Source: an uncultured Verrucomicrobiae bacterium (GTDB lineage Bacteria; Verrucomicrobiota; Verrucomicrobiia; Chthoniobacterales; UBA10450). Taken from it: a DNA stretch of 64,000 nt. The translations under genes and the position numbers were made by a program. Shown piece after piece: positions 1 to 64,000 of this stretch. The notes below the pieces were generated by a model that was not told where the DNA came from, searched no databases, and worked only from the letters and a program-made list of their open reading frames with translations. Positions within the stretch are counted from its first letter, which is position 1, and each line of letters starts with the position of its first letter. The DNA lies in the NCBI GenBank assembly GCA_963772365.1, contig CAVYXA010000001.1, positions 864,001-928,000 of the forward strand, read 5' to 3'.

Positions 1-281
1 GCCTGGTCAGGCGGGATTTTGCCGAGGCTGCGGCAGATTTCCGTTTTCAGTCGGGCATGCAAACTTCGGACGCGGTCCCGCGTGACATCCGCCAGATCGG
101 ACGAGTTCACTAGCGCTTCACTGCGAAACCCGGGAAACATCAGGCTCATCAACTCCGCGCAGGCCGCTTCGACCGAAAGCCGGGACGGCAGATTGCCGGC
201 CGCTTCGAGATAGTTAATCCCACCTGTCTCCCCATAAGTCTCCAGAAGTTCGTCAACGGCGCCACGAGTCGTCGTTTGCAT
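1..281 (-). CDS. Serine O-acetyltransferase (EpsC/CysE-type), N-terminal part, runs off window edge
   Basis: Manual translation from ATG 281: MQTTTRGAVDELLETYGETGGINYLEAAGNLPSRLSVEAACAELMSLMFPGF..., resembling the N-terminus of long serine acetyltransferases; not in ORF track. Confidence 0.6.
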   Translation of the reverse strand, partial: MQTTTRGAVDELLETYGETGGINYLEAAGNLPSRLSVEAACAELMSLMFPGFRSEALVNSSDLADVTRDRVRSLHARLKTEICRSLGKIPPDQ

Positions 282-387
282 TATGGGCAAAAGTATCCGA
301 CGCAGAATAAGCAAGCAAAGTGAATCGTTGAAGGGGAAAGGCTAGATCGATGCGCCCATTTAGCGGTTTAACGAATTAACGAATGCC

Positions 388-2593
388 ATGAAACCATTCG
401 AGATCACAGGCCTTCCACCAGACGAGCTGAATAGTTTTCTGTCCGCCACGCATTCCGACCCGTTCCGTGTTCTCGGTCCACACCGAGTGGGCAATGATCT
501 GGCCATTCGGATTTTTCGGCCGGAAGCGAAGAAGATCGACATCTTATCGGATCGCGGAACCGATGGTCAGATCGAAGCGGAAAAAATCCATCGGGACGGG
601 TTTTTTTGCGCGAGCGTGCCGGAGGCGACCCGCGAGCTGGATTATCGGCTTCGCATCACAAACTGGGACGGCTCGGAATGGACTATCCGCGATCCTTACC
701 AATACGGGCCAATCATGGGCGAAATCGATCTTCACTTATTCTCGGAGGGACAGCACTGGCAGCTCTATGAAAAATTCGGCGCGCATGTGCGGACAATCGG
801 TGGCGAAACCGGAGTTTACTTCGCTGTCTGGGCGCCAAATGCGCAACGCGTGAGCGTGGTAGGCGATTTCAACAATTGGGATGGACGCGTGAATCCGATG
901 CGCAAACTGGTCGGGGCCGGCGTTTGGGAAATGTTTTTGCCTGGCATTAAGGATGGCGCGCATTATAAATTCGAGATCAGAGCTCAGTCCGGCGCGCTCT
1001 TGCTCAAAAGCGATCCGTTCGCGTTTTTTAATCAGCACGGCAAATCGACCGCGTCGCTCGTTTACAATCTAAGCCGCTATCAATGGAGCGATGGCGAATG
1101 GATGGAACGGCGCCGGTCGAAGGATTGGCCGCGCAGCGCGCTAAGCATTTACGAAGTGCATCTTGGGTCTTGGCGACGCCGGGTCGAAGAAGGAAATCGC
1201 CATCTGAGCTATCTCGAATTTGCAGAAACGCTTTTGCCGTACGTGCTGGAAATGGGTTACACCCACATCGAGCTGCTGCCAATTGCCGAGCATCCATTCG
1301 AAGGCTCGTGGGGTTATCAGGTCACAAATTATTACGCGCCGACAAGTCGCTTCGGCACACCCGATGAGCTGCGTCATTTCATCGACAAATGTCATCAGGC
1401 CGGCATCGGCGTGATCATGGATTGGGTGCCGGCGCATTTTCCGAAAGACGCGCATGCGCTGGCCGAGTTCGACGGCACGGATCTTTACGAGCATATGGAT
1501 CCGCGCCAGGGCGAACACCAGGATTGGGGCACGCTGATTTTCAATTTCGGCCGCAACGAAGTGCGCAATTTCCTGATCGCGAACGCGCTGTTCTGGCTCG
1601 AGAAATATCACATCGACGGTCTGCGCGTGGATGCGGTGGCTTCGATGCTTTATCTCGATTATTCGCGCCAGCCCGGCCAATGGATCCCGAATGTCTATGG
1701 CGGCCGCGAGAATCTCGACGCGATCTATTTTCTGAAACGTTTCAATGAAGTTTGCTACGAGCGTTTCCCCGGCATCATGACCATCGCCGAGGAATCAACT
1801 GCCTGGCCCGGCGTTTCGCGGCCGACTTATCTCGGCGGTCTCGGTTTCGGATTCAAATGGAACATGGGTTGGATGCACGACTTTCTCGAATACATGAGCC
1901 TCGATCCGATTTACCGCCGGTTTCATCACGGCAATATCACATTCTCGCTGCTCTACGCGTTTCAGGAAAATTTCATTCTCGTGCTCAGCCACGATGAAGT
2001 CGTCCACGGCAAGCGCTCGCTCTTGTCGAAGATGCCCGGCGACGAATGGCAGCAATTTGCCAATCTGCGGATGTTTTACGCGTGGATGTACGGTCAGCCG
2101 GGAAAAAACTGCTGTTCATGGGCGGCGAATTCGGCCAATGGCAGGAATGGAACCACGACACGAGTCTGGACTGGCATTTGCTGCAGGCGCCGCGGCACGA
2201 TGGTCTGCGACGGCTGGTTCAACATCTCAATTACACTTACAAAAGCGAACCCGCGCTCTGGCAGCAGGACGACAGCTACGAGGGATTTGAGTGGATCGAT
2301 TTTCACGATGCCGATAACAGCGTGGTTTCGTTCCTGCGCAGGTCGCGCGAAGGCGAAACGATCGTGTTCGTCGTAAACGCAACGCCGATCGTGCGTCACG
2401 ATTATCGACTGGGCGTGCCGCAGCCTGGCTTCTATCGCGAGATCATCAACACCGACGCGGAAACCTACGGCGGCAGCAACGTTGGGAATTATGGCGGCAT
2501 GTCCAGCGAGAGCGGCCATGGATGGGGCGCGAAAATTCTATTTTGATCCAGTTGCCGCCACTGGCGACTGTGGCGTTCAAAGTGGAGGCGTGA
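388..2593 (+). CDS. glgB: 1,4-alpha-glucan branching enzyme (two apparent frameshifts, ~2100 and ~2520)
   Basis: [42 protein letters not shown]; continues in ORF 2046-2546 ([12 protein letters not shown]) and ends ...[13 protein letters not shown] at 2593. Confidence 0.95.
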
Positions 2594-2793
2594 GTAGCAG
2601 CTTATCGTTTTTAGGGGTTTCGAACCCGAGGGCGACATAATTCGGTTGCACCTCCAAGCCATTGTAATCCTTCCAAATGGGGGACTACACAGAAATTACG
2701 ATTCTTACTGACGATTTCATGTTTCCCTAACAGAAATTATCTTGACGGCTCCCGCCGACTTTAAGATTCTCGACGCCTCAACCCGCTAACAAT

Positions 2794-3485
2794 ATGAAAA
2801 GAAATAATCCTAACGCGTTCACACTCATTGAAATGCTCGTCGTCATCGCGATTATCGCAACGATCGCTGCATTCGCCGTTCCGGCGCTCACCAGCGCTTT
2901 GACCAAGGGTCAAATGACAGGAACCATGAACAACTCCCGGCAATTATATCTTGCCGGCTATCAGATGGCTCTCGATGGCGCAGCCAATTCGGACGGCAAT
3001 CTGGCTTGGCCTGGTGATTACGGAGCGAGTGTCACTACAGTGACAAATTACGTTGAGAAGCTTCTGCAGAATGATTACCTCAAAGGTGGCGATCTCCGAA
3101 AAGTCTTGAGCGCACCGGGTGCTGCTTGTGTTGTCACCGTTGATAATAATGCCAATCCGCCGACTGTTACATCAGTTGCTCCGAAAAGCGCGCTAAAAAT
3201 CTACAAGGTAAAGGACGCGGATGCTTCGAACACGATCTTCGCTGTAAGTGATAATTACACTTACAATACCGCTCTTGCGAATACCGCTACTCCCTATGGA
3301 GAGAAGGGTTTTATCGTCATGCACAAAGGCGGTGATGGTGCGGTCTTTCGGAAAGAATAACGCCACGGTGGCTGAACTATAACAATGACGGAGCCCAATT
3401 CCAAACAGCAGTTGGCAAGCTTCCCGGCGATGCAGACGGCACTCCTTCTACGGGTGATAATAGCCAAGGCTTGAACAATCCTTAG
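2794..3485 (+). CDS. Prepilin-type N-terminal cleavage/methylation domain protein (C-terminus probably frameshifted near 3355-3378)
   Basis: MKRNNPNA|FTLIEMLVVIAII; ORF stops at 3360 but coding-like sequence continues to ...QGLNNP* at 3485. Confidence 0.85.
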
Positions 3486-4787
3486 GCCCTAGAGTCACTT
3501 CGGATCCGAACTCGCCGTCACTAACGCGAGTTCGGATTTGCATTTTCGGGCGGACCGATGCGGCGCTGCGGATTAGTTTGCCGCGCTCAGTCGTTGTGAT
3601 GCTGTAACCGCGGCGCAGCGTCGCTTCGGGGCCGAGCACGCGCAAAAGACCTTCTGCCTCGCGGAAACGGTGGCGGGCATTTTCCAGGATTCGTAAAGGC
3701 AATTCACTAAATCGGCGGCGAAGATCGACGAGACGATTTCGCCGAAGAGCAAGCTCGCGCGCAGGGCTTGCGGGCTTGAAGCGCGCGAAAAATGTGGACC
3801 AGAGCACGCCGATAATTGTCGATCCTATGGCCGAGACAACGGCGCAATGTTTCTCGGGCATGATCGAGGCGTTGCTGCGCGTCGCGGATTCGGTTCGTCA
3901 ATTCACGCCCGAGGCCGCGCGCGCAGCCATCGATTTGCCGGCGAAGATCGACAACATCCGGCACGATCAATTCCGCCGCCGCGCTGGGCGTCGGCGCGCG
4001 CAAATCGGCCACGAAATCGCAAATCGTAAAATCGATTTCGTGACCAATCGCGGAAACGACGGGCACAGAAATGCTGACGATTGTGCGCGCGACAATTTCT
4101 TCATTGAACTCCCACAAATCCTCGATGCTTCCGCCACCCCGCGTGACCACGATAAGATCGACAGGGACAAACTTCTGGTTCGGCGCGGCCAGCTCGCGAA
4201 TCGCGACGGCAATTTCCTGAGCGGCGCCTGTTCCCTGCACCCGCGCGGGATTGATCAGGATCTGAAGCCAGGGGGCGCGGCGGCGCAGAACATTGAGCAT
4301 GTCGCGAATGGCCGCGCCGCTCGGCGAAGTAACGATGCCAATCCGCCGTGGGAATTTCGGCAGCGGACGTTTGCGTTCGGCCGCAAAAAGCCCTTCCGCT
4401 TCGAGCTTTCGCTTCAGTGCTTCAAATTTTGCCTGAAAAACTCCCAGTCCGCGCGGCTGAAGAATCTGGACGTTGAGCTGGTATTGGCCGCGCACTTCGA
4501 ACACCGTCACTTTCCCGAAGACCTGGACCTGCGTTCCATCGACAGCAGCGCCTGGCTCGGACGAGCGGCGCCATGGTGTCGCGCCAAATGACGCATCGAA
4601 TCTGTGCTCGCTGATCCTTGAGGGTGAAATATTGATGACCGCTCGGATGGAGTTTGTAATTTGAAATTTCGCCCTGCACCCAGACCGCCCGGAAATTTGT
4701 CTCGAGCGTGCCGCGAATCTGGCGAGTCAATTCGCCGACGGTGAAGACCTTGGTCGATGCCTGGAAAAAATCGCCGGTTAGTTCCAT
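3448..4787 (-). CDS. xseA: Exodeoxyribonuclease VII large subunit (frameshifted)
   Basis: VWVQGEISN, SGHQYFTLKD, TRGGGSIEDLW, SAIGHEIDFT, APTPSAAAE, TLRRGYSI spread over three ORF pieces. Confidence 0.93.
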
Positions 4788-4804
4788 TCGTGACCGACTA
4801 ATTA

Positions 4805-4875
4805 ACCACGGCGATCGCAGAGAACACAGAGTTCTCTTGGTTTTTCTCTGTGGCCTCGTGCGACCTCGGTGGTGA
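4805..4875. repeat. REP-like imperfect inverted repeat
   Basis: accacggcgatcgcagagaacacagag ... ctctgtggcctcgtgcgacctcggtggt between ruvB and xseA. Confidence 0.6.
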
Positions 4876-4877
4876 AA

Positions 4878-5890
4878 TCAAAGAAACTCTGGCTGTGCGC
4901 CAGCGGGCGGTTTGAGGCCGAGCTTTTTGTAGGCATTCGCCGTGGCCACCCGTCCTTGCGGCGTGCGCTTGATATAACCTTCCATGATCAGATACGGCTC
5001 GTTCACTTCCTCAAGGGTGCCGGCTTCTTCACCCACCGCCACGGCTAGCGAGCTCAACCCGACCGGGCCGCCGCCGAATTTGTGGATCAATGTTTCGATG
5101 ATCCGTTTGTCCCATTGATCAAATCCGTCGCGGTCGATCTCGAGCATGGCCAATGCGCGATCGGCCAACTCGGCCGTGATTTTTCCATCGGCTTTGACCT
5201 GAACATAATCGCGGACCCAACGCAGAAGATTGTTCGCTGTGCGCGGCGTGCCGCGGGCGCGAGTGGCAATTTCCGCCGCGCCGGCTGCATCAATTTCCAC
5301 TCCGAGCAAATGCGCGCTGCGCAGGATAATTTTTTGCATTTCCTCGGCGTTGTAATAATCGAGGCGAGCTGTCATTCCGAAACGCGATCGTAATGGCGCG
5401 CTGACCATTCCGGCGCGCGTAGTCGCGCCGACCAAAGTGAACTTCGGCAATTGAGACGAAGACTTCGCGCCTGCGGGCCCTGGTCGATGATGATGTCGAG
5501 CCGGTAATCTTCCATCGCCGGATAAAGATATTCCTCGATCGTCGGTTGGAGCCGATGGATTTCGTCGATGAAAAGAACATCGCCTTTTTCCAAACTCGTG
5601 AGCAATCCTGCCAATTCACCGGCCTTTTCGATTACCGGTCCGCTGGTGTTCTTGATGTTCACGCCCATCGCGTTGGCAATGATGTAAGCAAGCGTCGTTT
5701 TTCCCAGACCAGGCGGGCCGCTCAAGAGGACATGCTCAAGAACGTCGCCCCGCCGTTTGGCCGCTTCCACCATCAGTTCGAGCCGCTCGCGCACTTTCAG
5801 CTGGCCAGTGAACTCGCTGAACATTGGCGGCCGCAGCGAGATTTCGAAAGCGGGATCCGTTTCGGGTGGTTTCACAGCCTTTAAACTCAT
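4878..5890 (-). CDS. ruvB: Holliday junction branch migration helicase (frameshift ~5450)
   Basis: [50 protein letters not shown]. Confidence 0.96.
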
Positions 5891-5892
5891 CT

Positions 5893-6297
5893 TATAATCC
5901 AGATTCTTGGTTAGCACGAGCTCCGTCCCGCGCGGCTTCAGAACGTAATCGACTTTATCAAAAGCATTGCGGATCAGATGCAAACCGAGACCACCGGGCT
6001 GATCGCTTCATGGGAGCGGCCGCGCATTTCATGCGCCGCCGTTTGTTCGCCGTAATCGCGAAGGCGCAGACGAATGCATTTGCGCAATGCTTCCATCGAC
6101 AAGGCGATCGGACAATCATCGCGAAATTGATAGGCGTAACGGATAATGTTCGTGCAGGCTTCATCCACGCCGAGCACCATCAGCATTCGCTCCTTTTCGG
6201 AAAAGGGAAAACTATCGAGGAACTTGCGGACGAAATTGCGCATCAGAGCCAGATTGCCAGTGTGACTGCTAAACTCGATCTTCTTTTTCTTCATCAA
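5893..6297 (-). CDS. RsbW-like anti-sigma / HATPase_c ATP-binding protein (frameshifted)
   Basis: [20 protein letters not shown], then [15 protein letters not shown] in the next frame. Confidence 0.8.
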
Positions 6298-6433
6298 ACC
6301 GCGGAAAGGGGAAACTGGACACAGCTTCCGGCGGATTCAAGTCCATAAGGACGAAATCTCCGCGCTGGATAGGTCGCGGCATACGCATGCAAAACCAATG
6401 GACATGCCCTGGAACCACTGTTCAATTTTGCCC

Positions 6434-7139
6434 ATGTGGAAACCGCTATCATTGCTCCCCCTTATCGTTCTTGCACAATCCGCGCTCGCTCAGGAACATG
6501 CACTGCCTATGACGCATTGCGCGTAGTCGGCTCCCGATTTGGGCGCGACTCGATAAATCACATCATTTCGGTCACAGGTATAGCAGGAATCCGCAGCCCA
6601 AAACATGGAAAATCATGCTGAATGATCCGCACGCTCGCGGTGGCGTGCGCGAAATCGAAGTCGCCAATGGCCGAATCGTTTCCGAGCGCACACCGATTCG
6701 GTCTGTGGCAGGTTCGACTGAAGGCGCGACAATCGACACTTCGCGTCTGAATCTCGATTCGAGCGGCGCGTTCTCAGTAGCGAATCATACCGCCGAAAAA
6801 TCGAACACTAAGTTTAAGACTGCCAGTTATACCCTGCGGACGGATGAGCAGGGCGAGCCGATCTGGATCGTGACTTTGCAAAATGGATCCGAGCCAGTCG
6901 GCACGATCTATATCGGCGCAAACCAGGGCATTGTTATGCGCACCGAAGGGATGTTTGCCGGCGCAACCATGAAGGATGTGGAGACGGACGAGGAAGATCG
7001 CGACCAGGATGAGCGCCGTGGAATTTTCGACACCGCTAAATCGAAGATCAGCCACAGCTTTTACATAGCCCAGCATGAGGCGAGACAGATGTTTGAGCGA
7101 GTAAAACGCTCGTTTACCGACTTTATCAATCGAGATTAA
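6434..7139 (+). CDS. Secreted hypothetical protein (frameshifted)
   Basis: Signal-like MWKPLSLLPLIVLAQSALA from ATG 6434, joining ORFs 6436-6621 and 6615-7139. Confidence 0.6.
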
Positions 7140-7145
7140 CTATTC

Positions 7146-7270
7146 GTCGCGTTCTGAGCGAAGCGAAGAATCTCGAATTATTTTCAGTGGAGGATCGTCT
7201 TAGCAATGCGAGAGATATTTCGCTTCGCTCAATTCGCCACGGGACGAATCCGCCGTGGCGGACATGACAG
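7146..7270. repeat. REP-like inverted repeat with nested 30-bp insertion
   Basis: tgagcgaagcgaagaatctc ... gagatatttcgcttcgctca arms; right arm interrupted at 7234-7263. Confidence 0.75.
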
Positions 7271-7300
7271 TAAAAAGAAAATACGGATATTGCTAGATCG

Positions 7301-8244
7301 ATGGCACACGAGGAACAATGGCCAGCCCTGCCGTTTGAGGACTGGAAAAAGACGGCGGAAACGCTCCACATGTGGACCCAGATCGTGGGCAAGATCCGTC
7401 TTGCCCAAACTCCGTGGACGAACCATTCCTGGCACGTCACTCTCTATCTCACTGCTCGAGGGTTAACGACTTCGCCCATTCCGTATGGCTCATCGATATT
7501 TGAAATCCGGTTCGATTTCATCGATCACGAATTGCGTATCCTGAGAAGTGACGGTGCAGTGAAAACTCTGAATCTGCGCTCTGAGTCCGTGGCCAAGTTT
7601 TATCGAGAGGTAATGAGCATGCTGACGGAGATGAAGTTGCCGGTTAAGATCGACACTCGGCCGAATGAGATTGAAAATCCCATTCCGTTCGATCGCGACG
7701 AACAACATCGATCCTACGATCCGGAATTTGCCAACCGATTCTGGCGCGTGCTCGTCCAAAGTGATCGCGTGTTCAAAGAATTCCGGTCGCGCTTTTGCGG
7801 GAAATGCAGCCCGGTGCATTTTTTTTGGGGCAGCTTCGATCTGGCTGTGACGCGTTTTTCTGGACGGCCGGCCCCTCCCCATCCCGGCGGCATTCCGCAT
7901 CTTCCGGATGCGATCACGCGTGAAGCCTACTCGCAGGAAGTAAGCAGCCTCGGTTTTTGGCCTGGCAATGCGGCTGTGCTACGCCGATTTTTTATTCGTA
8001 TGCCTATCCGGAACCGCCGGGATTCGCTCAGGCGAAAGTTGAACCGGCTGCTGCATCGTATCACGCCAAGATGCGCGAGTTCATTCTGCCATACGATAAA
8101 GTGCGTGAAGCCGACTCGCCCGATAGCGTCCTGCTAGAATTCGCCCAAAGCACGTACGACGCGGCGTCGATCCTGGGCAAGTGGGACCGGGCTGCGCTGA
8201 AAGAACACAAACCTTCCTTGCATTCCGCCCGTCAAAGCCAGTAA
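7301..8244 (+). CDS. DUF5996-family protein (frameshift ~7975)
   Basis: TLHMWTQIVGK, NHSWHV, SPVHFFWGSFDLAVTRFSGR, EAYSQEVSSLGFWPG, FYSYAYPEP. Confidence 0.8.
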
Positions 8245-8254
8245 TTTCAACACG

Positions 8255-9261
8255 ATGAGTTCCGCAATGCGCAGCGGAACAGGAGGCATGGCGAGAAGTC
8301 AAAGATGGCTGGCGGCCGCTTTATGGCGATGTCGATCGAATGGGCGTAGCCGTCGAATGGCACGATTTCCGGTTGGGACGTTCATTCAATTGGGGCCGCA
8401 CTTTTCATCCGCGCAGTCTGGAATTTTGCTTCAATCTCGGAGGGCGCGGTGAGGTGGGCGCTGCCGCCAAGGCTGATTACGCTCCGGGGAATTCCGGCTA
8501 TTACGCGGTGGGCGATGAGCCACTGCCGGCCTCGCGTCGGGCGAATGATCGTCATCAATTTGTCACGCTCGAATTTTCACGCGCCCATTTGCAAAAGCAA
8601 TTCGTGCAAAACGAGGCCGATCTCGAACCGCAAATCCGGCAGGTGATTTTCGGCGATAAAGATGAAACGGTCGTTGCTCCGACGCGGCCGATGTCGATCG
8701 AGCACGTGCAGTCGTAGCCAGTCTGGCTGAACCGCCCGTTTCAAAGGCGGCCCGGATCATCTGGTATCAAAGCAAAGCGCTCGAACTGATGGCGCATTTT
8801 CTGTTCGCGCCCGAAGGACCAGGAATTTTTCTGCATGCGCCAGAAACGCGTCGCTCGGGAGCGGGTCGAGCGGGTAAAGGAAATATTGGCTCGCGATCTG
8901 GCGAATCCGCCGACGCTGGAAATGCTTGGCCAGGAAGTCGGTTGCAGCCCGTTTTATCTGAGCCGGATTTTTTCCCGCGAAGTCGGCCTGACGATTCCGC
9001 AATATCTTGCGCAATCTGCGCATGGAACGCGCGGCCGAATTGTTGCGCAGCGGACGCTATAACGTCACCGAAGCCGCCACTGAAGTCGGTTATTCCAGTC
9101 TGAGCCATTTCAGCAAAGCGTTTTGCGAGACGATTGGTTGCTGCCCGGTGCTTTATCCCGCCGCGAAGAATGTCGATCCTGAGATCCGTGAATCGAGAAT
9201 CGAAGATCGTGAATCGGCTGCCGATGTAACGATTCTAACGACTTCAGCGATTTACACCTGA
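8255..9261 (+). CDS. AraC-family transcriptional regulator (several frameshifts)
   Basis: [22 protein letters not shown] and [31 protein letters not shown] double HTH. Confidence 0.85.
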
Positions 9262-10790
9262 TGAAAATCTCCCGCGCCCTCATCTCCGTCTCCGACAAAA
9301 CCGGCGTTGCTGCATTTGCGCGCGCTTTGGAACGCCAGGGCGTGGACATTATTTCCACCGGCGGCACGGCCGAATTGCTGCGCAAGAAAAAAATCCCGGT
9401 GCGTGAGATTTCCAGTTTCACGGCGTTTCCCGAGGTGCTCGAAGGCCGGGTTAAAGACGCTCCATCCGCGGGTTCATGGCGGGTCTGCTTTACAAACGCG
9501 GCAATCCGAAGCACGAGGCGGAAGCGCGCGAATGCGGCTTTGAGCCGATCGATCTGGTGGTGGTGAATCTTTATCCTTTCGAGGAGACCATCCGAAAACC
9601 GAACGTCACGTTGGCCGAAGCGATCGAGAACATCGACATCGGCGGCCCATCCATGATTCGAAGCGCAGCCAAGAATTACGAATCGGTCACTGTGGTTGTC
9701 GATCCTGCCGATTACGACACCGTGCTTGAGACGATGCGCGAGAACAATGGCGAGACCACGTTGAAATTGCGCGAACGACTTGCCATCAAGGCGTTCATCA
9801 AAACCTCGGATTACGACCGGGCGATCGGCAATTTTCTGAACAAAGAACAAACTACCGACGGTTCGTTTTCGATTTCGCTCCCACTGGCCATGCGTTTGCG
9901 CTACGGAGAAAATCCGCACCAGAGGGCGGCGCTCTACGGCGATTTCGAGCGGCATTTCGAAAAACTCCACGGCAAAGAACTTTCCTTTAACAACATCCTC
10001 GACATTAGCGCAGCCACGAACCTGATAGGCGAATTCGAAGCGCCAACTGTCGCGATTCTGAAGCATACAAATCCATGCGGAGTCGGTTCCGATGTCGATC
10101 TTCGGGAAGCCTGGGAGAAAGCGTTCGCCACTGACAAGCAGGCGCCATTTGGCGGGATCATCATTTGCAACCGACCGATGAACGAATCGCTGGCCAAAGC
10201 TATCAGCGAAATTTTTAGCGAGGTGATCATTGCGCCGGAGTTCGATCCGAAAGCGCGCGCGATTTTGCAGAAGAAAAAGAATCTTGCGGCTGATCCGGCT
10301 GGTATCTCTCGGTCAATGAAGCGCGGCCAAAGATCGACATCCGCTCGGTGTTCGGCGGCGTTCTGGTGCAGGATACGGATGGTCCGAACGAGATCCCGCA
10401 ACGCGTCGTGACAAAGCGAGAACCGACAAGAGCTGAACTGGACGCGATGCTTTTCGGCTGGCGCGTGGTCAAGCATGTGAAATCGAACGCGATTGTTTAT
10501 GCCGGGGCGGATCGGACGCTGGGAATTGGCGCGGGACAAATGTCGCGGGTCGATGCCTCTCGCATATCGCGATTTGGAAAGCGGAGGAAGCCGGCCTTTC
10601 TCTCAAAGGCAGCGCCGTCGCCAGTGATGCGTTCTTTCCATTTCCCGATGGATTAATCGCCGCCGCCGATGCCGGCGCGACCTGCGCGATTCAACCGGGC
10701 GGTTCAGTCCGGGACAATGAAGTGATCGCCGCCGCAAATGAGCGTGACATGTCGATGATCTTCACCGGCATTCGCCATTTCCGGCATTGA
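9261..10790 (+). CDS. purH: Bifunctional AICAR transformylase/IMP cyclohydrolase (frameshifted)
   Basis: [51 protein letters not shown], terminal GIRHFRH*. Confidence 0.96.
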
Positions 10791-10821
10791 GAGCGTTAGC
10801 GCGTCAGGCGGGCAGGCAGAA

Positions 10822-11019
10822 TTAGCGTCTCGCTGAAAGTCGCCATGTCCAGATGCTCAATGTGCCGGCGATGATCACTCCGACGACGCTTACCCACATT
10901 GGGATTTGAGTCGTGCTGATCACGATCTGGGCTTGAGTAACCAGGCGCCAGAGATGGCCGATGGCAACGAGAGCGAAAATCAAGCCCGAAACGCGTAAAC
11001 CAGTTGCTTGCGGATTCAT
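10822..11019 (-). CDS. Small two-TM membrane protein
   Basis: MNPQATGLRVSGLIFALVAIGHLWRL...; own ATG at 11019. Confidence 0.6.
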   Translation of the reverse strand: MNPQATGLRVSGLIFALVAIGHLWRLVTQAQIVISTTQIPMWVSVVGVIIAGTLSIWTWRLSARR

Positions 11020-11060
11020 GGGCTGATTCTTTCCAGAGGTGCTGGCATTTGTCAGCAAAA

Positions 11061-11583
11061 TTAAACGGATCTTGCCCGTACAAAACGTAATCGCTTGCAC
11101 GACAATCCCCAGCAAGGCTAGCGCAGCAAACAGAATCGCCGTGCCAGCAGCGGGAAGAGTAACGACGCTTTGGATCAGGTATGCGCCGACGACGGAGGAA
11201 AGAACAATCAGTGCCCAATCAAATACCAAGAGCAACAGAATTGCCCCAACGATTCCTCCGATCAAAAACGTGATCACGGAATAGCTCATGTGTTGGACAA
11301 AGAATGTGGCTGCGACGGCAGTCGCCAGTTTGCCGCCCGCCAGAAATCCGACAAGCGCAATGGCGAGCTTTTGGAGAAATAAAGCGAGCAATGCGCCGAT
11401 GAACCCGAGCACGAGCGCAAAGGTGAGGGCCAAGACAGGCGAAGGTTCATGGGCAAGCACCGGCGCGATTTCCACACCGGCGGCAAAGCCAACGGCAGCC
11501 ACGCATAGCCAGAAAAGCTTGCGCCCGAAGAGCAGAATGATTGCGCCGATAATCGCGCTCAAGATAGGAAGGGAAGCATTCAT
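11061..11583 (-). CDS. Multi-pass membrane protein (DUF4203/TMEM198-like)
   Basis: LLFGRKLFW, Gly-rich hydrophobic helices; probable true stop at 11061 after an indel. Confidence 0.7.
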
Positions 11584-11693
11584 AGACTAGTTCCCTGCAC
11601 GGTTGAATCTTCGGCCATTGCTGCTCAAAGCCAAGTCTTGCTCTCTTTCAAAAAGATTGCCTGAAAACGCCAGGGCTGAGTTAAGATGCGGAC

Positions 11694-13034
11694 GTGCGCG
11701 GGGAAGATCGACATCGTCGTGAATCGCTAGCCGAGCCGTTACCCGCTACTCCTGCCCTTCCACCCGGAACAACCCAACGCACGCTCGCCATTATCATGGG
11801 CGGTGGCGCCGGTACGCGCCTGTTTCCGTTGACGAAGGATCGAGCAAAACCAGCAGTGCCGCTGGGCGGAAAATACCGATTGGTCGATATCCCGATCAGT
11901 AACTGTCTCAACTCGGGGCTGCGCTCGATTTATGTGCTGACGCAATTCAACACGATGTCGCTGCATCGGCACATTCAGGCCAGCTATAAGTTCGACAATT
12001 TTTCGCGCAGCTTTGTCGATATTTTGGCGGCGCAACAAACGCCGGCCGGCGCGCATTGGTATCAGGGAACTGCTGACGCCGTCCGCCAAAACATGCGCTA
12101 CTTTCTCGAGCATCCCTTCGAGTACTATCTGATTCTGAGCGGCGACCAGCTCTACCGAATGGATTTCCGGTCCCTACTTCATCAGCATATTCGGTCCGGG
12201 GCGGAAATAACACTGGCGACCAAACCGGTGCATCGCGATCACGTTTCCGAATTTGGGATCATGCGAAGCGACGTCGATCGGCGAATCACGCGATTCCTGG
12301 AAAAGCCGACGGACGAAGCCGCGATTACCGAGATGAAAATGAGCCGGGAACTACTGGCGGCGGTGGACTTAAACCAGGACGAGGAGCTGTTCCAAGCATC
12401 CATGGGCATTTATGTGTTTAACCGTGATGTGCTGGTGAAATGCCTCGATAACGACCTCGCGGATTTTGGGAAACACGTCATTCCGCAATCGATCCGCGAA
12501 CGACACGTGAGCGCTTACATTTTCAACGGTTACTGGGAAGACATCGGAACAATCCGCGCATTTTACGAAGCGAATCTCGATCTGACCAACATCATGCCGG
12601 AATATAGTTTTTTCGAACCGGATACGCCGATTTACACGCATCCGCGCTTTTTGCCGGGCAGTAAAGTCAATGGAGCCACGTTGCGGCAGGCCCTCATCTC
12701 GGATGGATGCATTATTTCCGATGCCCACCTGGAACGATGTGTAATCGGTATTCGGAGCGTGATCCACAACGGCGCGACCATTCGTAACAGCATTATCATG
12801 GGCGCGGATCATTTCGAATTGGACGGTGCGGACTCGGGCCAGCCGCCAATCGGAATCGGGCGAAATTGCGTAATTGATCGGGCTATCATCGACAAGAACG
12901 CCCGAATCGCTGATGGAGTAGTGATTACGCCGGAAGGCAAACCGGAGAATGTCGACGGCGAAAATTACTTCATCCGCGATGGCATCGTGGTCGTGCCGAA
13001 GAATGCGGTCATCCCGGCCGGGTTCTGGATCTAA
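11694..13034 (+). CDS. glgC: Glucose-1-phosphate adenylyltransferase
   Basis: GGGAGTRLFPLTKDRAKPAVP, WYQGTADAV, LSGDQLYRMD, ASMGIYVF, YWEDIGT. Confidence 0.97.
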   Translation: MRGEDRHRRESLAEPLPATPALPPGTTQRTLAIIMGGGAGTRLFPLTKDRAKPAVPLGGKYRLVDIPISNCLNSGLRSIYVLTQFNTMSLHRHIQASYKFDNFSRSFVDILAAQQTPAGAHWYQGTADAVRQNMRYFLEHPFEYYLILSGDQLYRMDFRSLLHQHIRSGAEITLATKPVHRDHVSEFGIMRSDVDRRITRFLEKPTDEAAITEMKMSRELLAAVDLNQDEELFQASMGIYVFNRDVLVKCLDNDLADFGKHVIPQSIRERHVSAYIFNGYWEDIGTIRAFYEANLDLTNIMPEYSFFEPDTPIYTHPRFLPGSKVNGATLRQALISDGCIISDAHLERCVIGIRSVIHNGATIRNSIIMGADHFELDGADSGQPPIGIGRNCVIDRAIIDKNARIADGVVITPEGKPENVDGENYFIRDGIVVVPKNAVIPAGFWI

Positions 13035-13061
13035 TTTGGGCGGAGCTGCTTCGCAGCAGGA

Positions 13062-13286
13062 TTAGCGTCGATCGCTCGAACTGGCGCCCTGCAATTGGGA
13101 GAGCTGCTGACCCTGCTCCCATTTTTCCTGCTGGTTCCACGGAATGTTCGACTCCGCTCTTGCGTCAGGATCGTCAACTAAACGAGGCGTAGTCTTTGGG
13201 CTAACGCATGAACTCAGCACGAGCGACGCGCTGATGAGCAGCAATGGGCAAATCCTTTTTAGAAAATCAGGAACTCGGTCCGGCAT
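13062..13286 (-). CDS. Small putative lipoprotein
   Basis: Lipobox-like LVLSS|C; IPWNQQEKWE. Confidence 0.6.
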   Translation of the reverse strand: MPDRVPDFLKRICPLLLISASLVLSSCVSPKTTPRLVDDPDARAESNIPWNQQEKWEQGQQLSQLQGASSSDRR

Positions 13287-14076
13287 AAACTACAATATCG
13301 CCGCGTTCAACATGAGTGCCGCGGCCCAAACTTCTGGTGACTATATCGCCGATGGCAGTCGCAGGTTCAACTGAAGAGATGCGAATTTTGCCAATAACAA
13401 CACCATCGCGAACGACCAGCATTTCCGAATTTACTTCGACGCCCTGCCGACCGCCAAGATTGAGAACCACAAAATTGTAGGCTTGGTTCACCGCCATGAC
13501 CGTCCCGCGCACGCCAGGTTTCGCTCGGGCTGCGCTCCGGCGTTTCCGCTGATCTTCCAGTTGCGCGGTGCGTTCCCGCGCGGCGTGAAGCTTGTCTAGC
13601 AAAAACTTCTTCTCCTGTTCGGCACTCTCCAGCGCTTGCCGGGATTCATCGAGTTGCGCTTGCATTTCATTCGACGTCGCGGCTCCAGGAATTTCGCTGG
13701 CAGGTTTACCAGTGGCGTCCGTAATGTTTTTTTGCAACATCGTGATCTCCGCTTCATCCGCCTTGATTTTCGACCGAAGATCGGCTCGTTCCTTCTGCGC
13801 CCTCTCCAAATCGGCTTCCGCCCTAATCGCTCTCGACTCCGCCTTCGTGACCGCCTGCGCTGCATCGGACGCGATTGCTTCCCCGGTAGTGAGCGTGTTT
13901 ACATTGACGAGCGTCTCAGGGCGTTTTGGAGCAGCCTCGGTCTGCATGCTGACGTTTGACATTCCGGCGACAATCCCTTTCACCTTGAAATGGTTCACCA
14001 GGCTCAAGCCGGCTGCGACAATCAGCATCGACAGCGAAATTCCCACCAACGTTCTTGAGGTCTGAGCGGAAGTCAT
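13267..14076 (-). CDS. Membrane-anchored coiled-coil protein with C-terminal beta domain
   Basis: N-terminal TM, heptad-rich middle, C-terminal GTVMAVNQAYNFVVLNLG...IGKIRISSVE; ATG at 14076 preferred. Confidence 0.7.
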   Translation of the reverse strand: MTSAQTSRTLVGISLSMLIVAAGLSLVNHFKVKGIVAGMSNVSMQTEAAPKRPETLVNVNTLTTGEAIASDAAQAVTKAESRAIRAEADLERAQKERADLRSKIKADEAEITMLQKNITDATGKPASEIPGAATSNEMQAQLDESRQALESAEQEKKFLLDKLHAARERTAQLEDQRKRRSAARAKPGVRGTVMAVNQAYNFVVLNLGGRQGVEVNSEMLVVRDGVVIGKIRISSVEPATAIGDIVTRSLGRGTHVERGDIVVYAGPSS

Positions 14077-14212
14077 GGTTGCAAAAAACAGGGGGCGAGT
14101 TAAGCGAGAACCTCTCAAAAAAGCAATTCTGAATATTTGGCCAAAATATCTCTTCCCACGGACTCGAAATCCCATTGCGCGTGCGGGGCTTTCAAGCTAT
14201 ACGACCTGACCC

Positions 14213-14341
14213 ATGGGACAGCAGCATCGAGTTCGAACCAAACGCAAACGGCGAAAGGCATATCTCCAAAGGAAACGGGATGCGCGAAGGACGATGCAGG
14301 AAAAGCCAAAAGCGAAGCCGAAAAAACAACCTGCTGAATAA
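14213..14341 (+). CDS. Small basic protein, 42 aa
   Basis: MGQQHRVRTKRKRRKAYLQRKRDARRTMQEKPKAKPKKQPAE*; fills the gap between two minus-strand genes. Confidence 0.7.
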   Translation: MGQQHRVRTKRKRRKAYLQRKRDARRTMQEKPKAKPKKQPAE

Positions 14342-14350
14342 ACCCAGATG

Positions 14351-14779
14351 TCAGGCCGCGCCGGCGAGCGTCGGTTCCTGCCTGGCGCGCAACTGAGAAG
14401 TAGCCAGCACTCGGGCGAGCACGCAGTAAAGCTGCTCAATCGGCAAATTCTTACTCACGTAACCATTGGCGCCAGCCCGCAAAGCTGCATGCATCTGCTC
14501 CTCATCGTAGCCCACGCCGGTAAAGACGACGATGGGGATTTTGTCGTTGATCTCCCTGATGAAAGAAATGAGCGAGATACCATCGACTTTCGGCATTTTA
14601 AGATCGACAACCACGACGTCACAATCGTGGTGGGCGAGCCAATTCGCGGTCAAGAAACCATCGGTCAAAGCTTCGCAGGTATGGCCTTTTTGGCGGAGGT
14701 AGGTTATGAGGAAACGGGCAATGCCTGGATCATCGTCGATGATAAGGAATTGAGCGGAGTCCCGGGTCGGATCTTTCAT
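14351..14779 (-). CDS. Single-domain response regulator
   Basis: IIDDD, VVDLKMP, VFTG, GANGYVSK. Confidence 0.9.
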   Translation of the reverse strand: MKDPTRDSAQFLIIDDDPGIARFLITYLRQKGHTCEALTDGFLTANWLAHHDCDVVVVDLKMPKVDGISLISFIREINDKIPIVVFTGVGYDEEQMHAALRAGANGYVSKNLPIEQLYCVLARVLATSQLRARQEPTLAGAA

Positions 14780-14796
14780 GCTTATAATTATTAGAA

Positions 14797-14812
14797 AGCA
14801 CTAAGCTTGCCA
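14797..14812 (-). promoter_or_regulatory. Putative sigma54 -24/-12 promoter
   Basis: TGGCAAGCTTAGTGCT (GG-N10-GC), 18 nt before ATG 14779. Confidence 0.7.
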
Positions 14813-14883
14813 AGTTCCCTCCGGCCCTTTTACTCCCGGCGGTCTTACATGACACCCGGACTGAAGATTTCGCTCGGCGAACC

Positions 14884-15909
14884 CTATTTTCCCGTGTTTA
14901 ACCCGAGTTTTCGCTCGATTGCTTTTACGCGCTCGAAAAACTGCCCCAGCCGGCGGACCCAGGCGATTTGAATTTTCGCTTCCTTCAACGGAACGGAGGG
15001 CGTCGCCCACCAGATTCCTCCCTTCAGGTCTTTAGAAACCCCGGTTTGGGCTCCTATCATTGTGCCATCGCTGATCTCGATGTGGCCAATAATCCCAGCC
15101 TGACCGCCAATCATTACTCCCCGCCCAATCCGGACACTTCCGGCAACGCCGACCTGGGCGGCCAGCACGGAATTTTTTCCTATCACAACGTTGTGCGCGA
15201 TCTGAACGAGGTTGTCGATCTTGGCGCCTTCCTGAATCCAGGTGCGGCCAAAGCGTGCGCGATCGATGGTTGTGTTCGCACCGATTTCCACGTCATCATC
15301 GATCTGGACCATGCCGAGCTGCGGTATCTTTTTTTGCTGTCCCTGCTCGATCTCGAAACCGAACCCATCGGCGCCGATAACCGCGCCGCTGTGGATGATC
15401 ACACTCGCTCCAATCTGGGTGCGCTCGCGGATCGTCACTCGGGGGTAGATCACACAATCGGGGCCAATCGTTGTTTCGTGACCGATATAAGTTCCGGCAC
15501 CGATGATCGTATTATCACCGATGCGGACCCCTTGCTCGATCACCGCATACGGCTGAATTGAAACGCGCTGCCCGAGATTTGCTCCAGAATCGACAATGGC
15601 AGTGGAATGAATGCCAGGCTTAAATTTGATTGGCCTCGGCGCAAACTTGAGCACGACCTGCTCAAACGCCTTCGTGGGATTTGCCACCCGGATTTGCGAG
15701 CCAACAATTTTCTCGCGGAAATCAGCGGGAACAAAAGCGGCTGAAGCGCCGGTTTTGCGAAACGCTGCGAGATACCGTGGATTCCCGTAGAACGTGATCT
15801 CGCCGGGAGTGGCTTCATTCACCGACGCCACGCCAGTGATTTTCTCCTCGGGATTACCTTCCAGTTCGCCGCCGCACATCGCGGCCAGTTGGCCAAGTGT
15901 GAAAGTCAC
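14884..15909 (-). CDS. lpxD: UDP-3-O-acylglucosamine N-acyltransferase
   Basis: Hexapeptide repeats, IGADGFGF, GANTTIDR, KIDNLVQIAHNV. Confidence 0.96.
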   Translation of the reverse strand: MTFTLGQLAAMCGGELEGNPEEKITGVASVNEATPGEITFYGNPRYLAAFRKTGASAAFVPADFREKIVGSQIRVANPTKAFEQVVLKFAPRPIKFKPGIHSTAIVDSGANLGQRVSIQPYAVIEQGVRIGDNTIIGAGTYIGHETTIGPDCVIYPRVTIRERTQIGASVIIHSGAVIGADGFGFEIEQGQQKKIPQLGMVQIDDDVEIGANTTIDRARFGRTWIQEGAKIDNLVQIAHNVVIGKNSVLAAQVGVAGSVRIGRGVMIGGQAGIIGHIEISDGTMIGAQTGVSKDLKGGIWWATPSVPLKEAKIQIAWVRRLGQFFERVKAIERKLGLNTGK

Positions 15910-15952
15910 AGTAGCACTTCATTCCGGGCAAGGGGCAGCGGCATAACGCGGA

Positions 15953-16920
15953 TCATTTGGCCACGCTCGCCCGCACTTCGTCCAATTTGCCGGCCGAACC
16001 AAGCTTTTCGTTCTTGTGGGCAATAAAGTTTGCGTATTCCTGGACGAAAATTTTTCCGGATCGCGAAAATCGAATTTCTCGGGATGATCGCGGAAAAATT
16101 CCCGATGCACCCGAGTCCAAACCAGACGGCCATCCGTGTCGATGTTGACTTTGGTCACGCCCAGTTTTGCCGCGGGAAGGTATTCCTCCTCGTTCACTCC
16201 GCGGGCTGAAGGATCGAGTTTACCTCCGGCAGCGTTGATTCGCTCGACTTCCGATTTGGGAACACTCGATGAGCCGTGCATCACAATCGGCGTCGGCGGC
16301 AAACCGGCGGCCTTCACCTTGTCACGGATTCCCTCGATTACTTCGAAATGCAGGGATTGCGTGCCTTTGAATTTGTAGGCCCCATGGCTCGTGCCGATCG
16401 CCGCCGCCAACGAATCACATTTGGTTTGTTTAATAAACTCGACCGCTTCGTCCGGGTTGGTGAGACAGGCGTGTTTTTCATCCACACTGATGTCTTCCTC
16501 GACTCCACCCAGCATCCCGAGCTCCGCTTCAACGCTGATGCCCTTGGCGTGCGCACGCTCGACCACGCGTTTCGTGATCGCGACATTTTCCTCAAAGGAC
16601 TCGTGACTGGCATCGATCATCACCGAGCTGTAGAAGCCGGACTCAATGCAATCGTAGCAAGCTTCTTCATCTCCATGATCGAGATGCACGGCGAAAATTG
16701 CCTCCGGGAAAATCTCCTCCGCCGCCCGGATGATGGCTTCGAGCATGCTTTTTTCGGCGTATTTCCGGGCGCCTTTGGAAAGCTGGATGATAAATGGCGC
16801 CTTGCTTTGGACATTGCCGCGGAACAATCCGAGACATTGTTCCATGTTGTTGATGTTATATGCGCCGACAGCAAATTTACCGTAGGCGACTTTATAAAGC
16901 TGAGCGGTAGTAACAATCAT
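15953..16920 (-). CDS. fba: Class II fructose-bisphosphate aldolase (frameshift ~16055)
   Basis: VHLDHG, SVMIDAS, EAELG, GTSHGAYK, VMHGSS, KVNIDTD; corrected end KLGSAGKLDEVRASVAK*. Confidence 0.93.
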
Positions 16921-17034
16921 ACGGTTAGGATGTCGATTTTACGCCGGGCGCGCAAACAGAGATCGCATCTTACGCGGAAATTCCAGCAACGCCACTGTCG
17001 GCTCATCCCGAGCGACTCGAAAGAAACGATTTTG

Positions 17035-19070
17035 TCAATGTCCGTTGCGGCTGGCGGGCAGGATGACGTTGACCAGTGTGCCATGCGAGGAAGAATCGAT
17101 TTCGACCCGGCCATGATGATCAAAGACGGTGCGTTTCACGATAGGCAGGCCAAGACCGATGCCACGCGGTTTGGTCGTGCAAAATGGAGAAAAGACTTTC
17201 TCCTTCATTTCCGGCGCGATTCCTCGCCCATTATCACGAACTGTGACCATCACTCCCGTTGCCCGCTTCCCCGCCCGGAGCGATTTGGCTGAAAGCGTGA
17301 TGCGTGGCTTGTTTTTGCCTGATAAAGCCTCAGCCGCGTTAGCGACCAGATGCGCGAATGCTTCGGCCAATGCGGTTTCGTCGCCAAAAACTTTGGGCAG
17401 ATCCTTGGGCAGGGACATTTCCACAAGCAATCCGCCATCGGTGCGAAACTGGTCTTTAGCCATGTTGATCCCTTTCTGCAACGCGCCGCGGACATCGAGC
17501 GGCTTCAACACCAGTTCTGGTGGATGAGCAAAAGTGTTGATCTGAGTAATGATCTTATCGAGGCGATCAATCTCTCTCAGAACGATCTGGTTGAATTCCT
17601 TCCGGAAATCTTTGTCGTCGAAGCGTTCCGGGAGCAATTGAGCAAAGGTCTTGATCGCGACGAGCGGATTGCGAATTTCGTGCGACATACTGGCGGCCAA
17701 ATCGCTCCAGAAGGCAGCGCGCTCGGCCAGCGCTTCCTTGTCCCGGAGTGTTTGCTCGGCAGTGAGATCCTCAATGACTGCGACGGCGCCGAGTAACTTG
17801 CCAGCATCGATAAGTCGCCGCGCCTGTACCGAAATTTTTCGCCGCGTTTGATGGTCCGTCCATTCTTCTATGAGGGGATCCTCTTTCGCATCCAGAGTTT
17901 CGCGCAGCATTCCGGCCAGTCTACTGCCAGCCGCCTCAACTGCGTGATTCAAAACATATTCACTGGAAAAGCCAAGAATCTGTTCTGCGGTCGGATTTAG
18001 CCAGCGAACAATGCCTTCCTGATCGGTTGCGATGATGCCGGGAGGAATGGCCTTGAGCAGGGTTTCAGCGAGAGTCTTCTGCAACGTTGTCTCTTCGTGC
18101 AGAAGCGCGTTCTCCAGCACAGTCGAAACGTGCTCGGCCAGCATCATCACCACTTCCAGATCGCGATCATCGAAACCCTGGCCATTGAAACGCTGGCCGA
18201 AAAACATCCAGCCAAGAATTTCATCGCGCGCAAACAATGGGATGATCGCTTCCGCGCCAAACGAATCCAGCGCTCGCCGCATAAGAGCGCGCTCTTTCTC
18301 CTCCGGTGTCTGAATGAGATTCTCTCGTGAAATGATCAAGGCCCGCCTCTCGAACCAACGCACCAGTGGATCGCGCTCGCCAAATTCCAGCTCGTAGGTT
18401 TCGCGCAGGCAACGCAGACCCGCGCGAAAGCGGTAATTTCCGTCTTGCGCGCTACGGGAAAAAATGCCGACTCGCGTCACCCCTGCGGCATCGGCGAAAC
18501 TTTCCACGACGTTGGCCAAAAGAAGATCGACATTGTCAAACCGGCGAAACACGCGCGGAAAGCGGAGCAAGGAAAACGAAACGCCGCCGCCGGGACGGCT
18601 CGGCGGAGAAACATCGACTGCATTTGCCAGTGCGGGAGACGTTACCTGCCCGCCGTAACTTTGATGAAGTTTCGTCGATCTTTCGCGGAGATCACGATTT
18701 TCCTGCAAGACTTGGAGATGCTCGAAAGCTCTCCGGGCTATTGCCTGGAAACGGCGTCGGTCTACCTCCAACTTTTCCGTTGCATAGATTTCAAGCTGCT
18801 CGGCTTCGCGAAATGGGTCGGACCCCGGAATGCCGAGGGCGATGATTAATACATCGGGCCATTCGCTTTGCACCAACTCGAGAAGATCGCCGCTTCCCGG
18901 GCTCGCAAATCCATGATGAGAATCGCCGAGCCGGCCTGATGAAGCACTGGCTCGAGGCGTTGCGGCTCGGTCACGTGACGGACCTGCGAGAATGATCTCA
19001 GGTAAACTTTGATTCGTCGGCTAAGATCGGGGTCCTGGGTGTACAGAATGGAAGCGTGCGAAGGAGTCAT
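17035..19070 (-). CDS. Cytoplasmic histidine kinase: degenerate REC-like, GAF, PAS, HisKA, HATPase (frameshift ~18880)
   Basis: [28 protein letters not shown]-terminus in ORF 18846-19070. Confidence 0.88.
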
Positions 19071-21577
19071 GCCGCCGCCACCTCTCGGTCGAACCTGACC
19101 AGCGGAAGCATGATATGAAATGCAGTTCCCTTCTGCAGTTCACTTTCAACCTCGATCTGGCCCCCGTGCTCTTGAATGATTCCGTGTACAACGGATAGCC
19201 CTAATCCCGTGCCATAATCTTTTGTTGTGAAAAACGGATCGAAAACGTGAGCGATATCCTCGCTGCGTATTCCTTCCCCGGTATCTCGAATCGTGACACA
19301 AAGCACTTCCGCCGTGTCTCCGTTAGGCGAAGCTGTCCCTGAGCCCCATTGATCGTCTGTGCGAATTTCCGTAGCCACGCTCAGTTCGCCCCCATTTTTC
19401 ATCGCATCCATTGCATTAATAAAAAAATTCAGAAAAACCTGTTCCAGCTGATCCGAGTCGGCCCGTATTGTATCAACATTGGCGTCAAAAAAACGAGATA
19501 ATTTAACCTGCTTCTGCTGGAGCCGGTGATCCACGAGGCGGAGTGATTTCTCCAGAATTTCATGGACGTGCATCGGCTTGAGAACCGGCTTGGCCGGACG
19601 GGCGAACCGAAGCAATTGATTGACCAGACTGTCGATCCGTTCGATCTCATGGCCAATGAGGTTCGAGAACGTTTCCCGAAAATCCGAGTCCTGATAGCGT
19701 TCCGGCAGCAACTGAGCAAAGGTCTTGATGGAAACCAACGGGTTTTTGATTTCGTGCGCCATTCCGGCCGAAAGCGTGCCCAGGCTGGCCAGGCGATCGC
19801 TCCGGCGAATCTGCAATTCCAGCCGTTTAATTGAAGTCACATCCGTAAGCACCAGCAACGCCCCCAACATCTCCTGCTCCTGACCGTGGAAAACGGATGT
19901 GCTGGCTCTCACAACCACAGCCTCATCGTCGAAACGCAAAACGATTTCCCGATCCACCCGGTTCTCGCCTGTGTTCAGGGTTTCACGCAACTGTTCGGCC
20001 AATGACCGGGGGAGATCATCGAGCGACGCATCCACCATTTCATTGGGATCGATTCCGATGATCTGACCCGCTTCGTTGTTGAAAACGGTGATCCGCTCGT
20101 CTGTTCCGACCGCGATTACGCCGCTGGTCAGTTTTTCCAGCAAGGTTTCATTATAAATCTTCGCGTTTTGCACCTCGGTGAAGAGTTCTGCGTTTTCAAT
20201 CGCGACCGCGAGTTGTCCGCATAGAACCTGCAAGGCATTCTGCTCGACAGTTCCATAGATTCGCCCCGAGCGTCGCGCACCAAGCAAAAGGAGCCCGGCC
20301 AGTTGATCGCGAGCATAAATGCCCATGGCCAGCGCGATCTGGAGCGAATCTAACTGTCGCATCACACGGCGAAGCTCCGGCGTCGATCGGATTCGGTGCA
20401 ACTCGTCCAGGACAAGTGGTTCGCGACTTGAAGAAAGCTGCTCAATTGTGGCCTGATCTCGTGTCAGTTCCAATCGATAATGGGAACCAGGATCGACAGC
20501 CGGATACGCCTGGGAAAAGGCATGTTTTTGCGGCAACAAAATAAAGACGCGATCGGTCTCGACTGCTTCGGCCACAGTATTGGCGAATCGATCGAGCAGA
20601 TCGCTTAGAGTAGTGACGGAGCTAAGAATTTTCGCAGCTTTACTGACCGTCGCGCGAAAATCGAGCTGATGAGGCCGAATAAAAAGCCGTTCGGCCAAAC
20701 GTTGCGAGATGCCACGTGCCGGAGCCATCGCAATAGCGACAACGATGGCCGCTGCGACATGCGCGATGGAACGATGATTAGGATTGGAACCAACAACTGT
20801 TGAAACGAGCCACCAAACCACGGCGTAAACGGCGAGAAGATACCCCACGAGCAACCCGTAGGAAATCGAGCGCCGCAAAAGCAACCCCACATCCATGATC
20901 TTCTGCGTGGCAATCCCATAGGCGATTACAAGGCTGAACACTACAATTCGAAACGGAGCCAGCAGAGCCAGCTCCGATCGATCAACGAACAGTCCCAGAG
21001 CAAAAGACAACAGGGTGGTGACGACGGCTACACCAGCTCCAATGAGTATAAACGCAAGCTCGGCGCGCTTACCTGCCGTAACTTTTCTCAAGTCATTCGT
21101 GTAATTGACCATCACTGCGAGTCCGGCGATCCCAAAGTAACCAAAATAAACAATCGATGAGTGCTTGTGATAGATGGGAAGAATGGCTCCGGTGTGCTCG
21201 GAAAAACGCCCGCCTGCCAGAAACCAACTTGTTTGGCAAAATGCAGCCACAGCAGCATAACCAACCCACCAAATCCACGAATTGCGCAGCAGTTGCCACC
21301 AAGACCGCTCGCTGTATTTGATCGAAAGCCTCAGCAGGTTGAAGAGCGGCAGGGTAAGCGCTCCCATTGCCGATGCCTCGCGGATATAAAAGGCGGCAGT
21401 TAGAACGGTCTTGGCATTAAATGTTAGACACAAGCTCCCTAGCCATCCGCCAATAGCCAGAGACAAAAAAAGAAAACACTGATTCGACTTTCGCCTGGGA
21501 TTAGCCTGAAATACGATGGCACCCAGCGCGAGTTGAACGATAATCGCGGTAAGTGTGGGCGTGACGGCGCTGCTCAT
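19067..21577 (-). CDS. Multi-TM sensor histidine kinase with GAF and PAS (PrsK-like architecture)
   Basis: ~8-9 hydrophobic segments, GAF (LLLLGARRSG), PAS, AHEIKNPL, DTGEG, FDPFFTTK, GTGLGL. Confidence 0.92.
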   Translation of the reverse strand: MSSAVTPTLTAIIVQLALGAIVFQANPRRKSNQCFLFLSLAIGGWLGSLCLTFNAKTVLTAAFYIREASAMGALTLPLFNLLRLSIKYSERSWWQLLRNSWIWWVGYAAVAAFCQTSWFLAGGRFSEHTGAILPIYHKHSSIVYFGYFGIAGLAVMVNYTNDLRKVTAGKRAELAFILIGAGVAVVTTLLSFALGLFVDRSELALLAPFRIVVFSLVIAYGIATQKIMDVGLLLRRSISYGLLVGYLLAVYAVVWWLVSTVVGSNPNHRSIAHVAAAIVVAIAMAPARGISQRLAERLFIRPHQLDFRATVSKAAKILSSVTTLSDLLDRFANTVAEAVETDRVFILLPQKHAFSQAYPAVDPGSHYRLELTRDQATIEQLSSSREPLVLDELHRIRSTPELRRVMRQLDSLQIALAMGIYARDQLAGLLLLGARRSGRIYGTVEQNALQVLCGQLAVAIENAELFTEVQNAKIYNETLLEKLTSGVIAVGTDERITVFNNEAGQIIGIDPNEMVDASLDDLPRSLAEQLRETLNTGENRVDREIVLRFDDEAVVVRASTSVFHGQEQEMLGALLVLTDVTSIKRLELQIRRSDRLASLGTLSAGMAHEIKNPLVSIKTFAQLLPERYQDSDFRETFSNLIGHEIERIDSLVNQLLRFARPAKPVLKPMHVHEILEKSLRLVDHRLQQKQVKLSRFFDANVDTIRADSDQLEQVFLNFFINAMDAMKNGGELSVATEIRTDDQWGSGTASPNGDTAEVLCVTIRDTGEGIRSEDIAHVFDPFFTTKDYGTGLGLSVVHGIIQEHGGQIEVESELQKGTAFHIMLPLVRFDREVAAA

Positions 21578-22818
21578 CCAGGTTGAACACGATTTACGAT
21601 CATTGTGCTAGCGGTCCCGCCGAGGCCGCGGACGTTGATTAAAGCCCGGTCGATCTTAGTTTTTCGCGGCCGAAACTGAACAAAATCGAGCTCGAAGCTC
21701 GGGTCCATAACTTCGCAGTTGGCCGTCGGCGGGATAACTTGATCCCGCAGGGTTAACGCACAAGCGGCTACTTGAAATGGGCCAGCAGCAGAGAGGGCAT
21801 TGCCCGTGACGCCTTTGATTGAGCTGACAGCGGTACGATAGACAGACGCTCCAAAAACTTTCTTTAAGAGCTCGACTTCTATTGCATCTAGTTGCGGATG
21901 GCCCGGTCCGTACGCCGAAACGTAGTCGATGTCGGTCGGAAACAACCCACTATTGGCAAGCGCGAGTAGCATTGAATCTTCCAAGCCGGATGCGGGTTTC
22001 GTGGTGTCGCGATCACGGCACTTGCCACAGCCTAGGACTTCTAAATAGATGTTCGCACCACGCGCGACCGCACAATCAAATTCTTCCAGCACGAAAACGG
22101 CAGACCCCTCCGAAATCACACCTGAGTCACGTTCTAGATCGAAAGGTCGGCTTGCCTTTCCCGGTTCGCTGTTCCGATAAGAAGCCAAACCACCTGCAAT
22201 AAAGCTTCCCATGACTAGTGGAGTGATCGGAGCATCCGTACCGCCAGCAATTGCCAATTCCGCGCGACCAGAGCGAATTAAAGCAGCAGCATCAGCCATT
22301 GCATCCAGCCCCGATGTACAAGCGGAAGATACAGTAGCGGCGTTTGCAGAAGCTCCAATTCGATCAGCGATGACATTGGCGGGCGTTGATGGAATTGCCG
22401 CAGCCGAGGTCGTTGTCGCCATCCGATTGGGTCCATGCGCGTTTGTCGATTGATACGCGGTCTCGATTAAGTCCATTGCGTTCATACTCACTCCAATCAC
22501 AATTGGCACCGGGCTTGGCAGCTTAGGCCGAATCGGATCCAGCCCGGCATCTTCCAATGCCATCATGGTTGCCGCGTAGGCCAACTGTGTATGGCGCGCC
22601 ATGCGTTTGGGCTTGAGTTCCGGTTCGATGTAGTCGAGCGGATCGAAATTCTTTACTTCTCCGGCAATGCGGCTTTTGAAATCGCTCGCATCAAACAAGG
22701 TGATTGGTCCGATACCGCTCCGCCCGGCCAAAAGCGATTCCCAAAACGGCTCAATACCGATTCCGTTTGGGGCAACAATACCCATGCCGGTGATAACAAC
22801 TCGATTCTGCCTGGTCAT
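21574..22818 (-). CDS. FabF-fold beta-ketoacyl synthase homolog with atypical active site
   Basis: RVVITGMG, SSACTSG, ASRPFD, SEG; SAYGPGH and KGVTGN replace the His motifs. Confidence 0.9.
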   Translation of the reverse strand: MTRQNRVVITGMGIVAPNGIGIEPFWESLLAGRSGIGPITLFDASDFKSRIAGEVKNFDPLDYIEPELKPKRMARHTQLAYAATMMALEDAGLDPIRPKLPSPVPIVIGVSMNAMDLIETAYQSTNAHGPNRMATTTSAAAIPSTPANVIADRIGASANAATVSSACTSGLDAMADAAALIRSGRAELAIAGGTDAPITPLVMGSFIAGGLASYRNSEPGKASRPFDLERDSGVISEGSAVFVLEEFDCAVARGANIYLEVLGCGKCRDRDTTKPASGLEDSMLLALANSGLFPTDIDYVSAYGPGHPQLDAIEVELLKKVFGASVYRTAVSSIKGVTGNALSAAGPFQVAACALTLRDQVIPPTANCEVMDPSFELDFVQFRPRKTKIDRALINVRGLGGTASTMIVNRVQPG

Positions 22819-22991
22819 GCGTGCACAACGTTACACAACTGAGGTAGCAAAAAAACAACCCGATTGTCGATCTTGATCCAAATGATCTAAAAAAAGTGGA
22901 TAGTCGCCGGGAAAGATCGGCCTCTCGCGCCGGATTCTAGAAAGTATATCACGTCCAGTCATTATGTTCTTTTTCCGAAACTAGAGCCGCG

Positions 22992-23021
22992 TTATTCACA
23001 AACAAATCTCACTTATTCACA
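22992..23021 (+). promoter_or_regulatory. Direct repeat TTATTCACA x2 (DnaA-box consensus or activator site)
   Basis: Copies at 22992-23000 and 23013-23021, 21-bp period. Confidence 0.55.
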
Positions 23022-23142
23022 AATCGCAGCTTGCGCGCCAACCAAAAGCATTTCAACATTGGCCCCAGCTATGGCCCCCCAGCCTTTCCTTACCAGGCGG
23101 CATCGTGATCGAATCCCCAGAGTTTTCATCTATGTCCGTCTG

Positions 23143-23158
23143 CGGCACGCCGTTAGCT
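23143..23158 (+). promoter_or_regulatory. Putative sigma54 promoter
   Basis: CGGCACGCCGTTAGCT (GG-N10-GC), 25 nt before ATG 23183. Confidence 0.55.
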
Positions 23159-23182
23159 TCTACTCCCGTTGCCTACACACAC

Positions 23183-24334
23183 ATGACAGCTACGTCTAAT
23201 CAGCCGGAAATCCTCGTCATCGATGATGAAATAGGCCCGCGCGAAAGCCTTCGGATGTTGCTTAAGCCGGATTACCAAGTCCATACCGCCGATTGCGTGG
23301 AAGCAGGTCTCAAGCTGCTCAAGGAGAAAACGCCCGATACCATTGTGATGGATATCCGGATGCCCGGCATGAGCGGCATCGATGGCCTGCGCAAAATTCG
23401 CGAAATTGATCCCAATCTTTCCGTCATCATGCTAACCGGCTTCGGCGCTCTGGAAACTGCTCGAGAAGCAATCCGGCTCGGCGCAAATGATTACATCAGC
23501 AAGCCGTTTGATGCCACTGAAATGCGAGAAGTCATCGACCGCAACGTCGAGCGGACGCGTCTTCATCGCACCAGTGAACATACTTCCGCCGAGATCAAGG
23601 AACTGAACAATCGCCTGCTCAAGGAACTCGCCCAGAAAGAACGACTCGCCGCCCTGGGCCAGGCTTCGGCCGAATTCGTCCATGATTTGGGTAACCCGCT
23701 AACGATCGTATGGGGTTACGTGCAACTTCTGGCCAAAAAGCTGGAGGGCTCTGATAATGGCCAGGCGCCCGACAAAGCCTTGTCCGTTCGGGAACTGAAC
23801 ATCATCGAAGAAAATGTCCGGCTTTGCCGCGAACTGCTGACCATGTGGCAAAGTTACGGTAGCGTTGACGCCTGTATCCGCAAACCGATTTCCGTATCGG
23901 ACATCGTCCGTGAGATTCTCAAGGGTGTCGGTCAAATGGCAGCCGAGAATGGAATCGAGCTGAAATCGGATGTGTGTGAAGATGCCTGCTCTCTTCTCGG
24001 CGACCCAGTTCAAATCCGGCGCGCCATTCAAAATGTCGTGATCAACGCATTGCAGGCTTCGACGGAGAAAAAGCACCCGGTTTTGGTGACGTGCGTACGG
24101 AAAGATTTTTATGTCGACATCATTGTCGAGGATGGCGGGACCGGAATTGATGCAGCGCACATCGAAAAAATCTTTGATCCATATTTTACCACTAAAAAAG
24201 GCAGGAGCGGAACCGGCCTGGGCCTCTACATCACGAAAAAAGTTGTCGAGGATCACAATGGTTCGATCAAAGTAGATAGCGCCATCGATAAGGGAACGGT
24301 TTTCACGATCCGGCTGCCTCTCACGAACAATTAA
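23183..24334 (+). CDS. REC-histidine kinase hybrid
   Basis: [36 protein letters not shown]. Confidence 0.92.
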
Positions 24335-24448
24335 AGCGTAGGCACGTCGCTCTGCACCGTTCCCGCAGTTTGGGGCCCGCGCCACGACCTGCGGATTGAA
24401 AATCACGTTTCGCTTGTCAGTTCTCGCGCGTTTCGTTTTGCTGAATGC

Positions 24449-26503
24449 GTGGCATCGGCGTACCAAGTCGCACCATTATTCTTAATCCGGATGGCCAGCG
24501 TGCCGTTTGATGCAATTGAACCGCTGTCCACGCCGGAGACGATCAAGATTGCGCGTGAAATAATTGCGGCGCCGAACGATGTAATTGCTTCGGGGCGCCT
24601 GAGTGAAATGGTGGTCCGTGAAGTCGGGTCAGCGCGAGCCTCACTTTGGAACGCCGCTCGGAATTGGCTCGCGCCCTATCTTGTTTTCGCAGGCAGCGGA
24701 GGCGTGCGCGAATTGCTTGCGCTTCTGCTGGGCAAACCAGATGTTGATCTTACGCGACGCAACTCGCGCGCCGGCGATCGCGAACGACATTTGCTCCTAT
24801 TTATTCAAAGGATCACCGCTAAGAACGACACCTTCAGTCGTTTCGGCCCCACTAGCTGGGGCAGAGTCGAACGCGACGAAAACGGAATCACCATCGATGT
24901 CCTACCGGGGATCCGTGCGCAGGAAGCTTTTCTGGAGCGTTGGACAGCTCACGCCGTCGCTGATGTAATCAATTCCGAAATTACCGATGCCAATATTCGA
25001 GTGCCGGCGCTCGAGCCGCATGCTTTCGAAATCTTGTGCGAGGATGTGGAAAAATGGCAAGCCGGCGCAGCTCGCGAAAGGTGGATCTCAATCCTCCGTT
25101 CCATAGCGGCCCTGCCGAAAAAATTCGTGGCCGCAGTGGATACAAGCGATCGACAGTCGATCCTCGATGAGGCTCGGGAACGACTCGGCGCAGTTGGTGC
25201 AGTTCGAACCCGCACCGATCGCTTCCTTTATGCAGCGACTAATCCGATCGGCGAAGAATGTTTTCGCAAAAGCAATTTCTCAATCCCCCAAAGTTCGATC
25301 GACGAACTCGTCGAGGATAGCTCACCATGGATCGATTTGTTCCGTGACACCTATGCATTCGTAGCCAGTCGCGTCGCTGCGACTCTGCGCCAGATCATGG
25401 AAAGAGCGGGCGGGAAAAGCGGCGCTATACCGCTGCCAGTATTCTTAAAGACTTGCGAAGTGGCGAGGCTTCCACTAACCGGCCCGGGTTTGATCGCGCC
25501 CGCAGTTATAGCCTTTCAGGAAGTCAAAGCCGCGTTTGCGGACCGGCTGCGGCGGCATCTCGATCTTAATGAATACGAACTTACGGCGGACGATTGTCAC
25601 GTTGTGCGAAACAATTTTGAATATTCAAAGTTTGATGAATACACCTATCCGTCAGCCGATTTGCAGATCGCAGCGGAGTCCACACAGGCGCTCGCGCGAG
25701 GCGATTATCAATGGCTGCTGGCAGAATTGCATCCAGCGGCGGCGCTGCTTCAACACTGCATGTATTGGGCGTGTCCGGACAAGCCGGTGCTGAATGCCGC
25801 AATCGCTCGTACAACTCTTGGCCGGCCGAATTTTCATTTTGGGTTTTTTGCGGCCGATTTCACGGCGCACACCTGCGTGCACCTTTTCGATGCGCTGCCG
25901 GACTTAACCAGCTTCGTCGCGCCGCAGCGTAGTAATCCTAAATGGCGAACGATTTCTCCCGCCGAAACAGAAGTATATGCCGATCAAAACACAGGGGACG
26001 TTTGTCTCCGTAAGATCGACAGTCGCGAGTATCTCGGGTCATTTGCTCGGGCGTGGGTGATTCCGCTTGGTTTTCATCCCTTCCAATTTGGAATGGCGCC
26101 GCACACGCCACGGCTCCATTGCGGCAAAGTGATTGTCCAACGGCGTACTTGGACAGTTACCATAGAGGAATTTGGCTCCGGAGACTTCAAGGGCGTTTCG
26201 AGCGATCTCGTCCTGGCCGTTGAGAACTTGCGCGCACGGCGCGACTTGCCGCGATACATTTACATTCGTCCAACCGAGCAAGCGCTTCGCCGCAGCGGTG
26301 CGGAAGGGCGCGACAAAGATACCAAGCCGGTTTTTGTCGATCTTGAGAGCTATCTGTTTCTCGAAATTTTTTATCGCTGGTTAATCAAAGCGGGAGAACT
26401 GGAAGTAACCGAGATGTTGCCCGATCCGGATCATTTGCTCTGGAAAGAACCGGATGGCCGCCACACCTTCGAGCTGCGCACGCTCATTGTTCCACGCGAA
26501 TGA
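24449..26503 (+). CDS. Stand-alone lantibiotic dehydratase N-terminal (LanB-N / PEARL-like) protein
   Basis: RITAKNDTFSRFGP, AELHP, HTPRL..GKVIVQRRTW, LPRY, KPVFVDLES, EMLPD, ELR; no elimination domain. Confidence 0.8.
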   Translation: MASAYQVAPLFLIRMASVPFDAIEPLSTPETIKIAREIIAAPNDVIASGRLSEMVVREVGSARASLWNAARNWLAPYLVFAGSGGVRELLALLLGKPDVDLTRRNSRAGDRERHLLLFIQRITAKNDTFSRFGPTSWGRVERDENGITIDVLPGIRAQEAFLERWTAHAVADVINSEITDANIRVPALEPHAFEILCEDVEKWQAGAARERWISILRSIAALPKKFVAAVDTSDRQSILDEARERLGAVGAVRTRTDRFLYAATNPIGEECFRKSNFSIPQSSIDELVEDSSPWIDLFRDTYAFVASRVAATLRQIMERAGGKSGAIPLPVFLKTCEVARLPLTGPGLIAPAVIAFQEVKAAFADRLRRHLDLNEYELTADDCHVVRNNFEYSKFDEYTYPSADLQIAAESTQALARGDYQWLLAELHPAAALLQHCMYWACPDKPVLNAAIARTTLGRPNFHFGFFAADFTAHTCVHLFDALPDLTSFVAPQRSNPKWRTISPAETEVYADQNTGDVCLRKIDSREYLGSFARAWVIPLGFHPFQFGMAPHTPRLHCGKVIVQRRTWTVTIEEFGSGDFKGVSSDLVLAVENLRARRDLPRYIYIRPTEQALRRSGAEGRDKDTKPVFVDLESYLFLEIFYRWLIKAGELEVTEMLPDPDHLLWKEPDGRHTFELRTLIVPRE

Positions 26504-27291
26504 AAATCATTGCCATTGCCAATCAGAAAGGCGGCGTGGGAAAAACCACTACTGCGGTCAACCTCGGTTGCGCCCTAGCGGAAAAAGGGCAGCGCATTTT
26601 GCTTGTCGATTTTGATCCTCAGGCCAACGCCACTAGCTCGTTTGGTTTGCAAAATTTGAATGGATCGAGTCTGTATGAACCGTTACTCGGCGAAGCATCG
26701 ATCATCGACAAGATTGTTCCGACTCGCTGCGAGCGCTTGTTCATAATTCCGGCCGATCTCGACCTGGCCGGCGCCGAATTGGAAGTCGCCAGGATGGAAA
26801 ATCATCTTTCCCGTCTGACGGAAACTCTCCAGCCGCTGCGCGCCGACAATACTTTCGATTTCGTGCTGCTCGATTGTCCGCCGTCTCTCGGCATCTTAAT
26901 GACAAACGCTCTGGCCGCCGCCAATGAGCTTCTGACTCCAATCCAGTGTGAGTATTTCGCTCTGGAAGGCCTGGTGAAAATTGTGCGCGTAGTCGAACAA
27001 ATCCGCGATTCCGGCGCGAATGATCGCCTCGAGATCGGCGGCATTGTCATGACGATGTTCGACAGTCGCACAAATTTGAGCGCCCAAGTTGTAGCGGATG
27101 TGCGCAAACATTTTGGACCGCGCGTTTACGAAACAGTGATCCCCCGCACTGTTCGATTGAGTGAAGCACCAAGCTTCGGCCAATCGATCCTCGAATACGA
27201 TCCGCGCGGACCTGGCGCCAGCGCCTATCGCGCTCTGGCAGAGGAATTCCTGAAGCGACAGTCGATCGTGTTTGCAACCCAGTCTCACTGA
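26500..27291 (+). CDS. parA: ParA/Soj-family ATPase
   Basis: NQKGGVGKTTT, DFDPQAN, DCPPSLG, PIQCEYFALEG, RLSEAPSFG. Confidence 0.93.
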   Translation: MKIIAIANQKGGVGKTTTAVNLGCALAEKGQRILLVDFDPQANATSSFGLQNLNGSSLYEPLLGEASIIDKIVPTRCERLFIIPADLDLAGAELEVARMENHLSRLTETLQPLRADNTFDFVLLDCPPSLGILMTNALAAANELLTPIQCEYFALEGLVKIVRVVEQIRDSGANDRLEIGGIVMTMFDSRTNLSAQVVADVRKHFGPRVYETVIPRTVRLSEAPSFGQSILEYDPRGPGASAYRALAEEFLKRQSIVFATQSH

Positions 27292-27304
27292 TACCCTTTG
27301 ATCG

Positions 27305-28423
27305 ATGCCGAAAACGAAGACAAAAGCGGCCAGTAAAAATATTCATGCCGTCCTCGGCTCCGATGAAGCTGAGGTCAAACGTGTGGCGACGGAGTTGTCC
27401 GAAAAGCTGACGCCGCCGGGCGCGGGCGACTTCGGATTGGAAATTATCGACGGCGCGGTCGAGAGCGCCGATCAGGCGGCGGCTCGAATCGGATCGACAA
27501 TTGAAGCATTGCGAACGTTACCTTTCCTCGGTGGCGGAAAATTGGTTTGGCTGAAGAACGCGAATTTTCTTGGCGATTCGCCTGCGAGTCGGGCTGCCGC
27601 TGTTCAGGAACGTCTCGATGAGTTGGGCGCGCTGATCGAAAGCGACCTTGGCCCCGACGTCACGTTCCTGATCAGTGCCGTTGATGTAGATAAACGCCGA
27701 TCTTTTTACAAACTGCTTTCCAAACGCGCCGAACTGCAGGTCTTCGACAGGCTCGATTCATCGCGAACCGGCTGGGAAGAGGAAGCAATGGAACTCGTTC
27801 GGAACCATGCCAGGAAAAAGAAACTTCAATTCGACGATGATGCGCTTGAGTTGTTCGTCCTGCTCACCGGAGGCGATACCCGCCAGATCGAAAATGAATT
27901 GGACAAGATCGACATCTTTCTCGGCAAAGAGCGCAACATCAGCGCGAACCAAGTGCGCGAACTCGTGCCGCTTTCCCGGGCAGGAGTGATTTTTGAACTG
28001 GGAAATGCGCTGGCCGAGCGCGATCTGAAACGAGCGCTCACACTGGTGCGGCGACTTCTCGACCAGGGCGAGAGCGCCATCGGCATCTTGCTGGTTGCGG
28101 TTGTGCCGACCATCCGAAATTTGCTGCTGGCGAAAGATTTGATGGAGCGGCATCGATTACCGCGGCCGCATGTTCCATTTCAGTTCATCTCCGCGATCAA
28201 TCGGCTCCCCGCCAACGCTACAGAACATCTGCCGCGCAAGAAGGATGGCGCGATCAGCGGTTATGCACTGGGGATTGCCGCTCAGCATGCTGACCGATTC
28301 CAAACCGCGCAGTTGATCGAAGGCATGCGAGCGTGTCTGGAAGCGAATCTCCAGCTGGTTACAACCCAGCTCGATCACGAGCTGATCTTGACGGAGACCG
28401 TGGTGAAGTTACTGGGGCACTGA
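27305..28423 (+). CDS. holA: DNA polymerase III delta subunit
   Basis: TLPFLGGGKLV, DKRRSFYK, GGDTRQIENELDK, IFELGNAL. Confidence 0.85.
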   Translation: MPKTKTKAASKNIHAVLGSDEAEVKRVATELSEKLTPPGAGDFGLEIIDGAVESADQAAARIGSTIEALRTLPFLGGGKLVWLKNANFLGDSPASRAAAVQERLDELGALIESDLGPDVTFLISAVDVDKRRSFYKLLSKRAELQVFDRLDSSRTGWEEEAMELVRNHARKKKLQFDDDALELFVLLTGGDTRQIENELDKIDIFLGKERNISANQVRELVPLSRAGVIFELGNALAERDLKRALTLVRRLLDQGESAIGILLVAVVPTIRNLLLAKDLMERHRLPRPHVPFQFISAINRLPANATEHLPRKKDGAISGYALGIAAQHADRFQTAQLIEGMRACLEANLQLVTTQLDHELILTETVVKLLGH

Positions 28424-28484
28424 TCAACCATAGAGCGTTTCTTTGAACCCCGAACGCGTTCGGAGGGCACAGCCGCCCTATAAA

Positions 28485-28919
28485 TTACGGTCGGCTCGCC
28501 ACCTGTTTTCGAGCCATCGGACCAACGTATGGAATGTCCCAGTAAACGCTGGTGAACGCTTTGACCGTGGCGATGATCCAGATGACCAGAAAAAGAAGTT
28601 GGACAAGACCGGCAATCACAGACCAGAGAAAATTCAAAAAGCCGCCAACGCCGGGTATGCTGCTGAAAATGAGATGCACGATTCCGGACGCAATGTTGAA
28701 CAGCAGCCAGGCAAAACCGAAAATGATCGACTGCATGGCGTAAAAGCGCACAAACGAATTCCGCTTTTCCAAAATATAAAAAATGACTCCGCCGATGAGC
28801 GGGATGCAGGCAATCGCCGCCGCCAGGTTCGGCGGCAGATCGGTCGAGGAAGGCTCGCTCGTTGGAGCGGCCTCAGGAATCAAAGGCGGCGGTGGGATCG
28901 GCTCGGTTGGATCGGCCAT
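28485..28919 (-). CDS. DUF4870-like membrane protein
   Basis: FVRFYAMQSI, three TM segments, IPYVG. Confidence 0.75.
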   Translation of the reverse strand: MADPTEPIPPPPLIPEAAPTSEPSSTDLPPNLAAAIACIPLIGGVIFYILEKRNSFVRFYAMQSIIFGFAWLLFNIASGIVHLIFSSIPGVGGFLNFLWSVIAGLVQLLFLVIWIIATVKAFTSVYWDIPYVGPMARKQVASRP

Positions 28920-29026
28920 GGCTTACATACACAAACTCAGACACGATTTTGTCAAGCCAACTTCACTGGTGGTTCTTCGATTTTCATTTTGGCGCAGACG
29001 CGACAATCGTTACTCTGAGGTTCTCC

Positions 29027-30089
29027 GTGATTGAACTGAAAATTTACCCGGATGTTCCCGCGATAATTGGGACTGGGGTCCTCAAACGATTGGTCGACTT
29101 TGCGAACAAGAATCTGGGACCGCGCTGCGCAATCATTTCGGATACAAATGTGGCCAAACTTTTCGGAGAACAAGTTCGACAAAATCTCTCGGCAGCCGGT
29201 TTAGAACCAATTTTGATTACAATTCCAGCCGGCGAACAATCGAAAACGTTGCAGCAAGCCGGCACAATTTGCGACCAGATGATTGCGTCGAGATTGGATC
29301 GACAATCGTTCGTAGTTGGTCTGGGCGGCGGTGTTATCGGTGATATCTCCGGATTCGTCGCGGCGATTTTCCATCGTAGAATTCCGCATGTGCAAATTCC
29401 GACAACGTTGCTGGCGATGGTGGACAGCTCGATCGGCGGCAAGACCGGAGTGAACACGCACGACGCAAAGAATTTGATCGGCGCCATCCATCATCCAGCG
29501 CTCGTGATCGACGATGTCGATTTTCTAAAGACCTTGCCGCCGCGCGAGCTCAACCAGGGGTTTGCCGAGATCATCAAGCACGCCGTCATCGCCGACGCGG
29601 AGCTGTTTGCTGATTTGCAGCAGGCCAGCCGAAAAGAATCTCTGGATCTGCCAGAGTTAATTCGGCGCAACATCGAGATCAAGTCCCGCATTGTTGCGCA
29701 GGATGAATTAGATCGAACAGGACCCCGCGCTTTACTCAACTTTGGGCACACCGTTGGTCACGCCATCGAAAGGGCGAGCGATTACAAAACCTTTCTCCAC
29801 GGTGAAGCAGTCAGCCTCGGAATCGTCGCTGCGTCCAACGTTTCGACGAAGAAAGCCGGTCTGCCGTACCGAGCAACGCGACCCCATCGTCGATCTTCTT
29901 CGCGCTTTCGATTTGCCAACAAAGCTGCCGTCAGATTTTCCCCGGGCGAAGATTTTCGAAGCGCTGCCGTACGACAAAAAATTCGATAGCGGAGAAGTGC
30001 GTTTTGTCGTAACTGAGCGAATCGGGTCCGCCCATTTATCGAACGACATCACGATGGAAGATATTCGTGAAGCGGTTTTAGCTTTGTAG
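29027..30089 (+). CDS. aroB: 3-dehydroquinate synthase (frameshift ~29868)
   Basis: GGGVIGD, PTTLLAMVDSSIGGKT, LNFGHTVGHAIE, HGEAV, DKK. Confidence 0.95.
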
Positions 30090-30107
30090 GAAAGCTGCCT
30101 TGAGTGA

Positions 30108-30220
30108 AAAGCAATGCGAGGACGCATCGCACTCCTAAAGCTTCGCAAAAACATGGCGCGCATTTCTCCATTTTCGCACGCAGTACTTTCGGAGTGCGTT
30201 ACGCGTCGCCGCGTCGCTTT
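30108..30220. repeat. REP-like paired palindrome (family shared with 55868-55966)
   Basis: aaagcaatgcgaggacgcatcgcactcctaaag ... ctttcggagtgcgttacgcgtcgccgcgtcgcttt. Confidence 0.65.
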
Positions 30221-31548
30221 CACTTGCGCGCGTTGCGATAGTAGTTGGTCAGTCCTTCGACAACTCCATCCGCATATTCGCGGAAAATGCTTTTGCGCTC
30301 GCGGCCGTTGATATTTTCTGTGCCTTTATAATCGCCGGCCTGGATCCGAGCAAACGCGTCGCGGCTGTTCATTACGTAGGGCTCGCAGTAAACGACCGGG
30401 CAACGATAAATTCGCGTTGCCAGCAAATTCCGCGCATAGACGTAACCTGTCGATCCTACTTTCGTCGTCACGAGCGTGGTTGGATATTGATAGGGTGGCA
30501 ATTGAGTCTCCTCCGCCATGGCGGCGGCAACGGAATCCGCCAGCGGCAGCTCTTCATCATAAACGCGGCTGAGCAGACGGCGGATCATTTCAAAGCGCTC
30601 GTCATCGAGTTCGAGTTCCTCAGGCAAATACGAACCATTCACCAGCAAATGCAGATGGTTGGTGTCGGTTAAGATCGGATGTTTCGGATCGCCCCATCCT
30701 TCGGCATTGAAGTGCAAACAGAGCACGAGATCCGGATGCAATTTCGTGTTAACAAAAACTGCCCGGCGGCGGATCTCGCTGTAGCGATAAAATAAAATCT
30801 CGCTCTGCCATTTTATCGTTTTCTCTTTTTCGGGGTCGTTCGGGTCGAGCACATCCTCGCGTGGTCGCGGCACTCCGTTCTTGATCAAAATTTTCCTGGC
30901 CAGCTCTTTGAAATCGTCGGGCCGTTTCACGGTGATCGGTTCGGTGCTTTTTCGAACAAAGGAGACGCTTGCGCCCAGTTTGCCCAATTGCGGAGCAAGC
31001 AACCGCGCCACGCGCAAAGTCAAATCGCCTTCGGTCACGGGCTCGCTTTCGCCGACTCGGAACCAGCGCTCCTCCATTTTCGCCCAACTTCCGCCGAGAT
31101 GGCCGGGATCGAGCGCAATTCGCAAGCCATCGAGCGGTTTGTCATCGGTCGGAGGCGGCAAAGCCGCGGCCGGATGCCAAAGCCGTGGCACATGCTCGCG
31201 GGAAGCGTTATCAGCGGCAAATCGCAGTGTGAAATAATTGTGTGACGCGCGATCCTTTAGAATCTGCACGGAATCGTTGTCGATCTTGAGGAGATCATCG
31301 GCAAAGCCGTGCGTGCAATAAACATCGCGAAGCAAATGTTCGAATTCATCGTGCGTAATCGTTTGCTGATAATGCTCGAGAACATGCCAGCGCGGTTTGC
31401 TGCCAAGAATGCTGACGGTTCCAGCTGCATGAAGAGTTATCGGCAGGATCGACAACAGAAAAAATGACGAGACGCGAATGGCGAAGGACGAACGAGAACG
31501 CGGAGTTCCTTGGAATTCATCATTCATTACTAATTCGACATTCGTCAT
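30220..31548 (-). CDS. N-acetylmuramoyl-L-alanine amidase-like (Amidase_3) exported protein; start uncertain
   Basis: IALDPGHLGG, TEGDL, LCLHFNA, VYCEP Zn-amidase pattern; upstream part of the track ORF overlaps ymdB antisense. Confidence 0.7.
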   Translation of the reverse strand: MTNVELVMNDEFQGTPRSRSSFAIRVSSFFLLSILPITLHAAGTVSILGSKPRWHVLEHYQQTITHDEFEHLLRDVYCTHGFADDLLKIDNDSVQILKDRASHNYFTLRFAADNASREHVPRLWHPAAALPPPTDDKPLDGLRIALDPGHLGGSWAKMEERWFRVGESEPVTEGDLTLRVARLLAPQLGKLGASVSFVRKSTEPITVKRPDDFKELARKILIKNGVPRPREDVLDPNDPEKEKTIKWQSEILFYRYSEIRRRAVFVNTKLHPDLVLCLHFNAEGWGDPKHPILTDTNHLHLLVNGSYLPEELELDDERFEMIRRLLSRVYDEELPLADSVAAAMAEETQLPPYQYPTTLVTTKVGSTGYVYARNLLATRIYRCPVVYCEPYVMNSRDAFARIQAGDYKGTENINGRERKSIFREYADGVVEGLTNYYRNARK

Positions 31549-31584
31549 TGGGATTTCGTCGTTTTTCAAATACGATCCTGTTCG

Positions 31585-32403
31585 ATGTTGAGGATACTTT
31601 TTCTCGGTGACGTGGTGGGCCAGCCGGGGCGAAATGCGATTATCACGCGCTTGCCTGAATTGAAGGAACAGCTCTCGCTCGATTTCATCGTCGTGAATGG
31701 CGAGAACGCAGCGGGCGGGCGCGGGATCACCGGAAAAATTACCATCGAGCTCCTGCGTGCCGGTGTATCGGTCATTACCACCGGCGATCATATCTGGGAC
31801 CAAAAGGACATTCAGAGCTTTATCGATACGGAACCGCGCTTGCTGCGGCCGGTAAATTATCCGGTTGGCGCGCCGGGGAACGGATCGATCGTGTTGGAAA
31901 CATCCAAGGGGAAAGTCGGCGTGATCAATGTGCAGGCGCGAACGTTTATGCAACCGATCCTGGAAAATCCATTTCACGCTGTCGAAGCAGCTGTGGCCAA
32001 GGTGCACGAGGAGACCGTTAACATCGTTGTCGATGTTCACGGCGAAACGACGAGCGAGAAGATTGCGTTGGGCCGATTTCTGGATGGAAAGGTCTCGGCC
32101 GTAATCGGCACTCACACGCACGTGCAAACCGCTGACGAACAAATTTTCCCCGGCGGCACCGCTTTTCTTTGTGATGCCGGCATGTGTGGGCCGGTAAATT
32201 CCATTCTTGGTCGGACAATCGAGCCGATCATGAGCCGGTTTGTATCAAATCTGCCGATCGCGTTTCCGATTGCTCCGGGCGAAGTTCGATTGCGCGGTGC
32301 ATTGATCGACATCGACGAAGAGACTGGCCGCGCCTTGCGCATCATCCGCGTAGATGAACCGGGGACGACGACCGCAGAAAAATCCTCCGATCAACCGTCT
32401 TAA
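31585..32403 (+). CDS. ymdB: YmdB/TIGR00282 metallophosphoesterase
   Basis: GDVVG, NGEN, TGDH, HGETTSEK, GTHTHVQT. Confidence 0.92.
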   Translation: MLRILFLGDVVGQPGRNAIITRLPELKEQLSLDFIVVNGENAAGGRGITGKITIELLRAGVSVITTGDHIWDQKDIQSFIDTEPRLLRPVNYPVGAPGNGSIVLETSKGKVGVINVQARTFMQPILENPFHAVEAAVAKVHEETVNIVVDVHGETTSEKIALGRFLDGKVSAVIGTHTHVQTADEQIFPGGTAFLCDAGMCGPVNSILGRTIEPIMSRFVSNLPIAFPIAPGEVRLRGALIDIDEETGRALRIIRVDEPGTTTAEKSSDQPS

Positions 32404-32453
32404 GGTTCAGAATAGTCGAATTGTACCACCAGCCTGCGGGTGGTCTTTCAGAA

Positions 32454-33044
32454 TCAAGAATTAGCTTCCGCCTGTTCGTTAGAAGTGTGGGAATTAGTCC
32501 CTTCCTTTACCGGAATAAATCGACGTTTCCGCCGATTAGCAGGAAGCGGTGAAAGCGTCATCGTGATGTTACGCCCGGTGATCTTCGGCTCCATTTCCAC
32601 CTGCGACATACCCGCGAGATCGTTTTTTACCCGGTGCATAAGCTGCATTCCGAACTCCTGATGCGCCATTTCCCGGCCGCGAAACTGCAACTGCACTCGG
32701 ACTTTGTTTCCCCGGTCAAGGAACTCTTCGCCGTGGCGAACTTTGGTGAGGTAATCGTGCTCGTCGATGTTTACCCGGAACTTGATCTCCTTCAGGCGCG
32801 TGCCCGAAGGCCGCTTGTCCTTTTCCTGCTTGGAGATGTCGTACCGAAACTTGCCAAAGTCGACAATCTTGCACACCGGCGGGTTTGCCGTAGGAGCAAT
32901 CTCGACCAGATCGAGCCCCATGGTTTGTGCTTTGCGCAAGGCATCAGACAGTTTCATGACGCCAAGCTGTTGGCTGGTGGACCCTAGAATGACCCGGACT
33001 TCGCGCGCGCGAATCCGACCGTTTACACGAATTTGTGGTTGCAG
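32454..33044 (-). CDS. infC: Translation initiation factor IF-3, non-AUG start
   Basis: IRVNGRIRAREVR, LDLVEI, PPVCKI, KEIKFR, FRGRE; frame closed upstream by TGA leaving CTG 33044 or ATT 33032. Confidence 0.95.
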   Translation of the reverse strand: MQPQIRVNGRIRAREVRVILGSTSQQLGVMKLSDALRKAQTMGLDLVEIAPTANPPVCKIVDFGKFRYDISKQEKDKRPSGTRLKEIKFRVNIDEHDYLTKVRHGEEFLDRGNKVRVQLQFRGREMAHQEFGMQLMHRVKNDLAGMSQVEMEPKITGRNITMTLSPLPANRRKRRFIPVKEGTNSHTSNEQAEANS

Positions 33045-33274
33045 ATTAAATCAAGCTCCTGGTCGTCGGGGCGAGGAGTGCATCGCCGCTCCGTATTTCG
33101 TTCATCGCAATCCCGGTCGCCGTCATTTCCGGCCGGGGCACTCGATAATCGCCACAGCTGCGATCCACTGTAACGATGTACTCGTATTAAACTTCGCAAG
33201 ACGAAGTGAAGTTGTAGGCAACATTCGTGCCCTGGCAAGACCAATCTGGTGACCCGACTCCCGCGAGGTCGAGA

Positions 33275-33937
33275 TCACTCGGATGGCGGGGCGCCGAAAT
33301 GCGCCGCATAAGCCGTATACGCCTCCGCGTCATCCAGCATGCTGTCGATCGTCGCGATGAGCGGTTCTCGCCTAACGATCCCGGAAAAGACCGCTCGATC
33401 GCCAATCTCGGTATCAATCACAAAGGTGGGCCGCTGAGTTATTTTCAGTGCGTGAAAAGCAGCGGTATCAGCCCGGACTCGTTTTTCCACTTCCGCCGAA
33501 CGCGCCCGTTCCAGTAATTTTCCTTTGTCGAGATTAGTCGCTTTAGCTCCGATCTCGGCCGCAATTTCCCATTCTCCGAATCTCTTTCCCTCCCGTAAGG
33601 AAGCATGGGACAAAGCCAGACGGACACGATCATCGACAAATCCAAAATCTTTCGCCGCTTCGGCCACACAATTGGGCGCCAGATATTCCGCCCGGACCGG
33701 CTCATCGTACCAGGCGGTGTTGAGCATGAACGGCGACCGCATAATGATTCCGCTCCGTCTGTAAAACCATTGCTCCTGGCTCCGCGAAACTGGCAGACCC
33801 GTTTTTTCCATGAGGGCGATCTTCCATTGAAAGTCGACCTGACCGGTGTAGCGCTTTTTCAATTCGGCCCAGGTCGGTTCGGACCAAAAACACCAGGAGG
33901 AAATAACGTCGAGATAATAAGTGGCTGTAATTCGCAT
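33275..33937 (-). CDS. DsbA-like thioredoxin-fold protein
   Basis: YLDVISSWC (SxxC), QRPTF. Confidence 0.75.
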   Translation of the reverse strand: MRITATYYLDVISSWCFWSEPTWAELKKRYTGQVDFQWKIALMEKTGLPVSRSQEQWFYRRSGIIMRSPFMLNTAWYDEPVRAEYLAPNCVAEAAKDFGFVDDRVRLALSHASLREGKRFGEWEIAAEIGAKATNLDKGKLLERARSAEVEKRVRADTAAFHALKITQRPTFVIDTEIGDRAVFSGIVRREPLIATIDSMLDDAEAYTAYAAHFGAPPSE

Positions 33938-33972
33938 TGTGTGGATCGAACGTTGTAAGCTAAGGCAAATGC

Positions 33973-34041
33973 TGTAGCGGCAGTCTGTGACCGTCGCAAG
34001 TTAGTTTGCAAAGATGGCGACGCTGAGAGAGCACCGCTATA
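33973..34041. repeat. GTAG-type REP-like inverted repeat
   Basis: tgtagcggcagtctgtgaccgtcgc ... gcgacgctgagagagcaccgctata. Confidence 0.5.
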
Positions 34042-34057
34042 CGAATCCGAATTGATC

Positions 34058-35080
34058 GTGGATCTGAACCACATTTTTCTCTTTATCGCGTTGATTTCGC
34101 CATTGCTGGTACTGATTCGGGCCTGGCGGCCTGGCGGAGTTTATCGCACGTGGCGCATAGCTTCTGTTATCGTGCTTGTAGCTACCGGTCTCTCGTGGAT
34201 CTTCTTTCGCCACATCGCTGGATTTATCGGAGCCGCCACATGGTTTCTTCTTTTGTTCATCCCGGCCGTCGGCCAACGAAAAGTTGTCGATCTCGCCGCA
34301 CAGCAACGATACCAAGCTGCGCGAAGATTGGCTGAGACACTGCAAATTTTTCATCCAAGCGCTGAATTGCGAGAGCAAGTTCGTGTACTTCGCAGCTTTG
34401 AATCCAACCCCGACCCCGAAATCGGTGGTCCATTTTTTGCGCGTCGGTCGAATGCTGCGGTCAGTGGGCAAATGGATCGACAGCGTCGCTTTCGACGTAC
34501 GCCAGCCGTTGTCGTTTTTATCGTTCTAAACATCGCAGTGTTTCTGATCGAAATCTCGGTCGGAAACTGGAATGATTACATCACTCTGCATCGGCTGGGC
34601 GCACTTGAGCCGTGGCGAGTGGTGATGCTCAAAGAATATTGGCGCCTGTTTACCGCGCTCTTTTTACATGCCGGAGTGATTCATCTTTCTTTCAATCTCT
34701 TTGCGCTGTATGTGCTCGGCCCCGGATTGGAGAGAGCGATTGGCTCGTTTCGCTTCACAACCTGCTATTTGGTTTCCGGAATCGGCTCCAGCGTTGGTGT
34801 GGTTGCGCTTTGGATGATGCGGCTAACGAGCGCGACTCAGGTCGTAGGTGCGTCCGGGAGTATCATGGGAATCGTTGGCGCGTGGGCGGGCTTTCTCATT
34901 CAACATCGACATATCCCGCGAGCCAGGGAACGTCTTCGTAATATTCTGCTCATTATAGTCATTCAAACGATTTTCGATCTGACTACACCACAAGTCAGCA
35001 CCGCGGCCCATATTTGCGGCCTCCTAACCGGCTTGATTACAGGTCTGGCTCTGACTGGCCGAGAAACCGGTGCTCCGTAG
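34058..35080 (+). CDS. Rhomboid intramembrane serine protease with extra N-terminal TM region
   Basis: WRLFTALFLH, HLSFN, GASG, AHICG. Confidence 0.92.
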   Translation: MDLNHIFLFIALISPLLVLIRAWRPGGVYRTWRIASVIVLVATGLSWIFFRHIAGFIGAATWFLLLFIPAVGQRKVVDLAAQQRYQAARRLAETLQIFHPSAELREQVRVLRSFESNPDPEIGGPFFARRSNAAVSGQMDRQRRFRRTPAVVVFIVLNIAVFLIEISVGNWNDYITLHRLGALEPWRVVMLKEYWRLFTALFLHAGVIHLSFNLFALYVLGPGLERAIGSFRFTTCYLVSGIGSSVGVVALWMMRLTSATQVVGASGSIMGIVGAWAGFLIQHRHIPRARERLRNILLIIVIQTIFDLTTPQVSTAAHICGLLTGLITGLALTGRETGAP

Positions 35081-35177
35081 CCGCGATGGCCCGCCTTATG
35101 CATATTTCAGAAGTCCGTACCGCCCAAAACTTGCCGCCGAAATATTTCCTGATTAACTCCCGCTCGCAGTCTCCACC

Positions 35178-37730
35178 ATGCCGACCTTTCAGATTTACAA
35201 TGTGATCCCCACTCTGCCGGCGACTCTCGAGCCGCTGCGCGAGATGAGCTTTAACCTTTGGTGGACGTGGGAACCGGCCGCCCGCCGGCTGTTCCGTCAT
35301 CTCGATCCAGAGCTTTGGAATCGGACAAACCACAATCCTGTCCGCATGCTGCAGCTCTCCCGGCAATCGCGGCTCGAGGAACTTTCGCAGGACAAGTCGT
35401 TTCTCCGCGAGTTGAAGGATGTCCACGACACGTTCAAACGATATCTGGATCGCAAGGAAACCTATGGAAAAACTGCCAAGGGAGCCGCGATCAAAAAACC
35501 AGTGGCCTATTTTTCGGCTGAGTTCGGGTTCCACGAGTCAATTCCGAATTATTCCGGCGGCCTTGGAATTTTGGCGAGCGATCACTGCAAATCAGCGAGC
35601 GATCTCGATCTAAATTTTGTCGCGATCGGCCTGCTTTACCGCCACGGATATTTCAAACAACAGATCGACAAAGACGGCATCCAGGAAGCAGTCAGTCTCA
35701 ACCAAAATTTTCATCATCTGCCGATTCGCGAAGTTCGACGTGGCGACGGAAACCTCCTCGTCTCGGTGCGCATTCTCGATCGCGATGTTTTTGCAAAAAT
35801 CTGGCAGCTTCAAGTTGGTCGAATCAATCTTTATCTGCTCGATACTGATGTTTTCGAAAACAACGTCGAAGACAGGTTAATCACAGCAGAGTTATACGGC
35901 GGCGATCTCGAGATGCGCATGCGCCAGGAAATCGTGCTCGGAATCGGCGGCGTGAGAGCGCTGGGTGCGCTCGGCATCGATGCCGAAATCTTTCACATGA
36001 ACGAAGGACATTCGGCGTTCCTCGCGCTGGAGCGCATTCGTCACAATGTCGTCGAACGAAAGCTCGACTTTTACTCGGCCCTGCAGCTCGTTGCGGCGGC
36101 TAACGTTTTTACGACGCATACACCCGTTCCGGCCGGCAACGATTCTTTCACGCGGGAGATGATGAAGAAATATTTCGGCAGTTTGGCCAGGGAACTCCAG
36201 ATCCCATTCGACGAGCTTTTCCGCTTTGGGCAATCGAGTGTCGATCCTGCCGACGCGTTCAGCATGACGATTCTGGCGCTGAGAATGAGCCGGCATGCGA
36301 ACGGCGTTAGTAGATTGCACGGAGAAGTAAGCCGGGGGCTCTGGAAGGATGTCTGGGCGGGTGTCCCGGTCCACGAAGTGCCGATCACGAGGGTGACCAA
36401 CGGCATCCATACCAAGACGTGGATGGCTCCCGAGTTCTCTGCGCTCTATCGGAAGCACATCGGGAATTGGGAGGAACATCTCACCGAGGCGGAGTTTTGG
36501 CGCGGCGTGATCGACATTCCGGATGCGCAACTGTGGGAAACGCATCAGAAATTGAAATTGCGACTGGTGGAATTCGTGCGCGAGCGTGTTCGGATGCGTC
36601 GCGAGCGTCTCGGCGAGTCGCCCGAATCGATTTGCAAGGTCAACCGAATCCTCGATCCGGAAATTCTAACGATCGGATTTGCGCGTCGCTTTGCGACCTA
36701 TAAACGCGGCGCGCTTTTGTTCAGCGACAAGGAACGCTTACAGCGGCTTCTGAACGATACTACTCGCCCGGTCCAATTTATTTTTGCGGGGAAAGCGCAT
36801 CCACGCGATGAAGGAGGCAAAGGATTGATCCAGGAGGTTTACCGATTTAGCCGCGAGGCGGGATTCGAAAACCGCGTCGTTTTTCTGGAAGATTACGATA
36901 GCTATATTGCGCGCCGGCTCGTTCAGGGTGTCGATCTTTGGTTAAACCATCCGTTGCGGCCATTGGAAGCAAGCGGAACAAGCGGGATGAAATGCGCGCC
37001 TAACGGCGGAATCAATCTCAGTGTGTTGGACGGCTGGTGGCTGGAAGGTTTTAACGGAAACAATGGCTGGGCGATCGGCGCCGAGATCGACAACGGCACA
37101 GTGGAATTTCAAAACGAAGTGGACGCGAGCAGTCTCTATCAATTGCTCGAAAATCAGATCGTGCCGCTCTATTACGCTAAGCCCGATGGAAGATTACCGT
37201 TGGCCTGGTTGCAATTGATGCGGGAATCAATTCGCAGCATCACTCCCGCGTTTAACACGCACCGGATGGTGAAGGAATACGCCGAGCGTCTTTACATTCC
37301 AGCGGCTCAGTCGAACGAAAATTTCTCTCGGGACAGTTGCGCTGCGGCGACTGAATTGAGCCAATGGAAATCAAAAATGCGCAAAGATTGGCCGCAGGTG
37401 CGAATTTCTGAAGTGCAGGTCGGAAATCAGGATCGACAAAACATCGCCGTGGGTGAATCGCTACAGTTGAGCGCACGTATTTACCTCGGCGGCGTCGACC
37501 CGAGGCACGTGCGAGTGGAAGCGTATCATGGAGAGGCCGACAATGGCGGCATTAAGAACCCCAGCGTCAGCGTTCTGAGCAAGGGCAATCAAAATGGCGA
37601 TGGCACTTACATTTATCACGGCATCGTCCCGGCCGCCGAGAGCGGCGCGTATGGATTCAGCGTTCGCGTCGTCCCGACCCATCCGCATCTCATGCAAACG
37701 CACGAGCTGCGTTTAATCACATGGTCTTGA
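35178..37730 (+). CDS. glgP: Alpha-glucan phosphorylase
   Basis: YSGGLG, HMNEGH, FTTHTP, FARRFATYKR, EASGTSGMK. Confidence 0.96.
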   Translation: MPTFQIYNVIPTLPATLEPLREMSFNLWWTWEPAARRLFRHLDPELWNRTNHNPVRMLQLSRQSRLEELSQDKSFLRELKDVHDTFKRYLDRKETYGKTAKGAAIKKPVAYFSAEFGFHESIPNYSGGLGILASDHCKSASDLDLNFVAIGLLYRHGYFKQQIDKDGIQEAVSLNQNFHHLPIREVRRGDGNLLVSVRILDRDVFAKIWQLQVGRINLYLLDTDVFENNVEDRLITAELYGGDLEMRMRQEIVLGIGGVRALGALGIDAEIFHMNEGHSAFLALERIRHNVVERKLDFYSALQLVAAANVFTTHTPVPAGNDSFTREMMKKYFGSLARELQIPFDELFRFGQSSVDPADAFSMTILALRMSRHANGVSRLHGEVSRGLWKDVWAGVPVHEVPITRVTNGIHTKTWMAPEFSALYRKHIGNWEEHLTEAEFWRGVIDIPDAQLWETHQKLKLRLVEFVRERVRMRRERLGESPESICKVNRILDPEILTIGFARRFATYKRGALLFSDKERLQRLLNDTTRPVQFIFAGKAHPRDEGGKGLIQEVYRFSREAGFENRVVFLEDYDSYIARRLVQGVDLWLNHPLRPLEASGTSGMKCAPNGGINLSVLDGWWLEGFNGNNGWAIGAEIDNGTVEFQNEVDASSLYQLLENQIVPLYYAKPDGRLPLAWLQLMRESIRSITPAFNTHRMVKEYAERLYIPAAQSNENFSRDSCAAATELSQWKSKMRKDWPQVRISEVQVGNQDRQNIAVGESLQLSARIYLGGVDPRHVRVEAYHGEADNGGIKNPSVSVLSKGNQNGDGTYIYHGIVPAAESGAYGFSVRVVPTHPHLMQTHELRLITWS

Positions 37731-37783
37731 CGTCGGCGACGCAGACCGCGTGCGGAGTGTAACGAAGTATTGCCAGATCTGAA

Positions 37784-40305
37784 TCATGGTGAAGTCAGGG
37801 CCCAGCCTGCTGGCGTAGTAGGGCCGTAGGCGCCGCCCGTGTAAGCATTGTTATTCAAATACCAGATTGCGCTGTGCCTGGTGGTAGGGTTGTAGAGAGC
37901 ATAATCTGGTTTGCCATCCGTGTTAAAATCTGCCGCGCCGATCAGATCGTAACCAGCGGCAATCGTAGGTCCATAGGCGCTACCTGCGAATGAGCGGTTA
38001 TTCAAATACCAGATTGCACTCTGGCGGGTAGCGGAATTGAAAAGCAGATAGTCTGCTCTTCCGTCGCGGTTAAAGTCTGCGATGCCGGCAACGTTCCAGT
38101 TTGGCGGCAGTGTTGGCCCATAGGCCCCGCCGATGTAGCTGGCGTGATCGAGGTACCAAATCGCAGTCCGGCGTGTGCTCAGCTGGAACAGGACAAAATC
38201 CGGTTTGTCATCTCGATTGAAATCGCCGGCAGCGACAAGTTCCCAACCACTTGGCAGTGTTGGGCCGAAGCTGGACGCGCGAAATTGATTATTACTTAAG
38301 TACCAAATGGCCGTCCTGCGTGTAGTTGGTTGGAACAGAGCGTAATCCTGCATTCCATCGCCGTCGAAATCGTCAACATCCACAATTTGCCACCCTGACG
38401 GAGTGGTCGGGCCGTAAGCGGCACCGATTAACGCATTGTTATTCAGGTACCAGATGGCACTCCTACGGTCGCTCGAATTGTAAAGCAGATAGTCGGGCTT
38501 GCCGTCTCGGTCGAAGTCGTATCGCACTGGCGTAGGAGTGGGCGTCGGGGTTGGAGTTGGCGTCGGCCCACTGCAATCGGTAGCCATTTGAAACGCCCCA
38601 ATGCGAGTGAACCAGGCAGCGGTGCTCGTAACGGGAAGGTATTCGTTCACGTGCCAGAATGTGACACCATCCGATGGATCGAGGCTGAGATAGGTGTAAT
38701 CGCCCCAGCGAGCGGCGGAGTGAGTCTGCGCGCCACTGCCGACAAACATGCTCGCTTCACCTTGGGCGAGGTCGTTGGGCGGATCGGTGGCAAGACGTCC
38801 GGCATACCGAATCGAAGGGAAGATGCTCGCGCTCGACACGGAATAGCCAACCGCCATATTCCCATTGCAGTCCACTGCGATACTGGGCATCCAACGGAAC
38901 AACCCGTCAGCGCCATTATCAAAGGTCTGTTGCTGCACCGCCGTCGCGGGAATAACGCCACCGGAAACGTCAAATTGGTACCAGCGAATGGCCATCGGTC
39001 CTGTGCCATTCTGGTTATTGTTCACCGTGTGCGATGCCCAAAGCGATTCGGTACCATCAAAATTCGTGTAAACCACTGGGGTCATCATCCTGTCACCCAG
39101 AGTATCCAGCATCTGCGCGGTTCCACTTTGCGGCACAAGATGGCTGCCCGAATTCGTAAACGCATCAGTGAACCCATCCACTGTAATGTCGAACGGTCCG
39201 CTAAACGTTGAATTCGCCGGCGTCCCAAAATCGACATGGAATCGCCAGGCGTGGAGTGTAGTCAAAATAACGCCGCTCGAGGCGGGACTGTCGATGTTCA
39301 GCAAATACTCGTCCGTGCCCGCCGGCGGAGCGCTGCCGGTACAAATGTGGCTGGGAGCAGACTGTAGCCGTTACCCAACTGCGCAGGAGTAAGAGTAAAA
39401 GCCACTGCAGTTGCCGGATTGCCATTGATCATAGCGGCGCGATCCAAAGCAAAAACGCGCACGCCATTAAACGTGGTGTTGTCCGAGAACAGGTTGACCG
39501 TGAAATAATAGGCGTCCGGCCAAAGGGCGAACTTTGGATAGTCGCCCAAATAATTTGTATGTGCCGCATCGGTCTGAATAGCATAAAGCCACCAGCCGCC
39601 TGCAACCGGATCACTGGTCATGGAAACGCCAACGCACTGATAAAACGATGTTCCAGGGAAGGCAGGAAACGCAAAATCGCTCACTACCCAGCGGTCCGCG
39701 ATATGATCGTAAAAAACGAAGCCATCGCCCTGATTGCTCCCGGCGCAAGGTGAACCCGCCAATGCCGCAAAGAATGAATTATATGTGGTCGGACCGGAAA
39801 GTGTGGTGCCCGTTTTGTCGTAGATCTGGATCGATGAATTGACTGATTCAATGTAATGATTCGGCCCTACATCGCCATCGGTGTCGGGAGGCAAACAACC
39901 GCAAAGGCCCGTTGCGGAATTGATCCCATCAAAGGTTAGCAGAGGAGCCGGCATTGTCGGGGGCTGCAACAGCCGTTGAACCAGTGGGAAAGCAACTCCG
40001 GACTTATCAAAATTTTCTGGCGCGCCTGTGCCGTGATGCGGATATCGCATCCGCATTTCTTCTTCGGATTCGTGATTGGCCGGAACATAAGGCAACCTTC
40101 GCAAATCTTCAGTTTGCACGACCGGCCCAACCATCTTCAGCACTGTCGGCGTGGCAATCGAGTTGGCCTGTTTCTGCCGGGTGGGGCGAACGGTTTTAAG
40201 CCCTCCCGCACCGAGAGCGATAAGAATGCCGGTCAGGCAGAGGACAATAGTGATTGCGAAGCGTGGATTAAGAAAGGCGGATTGTAGATTCGATTTCTTT
40301 TTCAT
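37784..40305 (-). CDS. Large secreted protein with PT linker and five C-terminal FG-GAP/VCBS-like repeats (frameshift ~39335)
   Basis: MKKK signal; PPDTDGDVGPNHY, DYPK, RWGDY; five DF.xDxxxD...AIWYL...GPT repeats. Confidence 0.85.
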
Positions 40306-40394
40306 TTGATATTTTGACTTGAGATTCGCCGTGCGCCGTTGCTTTAACGCACCAATCCACCAGCGTCTGAGCACAAATCAGGCCCGGGCAGGAA

Positions 40395-40685
40395 TTGAAA
40401 ACGTCGGCGAATCGGCGCCTGTCCTACTTGGAATCGACCACTCGTGTTGAGTGTTTTCGACAAGCTTTCGTGTCGAAACAAGAAAGCGAATGTTCGTTCG
40501 AACGAGCATCACAAAATGGAACATCGACCGCGCAATGGCAGGATCGATATCGCTACTTGTATCATCAGTATTTCCACGGCGAGAGCGGCGCTAGTCTGGG
40601 CGCATTGCATCGAACTGGTTGGACGGGTCTTGTCGCAAAGCTGATTCAGCACCAAGGCGAATTCGGCCCGATCTTACCATCGTGA
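40395..40685 (+). pseudogene. Remnant of a GH63/MGH1-like glucosidase C-terminus
   Basis: [27 protein letters not shown] resembles the recalled terminus [24 protein letters not shown]; rest of gene absent. Confidence 0.7.
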
Positions 40686-40769
40686 GCTGTGCCGCCTGTC
40701 GATCCTATTCGTGATCGGGCTCTTGATCGAACGGAATTCAACGGCCAAATCCGCTGGGGACAACGGACG

Positions 40770-41411
40770 CTACAACATGCGCGCTCGTTGCCGTCGCAGA
40801 GAGAATTGGAATCCCGTCAACGCCACGATGCCGAGTGCGAGGGAAAGAAACGTCCCCCCCGTTTCCGGAACCGGGACAAGCGGGGCCACTGTGAGAAATC
40901 CCGTAGCCACTAATCGATAGTTGAAGGAGCTATCTACAAATTCGCCGCTGCCGAAAAATGAGCCGATCCCATTTGCTACGCCGGGATCAAGCGCATAAAG
41001 CCCTGGGCCGGTAATATGACCCGAATAGGACAAGGACAGGTAGTGATCATCGAAGGAGAAATTGTCGAAGATGAACACATCTGGTGAAGACAAAGAGAAT
41101 CCGCTCGTGCCGGCGACCGACGAATAATTTGATCCGGCCGAAGTTCCTCCAGCAGTGAGAATATCAAAAGCGCCGTAAGTTTGCGTGCTTGGATTAAATA
41201 TGAAGAAGCCGGAGGCGGTCCCGCCATCATCGAACGTGACCCCCGTTAGCGTGAATAGGAGCGGCACGGCGCTGCTCGTCCGCGCGAATCCAAAGCTGGC
41301 GACAATCGCCAGCGTCAGAATAAGTGCTGCGCCATAACGACGAGCCTTTGGCGAGGATCGAAAATTTGGTTCGTTAACCTTAGCCCTGCTGCGTATTGAC
41401 TCTGTTTTCAT
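40770..41411 (-). CDS. PEP-CTERM/VPDSG-CTERM-type sorted surface protein
   Basis: Signal peptide, low-complexity G/S/F body, VPETGGT + TM helix + RRQRAR tail. Confidence 0.85.
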   Translation of the reverse strand: MKTESIRSRAKVNEPNFRSSPKARRYGAALILTLAIVASFGFARTSSAVPLLFTLTGVTFDDGGTASGFFIFNPSTQTYGAFDILTAGGTSAGSNYSSVAGTSGFSLSSPDVFIFDNFSFDDHYLSLSYSGHITGPGLYALDPGVANGIGSFFGSGEFVDSSFNYRLVATGFLTVAPLVPVPETGGTFLSLALGIVALTGFQFSLRRQRARML

Positions 41412-41421
41412 TGCCGTTCTC

Positions 41422-41886
41422 CTATTTCTTTCTCCCGCGACGTTCTGAAGATTGTGACTGCCGCCGCCAATTTTGTATATGGGTAGATATGCCCACTTCT
41501 CGGCGGCTTGTTTCTAAAGGTCCCATTATCCGAGCGGGCCAATGCAACCAACCCAATGTTTCCAATGTTCTCAGCATAATCTCCGCACGCGTAGTAAGAC
41601 CGAGCCGCTCCAGAATGGCTTCGACGTGGTGAGCAATGGTCCGCGGACTGGCTCCTAGGATCATAGCCAGTTCGTTGTTGGCTTTGCCCTGAGCAACCCA
41701 AAACGCCACCTCGGCCTGACGGCCTGTTAGGCCGAGGGCTTGGAGTTTTTCCAGATCACTCGTTCGGGGGTTTGCCCCGTTCTCTTCATCCGAATCCGCA
41801 ACTTCGGTTTCCGAACCAGATAGAACGCTGGCACCGTTAACGAGATTGGAGCCGTTCCTAAGAGCGTTCAAAACCCCAGTGCTCAT
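41422..41886 (-). CDS. LuxR-type HTH regulator without recognisable input domain
   Basis: GLTGRQAEVAFWVAQGKANNELAMILGASPRTIAHHVEAILERLG. Confidence 0.82.
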   Translation of the reverse strand: MSTGVLNALRNGSNLVNGASVLSGSETEVADSDEENGANPRTSDLEKLQALGLTGRQAEVAFWVAQGKANNELAMILGASPRTIAHHVEAILERLGLTTRAEIMLRTLETLGWLHWPARIMGPLETSRREVGISTHIQNWRRQSQSSERRGRKK

Positions 41887-41901
41887 TTATCGAATTCGCA
41901 G

Positions 41902-44900
41902 TTATTGTTGTCGGAACTTAGCCGTGTAAGCGCTGGGCGTGGTGGGGGCGATCGTGTGTGAAATGGCGCCGCCATCGCTCCAGCTCTGCCACACATATTC
42001 ATGCCCGCCTTTGGTTTGCGGTGAAGTCGTTGCCAAGCTGTGACTGGATCCTGATAACCAGCTAAAGGCGTGCGCCGAATTGTATGTCACGCCATCCAGA
42101 ATGTAGGACAGCCCAGCCGGGCTTGTCTTTATCGTGACCGTGATCGGCCTTGGCGCCGGAGTGGGTGTTGGAGTGGCCGTTGGAGTCGGAGTCGGAGTCG
42201 GAATCGGAGTTGGAGTTGGAGTTGGAGTTGGAGTCGGAGTCGGAGTCGGAGTCGGAGTCGGGGTCGGGGTCGGGGTCGGCGTAGCGGATGGGTCCGGGTA
42301 CTCCTGCAATACAGGACGAGAATTCCGATGTATTTCCGGAGGGATCTGTGGCGGTCGCTGTCACGACCGCTTCGTCGGACGTTAAAGAGACCGGCAGAGT
42401 CGCGTCGATGATGGCGTTGCAGGTGACATCCGTGGTCACTTCGGCCGCACCAAGAAACCTCTCGCCTTCGCCGAAATTAGACATGTCGCATCCTGCATTA
42501 GCGAAAAATTCGATTCGAAAGATCGTGTTCGCGTTCGAGTTCAAGGAACCCGAGATAGTTGTCGTGCCGGCGCTCGAAATCGCTGAAGTGATAACCGGAA
42601 AGTTTTGCAGCCTGTTCGGTCCGCTGTCGCCGTCGCAAGAATCGTTCAGGGTGACGCCATTTCCGGCGAGATCAATTCCCAGGCTGGCGTTGCCGTAGAT
42701 CGAATTGCCAGCGAGGTGATTGTTGATGTTGCTGGTGAAACTTGGGATCATCACACCATTACGGCCATTCGACGCGATAACGTTTGCCGCAATCTGGTTA
42801 TTGTTCCCATTGACCAGGATACCGTAACCGGCATTTCCCAGTTGGGTCGTGCCGTTCACATTCGTCCCGATGTAGTTCCCCATAACGACCTCGAAATTTG
42901 AAGAGATGGCTATGCCGGCATCGCCGTTACTTCCTGCGGCGCTGCCGATGCTTGCGCAGATCACATTAGCAGCGCGCGGATCCACCCCGCCGACTGTCAC
43001 CCCGCGCTCGCCCAAACTAATCCCGCTCCTTGTGTTCCCCAGTGGGCTTATGTCATCTGCTTTCACGCCTATCGCATTGCCCTGAATGATCGTTCCAGCG
43101 GAGCTTGTGGTGCCGGTTGATCGAATGCCGTAATCGGTATTGCCGGAAACCAGATTTCCAGGAGGAGTACCAGGAATATCGGTCAAGCCACCAATCGTCG
43201 TATTCTGCGCACCGTTGGCAAAGAGAATGCCGGCATAACCAAATCCGGGTGTGCCGTTTCCGAGCGCGATCATCCCAGTCACATCCGTGCCGATGTAGTT
43301 ACTCTGAATTACGCAGTTGTCGCCCCCGTTGATGCTAATCCCGTGCACGCTGTTGCCGGAAATAACATTGCGCGAGGCCGCGGTTGGTCCTCCGATTCGT
43401 TGATTGCCCTGATTGACGTTGATACCGATGTGGTTGCCGAGGACCGCGCCGCCAGTGGCATCGACGCCGATAAAATTACCTTCAATGACGTTATTGGGAG
43501 TTCCCACGCTGATTCCATCACCGAAAGTGCAAATCACATTGCCCGCGCCCGGGGCAGTGCCGCCGATCAGAGTACCGACCGGACTGCTGCCTGAGAGCGA
43601 GAGGCCGACGGCACTCGTGGGGGCAGTTATTCGCATCGTTCCGTTCCTATTGACGCCGATGTAATTGCCCTGAATGGTTTGGCCATCGGCGTTGAATGCG
43701 TGGATGCCAGCTGATGTGTTGCCGGAAATGACGTTCCGCTGGGCTGGAGCCGGTCCACCGACGTGACTGCCTCCCGCGCTACCGTTGAAGAAATCAATCC
43801 CAAATGGATTGGGATGGGCGGCTAAACCAGCAGCGTCAGTTCCTATAAAACATCCTTCTACCGTGTGATTTGCGCTACCGCTAATGAGTACTGCCGCGTT
43901 AGGGAATCCGTTTATTACTAATCCGCGAATCGTGCTCCCGTCCGATCCGCTGGAAAGTCGCAGGCCGGAAGCGCTGCCACCACCCGCTGGACCGCTGAGC
44001 TCGACAAGAAGGACCGCGTTATCACCTACCGGAGAGCTATTCGGAGTGGCACCGGGCTGCGTGTAGCCATCAATGGTAACCGGCACAGTAATGGCAGGAA
44101 GCGGCGTCGAAGGCTGAATTGTGTGCACACCGGAACCAGGAATGTTGAAACCAATCGTGCCACCCGTTCCAGGTGGATTACCACATGATAAAATTGCAGC
44201 GCGCAAACTACCTGGCCCGCTGTCCGCGGTAGTCGTTACAATCGCACATGGCGTCGGAGTAGGTGTAGGCGTTGGAGGCGGGGGGAGCGGAAGGGTTCCA
44301 GCATCAAAATCCAACAGCAGGGCAACGAGGCCAATGCAATCCGACGAAACGAAGCTTGCCATCCCATCGATATGCAGAACCTTATGACCGGGCGGGCCGA
44401 ACGCAGAGCTAATCTCGAGGGTATGGATATCCCAAAGGCTGCCGTTAGACGCCCGGCTTGTGCCTGCATCCGCAACGGAATTTCCATCCCATAGCATCGA
44501 GTTATCCGCGATAGTTAGCGACCCAGTCTGAGTGGAAAAGGTGAGCGAGTTCTCCTCAAATGCTTGACCATCCGCGACATGAAACACTGCTTTTACGAGT
44601 CCACCGGCGTAATCGATGTTACCCAGCGTCGCGTGCCATCCATCATCTTCACCTGGAAAGCCTTCGGGAGCGTTCGAATCGTTACCAGTGAAGAAGGCAA
44701 GGTCTCGATTATTTCCTGGATTGCCGTCGTCAAAAATAACGATAAGGGAAGCGCCATTGGCGTTGCAGCCAGCGCAGTCGGACAAGCCTGCGACTGTATA
44801 CAGTCCATTCCCACTAACAAATGCAGTCACGTCCGCTTCAAACGCGCGGCTCGACTGGAAACCGGTCCAGCAATTCTCAGGAGCGTCGCCGAGCGAAATG

Positions 44901-45202
44901 CCAGTTACCGGGTTGCCGTTGATTGTCACAGTCGGGTTGTCATAAACCAGGCCAGCATTATCCGCGATGCCGTGCCAATACAGAAATGCTTGAGTAACTG
45001 GACCGTTTACGCCGGTAACGGTAATGGTCCCACTTCCGCCACCTACTCCCCCCACTCCGGCTACCACATAATCTACATTGCGAATGCTCCGCGCGTGGAA
45101 GATCGGGGTTGACTTCGTCGCGGCAGGAAACACCGAACAGATCGCGAGCAGCACGGCCAGCCGCCGCGACCTGATCCGGACAAAGGGCGTTGTATTTTTC
45201 AT
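41902..45202 (-). CDS. Large secreted beta-helix repeat protein with PT linkers (frameshift ~42300)
   Basis: [11 protein letters not shown], repeated N.ISGN / [28 protein letters not shown]-terminal domain in ORF 41902-42309. Confidence 0.85.
42158..42280. repeat. Hexamer tandem repeat encoding a Pro-Thr linker
   Basis: (ggagtc/ggagtt/ggggtc)n, about 20 units. Confidence 0.9.
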
Positions 45203-45211
45203 GTCACCCTT

Positions 45212-45240
45212 TACTGACCCGCAACGGCTTCGAGGTTACG
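45212..45240 (-). promoter_or_regulatory. Candidate ECF sigma promoter CGTAACC-N17-CAGTA
   Basis: Ends 9 nt before ATG 45202; same motif and spacing at 48240-48268. Confidence 0.65.
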
Positions 45241-45293
45241 CAAAAAGTTCTGGAGAACGGCCGCCGCGGCAACTTGACGACCATCCCAAGTGA

Positions 45294-45398
45294 GGATCTG
45301 TGACCGACGAGCAACGCCGCACGCGGGCAAAAGCCGCGTCCGCCCGGACGGTTGAGCCGGAAATGGCCTTGCGGCGGCGTTGCGGCTCGGCCACATCC
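45294..45398. repeat. Imperfect inverted repeat, MITE/REP-like
   Basis: ggatctgtgaccgacgagcaacgccgc (45294-45320) vs gcggcgttgcggctcggccacatcc (45374-45398). Confidence 0.6.
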
Positions 45399-45426
45399 GC
45401 AGAGCGTTTTCGGTGGACGCGTCTTT

Positions 45427-48219
45427 TTAGTTGAGTGGAATTGGTTTGACTGCTTCGGCCATGAGCTGTGCGAAACGCGGATCATCGCGCAAGACATCCC
45501 ATACCGGATCGAACTTTAGGTCTGCGTAGGTTAGTCCGGCAGGCACCCTCGCAATTAGCGAAAGTTGCTCCAAGGCGAGGTCTTTCTCGCCGAGTAAAGC
45601 ATACGTTGTCGCCAGCCTCTGTACGTTTTCCGGTCCTTCCAGTGCGTCACCCGAAAGCGGGCGTAGCTCAACCGCTTTCCGACCTTCACGCACAGCATCT
45701 TCTTTTCGCCCCAGCCCAGCATCAATAACTCCAAAATCGGACAGCGTTCCGGGATCCGGGTCTCCACGCAAAAGAGCTTCGTCAGCCCGGCGCGTAAGCA
45801 GAAAGTAAGAGCGCATTTTTTCAAAATCTCCGCGCGCACGCGCGGCTAGAGCGGCCGAACAACCGAAGTATCGAGCGAACGACGGATCTTGATTCTCCCA
45901 TTGCGCCGTAGCCACACGTTCGGCCTCGGCGAAATTGTGCTCGCAATAGAGAATTCGAATGCGCAACTGGGCGAAGGACGAGCTACGGGATATTTTTTCA
46001 ATCGCAGCGTGCGCGCGAGGAAGCTCGCCTTGGGCGAGGGCGTTGGCGGCTTTGTAATTCCAGAAGTCATCCGCTGTTTCCGGAAAAGCAGCCAAACCGC
46101 GATTCGCAATTTGTTCCGCCTCATCATAATGACGCAAAAGAGCGTAAGTGACGATTACGTTAATCAATGCGCTCGGATCGCGCGGATCCAGCTCGCTTGC
46201 CCTCGCAAAATGCCGTAGAGATTCTTTCCAGCGACCGAGCCGGCGTTCGATTTTCGCGCTGCTACTAAAAACATCGGGACTATTGGGCAATAACCGCTCG
46301 GCCACGTCCAGCTCCCCCAGCGCACTATCCAGATCGCGTTGGCCATAGTGACGAAAACGAGCTGTAGCAAGATGAGTCTCGCCGGCTTCCGGTGCCAATC
46401 TTTGCGCGACGTGCAAAGTCTCTTCGGCGCGGGTGCGGCGCGCTACGTCCACTCTACCGGGAATCCAGTAAAGCATGAGATTTACATCCGTTAACAAACA
46501 ATACGCGAGAGCGAAATTGGGATCGCGTGAGATTGCCTGCTCCAATAAATCGGCTGCGCGCGTTAGCTTGTCGATCGTGGCCTGGTCGTCCGTACTTCCC
46601 ACTCGGTTCAACTCCTTTGCGCGCGCGTACAAATCGTAAGCTTGCAAATTCTGCGTCGGTGCGATTCTGATCGCTTTTTTTTCCGCGGAGGAAATTTTGA
46701 CACTCAGTTGCCCAGCAATTTTCTCCGCCAGCTCGCTTTGAATTGCGAAAACGTCAGTCAACTGCCGATCGTATTCTTCTGCCCAGAGATGTTGATCGGT
46801 GCGCGCATCGATCAACTGCGCATTGAGACGAATCCGGCCGTCAGATCGGCGTACGCTTCCTTCCAGCACGTGCGAGACGTTGAGAGCGCGTCCGATTTTT
46901 CGCAAATTCCGCTCGCCGCGGTATTGCATCACGCTCGTTCGACTGATCACCTTGAGGTCGGCGATCTTGGCCAGCTTCGTTAAAATATCGTCCTGAATTC
47001 CGTCGGCGAATGATGCGTTCGATTGGTTGCCACTCAAATCTTCAAACGGCAACACCGCGATTCCCGTCGGTGGCGGCGCGGGTTCGCGATTCCAAATCGT
47101 GACGGCAGCAAGCACGACGACTGCCGCCAACGATGCAACCAACGCTGTTCGCGTTGGATTCCGTCGAACCCATTTGCGGGTGCGGGTGAAAACATTCGCT
47201 GGACGCGCCTGAATCGGTTCGTGCCGAAGCCAGCGCTCCAGATCTTCGGCCAATGCTTCTGCGCTCTGGTAACGTTTTGATGGCTCTTTCTCCAAACACT
47301 TCAAGCAGATCGTCGCAAGATCGACATCGACCTTTGGATTCCAAAGCCGCGGATGTCGCGGCTCGGTTTCCATGAGTAATCGAATTGTTTCGTAAGTCGT
47401 TCCGCCGGCGAACGGCGGCTGACCAGTGAGCATCTGATAAAAAACCGCGCCGAGAGCGTAAACATCGGCGGCTGCGGTTAAGTCTTTTGTTCCACCCGTG
47501 GCTTGCTCAGGCGGCATGTAGCTGGGCGTGCCGAGGACATCGAAAGAATTCGTGATCGTGCTCTCGTTCTCGATCAATCGCGCCAGACCGAAATCGGTGA
47601 GATGCGGTTCGCCGTTTTTATCGAGTAGAATGTTTCCCGGCTTGATGTCGCGATGGAGAATTCCATGCTCGTGCGCAAATTGGACCGTACGGGCGATCTT
47701 GACCAGTAACTCCGCCGCGCGCCGGATCGACATTGGCTCGCGTTTGCCGCGGGACGAATCCGCCGTGGCGGACTTAAGCACTTGATCGAGCTGCCCGCCC
47801 TCGATGAATTTCATACTGAAGTAGCACGACCCATCGCGCTCGCCGATTTCGTAGATCGGCACGATCCGCGGATGCTCCAGACGCGCGGCCGCTTCCGCTT
47901 CCTGCCGAAACCTCTTGAGATGGGGCGTGCTCGCCCAATGACCGAGTCCGATCACCTTGAGCGCGACCGTTCGATTCAAACTTTTCTGACGCGCCCGATA
48001 AACGACGCCTTGTCCGCCCCGCCCAATTTCTTCGACCAAATCGTAATCGCCGAACTCCATGAGAATCGGCGCTCGCTTTGAAGCAGTTTCATTTTCGTCA
48101 AGCAACGGACCGAGGCCGGTCTCCAAGAGACAAATACTGCAAAATCCCTGCGGGGCGTCAGCGAAGATCTTGCCGCCGCATTTGCCGCAAACCCTGGCGC
48201 TGTTTGTTTGACTATTCAT
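45427..48219 (-). CDS. Hanks-type Ser/Thr kinase with Zn-ribbon-like N-terminus, TM, TolB-N-like and TPR domains
   Basis: CGKC..CSIC, GRGGQGVV, VALK, HRDIKPGN, DFGLA, GTPSYMPPE, IAVLPF, VLEGSV. Confidence 0.95.
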   Translation of the reverse strand: MNSQTNSARVCGKCGGKIFADAPQGFCSICLLETGLGPLLDENETASKRAPILMEFGDYDLVEEIGRGGQGVVYRARQKSLNRTVALKVIGLGHWASTPHLKRFRQEAEAAARLEHPRIVPIYEIGERDGSCYFSMKFIEGGQLDQVLKSATADSSRGKREPMSIRRAAELLVKIARTVQFAHEHGILHRDIKPGNILLDKNGEPHLTDFGLARLIENESTITNSFDVLGTPSYMPPEQATGGTKDLTAAADVYALGAVFYQMLTGQPPFAGGTTYETIRLLMETEPRHPRLWNPKVDVDLATICLKCLEKEPSKRYQSAEALAEDLERWLRHEPIQARPANVFTRTRKWVRRNPTRTALVASLAAVVVLAAVTIWNREPAPPPTGIAVLPFEDLSGNQSNASFADGIQDDILTKLAKIADLKVISRTSVMQYRGERNLRKIGRALNVSHVLEGSVRRSDGRIRLNAQLIDARTDQHLWAEEYDRQLTDVFAIQSELAEKIAGQLSVKISSAEKKAIRIAPTQNLQAYDLYARAKELNRVGSTDDQATIDKLTRAADLLEQAISRDPNFALAYCLLTDVNLMLYWIPGRVDVARRTRAEETLHVAQRLAPEAGETHLATARFRHYGQRDLDSALGELDVAERLLPNSPDVFSSSAKIERRLGRWKESLRHFARASELDPRDPSALINVIVTYALLRHYDEAEQIANRGLAAFPETADDFWNYKAANALAQGELPRAHAAIEKISRSSSFAQLRIRILYCEHNFAEAERVATAQWENQDPSFARYFGCSAALAARARGDFEKMRSYFLLTRRADEALLRGDPDPGTLSDFGVIDAGLGRKEDAVREGRKAVELRPLSGDALEGPENVQRLATTYALLGEKDLALEQLSLIARVPAGLTYADLKFDPVWDVLRDDPRFAQLMAEAVKPIPLN
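47744..47773. mobile_element. 30-bp palindromic element inserted in-frame in kinase gene
   Basis: 28/30 identical to 7234-7263; adds SATADSSRGK. Confidence 0.7.
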
Positions 48220-48239
48220 AGCCGGTCTTCCCGAGCGGA

Positions 48240-48268
48240 TACTGTGCGAAAATCGTTCGCGGGTTACG
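48240..48268 (-). promoter_or_regulatory. Candidate ECF sigma promoter CGTAACC-N17-CAGTA
   Basis: Overlaps ECF stop codon; ends 20 nt before kinase ATG. Confidence 0.65.
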
Positions 48269-49013
48269 TTTTCAGAATCGCAATCAAATGTCGCAGCTCG
48301 TCTTCTACGTCACCCGGAACAGCGACAGTGTTCGCGATTTCCTCACGCAATAAAATCCGATATCGCTGTCGCAACCGATGGAACGCTTGCTTCACCGCAT
48401 TCTCAGTCATGCCTAATTTTTTCGCGATCTCGGCTTGCGACGAGCGGCCTGGTTCGTCCGCGAGCAGTTCTTTCAGCTCATTGAACAGCGCTTCGTTACC
48501 AGCTGCGTGATACTCGTCCCCCAGCCGCTTCAATACTTGTTCCAGCAAAGTCAAAGCCCAGCGACGTTCGTAAAGCAGATCGGCGCTCAAAATATCGGCC
48601 GGCTCGAGGTCAGCCCGTTCGCGTTCGGCTAGTTCATCCAGCGAAATGAGCGGCTGACCTTTGCCGCGTTTGATCGCCATTTCGCGCCGGTGCGATTTTG
48701 CGATGAAATTCTTCAGCGCGGTTAGAAGGTATGAGCGCAAGCGCCCTTTTTCTTTGCGAACTGCGTCGAAATCCCGCCGCTCAAGGAGCAGCCCAAAGAA
48801 GCCCTGGGTGAAATCTTGCGCTTCTTCCGGACTGTAGCCTTGACGCCGAACAAATCCGTAAAGCGGCCACCAGTATGTCCGGCAAAGTTTCTCCAGCGCT
48901 TGATCCGCCGCAGGCGATTGACCTTGCGCGGTGAGAACCACGCTCCATTGAGTCGTAACAAACGCAACGCCGCCGCCGGCACCGGCGCTTGGCTGAGAAG
49001 CAGCCTCGCTCAT
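48264..49013 (-). CDS. ECF sigma factor, STK-associated type
   Basis: FVTTQWSVV, ALEKLCRTYWWPLY, AQDFTQGFF, GRLRSYLL, EIAKKLGMTENAVKQAFHRLR. Confidence 0.92.
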   Translation of the reverse strand: MSEAASQPSAGAGGGVAFVTTQWSVVLTAQGQSPAADQALEKLCRTYWWPLYGFVRRQGYSPEEAQDFTQGFFGLLLERRDFDAVRKEKGRLRSYLLTALKNFIAKSHRREMAIKRGKGQPLISLDELAERERADLEPADILSADLLYERRWALTLLEQVLKRLGDEYHAAGNEALFNELKELLADEPGRSSQAEIAKKLGMTENAVKQAFHRLRQRYRILLREEIANTVAVPGDVEDELRHLIAILKT

Positions 49014-49069
49014 GGAAGGAGCCGACCATTACACCGCAAAAGCTCCCGTGAAGCAACGTTTACTTGCGC

Positions 49070-49408
49070 CTACTTAAAAGCAAACTTCGCGAGTAATAAG
49101 CCGATGATCAGACCGACGACGATGCTTGATGGCACAACATACGGAGCGTCCTTTGATTTAAAGGCGCCCTTGGCCAGAAAAATCACCAGCCCGAAACTGA
49201 AGCCGTAAAGCATTCCGTATCCGGCGCCATGCCACCAAGATCTGCTCCCGCCTAACGATAGCGCCGTCAAAAGACTTATCAGAACCCCCTTTAAAGTCGA
49301 GGCGAGCAAGATCTCGACTTTGTAAGGTTCCCTTGGCTCGAAGAAAATCCCGATTCCGCCAAGCGCGCCCATGACCGCGCCGGTCAGGAGAACCATGACG
49401 ACACTCAT
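49070..49408 (-). CDS. Small four-TM membrane protein
   Basis: Gly-rich hydrophobic ORF, 4-bp overlap with upstream gene. Confidence 0.7.
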   Translation of the reverse strand: MSVVMVLLTGAVMGALGGIGIFFEPREPYKVEILLASTLKGVLISLLTALSLGGSRSWWHGAGYGMLYGFSFGLVIFLAKGAFKSKDAPYVVPSSIVVGLIIGLLLAKFAFK

Positions 49409-49746
49409 GTTTCACCTTTTGGTCGCCGCATGATGTGAATCGCCAAGATCCGGCTCTGATGTCGCGCGAGCAGATAATCGATGAAATCGCCGATGATTGA
49501 GTTTGGTTTGTTGCCGAGCTTGGTCACAACGCGGCAGATGAGTGTGCAACTTCGAGCATGCCATTCCAGATTGATCGCGCCGTGAAGATCGCGCCCACTA
49601 TGGATCTTCGCCCAGCCGTGAGGCCGGCCCAGTTGTTTGGACCAGACTTTGATGAAACCGAATTTCTTCTCCAATTGCGGATCGCTCATGATCTTGTTCC
49701 GAAGCGAGCCGCGCCCGGTGGCGATGACCTGGATCACCGTTTGCAT
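49405..49746 (-). CDS. Hypothetical protein
   Basis: 113-aa ORF tightly packed in a minus-strand run. Confidence 0.7.
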   Translation of the reverse strand: MQTVIQVIATGRGSLRNKIMSDPQLEKKFGFIKVWSKQLGRPHGWAKIHSGRDLHGAINLEWHARSCTLICRVVTKLGNKPNSIIGDFIDYLLARHQSRILAIHIMRRPKGET

Positions 49747-49748
49747 CG

Positions 49749-50306
49749 TTAGGGGGCTTTCGCCGAGGAATCATCGGCGAGCGAGCGAAACATTATGTAA
49801 ACATCGATAAATCCTTTGTCAGGATGCAGAAATGCTCTCGGCAATGCCCCGACGATCTTAAACCCGAGCTTCTGCCAAAGATGAACGGCCGCTTCGTTGG
49901 TCGAGACAACAAAATTGAATTGAATCGCCAAAAAACCGAGGCGGCGCGCTTCGCTCAGGCAATGCTCGCCCATGGCGCGGCCGATCCCCTGCCCGCGCGC
50001 ATCGCGTGCCACCATAAACGCAGCATTCGCTACATGCGATCCGCCGCCGCTCTGATTCGATTTCAGAATGTACGTCCCAACCAGTTGTCGACCCTGCGAT
50101 CCGCCTGACCCTTGATTTGTAGAAAATTCTTCGGCGACATAAGTGTTCGCACCGGGTTGAAACCAATACGCAAGTGCATTTTCCCGAGAGATGTCTCGAT
50201 CGAAGGCATAAGTGTCTCCACGGACGACAACTTCTTGGAAGATCTTCCAGATCCGATCCTGATCCGCAGGCGTGGCCTGACGAATTTGCGTAGGCGCGGT
50301 GCTCAC
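49749..50306 (-). CDS. GNAT N-acetyltransferase
   Basis: GDTYAF, HVANAAFMV, ARGQGIG, QFNFVVSTN; GTG start overlapping upstream TGA. Confidence 0.9.
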   Translation of the reverse strand: MSTAPTQIRQATPADQDRIWKIFQEVVVRGDTYAFDRDISRENALAYWFQPGANTYVAEEFSTNQGSGGSQGRQLVGTYILKSNQSGGGSHVANAAFMVARDARGQGIGRAMGEHCLSEARRLGFLAIQFNFVVSTNEAAVHLWQKLGFKIVGALPRAFLHPDKGFIDVYIMFRSLADDSSAKAP

Positions 50307-51361
50307 CGGTTTTGAAAGGTTAACGGAACGATCACGTATCCCTCCCGGCCGGGCTGGCTTCGCCATTTCTGAAGACCGTCAATGGCTGCGCGATCGAGCG
50401 CGTCGATTCCAGTGGATTGCAGCACTTGAATGCTTTTGACCGCTCCTCTGGAATCAAAATTCAAGCGGTAGCGGCCCGATCGCACGCCGCGAACACGCGA
50501 TTCCGGCGGGTAGATTGGCGGCGGAGCATACACGACCCGCGCCCTCAACGGTGGTGTTGCGGTGGGAGGCGGAGGCGGTGCACCGGGCCAACTGACGCTG
50601 TTGCTGGATTCGACGTCGTCGATCACTGATTCGATCGCACTGATCGGTCGCACGACTACTGAGCCCTGACCCTCCTTATTCTGAGCGGTCACGATACCCA
50701 AGACTTCGCCGTTCTGATCTACCACCGGCGCGCCCAGAGAAATTTCGGGGACGGATGCGGCAATACCAAATTCTTTGCTTTCGTTGTCGATCTCCTTGTC
50801 GGAAATCTTCGCCTCCGCAGGTGCACCTTCTGCGCCGGCCAGCGGACAACCGACCACTGCAACTTGCATCTGCGGCTCGACCCTTGCCGATTTGTTAAGC
50901 GCGACAAAAGGAACCTGTTTTACGTCGGCGTTGAGCACCGCCAAATCCATTTTAGACGAAGAAGCTAAGACTCCCGCGATGTTGTAAAGGCCGTCATTTG
51001 CAGTTTTGGCCACCGCGTTAACGGCTCCGTCCATTGTGTGCAACGTCGTGATGATCCTGCCCGTATCAGAAACAAAGAAACCCGTGCCGGTCCTCAATAC
51101 TTTTCCCGATGAATCGAAAGCGGTGATCAAAATCACCGCTGGCTGGACCTTTGCAGCTGCTTGTTTGAAGTCTTGACCTTCTGTTGGTGGCGGCGATGGA
51201 GACGGAGTTGCCTGGAACGCTGGAGTGGAGCTCGGAACCGGAGTTGATTGTTCGAGGAGTGGCTCGCTACCCGTTTGCGGTGCCGTTTTTGCCTTGCAAC
51301 CCGGCATTGTGCAAAGCCCGAGACACAGAATTACGCAACAACTCAGCCGCAGATATTTCAT
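50303..51361 (-). CDS. Lipoprotein: trypsin-like domain plus TonB C-terminal domain
   Basis: MPG|C, GTGFFV, DLAVL, GEVLGI; PIYPPE, QSTG..LDRAA, VPLTF. Confidence 0.8.
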   Translation of the reverse strand: MKYLRLSCCVILCLGLCTMPGCKAKTAPQTGSEPLLEQSTPVPSSTPAFQATPSPSPPPTEGQDFKQAAAKVQPAVILITAFDSSGKVLRTGTGFFVSDTGRIITTLHTMDGAVNAVAKTANDGLYNIAGVLASSSKMDLAVLNADVKQVPFVALNKSARVEPQMQVAVVGCPLAGAEGAPAEAKISDKEIDNESKEFGIAASVPEISLGAPVVDQNGEVLGIVTAQNKEGQGSVVVRPISAIESVIDDVESSNSVSWPGAPPPPPTATPPLRARVVYAPPPIYPPESRVRGVRSGRYRLNFDSRGAVKSIQVLQSTGIDALDRAAIDGLQKWRSQPGREGYVIVPLTFQNR

Positions 51362-51478
51362 TTCGAGCGCATGATTGTGGAGCATCGCACCAAGTTCGAT
51401 CAAGCCGGTAAAACGCAGTCGGCTCTGCCGATTCTAAGCACTCATTGCTCCGATGAAAGCCCCATCGCCGATAAGTCA

Positions 51479-53290
51479 CTAAATGTCCTGGGACAAGATC
51501 AGGACAGAGTACGGCCCGATCCCCACGTTTGCTTGAAAGGGCATTCCGTCTCGCGATGAGCCACCAGCCGAGGTGTCGTAGCCCAATTGGTTTGCAAAAT
51601 CGGCGCCGTAACCCTGCCAGTCGCTGTTCAAACGCACGCGCCAGCCGCCGGCGCGCGGAAATCCCAATGCGTAGCTGTCGTAAGTGCGATTGCCGAAGTT
51701 TGCCACAACGACCACATCATCGCCGGGTCCGCCATGTTCCCAACGATGAAATGCAATCACTTTGTCGATGTTGTTTACATGATGAACGTTGATTTGTTGA
51801 CCGCGAAGGCCGCGTGTCTGATTAAACCAGTTACGGCGCAGCCGGATCAGATCGCGATAGAGAGCCTGAATGCCTGCGTAAGTATCCAGTTTCGTCCAAT
51901 CCAAAGGAGCCGAGTCGCGGAAATATTCGTCTTCAAGAAACTCCTGTCCCTGGAAAATCATGGGAATGCCCGGCGCGGTGAAAACGAGCGCGGCGCCGAG
52001 TGTGGACCGCTTCCGTGAGAACCAGCTTCCAGCGTTGCCGGGCCAAATTTCCTCAGGCACTCGCGCGTGACCATTCGCCACCTCGTCATGCGATTCCGTA
52101 TAAATCACGCGTTGTATCGCATCGCCATTGTAACGGTGATCCAGCGCATCGCGCACGGCATAGAGATTTCGATCGGCATCGTTTTGCGCGATGATTGCAT
52201 TTCGAATCGGATGCACAAATGCGGCATCCCATTGCGACCCGAAGCCTGCTCCGCCCGCGCCAGTGCTCTTGGTGATCCATTCGTTATTCTGCAAATCCTC
52301 GGCAATCGTGATCTTCCACGGCTGGGTGGAACGAATTTCATCATGGATCCATTGCAGGAGACTCCAGCCGTCGGGTAAGTCGCGCCCATCGATGGCTCGG
52401 ATGGTACTGACCGAATCCAACCGCAGACCATCTATTCGATATTTATTTAGCCAGAACAGGGCATTGTCTCGAAGGTACTGCCGCACTTCCGGCTGGCCGT
52501 AATCAGGACGGGTGTCGCCCCATGGCGTGTGCGAGCGTTCGTTGTCATAGAAATAGATGCCGCCATTATGATTCGCATCGCTCCAGCCATCGAAACGCCA
52601 GAGATCGAGATCACCGGGACCGAAATGATTGTAAACAACGTCCATGATCACCGCGATACCTTTGGCGTGTGCTCCTTTGACAAACCGGTAGAGCCCCTGC
52701 GGACCACCTAGCGCCGACTCCACCGCGAAGGGGTCTGAAGGATTGTAACCCCAGGAAAAACTCATCGGAAACTCGAGCACTGGCATGATCTCGATCGCGT
52801 TGATGCCGAGATCGTGAAGATAATCCAGCTTCGGCAACAGATCATCGAATGTGCCCGGGCCGCTCTCCTCCAGATCATTGAAGCTGCCGACGTGCATCTC
52901 ATAAATCACCAGCTCATTCCACGGCGGCATCACGAAATTTTCTCCTGTCCAATCGAAATCAGAATCGTGAACGATCGCGTTACCGGACGAATTCACCACC
53001 TCGCTTGCATACGGATTCTTGTGCCACAGTTCCTGATCTCCATTGCGGATGACGAACTGATATTCATCGCCAATCTTTGCTCCCGGCACCTCCACCGACC
53101 AATAGCCATTGCGCTCGTTGGCAAACGGATTAGCTGTCGCACTCCAATCGTTAAAGTTTCCGGCTGCAGACACGATCGAGGCAAAGGGCGCCCAAACTCG
53201 AAAGGCAACGCCACCGGGATAAAGAATGGTGCCCATTCCCGTCCGCACAGAAGGTGTCGCGGGTGAGCCGAGAACAGGATTATCTCCCAT
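51479..53290 (-). CDS. GH13 glycosidase with CBM48 (TreZ/GlgB-like)
   Basis: FRVWAP, YEMHVG, DVVYNH, GLRLD, IAED, ESHDE. Confidence 0.9.
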   Translation of the reverse strand: MGDNPVLGSPATPSVRTGMGTILYPGGVAFRVWAPFASIVSAAGNFNDWSATANPFANERNGYWSVEVPGAKIGDEYQFVIRNGDQELWHKNPYASEVVNSSGNAIVHDSDFDWTGENFVMPPWNELVIYEMHVGSFNDLEESGPGTFDDLLPKLDYLHDLGINAIEIMPVLEFPMSFSWGYNPSDPFAVESALGGPQGLYRFVKGAHAKGIAVIMDVVYNHFGPGDLDLWRFDGWSDANHNGGIYFYDNERSHTPWGDTRPDYGQPEVRQYLRDNALFWLNKYRIDGLRLDSVSTIRAIDGRDLPDGWSLLQWIHDEIRSTQPWKITIAEDLQNNEWITKSTGAGGAGFGSQWDAAFVHPIRNAIIAQNDADRNLYAVRDALDHRYNGDAIQRVIYTESHDEVANGHARVPEEIWPGNAGSWFSRKRSTLGAALVFTAPGIPMIFQGQEFLEDEYFRDSAPLDWTKLDTYAGIQALYRDLIRLRRNWFNQTRGLRGQQINVHHVNNIDKVIAFHRWEHGGPGDDVVVVANFGNRTYDSYALGFPRAGGWRVRLNSDWQGYGADFANQLGYDTSAGGSSRDGMPFQANVGIGPYSVLILSQDI

Positions 53291-53413
53291 GGGCAGTTCC
53301 GCGAATACAATTCGACCGCTTTGAATCGATTGGCAATTCCACGAAAAGGGAGCCGCCCGAATCAGGAGGTAAAAAATAAAGCGACTCGGGCAGGGCGAAT
53401 CGTCGCAAGTTTT

Positions 53414-53563
53414 TCAATGCCGTTTAAAGTACTGAACGGCCTTCTCGTGTTTCTTCGCCGCCGCTTTACTGTTGAACGTTCCAAGATTTCTTCGCTTGCC
53501 GGTTTTCGGGTTCTTTTTGCGAGAATACAAACGATATTTTCCCGACTTGAGTTTTCTAATCAT
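53414..53563 (-). CDS. Small basic protein, 49 aa
   Basis: MIRKLKSGKYRLYSRKKNPKTGKRRNLGTFNSKAAAKKHEKAVQYFKRH*; AGGA just upstream; co-oriented with neighbours. Confidence 0.8.
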   Translation of the reverse strand: MIRKLKSGKYRLYSRKKNPKTGKRRNLGTFNSKAAAKKHEKAVQYFKRH

Positions 53564-53596
53564 GATCCTGGTTTCCGATCGAGGCTAGCGTTTACC

Positions 53597-55783
53597 TCAC
53601 CAAATATTTACCCGCTTATCTTCCGGCCGGACCATCTTCGAACCGTTCGGGATATTAAATGCCGTCTGAAACTCGGTCAGATTTGAAAGCGGTCCATCCA
53701 CACGATAATGCGCGGGCGAATGCGGGTCGGTGTTCAAGCGCAGTTTCAAATCTTCATCCCGCTGTTTTGCTTTCCAAATCGTTGCGTAGGAAAGAAAGAA
53801 CCGCTGGTCTGGAATGAACCCATCGATCTTTTGCCCGCGCTGCTGCGGATTTTTTTCGAGCGCTTTCTGAAGCGCGGCATAAGCCAGTTTGACTCCGCCG
53901 AGATCGGCAATGTTTTCGCCCTGGGTCAGCTCGCCGTTGATGTGCAATCCGGGTAGCGGTTCGTAACTGTTGTACTGGTCGACGACGGCTTGCGACCTTT
54001 TCTTGAATTCCGCAGCCGATTGAGGCGACCACCAATCGCGCAAATTTCCCTCCGCATCATATTGACGGCCCTGATCGTCGAACCCATGGGTCATTTCGTG
54101 TCCTATCACGGCGCCGATTCCGCCGTAGTTAATCGCGTCATCCGCATTGGCATAGAAGAATGGCGGTTGCAAGATGCCGGCGGGAAACACGATCTCGTTC
54201 ATGTTCGGGTTGTAGTAAGCGTTCACCGTCGGTGGCGTCATTCCCCACTCCGTAGGATCGACAGGTTTGCCGATTTTTTTTAGCTCTCGGTTTGTTTCCA
54301 ATTCAGCCGCGCGCATCGCGTTTAGAACATACGGACCGCGATCGACGCGCAGCATCGAGTAATCGAGCCATTTGTCCGGATAGCCAATCTTCACGTTCAT
54401 AGCCGCCAGTTTCTTGAGCGCTTCCTGTTTGGTCGGTTCGTCCATCCATTCCAAGGTTTTGATTCGATCGCTGAGCGCTTCCTTCAAGTTGTTCACCAGT
54501 TCCAGCGCACGCGCCTTTGCTTCCGGAGGAAAATTGTAAGCTACGTAAAGTTTGCCTAATGCTTCACCAACTGCCTGATCTGTCGAAGAAATGACCCGCT
54601 TCCAGCGAGGTTTGATTTCCTTCGTTCCGCGCAAGGTCCGCTGGTAAAAATTGAAATCCTCATCTACAAAATCCTTTGAGAGTTCGCCTGCGGCGTCGTT
54701 AACGAGATGCCAGCGTAGATATGCTTTCCAATCCTCCAGCGGCACGCTTTTGAACACGTCATCCGCAGCTTTGAAAAAGTCCGGCTGCTGAACATTGATG
54801 TCACGCGGTGCGATCAGATCGAGTTGTTTAAAATAATCGCTCCACTTCCAATCAGGAGTAAGATCCTCCAGCTGCCGCAACGGCATTTTGTTATAATTCT
54901 TCTGCGGGTCGCGCAGTTCGACGCGCGTGCGTGACGCCTGCGCGAGTTTGGTTTCCAGCGCGAGGATCTTTTTGGCATCTTCACCGGCAGAAGTCGCCGG
55001 CTGCCCAAGCAAAGTCAGCATCTTGGTGACATGATCGACATACTCATCCCTTAGTTTTTTCGAGTCTTCATCGGTCTTCGTGTAATAATCACGATCCGGC
55101 ATACCGAGGCCGCCTTGAAAAGCTTGAGCGATTTCGCGGGAGCTGTCCTTGTCATCCTGTCCGGAGGTAAAATTGAACAGCACACCGGTACCCATGCTGT
55201 GCAGGTGTGAAATTTCTTTCAGCAAATCGTTTCGATCTTTGATGGCAGCAATGCTTTTGAATTCGTCGTCCAACGGTTTGGCCCGAAGCGTCTCGATGGT
55301 CTTTTCATCCATGCCGCTGGCGTAGTAGTCGCCAACCTTCTGCACTTCGGGTGCAAGTTTAGGATCAACGTGGAAGTTCATCGCTTTGTCCGCAATGGTA
55401 TGAAGGGCGTCATTGTTCTTCTCGATCAGCTCGTTAAAACTTCCCCAACGCGAATATTGCGGCGGAATTGTCGTTCGCTTAAGCCAACCGCCGTTGGCGT
55501 ACAAGAAAAAATCGTCCTGCGGTTTGACTGACAAATCCATGTTTTTCGGATCGAGCGGCTGCGGATTTTTGTCGATCTTCGATTGTGGAATGCTGCCGCC
55601 TTTCCTGACAGGAGTGGAAATCGGACGCGGTGGCGGCGCAGCAGCAGGAGGTTTACCCGGTTTATGAACGGTCGGAGGTAGCGTAGCCGTGGAGAGTGGG
55701 CCGGATTTTTCGGACCCGGTCTGCGCATTCAGCATGGACGCGCACAAGAGAAAAATGACAGTGAAAAGAGTGGGCTTAAACAT
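53597..55783 (-). CDS. M13-family zinc metallopeptidase, secreted
   Basis: VNAYY, FPAGILQ, GHEMTHGFD, GENIAD, DPHSP; ATG 55783 with signal peptide. Confidence 0.95.
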   Translation of the reverse strand: MFKPTLFTVIFLLCASMLNAQTGSEKSGPLSTATLPPTVHKPGKPPAAAPPPRPISTPVRKGGSIPQSKIDKNPQPLDPKNMDLSVKPQDDFFLYANGGWLKRTTIPPQYSRWGSFNELIEKNNDALHTIADKAMNFHVDPKLAPEVQKVGDYYASGMDEKTIETLRAKPLDDEFKSIAAIKDRNDLLKEISHLHSMGTGVLFNFTSGQDDKDSSREIAQAFQGGLGMPDRDYYTKTDEDSKKLRDEYVDHVTKMLTLLGQPATSAGEDAKKILALETKLAQASRTRVELRDPQKNYNKMPLRQLEDLTPDWKWSDYFKQLDLIAPRDINVQQPDFFKAADDVFKSVPLEDWKAYLRWHLVNDAAGELSKDFVDEDFNFYQRTLRGTKEIKPRWKRVISSTDQAVGEALGKLYVAYNFPPEAKARALELVNNLKEALSDRIKTLEWMDEPTKQEALKKLAAMNVKIGYPDKWLDYSMLRVDRGPYVLNAMRAAELETNRELKKIGKPVDPTEWGMTPPTVNAYYNPNMNEIVFPAGILQPPFFYANADDAINYGGIGAVIGHEMTHGFDDQGRQYDAEGNLRDWWSPQSAAEFKKRSQAVVDQYNSYEPLPGLHINGELTQGENIADLGGVKLAYAALQKALEKNPQQRGQKIDGFIPDQRFFLSYATIWKAKQRDEDLKLRLNTDPHSPAHYRVDGPLSNLTEFQTAFNIPNGSKMVRPEDKRVNIW

Positions 55784-55867
55784 CTGACAATAAAGCCTAG
55801 AAGTTTCCATTTGTGCAATGTTTCGTCCGGCCAAAATTTGCATAACGTATCCGCTCCGCTTCACATC

Positions 55868-55966
55868 TTGCGAAGCTTTTGAAGTGCGCATGCGTCCGCG
55901 CATCGCTTTGTGCGTGAGAGGAGCCATTGGAAAACCGATGCGCGGACGTAGTCGCAGTCCTAAAGC
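55868..55966. repeat. REP-like paired palindrome (family shared with 30108-30220)
   Basis: gcgtccgcgcatcg ... cgatgcgcggacgt. Confidence 0.65.
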
Positions 55967-55994
55967 GCTTCCCGCGAAATCGTGAAAACGGATG

Positions 55995-56570
55995 TTATAA
56001 TTCCGGGCGCCGGGCGCGCGGTTCTCGATCCTTTGTAGTCGCTGTCGTTGGGACGGTGACGAATGGCCCACCTTCCATCGGCGCTGCTTTGGAGAACGCG
56101 ATGTCGGGCATCTCGCTCGGCAAACCTTCCAGCGGAAATTCTTTTCGCAATGGAAAGTAGGGATAACCGTCCCACATCAGAATCCGACGCAGATCGGGAT
56201 GACCAATGAACTTAAGTCCCATCATGTCGTAAACCTCGCGCTCGTGCCAATTCGCCGTCGGCCAGATATCGCAAACCGTATCTACCGCGCCGATCTCTTC
56301 CGAGACGCTCAGTTTCAAACGCAAATGAACAGCCAGGGTCATCGAATAAAGTTCGTAAACGATCTCGAACCGCGGTTCTTCGCCGAAATTGTCGATGCTG
56401 GTGATGTCGATCAAATAATCGAAGGAAAGATCATCCCGGCAAAACTTTGCCACTTCTCGCAGATCGTCGGGCGAAATCGTGAAAGTCGTTTCGCCGCGAA
56501 ATTCGGTTTGGTTCAGAATTTTTGAACCGAAAAGTTTGCTGAGTGAGGAAAGAAGTTCCTGGCCAGTCAT
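55995..56570 (-). CDS. nuoC: NADH-quinone oxidoreductase subunit C
   Basis: [37 protein letters not shown]. Confidence 0.93.
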
Positions 56571-57103
56571 GCGATAGCTTCCTGTAATTTTTTCGTGAGC
56601 TCCGGTTTCTGCGCGGCCAGCGAACGTTCGCCGGAAATTTTCTCCTGCAGCTTCATCAATCCCGCCAGCAAGGCTTCCGGGCGCGGCGGACAACCGGAAA
56701 TGTAAACATCGACTGGCAACAATTGATCGATTCCCTGGAGGACTGCATACGAGCGATACATTCCGCCGGTGGACGCGCACGCGCCCATGGCAATGACCCA
56801 TTTTGGCTCCGGCATTTGTTCGTAAATTCGCTTCACCGCTAAAGCCATTTTGTAAGTAACCGTGCCGGAAACGATCATCACGTCGCACTGTCGCGGTGAA
56901 AAACGCATGACTTCAGCGCCGAAACGAGAGATATCGAAGCGCGACGCAGCGGTGGCCATCAATTCAATGGCACAACAGGCCAATCCCATCGGCATCGGCC
57001 AAAGCGAATTCTTATGCACCCAGTTTAAGGCCGCGTCGAGACGCGTGAAAATCACGTTCCCCTCGATCTTCGAATCGTAAGCGGTAGCCTGGGTTTCGGG
57101 CAT
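56567..57103 (-). CDS. nuoB: NADH-quinone oxidoreductase subunit B
   Basis: [24 protein letters not shown]. Confidence 0.96.
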
Positions 57104-57314
57104 ATCAGAACACTAGAAGTCCGACCCAAGGTGGCAAACGGAAAAATGACTACGGAACGTGAATATCGCGTTCAATGCGAGACCGGTGATGGATCATGAC
57201 TATTTGCCAAAAACCCAGGTTTGTGGAAAGAGTGTGAACCGCTTCTTGCCTGAGGCGGTACCGGATTTCAGACGAAAACCGGCGAAAGTACGCAACCACA
57301 GAACCATAATCATC

Positions 57315-59087
57315 ATGAAGAGCGATAGTGCACAATCTCAAGGTCATCTGATCGCGCCGCATGGCGGCGAATTGGTTGACCTTAAGCTGAAACCGGAAAA
57401 TGCCGCAGAACTCAAAGCGCGCTCCAAAGATTTTCCTTCCTGGGATCTGACGAATCGGCAGATCCGCGACCTTGAGCTTCTCATGAGCGGCGGATTCTCG
57501 CCGCTACGCGGTTTTATGAACCGCAAGGATTACGACGGGGTCTGCCACGAGATGAAATTGAGCAATGGCTTGCTCTGGCCAATTCCGATTACGCTCGATG
57601 TGCCGGAGGCGTTTGCGAAATCACTTAAACCCGGGAGCAGCAAAATCGCGCTACGGGATTCGGAAGGCGTGATGCTCGCCGTCCTGTATGTGGAGGATGT
57701 CTGGCAGCCCGATCGCAAGGCCGAAGCGCAAGCTGTTTTGGGAACCACCAACACAGCGCACCCCGGGGTCGATTATCTTCTGAATAGAGGACATGGCTGG
57801 TACGTGGGCGGACGCGTGGAAGGTTTACAATTGCCTACGCATTACGATTTCCGCCCCCTTCGGCTCACACCGTCAGATCTGCGGGAGGAGTTCGTGCGCT
57901 TGGGCTGGCGTCGCATTGTCGGATTCCAGACCCGCAACCCGATGCATCGCGCGCACGTGGAATTAACATTTCGTGCCGCGAGCCAGGTCGAAGCCAGCCT
58001 TTTGATTCATCCATCCGTCGGCATGACCCGACCCGGCGATGTAGATTATTTCACCCGTGTGCGTTGCTACCAGTTGCTTACGTCCAAGTATCCGCGCGGC
58101 ACGGCCAAGCTTGCCTTATTGCCTTTAGCGATGAGGATGGGCGGACCGCGGGAAGCAATCTGGCACGCGCTCATTCGAAAAAATCACGGCTGCTCGCATT
58201 TTATTGTGGGGCGCGATCACGCAGGTCCAGGGAACGATGTCGATGGTAAGCCATTCTATGGCCCATATGACGCACAGGAGCTGTTCCGCAAACACCAGGC
58301 CGAGATTGGCGTCGAGATGGTGCCGTTCCAAATGATGGTCTATGTAGAGGATCGCGATAAATATTTCCCGGAAAACGAAGTGCCACCGGGCTCGCGGGTG
58401 CTTACTCTCTCAGGGACGCAATTGCGGCGACGGCTAAACGACGGCCGCGAAATTCCGGAGTGGTTCACGTTTCCCGAAATCTCGCGCGAACTGCGGCGCA
58501 CCTTTGCGCCACGGCATAAACAAGGGATGACCATATTTTTTACCGGTCTCTCGGGTGCAGGTAAATCAACGATCGCGAACGTGCTAATGATTAAGCTTCT
58601 CGAAATGGGCGGCCGGCCCGTGACGTTGCTCGACGGAGATCTGGTGCGAAAACATCTCTCTTCAGAACTCGGTTTTTCAAAGGAACATCGCGACATCAAC
58701 ATTCGCCGCATTGGTTACGTTGCCTCCGAGATCACGAAGAACGGCGGTATCGCGATCTGCGCACCGATTGCGCCGTATGATACCACCCGCAAGGACGTGA
58801 GAACAATGATCGAGCCTGTTGGTGGCTTCGTCCTGGTGCACCTTTCTACCCCCGTCGAAGTCTGCGAAGAACGCGACCGAAAAGGACTCTATGCGAAAGC
58901 ACGTGCCGGCATCTTGAAGGAATTTACTGGAATATCAGATCCGTACGAAGAGCCGACGGACGCGGAGGTGACGGTTGACACAGGGGAGCTGTCGCCTGAG
59001 GAAGCTGCTCAGGAGATCATCTTGCATTTGGAACGAGAAGGCTTCGTCGGCATCAATGTCGCGACGCCGGATTCAATTACCACGTAG
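57315..59087 (+). CDS. sat: Bifunctional sulfate adenylyltransferase / APS kinase
   Basis: FQTRNPMHRAH, GRDHAG; TGLSGAGKST, LDGD, RDRKGLY, FTGISDPYE. Confidence 0.95.
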   Translation: MKSDSAQSQGHLIAPHGGELVDLKLKPENAAELKARSKDFPSWDLTNRQIRDLELLMSGGFSPLRGFMNRKDYDGVCHEMKLSNGLLWPIPITLDVPEAFAKSLKPGSSKIALRDSEGVMLAVLYVEDVWQPDRKAEAQAVLGTTNTAHPGVDYLLNRGHGWYVGGRVEGLQLPTHYDFRPLRLTPSDLREEFVRLGWRRIVGFQTRNPMHRAHVELTFRAASQVEASLLIHPSVGMTRPGDVDYFTRVRCYQLLTSKYPRGTAKLALLPLAMRMGGPREAIWHALIRKNHGCSHFIVGRDHAGPGNDVDGKPFYGPYDAQELFRKHQAEIGVEMVPFQMMVYVEDRDKYFPENEVPPGSRVLTLSGTQLRRRLNDGREIPEWFTFPEISRELRRTFAPRHKQGMTIFFTGLSGAGKSTIANVLMIKLLEMGGRPVTLLDGDLVRKHLSSELGFSKEHRDINIRRIGYVASEITKNGGIAICAPIAPYDTTRKDVRTMIEPVGGFVLVHLSTPVEVCEERDRKGLYAKARAGILKEFTGISDPYEEPTDAEVTVDTGELSPEEAAQEIILHLEREGFVGINVATPDSITT

Positions 59088-59103
59088 CCGCAGCCGAAAG
59101 CGA

Positions 59104-59529
59104 GTGATTGAGATTCGCGAGGCAAAGTTGAGCGATGCCGGGGCCGTTGCTCAACTAATGTGCGAACTAGGCTATCCCACGACTGCTGTAGAAATGGAAC
59201 AGCGGTTGACCTCGATCCTTGCAAACTCTTCCTACAAGACTTTGATTGCGATTGTCGATGGTCGCGCCTGCGGAATGATCGGCACGATTGTTCAATCCAG
59301 CTATGAACATAACGATCCAGGCGGCCGAATTCTCGCCCTCGCAATATCGCAAACGATGCGCCGCCGCGGAATTGGTCGTGCGCTGATTGCAACTGCAGAA
59401 AAAGACTTTGCCCAAAAAGGAATCAGGCGCGTCGCTTTGAACACACGGCTTGTCCGCGAAGATGCCCACAAGTTCTATGAGTCGCTCGGTTACGAACGGA
59501 ACGGCTGGCGATTCGTGAAAAATCTCTAG
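59104..59529 (+). CDS. GNAT N-acetyltransferase
   Basis: ELGYP, RRRGIGRAL, AHKFYESLGY. Confidence 0.88.
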   Translation: MIEIREAKLSDAGAVAQLMCELGYPTTAVEMEQRLTSILANSSYKTLIAIVDGRACGMIGTIVQSSYEHNDPGGRILALAISQTMRRRGIGRALIATAEKDFAQKGIRRVALNTRLVREDAHKFYESLGYERNGWRFVKNL

Positions 59530-62500
59530 GCCACGCACGTGGCCAGTCGTCCCCCCTCGATGTGCCCGCCATAATTCACATGGCTGGATTGGATGACTTC
59601 ATGGACGATTTTGCCGAGCTCGGCTGCTTCGTACGGTTTCGCAATCACGCCGCGGAAACCGAAATCTTGATAGCGGCTCATGGTTGCATCCGTAGCATAA
59701 CCACTGGAGACGATAGCGTTCACGGTGGGATCGATCTCGATCAGTTTTTTCAACGCTTCCTTACCACCCATGCCGCCGGGCAGAGTTAGGTCGAGAATGA
59801 CAGCATCGAAACGTTCTCCGGCCTCGAGCTTTTGCCGGTAGTAATTGATTCCTTCGAGCGCGGTCGCGGCCGCCGTTACCTGATAGCCAAGACGGCCGAG
59901 AGTAAATTCGACGAGCGCGCGGATCGCTTCCTCATCATCGACAACCAGAATGCGACCGCTTCCGGTCATTGCCTGTGTAAAGCTGGGAGACTGTTCGACC
60001 GGCAATTCCTGATGGAGCGCGGCGGGGAGATATACATTGAAGGTGGAGCCGGCATGTACCTCGGATTCGACCGTGATGAGGCCGTTGTGGCTCTTGATTA
60101 TCGAATAGGAAGTCGCCAGACCGAGGCCATTTCCTTTCGGCTTCGTGGTAAAGTACGGATCGAAAATCCTCTTGAGATACTGCTCGGGAATTCCGACACC
60201 CTCATCACGAATTCGAATACGAATGTAATCGCCGGGAGACAAATCGGGAATGGTTTGGCCGGTGGTGGAATCGCAGCGGAAATTCTCGCAGCTCACGTGG
60301 AGTGTCCCGCCATTGGGCATCGCCTGATCGGCATTGACCACCAGATTGGCTATGACCTGACTGATTTGACCGGGATCGATCTCCGCCGGCCAAAGATCGG
60401 CGCCGAAGGAAAATTGGCTGCGGCTGTGGCTCCCGCGCAATGAGAAACCGACCGTATCCTGAATCAGCTTGCCGATCGAAGTAGTCTTCTTGATAGGCGC
60501 ACCGCCGCGGGCAAATGTCAGGAGCTGCTGAGCAAGGTCGCGGGCGCGCATCGATGCATTTTTGGCATCAATCAGGCGCGTGGCCATTTCGTCGTTCGGC
60601 GGAAGAAGCAGTGAAGCGAGCGAGACGTTGCCGATGATCGCGGTGAGAAGATTATTGAAATCGTGCGCAATGCCGCCTGCAAGCAATCCGAGTTGTTCCA
60701 GCGTTTCCGCTTTCCGTCGTTCCGCTTCCGCCCGCTGCCGCTCGGTAATATCGCGGAAAACCAGGACGACGCCCGCTACTTCATTCTTATTATCTCGAAT
60801 GGGCGAGGCCACCTGTTCGACAGTGCGCTCGCTGCCGTCGCGGGCCACCAGAGTCGCATTTTCCGGAAGACTAAGGAGAATGGATTGAGCTTCATTTCGA
60901 TAGCCGCTTTGTTGAGCGCGCTCCTGTGCGGCGAGATCGAGAACCATATTGAACACCGATTTGAGCGGCTTGCCGACTGACTCCTGTGAGGACCAGCCGG
61001 TCAGACGTTCCGCTTCGTTGTTCATCATGATGATGCGCCCCTGCACATCGGTCGTGATCACTCCATCGCCTATCGAACGCAGCGTAACCGCGAGGCTCTC
61101 TTTTTCCGCCGCGATCTCCTTTTCGAATCGCATCCGCTCCGTCACGTCACGCACCATTGCGACATAAAACTGCTGACCATCTACAAGCATCTCGCTGAGT
61201 GAAATCTCAGCGTGGAAACTCACCAGATTGCGGGTGCGGCCGAGACCCAGAATCGTACTCCCGGTGCGTTTAGCCATTTCTCGCCAGGCAATTGCAACGG
61301 GTTTGTCCTCAGGTTCGTTCCCGTACCACTTCGGAACGAGCTTCGTGAGTTTGTAACCCGTCATTTCATTTTCGCGGTAGCCGAACATTTTTTCCGCCGC
61401 TGGATTCATCGAACAAATCACGCCCTGTTCATCCAGCGTGATCATTCCATCGAGAATGTTGTGGATGATGGATTGAATACGGGTTTCGACTCCTTCGAGT
61501 TTGGTCAACTGCCGCCGAACGAGCACGAAGCTGTAACTGTTCGAAGTCACCAGAAGCGCCACTGCGAGCAAGGCCAGACACCCAAGGACGAGAGTTCTGA
61601 TGATGCGAGAATGGCTAGCCGCATTCGTCCGCGCCTCATAAATGTTGAGCTCATTTTTCTCCAAGTTGCCAACCGTTTGTTGAAGGTCGTTGACCAAGGT
61701 TTCGCTCGAATCGGTGGAGACCGTTGCGGTCAAACCCTGCCCCGCGCGCCGGCTTTCGATTTCCGGTGTGGCTGCTTTGAGCCATTGTTCGAGATTCGCA
61801 CGGACGTTCGCCAGCATTTCTGCTTGTTTCGGAGCATTCGCCACCAGCACCGACAGATATCCATGATAGGTGTAGAAATCACTCAGCGCGCCTTTGTATG
61901 CCTCGAGATACTTGGAATCACCGGTTAGCAAAAATCCCCGTTTTTCCTTCTGCATTTCGACGACGGCCCGCTCCAATTTTGGTAGAAAATTGAGAATCTG
62001 GGTGGATTTGGTAGCCCATTCCTGTTCCAACATCCGCTGATTAAGAATGATTTGTTCTTCGTCCTGGAGTGATTGCAGAATCTCCCGAGCCTGATTTAAA
62101 ACCGGATCGCCTAGATCTATTGGGTTACCGTCCGGGTTAGAGGTTTCCTTTTTACGGTTCTCGATTTGTGGCAGAGCGACTTTGTCGATCCAGTTTTGCA
62201 CGACATCCTGCACTTTCATAACCCGCTGGCGCTGTTTGGCATTGTGAGCGACCAACGAAGCCAATGTTTGCGTCCGGCTATTTATAGAATTGCGGCGTTC
62301 GTCGAACGAGGTGATGTAAGAAGGCTCTTTGCTAAGCAAGAAACCGCGATAGGCTGTTTCAAGAGTGGCGATATCATTTTCAACGACGCTGCTCAGGCGC
62401 ATCACTTCGATGGTATGAGCACGTAAGACGTCTTGATAGTGATCGCGAAATGTGACGTAGAGGAAAATTCCGGCCAGCAGAACAATCACCGTCACGCCTG

Positions 62501-62630
62501 CCGCAGTGCCCGAGAGCACTTTAAAATGAAAATGTTGTTGGCTGAAAAGCCAGTCCGTGCTTCTTCGGAATAATCCGAATAAGCCGCGTCGTGGTATTTC
62601 GCTCTGGTTAGGCAGATCGGCTTGTCCCAT
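59526..62630 (-). CDS. Hybrid sensor kinase: 2x CHASE3-like, 2x PAS, HisKA, HATPase, REC
   Basis: ETAYRGFLL and KEKRGFLLTG, AHDFNNLL, GNGLGL, VVDDE, LDLTLP, AKPY; own ATG at 62630. Confidence 0.92.
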   Translation of the reverse strand: MGQADLPNQSEIPRRGLFGLFRRSTDWLFSQQHFHFKVLSGTAAGVTVIVLLAGIFLYVTFRDHYQDVLRAHTIEVMRLSSVVENDIATLETAYRGFLLSKEPSYITSFDERRNSINSRTQTLASLVAHNAKQRQRVMKVQDVVQNWIDKVALPQIENRKKETSNPDGNPIDLGDPVLNQAREILQSLQDEEQIILNQRMLEQEWATKSTQILNFLPKLERAVVEMQKEKRGFLLTGDSKYLEAYKGALSDFYTYHGYLSVLVANAPKQAEMLANVRANLEQWLKAATPEIESRRAGQGLTATVSTDSSETLVNDLQQTVGNLEKNELNIYEARTNAASHSRIIRTLVLGCLALLAVALLVTSNSYSFVLVRRQLTKLEGVETRIQSIIHNILDGMITLDEQGVICSMNPAAEKMFGYRENEMTGYKLTKLVPKWYGNEPEDKPVAIAWREMAKRTGSTILGLGRTRNLVSFHAEISLSEMLVDGQQFYVAMVRDVTERMRFEKEIAAEKESLAVTLRSIGDGVITTDVQGRIIMMNNEAERLTGWSSQESVGKPLKSVFNMVLDLAAQERAQQSGYRNEAQSILLSLPENATLVARDGSERTVEQVASPIRDNKNEVAGVVLVFRDITERQRAEAERRKAETLEQLGLLAGGIAHDFNNLLTAIIGNVSLASLLLPPNDEMATRLIDAKNASMRARDLAQQLLTFARGGAPIKKTTSIGKLIQDTVGFSLRGSHSRSQFSFGADLWPAEIDPGQISQVIANLVVNADQAMPNGGTLHVSCENFRCDSTTGQTIPDLSPGDYIRIRIRDEGVGIPEQYLKRIFDPYFTTKPKGNGLGLATSYSIIKSHNGLITVESEVHAGSTFNVYLPAALHQELPVEQSPSFTQAMTGSGRILVVDDEEAIRALVEFTLGRLGYQVTAAATALEGINYYRQKLEAGERFDAVILDLTLPGGMGGKEALKKLIEIDPTVNAIVSSGYATDATMSRYQDFGFRGVIAKPYEAAELGKIVHEVIQSSHVNYGGHIEGGRLATCVA

Positions 62631-62644
62631 TATAATTATTAGAA

Positions 62645-62660
62645 AGCAGGTCTCCTGCCA
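62645..62660 (-). promoter_or_regulatory. Putative sigma54 -24/-12 promoter
   Basis: TGGCAGGAGACCTGCT (GG-N10-GC), 15 nt before ATG 62630. Confidence 0.7.
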
Positions 62661-62710
62661 ATTCCGATCCGCCGCATACTCATCGCCAACGCCAACCTCT
62701 GAAAGCAATC

Positions 62711-63485
62711 TTAGTACCCGAACTCGAAGCAGAAATAATCCTTCGGCCGGCGCGACAAAACGATCGGAACCAGCCGTCGCAGACTTGAGCCGGGCTTTGA
62801 TCTGCTGCGGCGTTAACTTGCCCAACGCACACTGCATGGCCGCTCCGACCATTAACCGCACCATTTTATATAAGAACCCATCGCCCTCGATATCGATCGT
62901 GATGCATCGACTGTTACGACGAACCCGAATGGAGTGGATTGTCCGGACTGTATCGGATCTCTTAAGAGGGCAATTTGGTTTTACGGCTGATGACTTCCCG
63001 CGATTCGCAGCGAATGCCGCAAAATCATGCGTCCCGACAAACTCAGCTAGAGCCCGGTTTAATAAACTAAAATCGAATGGAGCGGCGATATGCCAGACGC
63101 GGTTCAATTCGAACGGAGGCAGAACTGGCCCTGCCCAGATTCGATAGCGGTAAACCTTGCCTCTAGCCGAAAACCGGGCGTGGAATCGCGGTGAAACATA
63201 TCGACAACGAAGAACCCGAATCGTCGGTGGCAGTAGCGCGTTCAAAGCTACCGTCCAACGCGGCGGTGATAAGCGCGTGTTACTAAGATCGACATGAGCG
63301 CATTGAGCAAGCGCGTGAACGCCCGTATCCGTTCGGCCGGCGCCATGAACTCTCACGCGCTCACCGCTTATTTTTTCAAACGCAAGTTCAAGACGATCCT
63401 GGATCGTCTTGCGATGGGTTTGGCTTTGCCATCCAGCGAATGACGTGCCGTCGTACGCTACGATCAATTTTAATCGACGCGACAT
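62711..63485 (-). CDS. truA: tRNA pseudouridine(38-40) synthase
   Basis: YDGTSFAGWQ, AGRTDTGVHA, FHARFSA, GTHDF, GFLYKMVR; stop restored (RVRY*) by removing one base near 62718. Confidence 0.93.
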
Positions 63486-63501
63486 GCCAGCGTGCCGACG
63501 G

Positions 63502-63948
63502 TTACGATTCCGGGAACGGCATCGCATCGGAGGCTCGTTGGCGGTCGAGATATCCTTGCAAGATCATTTGGGCGGCAACTTGATCGATATAGCCACGGGT
63601 CTGTCGCGTTTTTTTTCCGGCTTCGCGAAGGGCGCGGTTCGCCGCTACAGTTGTTAATCGTTCGTCCCAGGTAACAATTTCGCACGAAACAAGCGGGCGC
63701 AGTTTTTCGACGAACCGCAATGCTTCATCCGCCGCCGGACCGATTTGTCCATTCATCTGACGCGGAATTCCGACCACAACCCGGCCAATCTTTTTCTCGC
63801 GGACGATTTCGGCTATTCGAGAAGGCGATTTCTTGTCAGCGGCAATCGTCTGGAGCGGGTGTGCCAGCATCAATAATTCATCTGAGATCGCCAGCCCAAT
63901 GCGAGCACGGCCATAGTCAACTCCCAACACTGGATTTATCGCGGCCAT
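63502..63948 (-). CDS. ruvX: RuvX/YqgF family nuclease
   Basis: LGVDYGRARIGLAISD, VVGIP, WDERLTT, IDQVAA. Confidence 0.93.
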   Translation of the reverse strand: MAAINPVLGVDYGRARIGLAISDELLMLAHPLQTIAADKKSPSRIAEIVREKKIGRVVVGIPRQMNGQIGPAADEALRFVEKLRPLVSCEIVTWDERLTTVAANRALREAGKKTRQTRGYIDQVAAQMILQGYLDRQRASDAMPFPES

Positions 63949-64000
63949 TCTGCTTACTGAAGGGCGGGAGGAAGTTTGCCAATCAAATTCTTGATCTTCT

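Follow-up and report, generated by a model that had tools for sequence, protein, structure and literature searches.

Identification of the ligase

Which substrate is served by a stand-alone PEARL-type ligase that lies directly ahead of parA? The question arose from a stretch of 64,000 nucleotides of an uncultured Verrucomicrobiae bacterium (contig CAVYXA010000001.1, positions 864,001 to 928,000), here called the window. The gene (24449..26503, plus strand) starts with GTG and codes for a protein of 684 amino acids with a LanB glutamylation-like fold and without an elimination domain. A comparison with solved structures, proposed in an initial annotation of this DNA, returned LanB glutamylation domains as the closest matches; no PEARL was among the matches, thus LanBs came out on top by default. 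The PEARL set of ATP-site residues is present (D404, E426, H428, E675 and R677). D404 and R677 correspond to Asp542 and Arg803 of TglB, E426-x-H428 to its Glu564-x-His motif, which begins 22 residues past the aspartate in both proteins, and E675 in E675-x-R677 occupies the position of Glu801. R565 and Y605 are equivalent to Arg743 and Phe783 of TbtB, 40 residues apart in either sequence, R121 to the tRNA 3'-end residue Arg208 of BhaB, and R14 to the active-site arginine Arg10 of TglB. The correspondences to TglB and BhaB were established by motif and spacing to the published numbering rather than by a direct alignment to TglB; only the TbtB positions derive from an alignment, with an assumed tag offset of three residues. 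The accessible part of PMC11962472 describes the tRNA-end and active-site arginines of PEARLs, and according to the accessible part of PMC11117183, Asp542 and Arg803 of TglB are kept in PEARLs only, split LanBs having Tyr and Leu in their places.

Eight positions (D404, E426, R121, K125, T128, R565, E675, R677) were invariant in all 71 ligase orthologs, so that each carries Asp and Arg at the two discriminating positions and none the Tyr/Leu pair. R14 was kept in the 69 orthologs having that N-terminal end. Position 118, the place of BhaB Tyr205, is Tyr in 61 and Phe in 10 of the 71 sequences, the window protein being among the latter. Overall, 113 of 684 columns were invariant at an average identity of about 60 %. 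The initial annotation had proposed a compact, tRNA-dependent ligase, a reading that depended on intact ATP- and tRNA-binding residues; these are intact in the window protein and its orthologs, and the fold and the PEARL-only residues support the proposal. The unchanged catalytic positions and invariant columns favour a working enzyme. Judged from fold and residues, the ligase is very probably active: ATP would phosphorylate a carboxylate, to which the amino acid carried by an aminoacyl-tRNA would then be joined by condensation.

Short forms by module loss

Compared with an ortholog of 808 amino acids that served as reference, the window ligase lacks residues 46-102 and 237-303. The first missing segment (near residue 45 of the window protein) corresponds to the tip of a helical hairpin at the N-terminus, a coiled coil. 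The second (near residue 178) we take to be an RRE from its position and a CDG motif, a putative label; an Atlas search with this RRE-like segment returned PF04738 clusters only, at 0.85. Both segments are present in 34 of the 71 orthologs; the first alone is missing from 14, the second alone from 7 and the pair from 16, so that 23 are without the RRE-like segment. A tree of the core requires six changes for the first segment, leaving aside two of the 14 sequences that are cut N-terminally, and seven for the second; the breakpoints differ. Full-length orthologs measure about 800-820 amino acids. Distant relatives of about 800 amino acids carry both segments in their consensus, hence the short forms are losses. 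All deletions leave the frame open and spare the catalytic residues. The loss of the RRE-like segment fits the lack of a leader peptide. However, an RRE is reported in the accessible part of PMC11962472 as probably dispensable for BhaB and TglB on peptide substrates, so its loss leaves a peptide substrate possible; for the tip of the helix bundle, a model in the same text suggested a possible contact to the anticodon. Forms of 660-690 amino acids are natural minimal PEARLs without RRE-like segment and helix-bundle tip. A comparison of full and short orthologs would directly test whether the lost parts matter, and the short forms offer a small scaffold for C-terminal labelling.

The ligase is a variant of the PEARL kind and not an ordinary member; the observation of the initial annotation is confirmed. 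With the scaffold-peptide PEARLs TglB, BhaB-Trp and AmmB it shares the LanB-N fold without elimination domain, the ATP-site Asp, Glu-x-His and Glu-x-Arg, the tRNA 3'-end Arg and, in its full-length orthologs, the size. It differs from them by the lack of precursor and tailoring genes, by its vertical retention, as a single-copy gene, within one family, by the missing RRE-like segment and coiled-coil tip in the window protein, by Phe at the Tyr205 position and by other residues at the Arg197 and Gln201 positions. The split LanBs TbtB and GodF and the full LanBs NisB, MibB and MadB have Tyr/Leu in place of Asp/Arg, as far as the accessible part of PMC11117183 describes them. These enzymes act on a Ser/Thr peptide and depend on an elimination domain. 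The nearest solved structures and the repeated deletion of two modules could be taken for a split-LanB glutamylation subunit with a distant elimination partner, or for a decaying relic. Either is very improbable, considering the PEARL residues at both discriminating positions, the default ranking of LanBs, the missing match to PF14028 (in a weakly controlled search) and the open frames and spared catalytic residues.

Search for peptide partners

As the initial annotation had stated, precursor, cyclase and elimination genes are missing beside the ligase. Inspection by eye of 65 gaps upstream and 69 gaps downstream of the ligase revealed no precursor peptide gene, nor did a survey of the gene families adjoining the ligase in 80 loci, which covered ORFs of at least 60 amino acids. 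The upstream gap, mostly 50-250 bp, contains the promoter. Tailoring, protease or export genes, as they accompany a pearlin in RiPP clusters, were not found beside the ligase, and MNIO and YcaO genes were not found. The elimination domain PF14028 had no match in the neighbourhood, and a genome-wide search that ran without a positive control was equally blank. The genome-wide search for a precursor suggested earlier yielded three small acidic ORFs with hydrophobic ends, none of them precursor-like. Nearly all genomes have a single ligase copy; one family genome (G005) has two ligase and two ketosynthase copies on contigs C52 and C2, a duplication or a binning artefact.

That the ligase performs ordinary pearlin chemistry on a small precursor peptide whose gene lies at another place in the genome is unlikely. 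A scaffold peptide is the substrate of most PEARLs characterised, the genome sequence reaches 90 % completeness, and small ORFs are readily overlooked; an RRE is probably not needed for this chemistry (accessible part of PMC11962472). These points are opposed by the lack, by eye, of a shared small ORF upstream of the ligase or between ligase and parA, by the three unconvincing acidic ORFs, by the missing MNIO and YcaO genes and by the single copy in nearly all genomes, as opposed to multi-PEARL clusters.

The kinase and ketosynthase block

A fixed block upstream of the ligase had escaped the initial annotation. The gene order in 80 loci is second kinase, membrane kinase and ketosynthase on the minus strand, followed by hybrid kinase, ligase and parA on the plus strand. 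The hybrid receiver-histidine kinase (23105..24334, plus strand) was present in 77 of 80 loci, in one of them behind an insert of 1.9 kb. The FabF-like ketosynthase (21574..22818, minus strand), present in 66 of 80 loci, keeps the catalytic Cys (60/60), while the first His is changed to Tyr in 58 of 60 and the second to Asn in all 60 sequences; it lacks the Cys-His-His triad of an elongating FabF. A ketosynthase with Cys and without the decarboxylating histidines suits acyl transfer or binding over elongation. The membrane sensor kinase (19067..21577, minus strand), found in 64 of 80 loci, consists of a hydrophobic N-terminal region without a Pfam match, GAF, PAS, HisKA and HATPase domains. 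The second kinase (17035..19070, minus strand) has a degenerate receiver-like start, GAF, PAS and histidine kinase domains and is a single ORF of 666 amino acids in relatives such as L264 and L265; in the window it is frameshifted near codon 66-74 into ORFs of 74 and 613 amino acids. Since other genes of the genome are also split, namely ruvB (4878-5983) and parB on contig C3, the frameshift is likely an assembly error. Loci without parA or ketosynthase had short flanks, locus L053 excepted.

Ligase and ketosynthase co-occurred in 65 of 81 family genomes, 10 had neither, six the ligase only and none the ketosynthase only. Of the six ligase-only genomes, four were opened; in G012 and G527 the ketosynthase at the locus is broken, by error or decay, and in the other two the contig ends there. 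The 10 genomes with neither gene form genus g10, which is nested within the family on the ParA tree (support 94). Here the ligase (0/10), the ketosynthase (0/10), the hybrid kinase ortholog (0/10, best match 31 %) and the membrane-kinase N-terminus (0/5) are absent, but parA is retained (5/5). Everything between lpxD and parA was lost, and an enoyl-CoA hydratase gene now occupies this place (4/4 loci). The joint loss of ligase and sensor-kinase genes with retention of parA favours a role in signalling over one in DNA replication. However, the co-loss is a single contiguous deletion in a single genus and would also remove unrelated neighbours; an aldolase gene has gone from the same spot.

In other Verrucomicrobiota the block occurs without the ligase: the ketosynthase was present in 10 of 11 loci opened, the ligase in none, and profile searches for the ligase in these bacteria were blank. 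The block predates the ligase and occurs elsewhere in its absence, as a module that has no need of it. Other enzymes adjoin the ligase-free blocks: a PaaK-like CoA ligase or an FAD oxidase, or else a B12 radical SAM enzyme together with a FadL porin. In family f19, a streptomycin-adenylyltransferase-like protein lies beside the block in five of six loci (L223, L224, L260, L262, L263), assigned by a Pfam match in three and by sequence similarity in two. From these few loci we read the block as a putative signalling core that is conserved and to which each lineage adds accessory enzymes of its own, in this family the ligase.

The main alternative substrate is the membrane kinase itself, whose conserved C-terminal tail ends in -VAAA (19067-19102) and may be modified by the ligase. 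The tail reaches beyond the kinase fold, and its last two residues are AA in 61 of 66 family loci; four synonymous codons at position -2 indicate selection as protein, and the tails of ParA and of the two other kinases are variable, unlike that of the membrane kinase. The tmRNA tag of the genome ends in LALAA, and an AA end may be read as a ClpX degron. PEARLs are able to modify whole proteins with a short C-terminal tag (accessible part of PMC11962472), and the membrane kinase was lost alongside the ligase in g10. We still regard this substrate as rather unlikely: VAA ends in two ligase-free lineages (L219, L221) imply that the tail can be older than the ligase, positions -5/-4 agree with a ribosome site of the overlapping next gene, AA ends are not rare in the genome (22 of 1363 long ORFs), and BhaB-Trp rejected a PAAAA end according to the accessible part of PMC11962472.

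Linkage to parA and transcription

The Soj-type parA (26500..27291, plus strand) overlaps the stop codon of the ligase and is the only full-length ParA gene of the genome; it is unlinked from parB, located on another contig. The linkage to the ligase noted earlier proved to be conserved, with parA downstream in 73 of 80 loci and contig ends cutting the other seven. An ATGA overlap was present in 42 of 69 scored junctions, and three more, mis-parsed, also overlap. Five junctions (L057, L084, L092, L104, L110) have short palindromic inserts in the first parA codons, by which the start of parA is duplicated and an ATG is gained. The holA gene (27305..28423, plus strand; TIGR01128) adjoins parA only in the window genome and was found in 0 of 80 loci by both neighbour checks, so it does not belong to the conserved unit; the initial annotation had placed it in an operon headed by the ligase. 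About 3 kb past parA the window has an amidase gene and ymdB (30220-32403).

In all 22 genomes examined from other families, the ParA ortholog occurs without the ligase; neither ligase nor parB lies within 1.5 kb of it, and several orthologs follow an amidase gene. In 23 of 23 Verrucomicrobiota loci (L232-L254), parB is absent within 1.5 kb of the ParA ortholog. The solitary ParA ortholog of other families suggests that the ligase was inserted ahead of a resident parA. Together with the unlinked holA and the ligase-free ParA of g10, this leaves the replication or housekeeping setting proposed initially without support.

A promoter-like element, TTGTCA and TTTGCT separated by 17 bp (24414..24442, plus strand), starts 35 nt and ends 6 nt ahead of the GTG. 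Counted from the start codon, 56 of 62 scorable loci have TTG at -35/-34 and 52 of 52 have T at -7; a Shine-Dalgarno-like motif was found upstream of the ligase in just one of 56. The window element was the top match of a genome-wide scan with a matrix built without the window. The spacing points to a leaderless transcript, and with the near absence of a ribosome site, ligase and parA are probably transcribed as a leaderless unit of their own.

The coupling could alternatively reflect an action of the ligase on or with ParA, tying chromosome segregation to tRNA charging. The downstream position in 73 of 80 loci, the ATGA overlap, the shared promoter and the relocation of the ligase-parA pair as a unit away from the block in L053 agree with such a role. 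We consider it improbable: g10 and the 22 genomes from other families have the ParA ortholog without the ligase, the C-termini of ParA differ in length and sequence, holA is unlinked, and insertion before a resident gene accounts for the coupling.

Distribution and origin

The ligase was present in 31 of 36 genomes of the host family versus 0 of 24 from other families of the order, a set that includes the unpublished genomes G003, G008 and G014. Among 81 better genomes of the family, G008 included, 71 have it, and all 10 misses are g10. The conclusions hold irrespective of the unpublished genomes. The ligase clade of the family nests among proteins of 35-47 % identity, of which two of 10 looked up are labelled Kofleriaceae. 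Read from unrooted relationships, it is probable that the ancestor of the family acquired the ligase once, from a biosynthetic clade of myxobacteria-like type. Four outside relatives could be viewed in context, three beside acyl-activating genes and one without a biosynthetic neighbour: the first runs into an NRPS adenylation domain, the second faces a GH3 ligase, and the third belongs to a cluster of two PEARLs that also has MNIO, ACP, AMP-binding and FabH-like genes.

Further PEARL-like or biosynthetic loci were encountered. A metagenome cluster (L122:1-11400) comprises two PEARL-like genes, an MNIO pair, ACP, PEP-mutase/ICL family, AMP-binding, FabH-like, RidA, methyltransferase and MATE genes; a precursor was not seen. 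A distant, broken PEARL-like gene of another Verrucomicrobiota family (L115, G315:C34:739-4938) is surrounded by methyltransferase-like, glycosyltransferase-like and deacetylase-like ORFs, named by eye. A small NRPS cluster with a P450-like gene, also named by eye (G000:C1:998700-1008500, L230:2712-12541), has close orthologs in seven of 41 family genomes. A literature search, with most subscription journals outside its scope, found no paper on the ligase locus.

Proposed role

Precursor-free PEARLs have been published, SnaE (PMC11212132) and SinB1/B2 (bioRxiv 10.64898/2026.05.21.726688), and render PEARL chemistry on small molecules plausible. As described there, they resemble the ligase as stand-alone PEARLs with a proposed small-molecule acceptor and without lanthipeptide precursor or elimination domain; compared by description, they belong to NRPS/PKS or nucleoside clusters with known products, whereas the ligase neighbours one atypical ketosynthase, three kinases and parA. 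The acyl-activating genes beside three of the four outside relatives support a small-molecule substrate. In loci of N-acyl amino acid synthases and sensor kinases, an enzyme that forms amides is encoded next to regulators and a membrane sensor kinase, a layout similar to the present locus with a different enzyme family. None of the N-acyl amino acid synthase or PEP-CTERM equivalogs passed the cut-off at the ligase locus.

Our best reading, with a rough probability of 40 %, is that the partner of the ligase is the adjacent ketosynthase/sensor-kinase block, and not ParA or the replisome, and that an N-acyl amino acid-type signal is made. The ligase would have been acquired once by the family ancestor and inserted with its own promoter ahead of the resident parA. 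The histidine-less ketosynthase may handle an acyl carboxylate; the ligase would form an acyl-phosphate on a small carboxylate and transfer the amino acid from tRNA, and the product, an N-acyl amino acid-type small molecule, may be read or controlled by the membrane kinase. Against this reading, a ketosynthase gives thioesters but a PEARL requires a free carboxylate, neither ACP nor thioesterase was found in the block, the ligase points away from the ketosynthase under its own promoter, the block manages without the ligase in other Verrucomicrobiota, and in L053 ligase and parA are separated from the block.

The PEARLs of the literature come from clusters for natural products. In this soil family of the Chthoniobacterales, a PEARL with an intact active site belongs to the near-core genes. 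Comparative metabolomics could make use of genus g10 as a natural deletion. Tied to a signalling block, the PEARL may make a signal molecule or modify a cellular protein.
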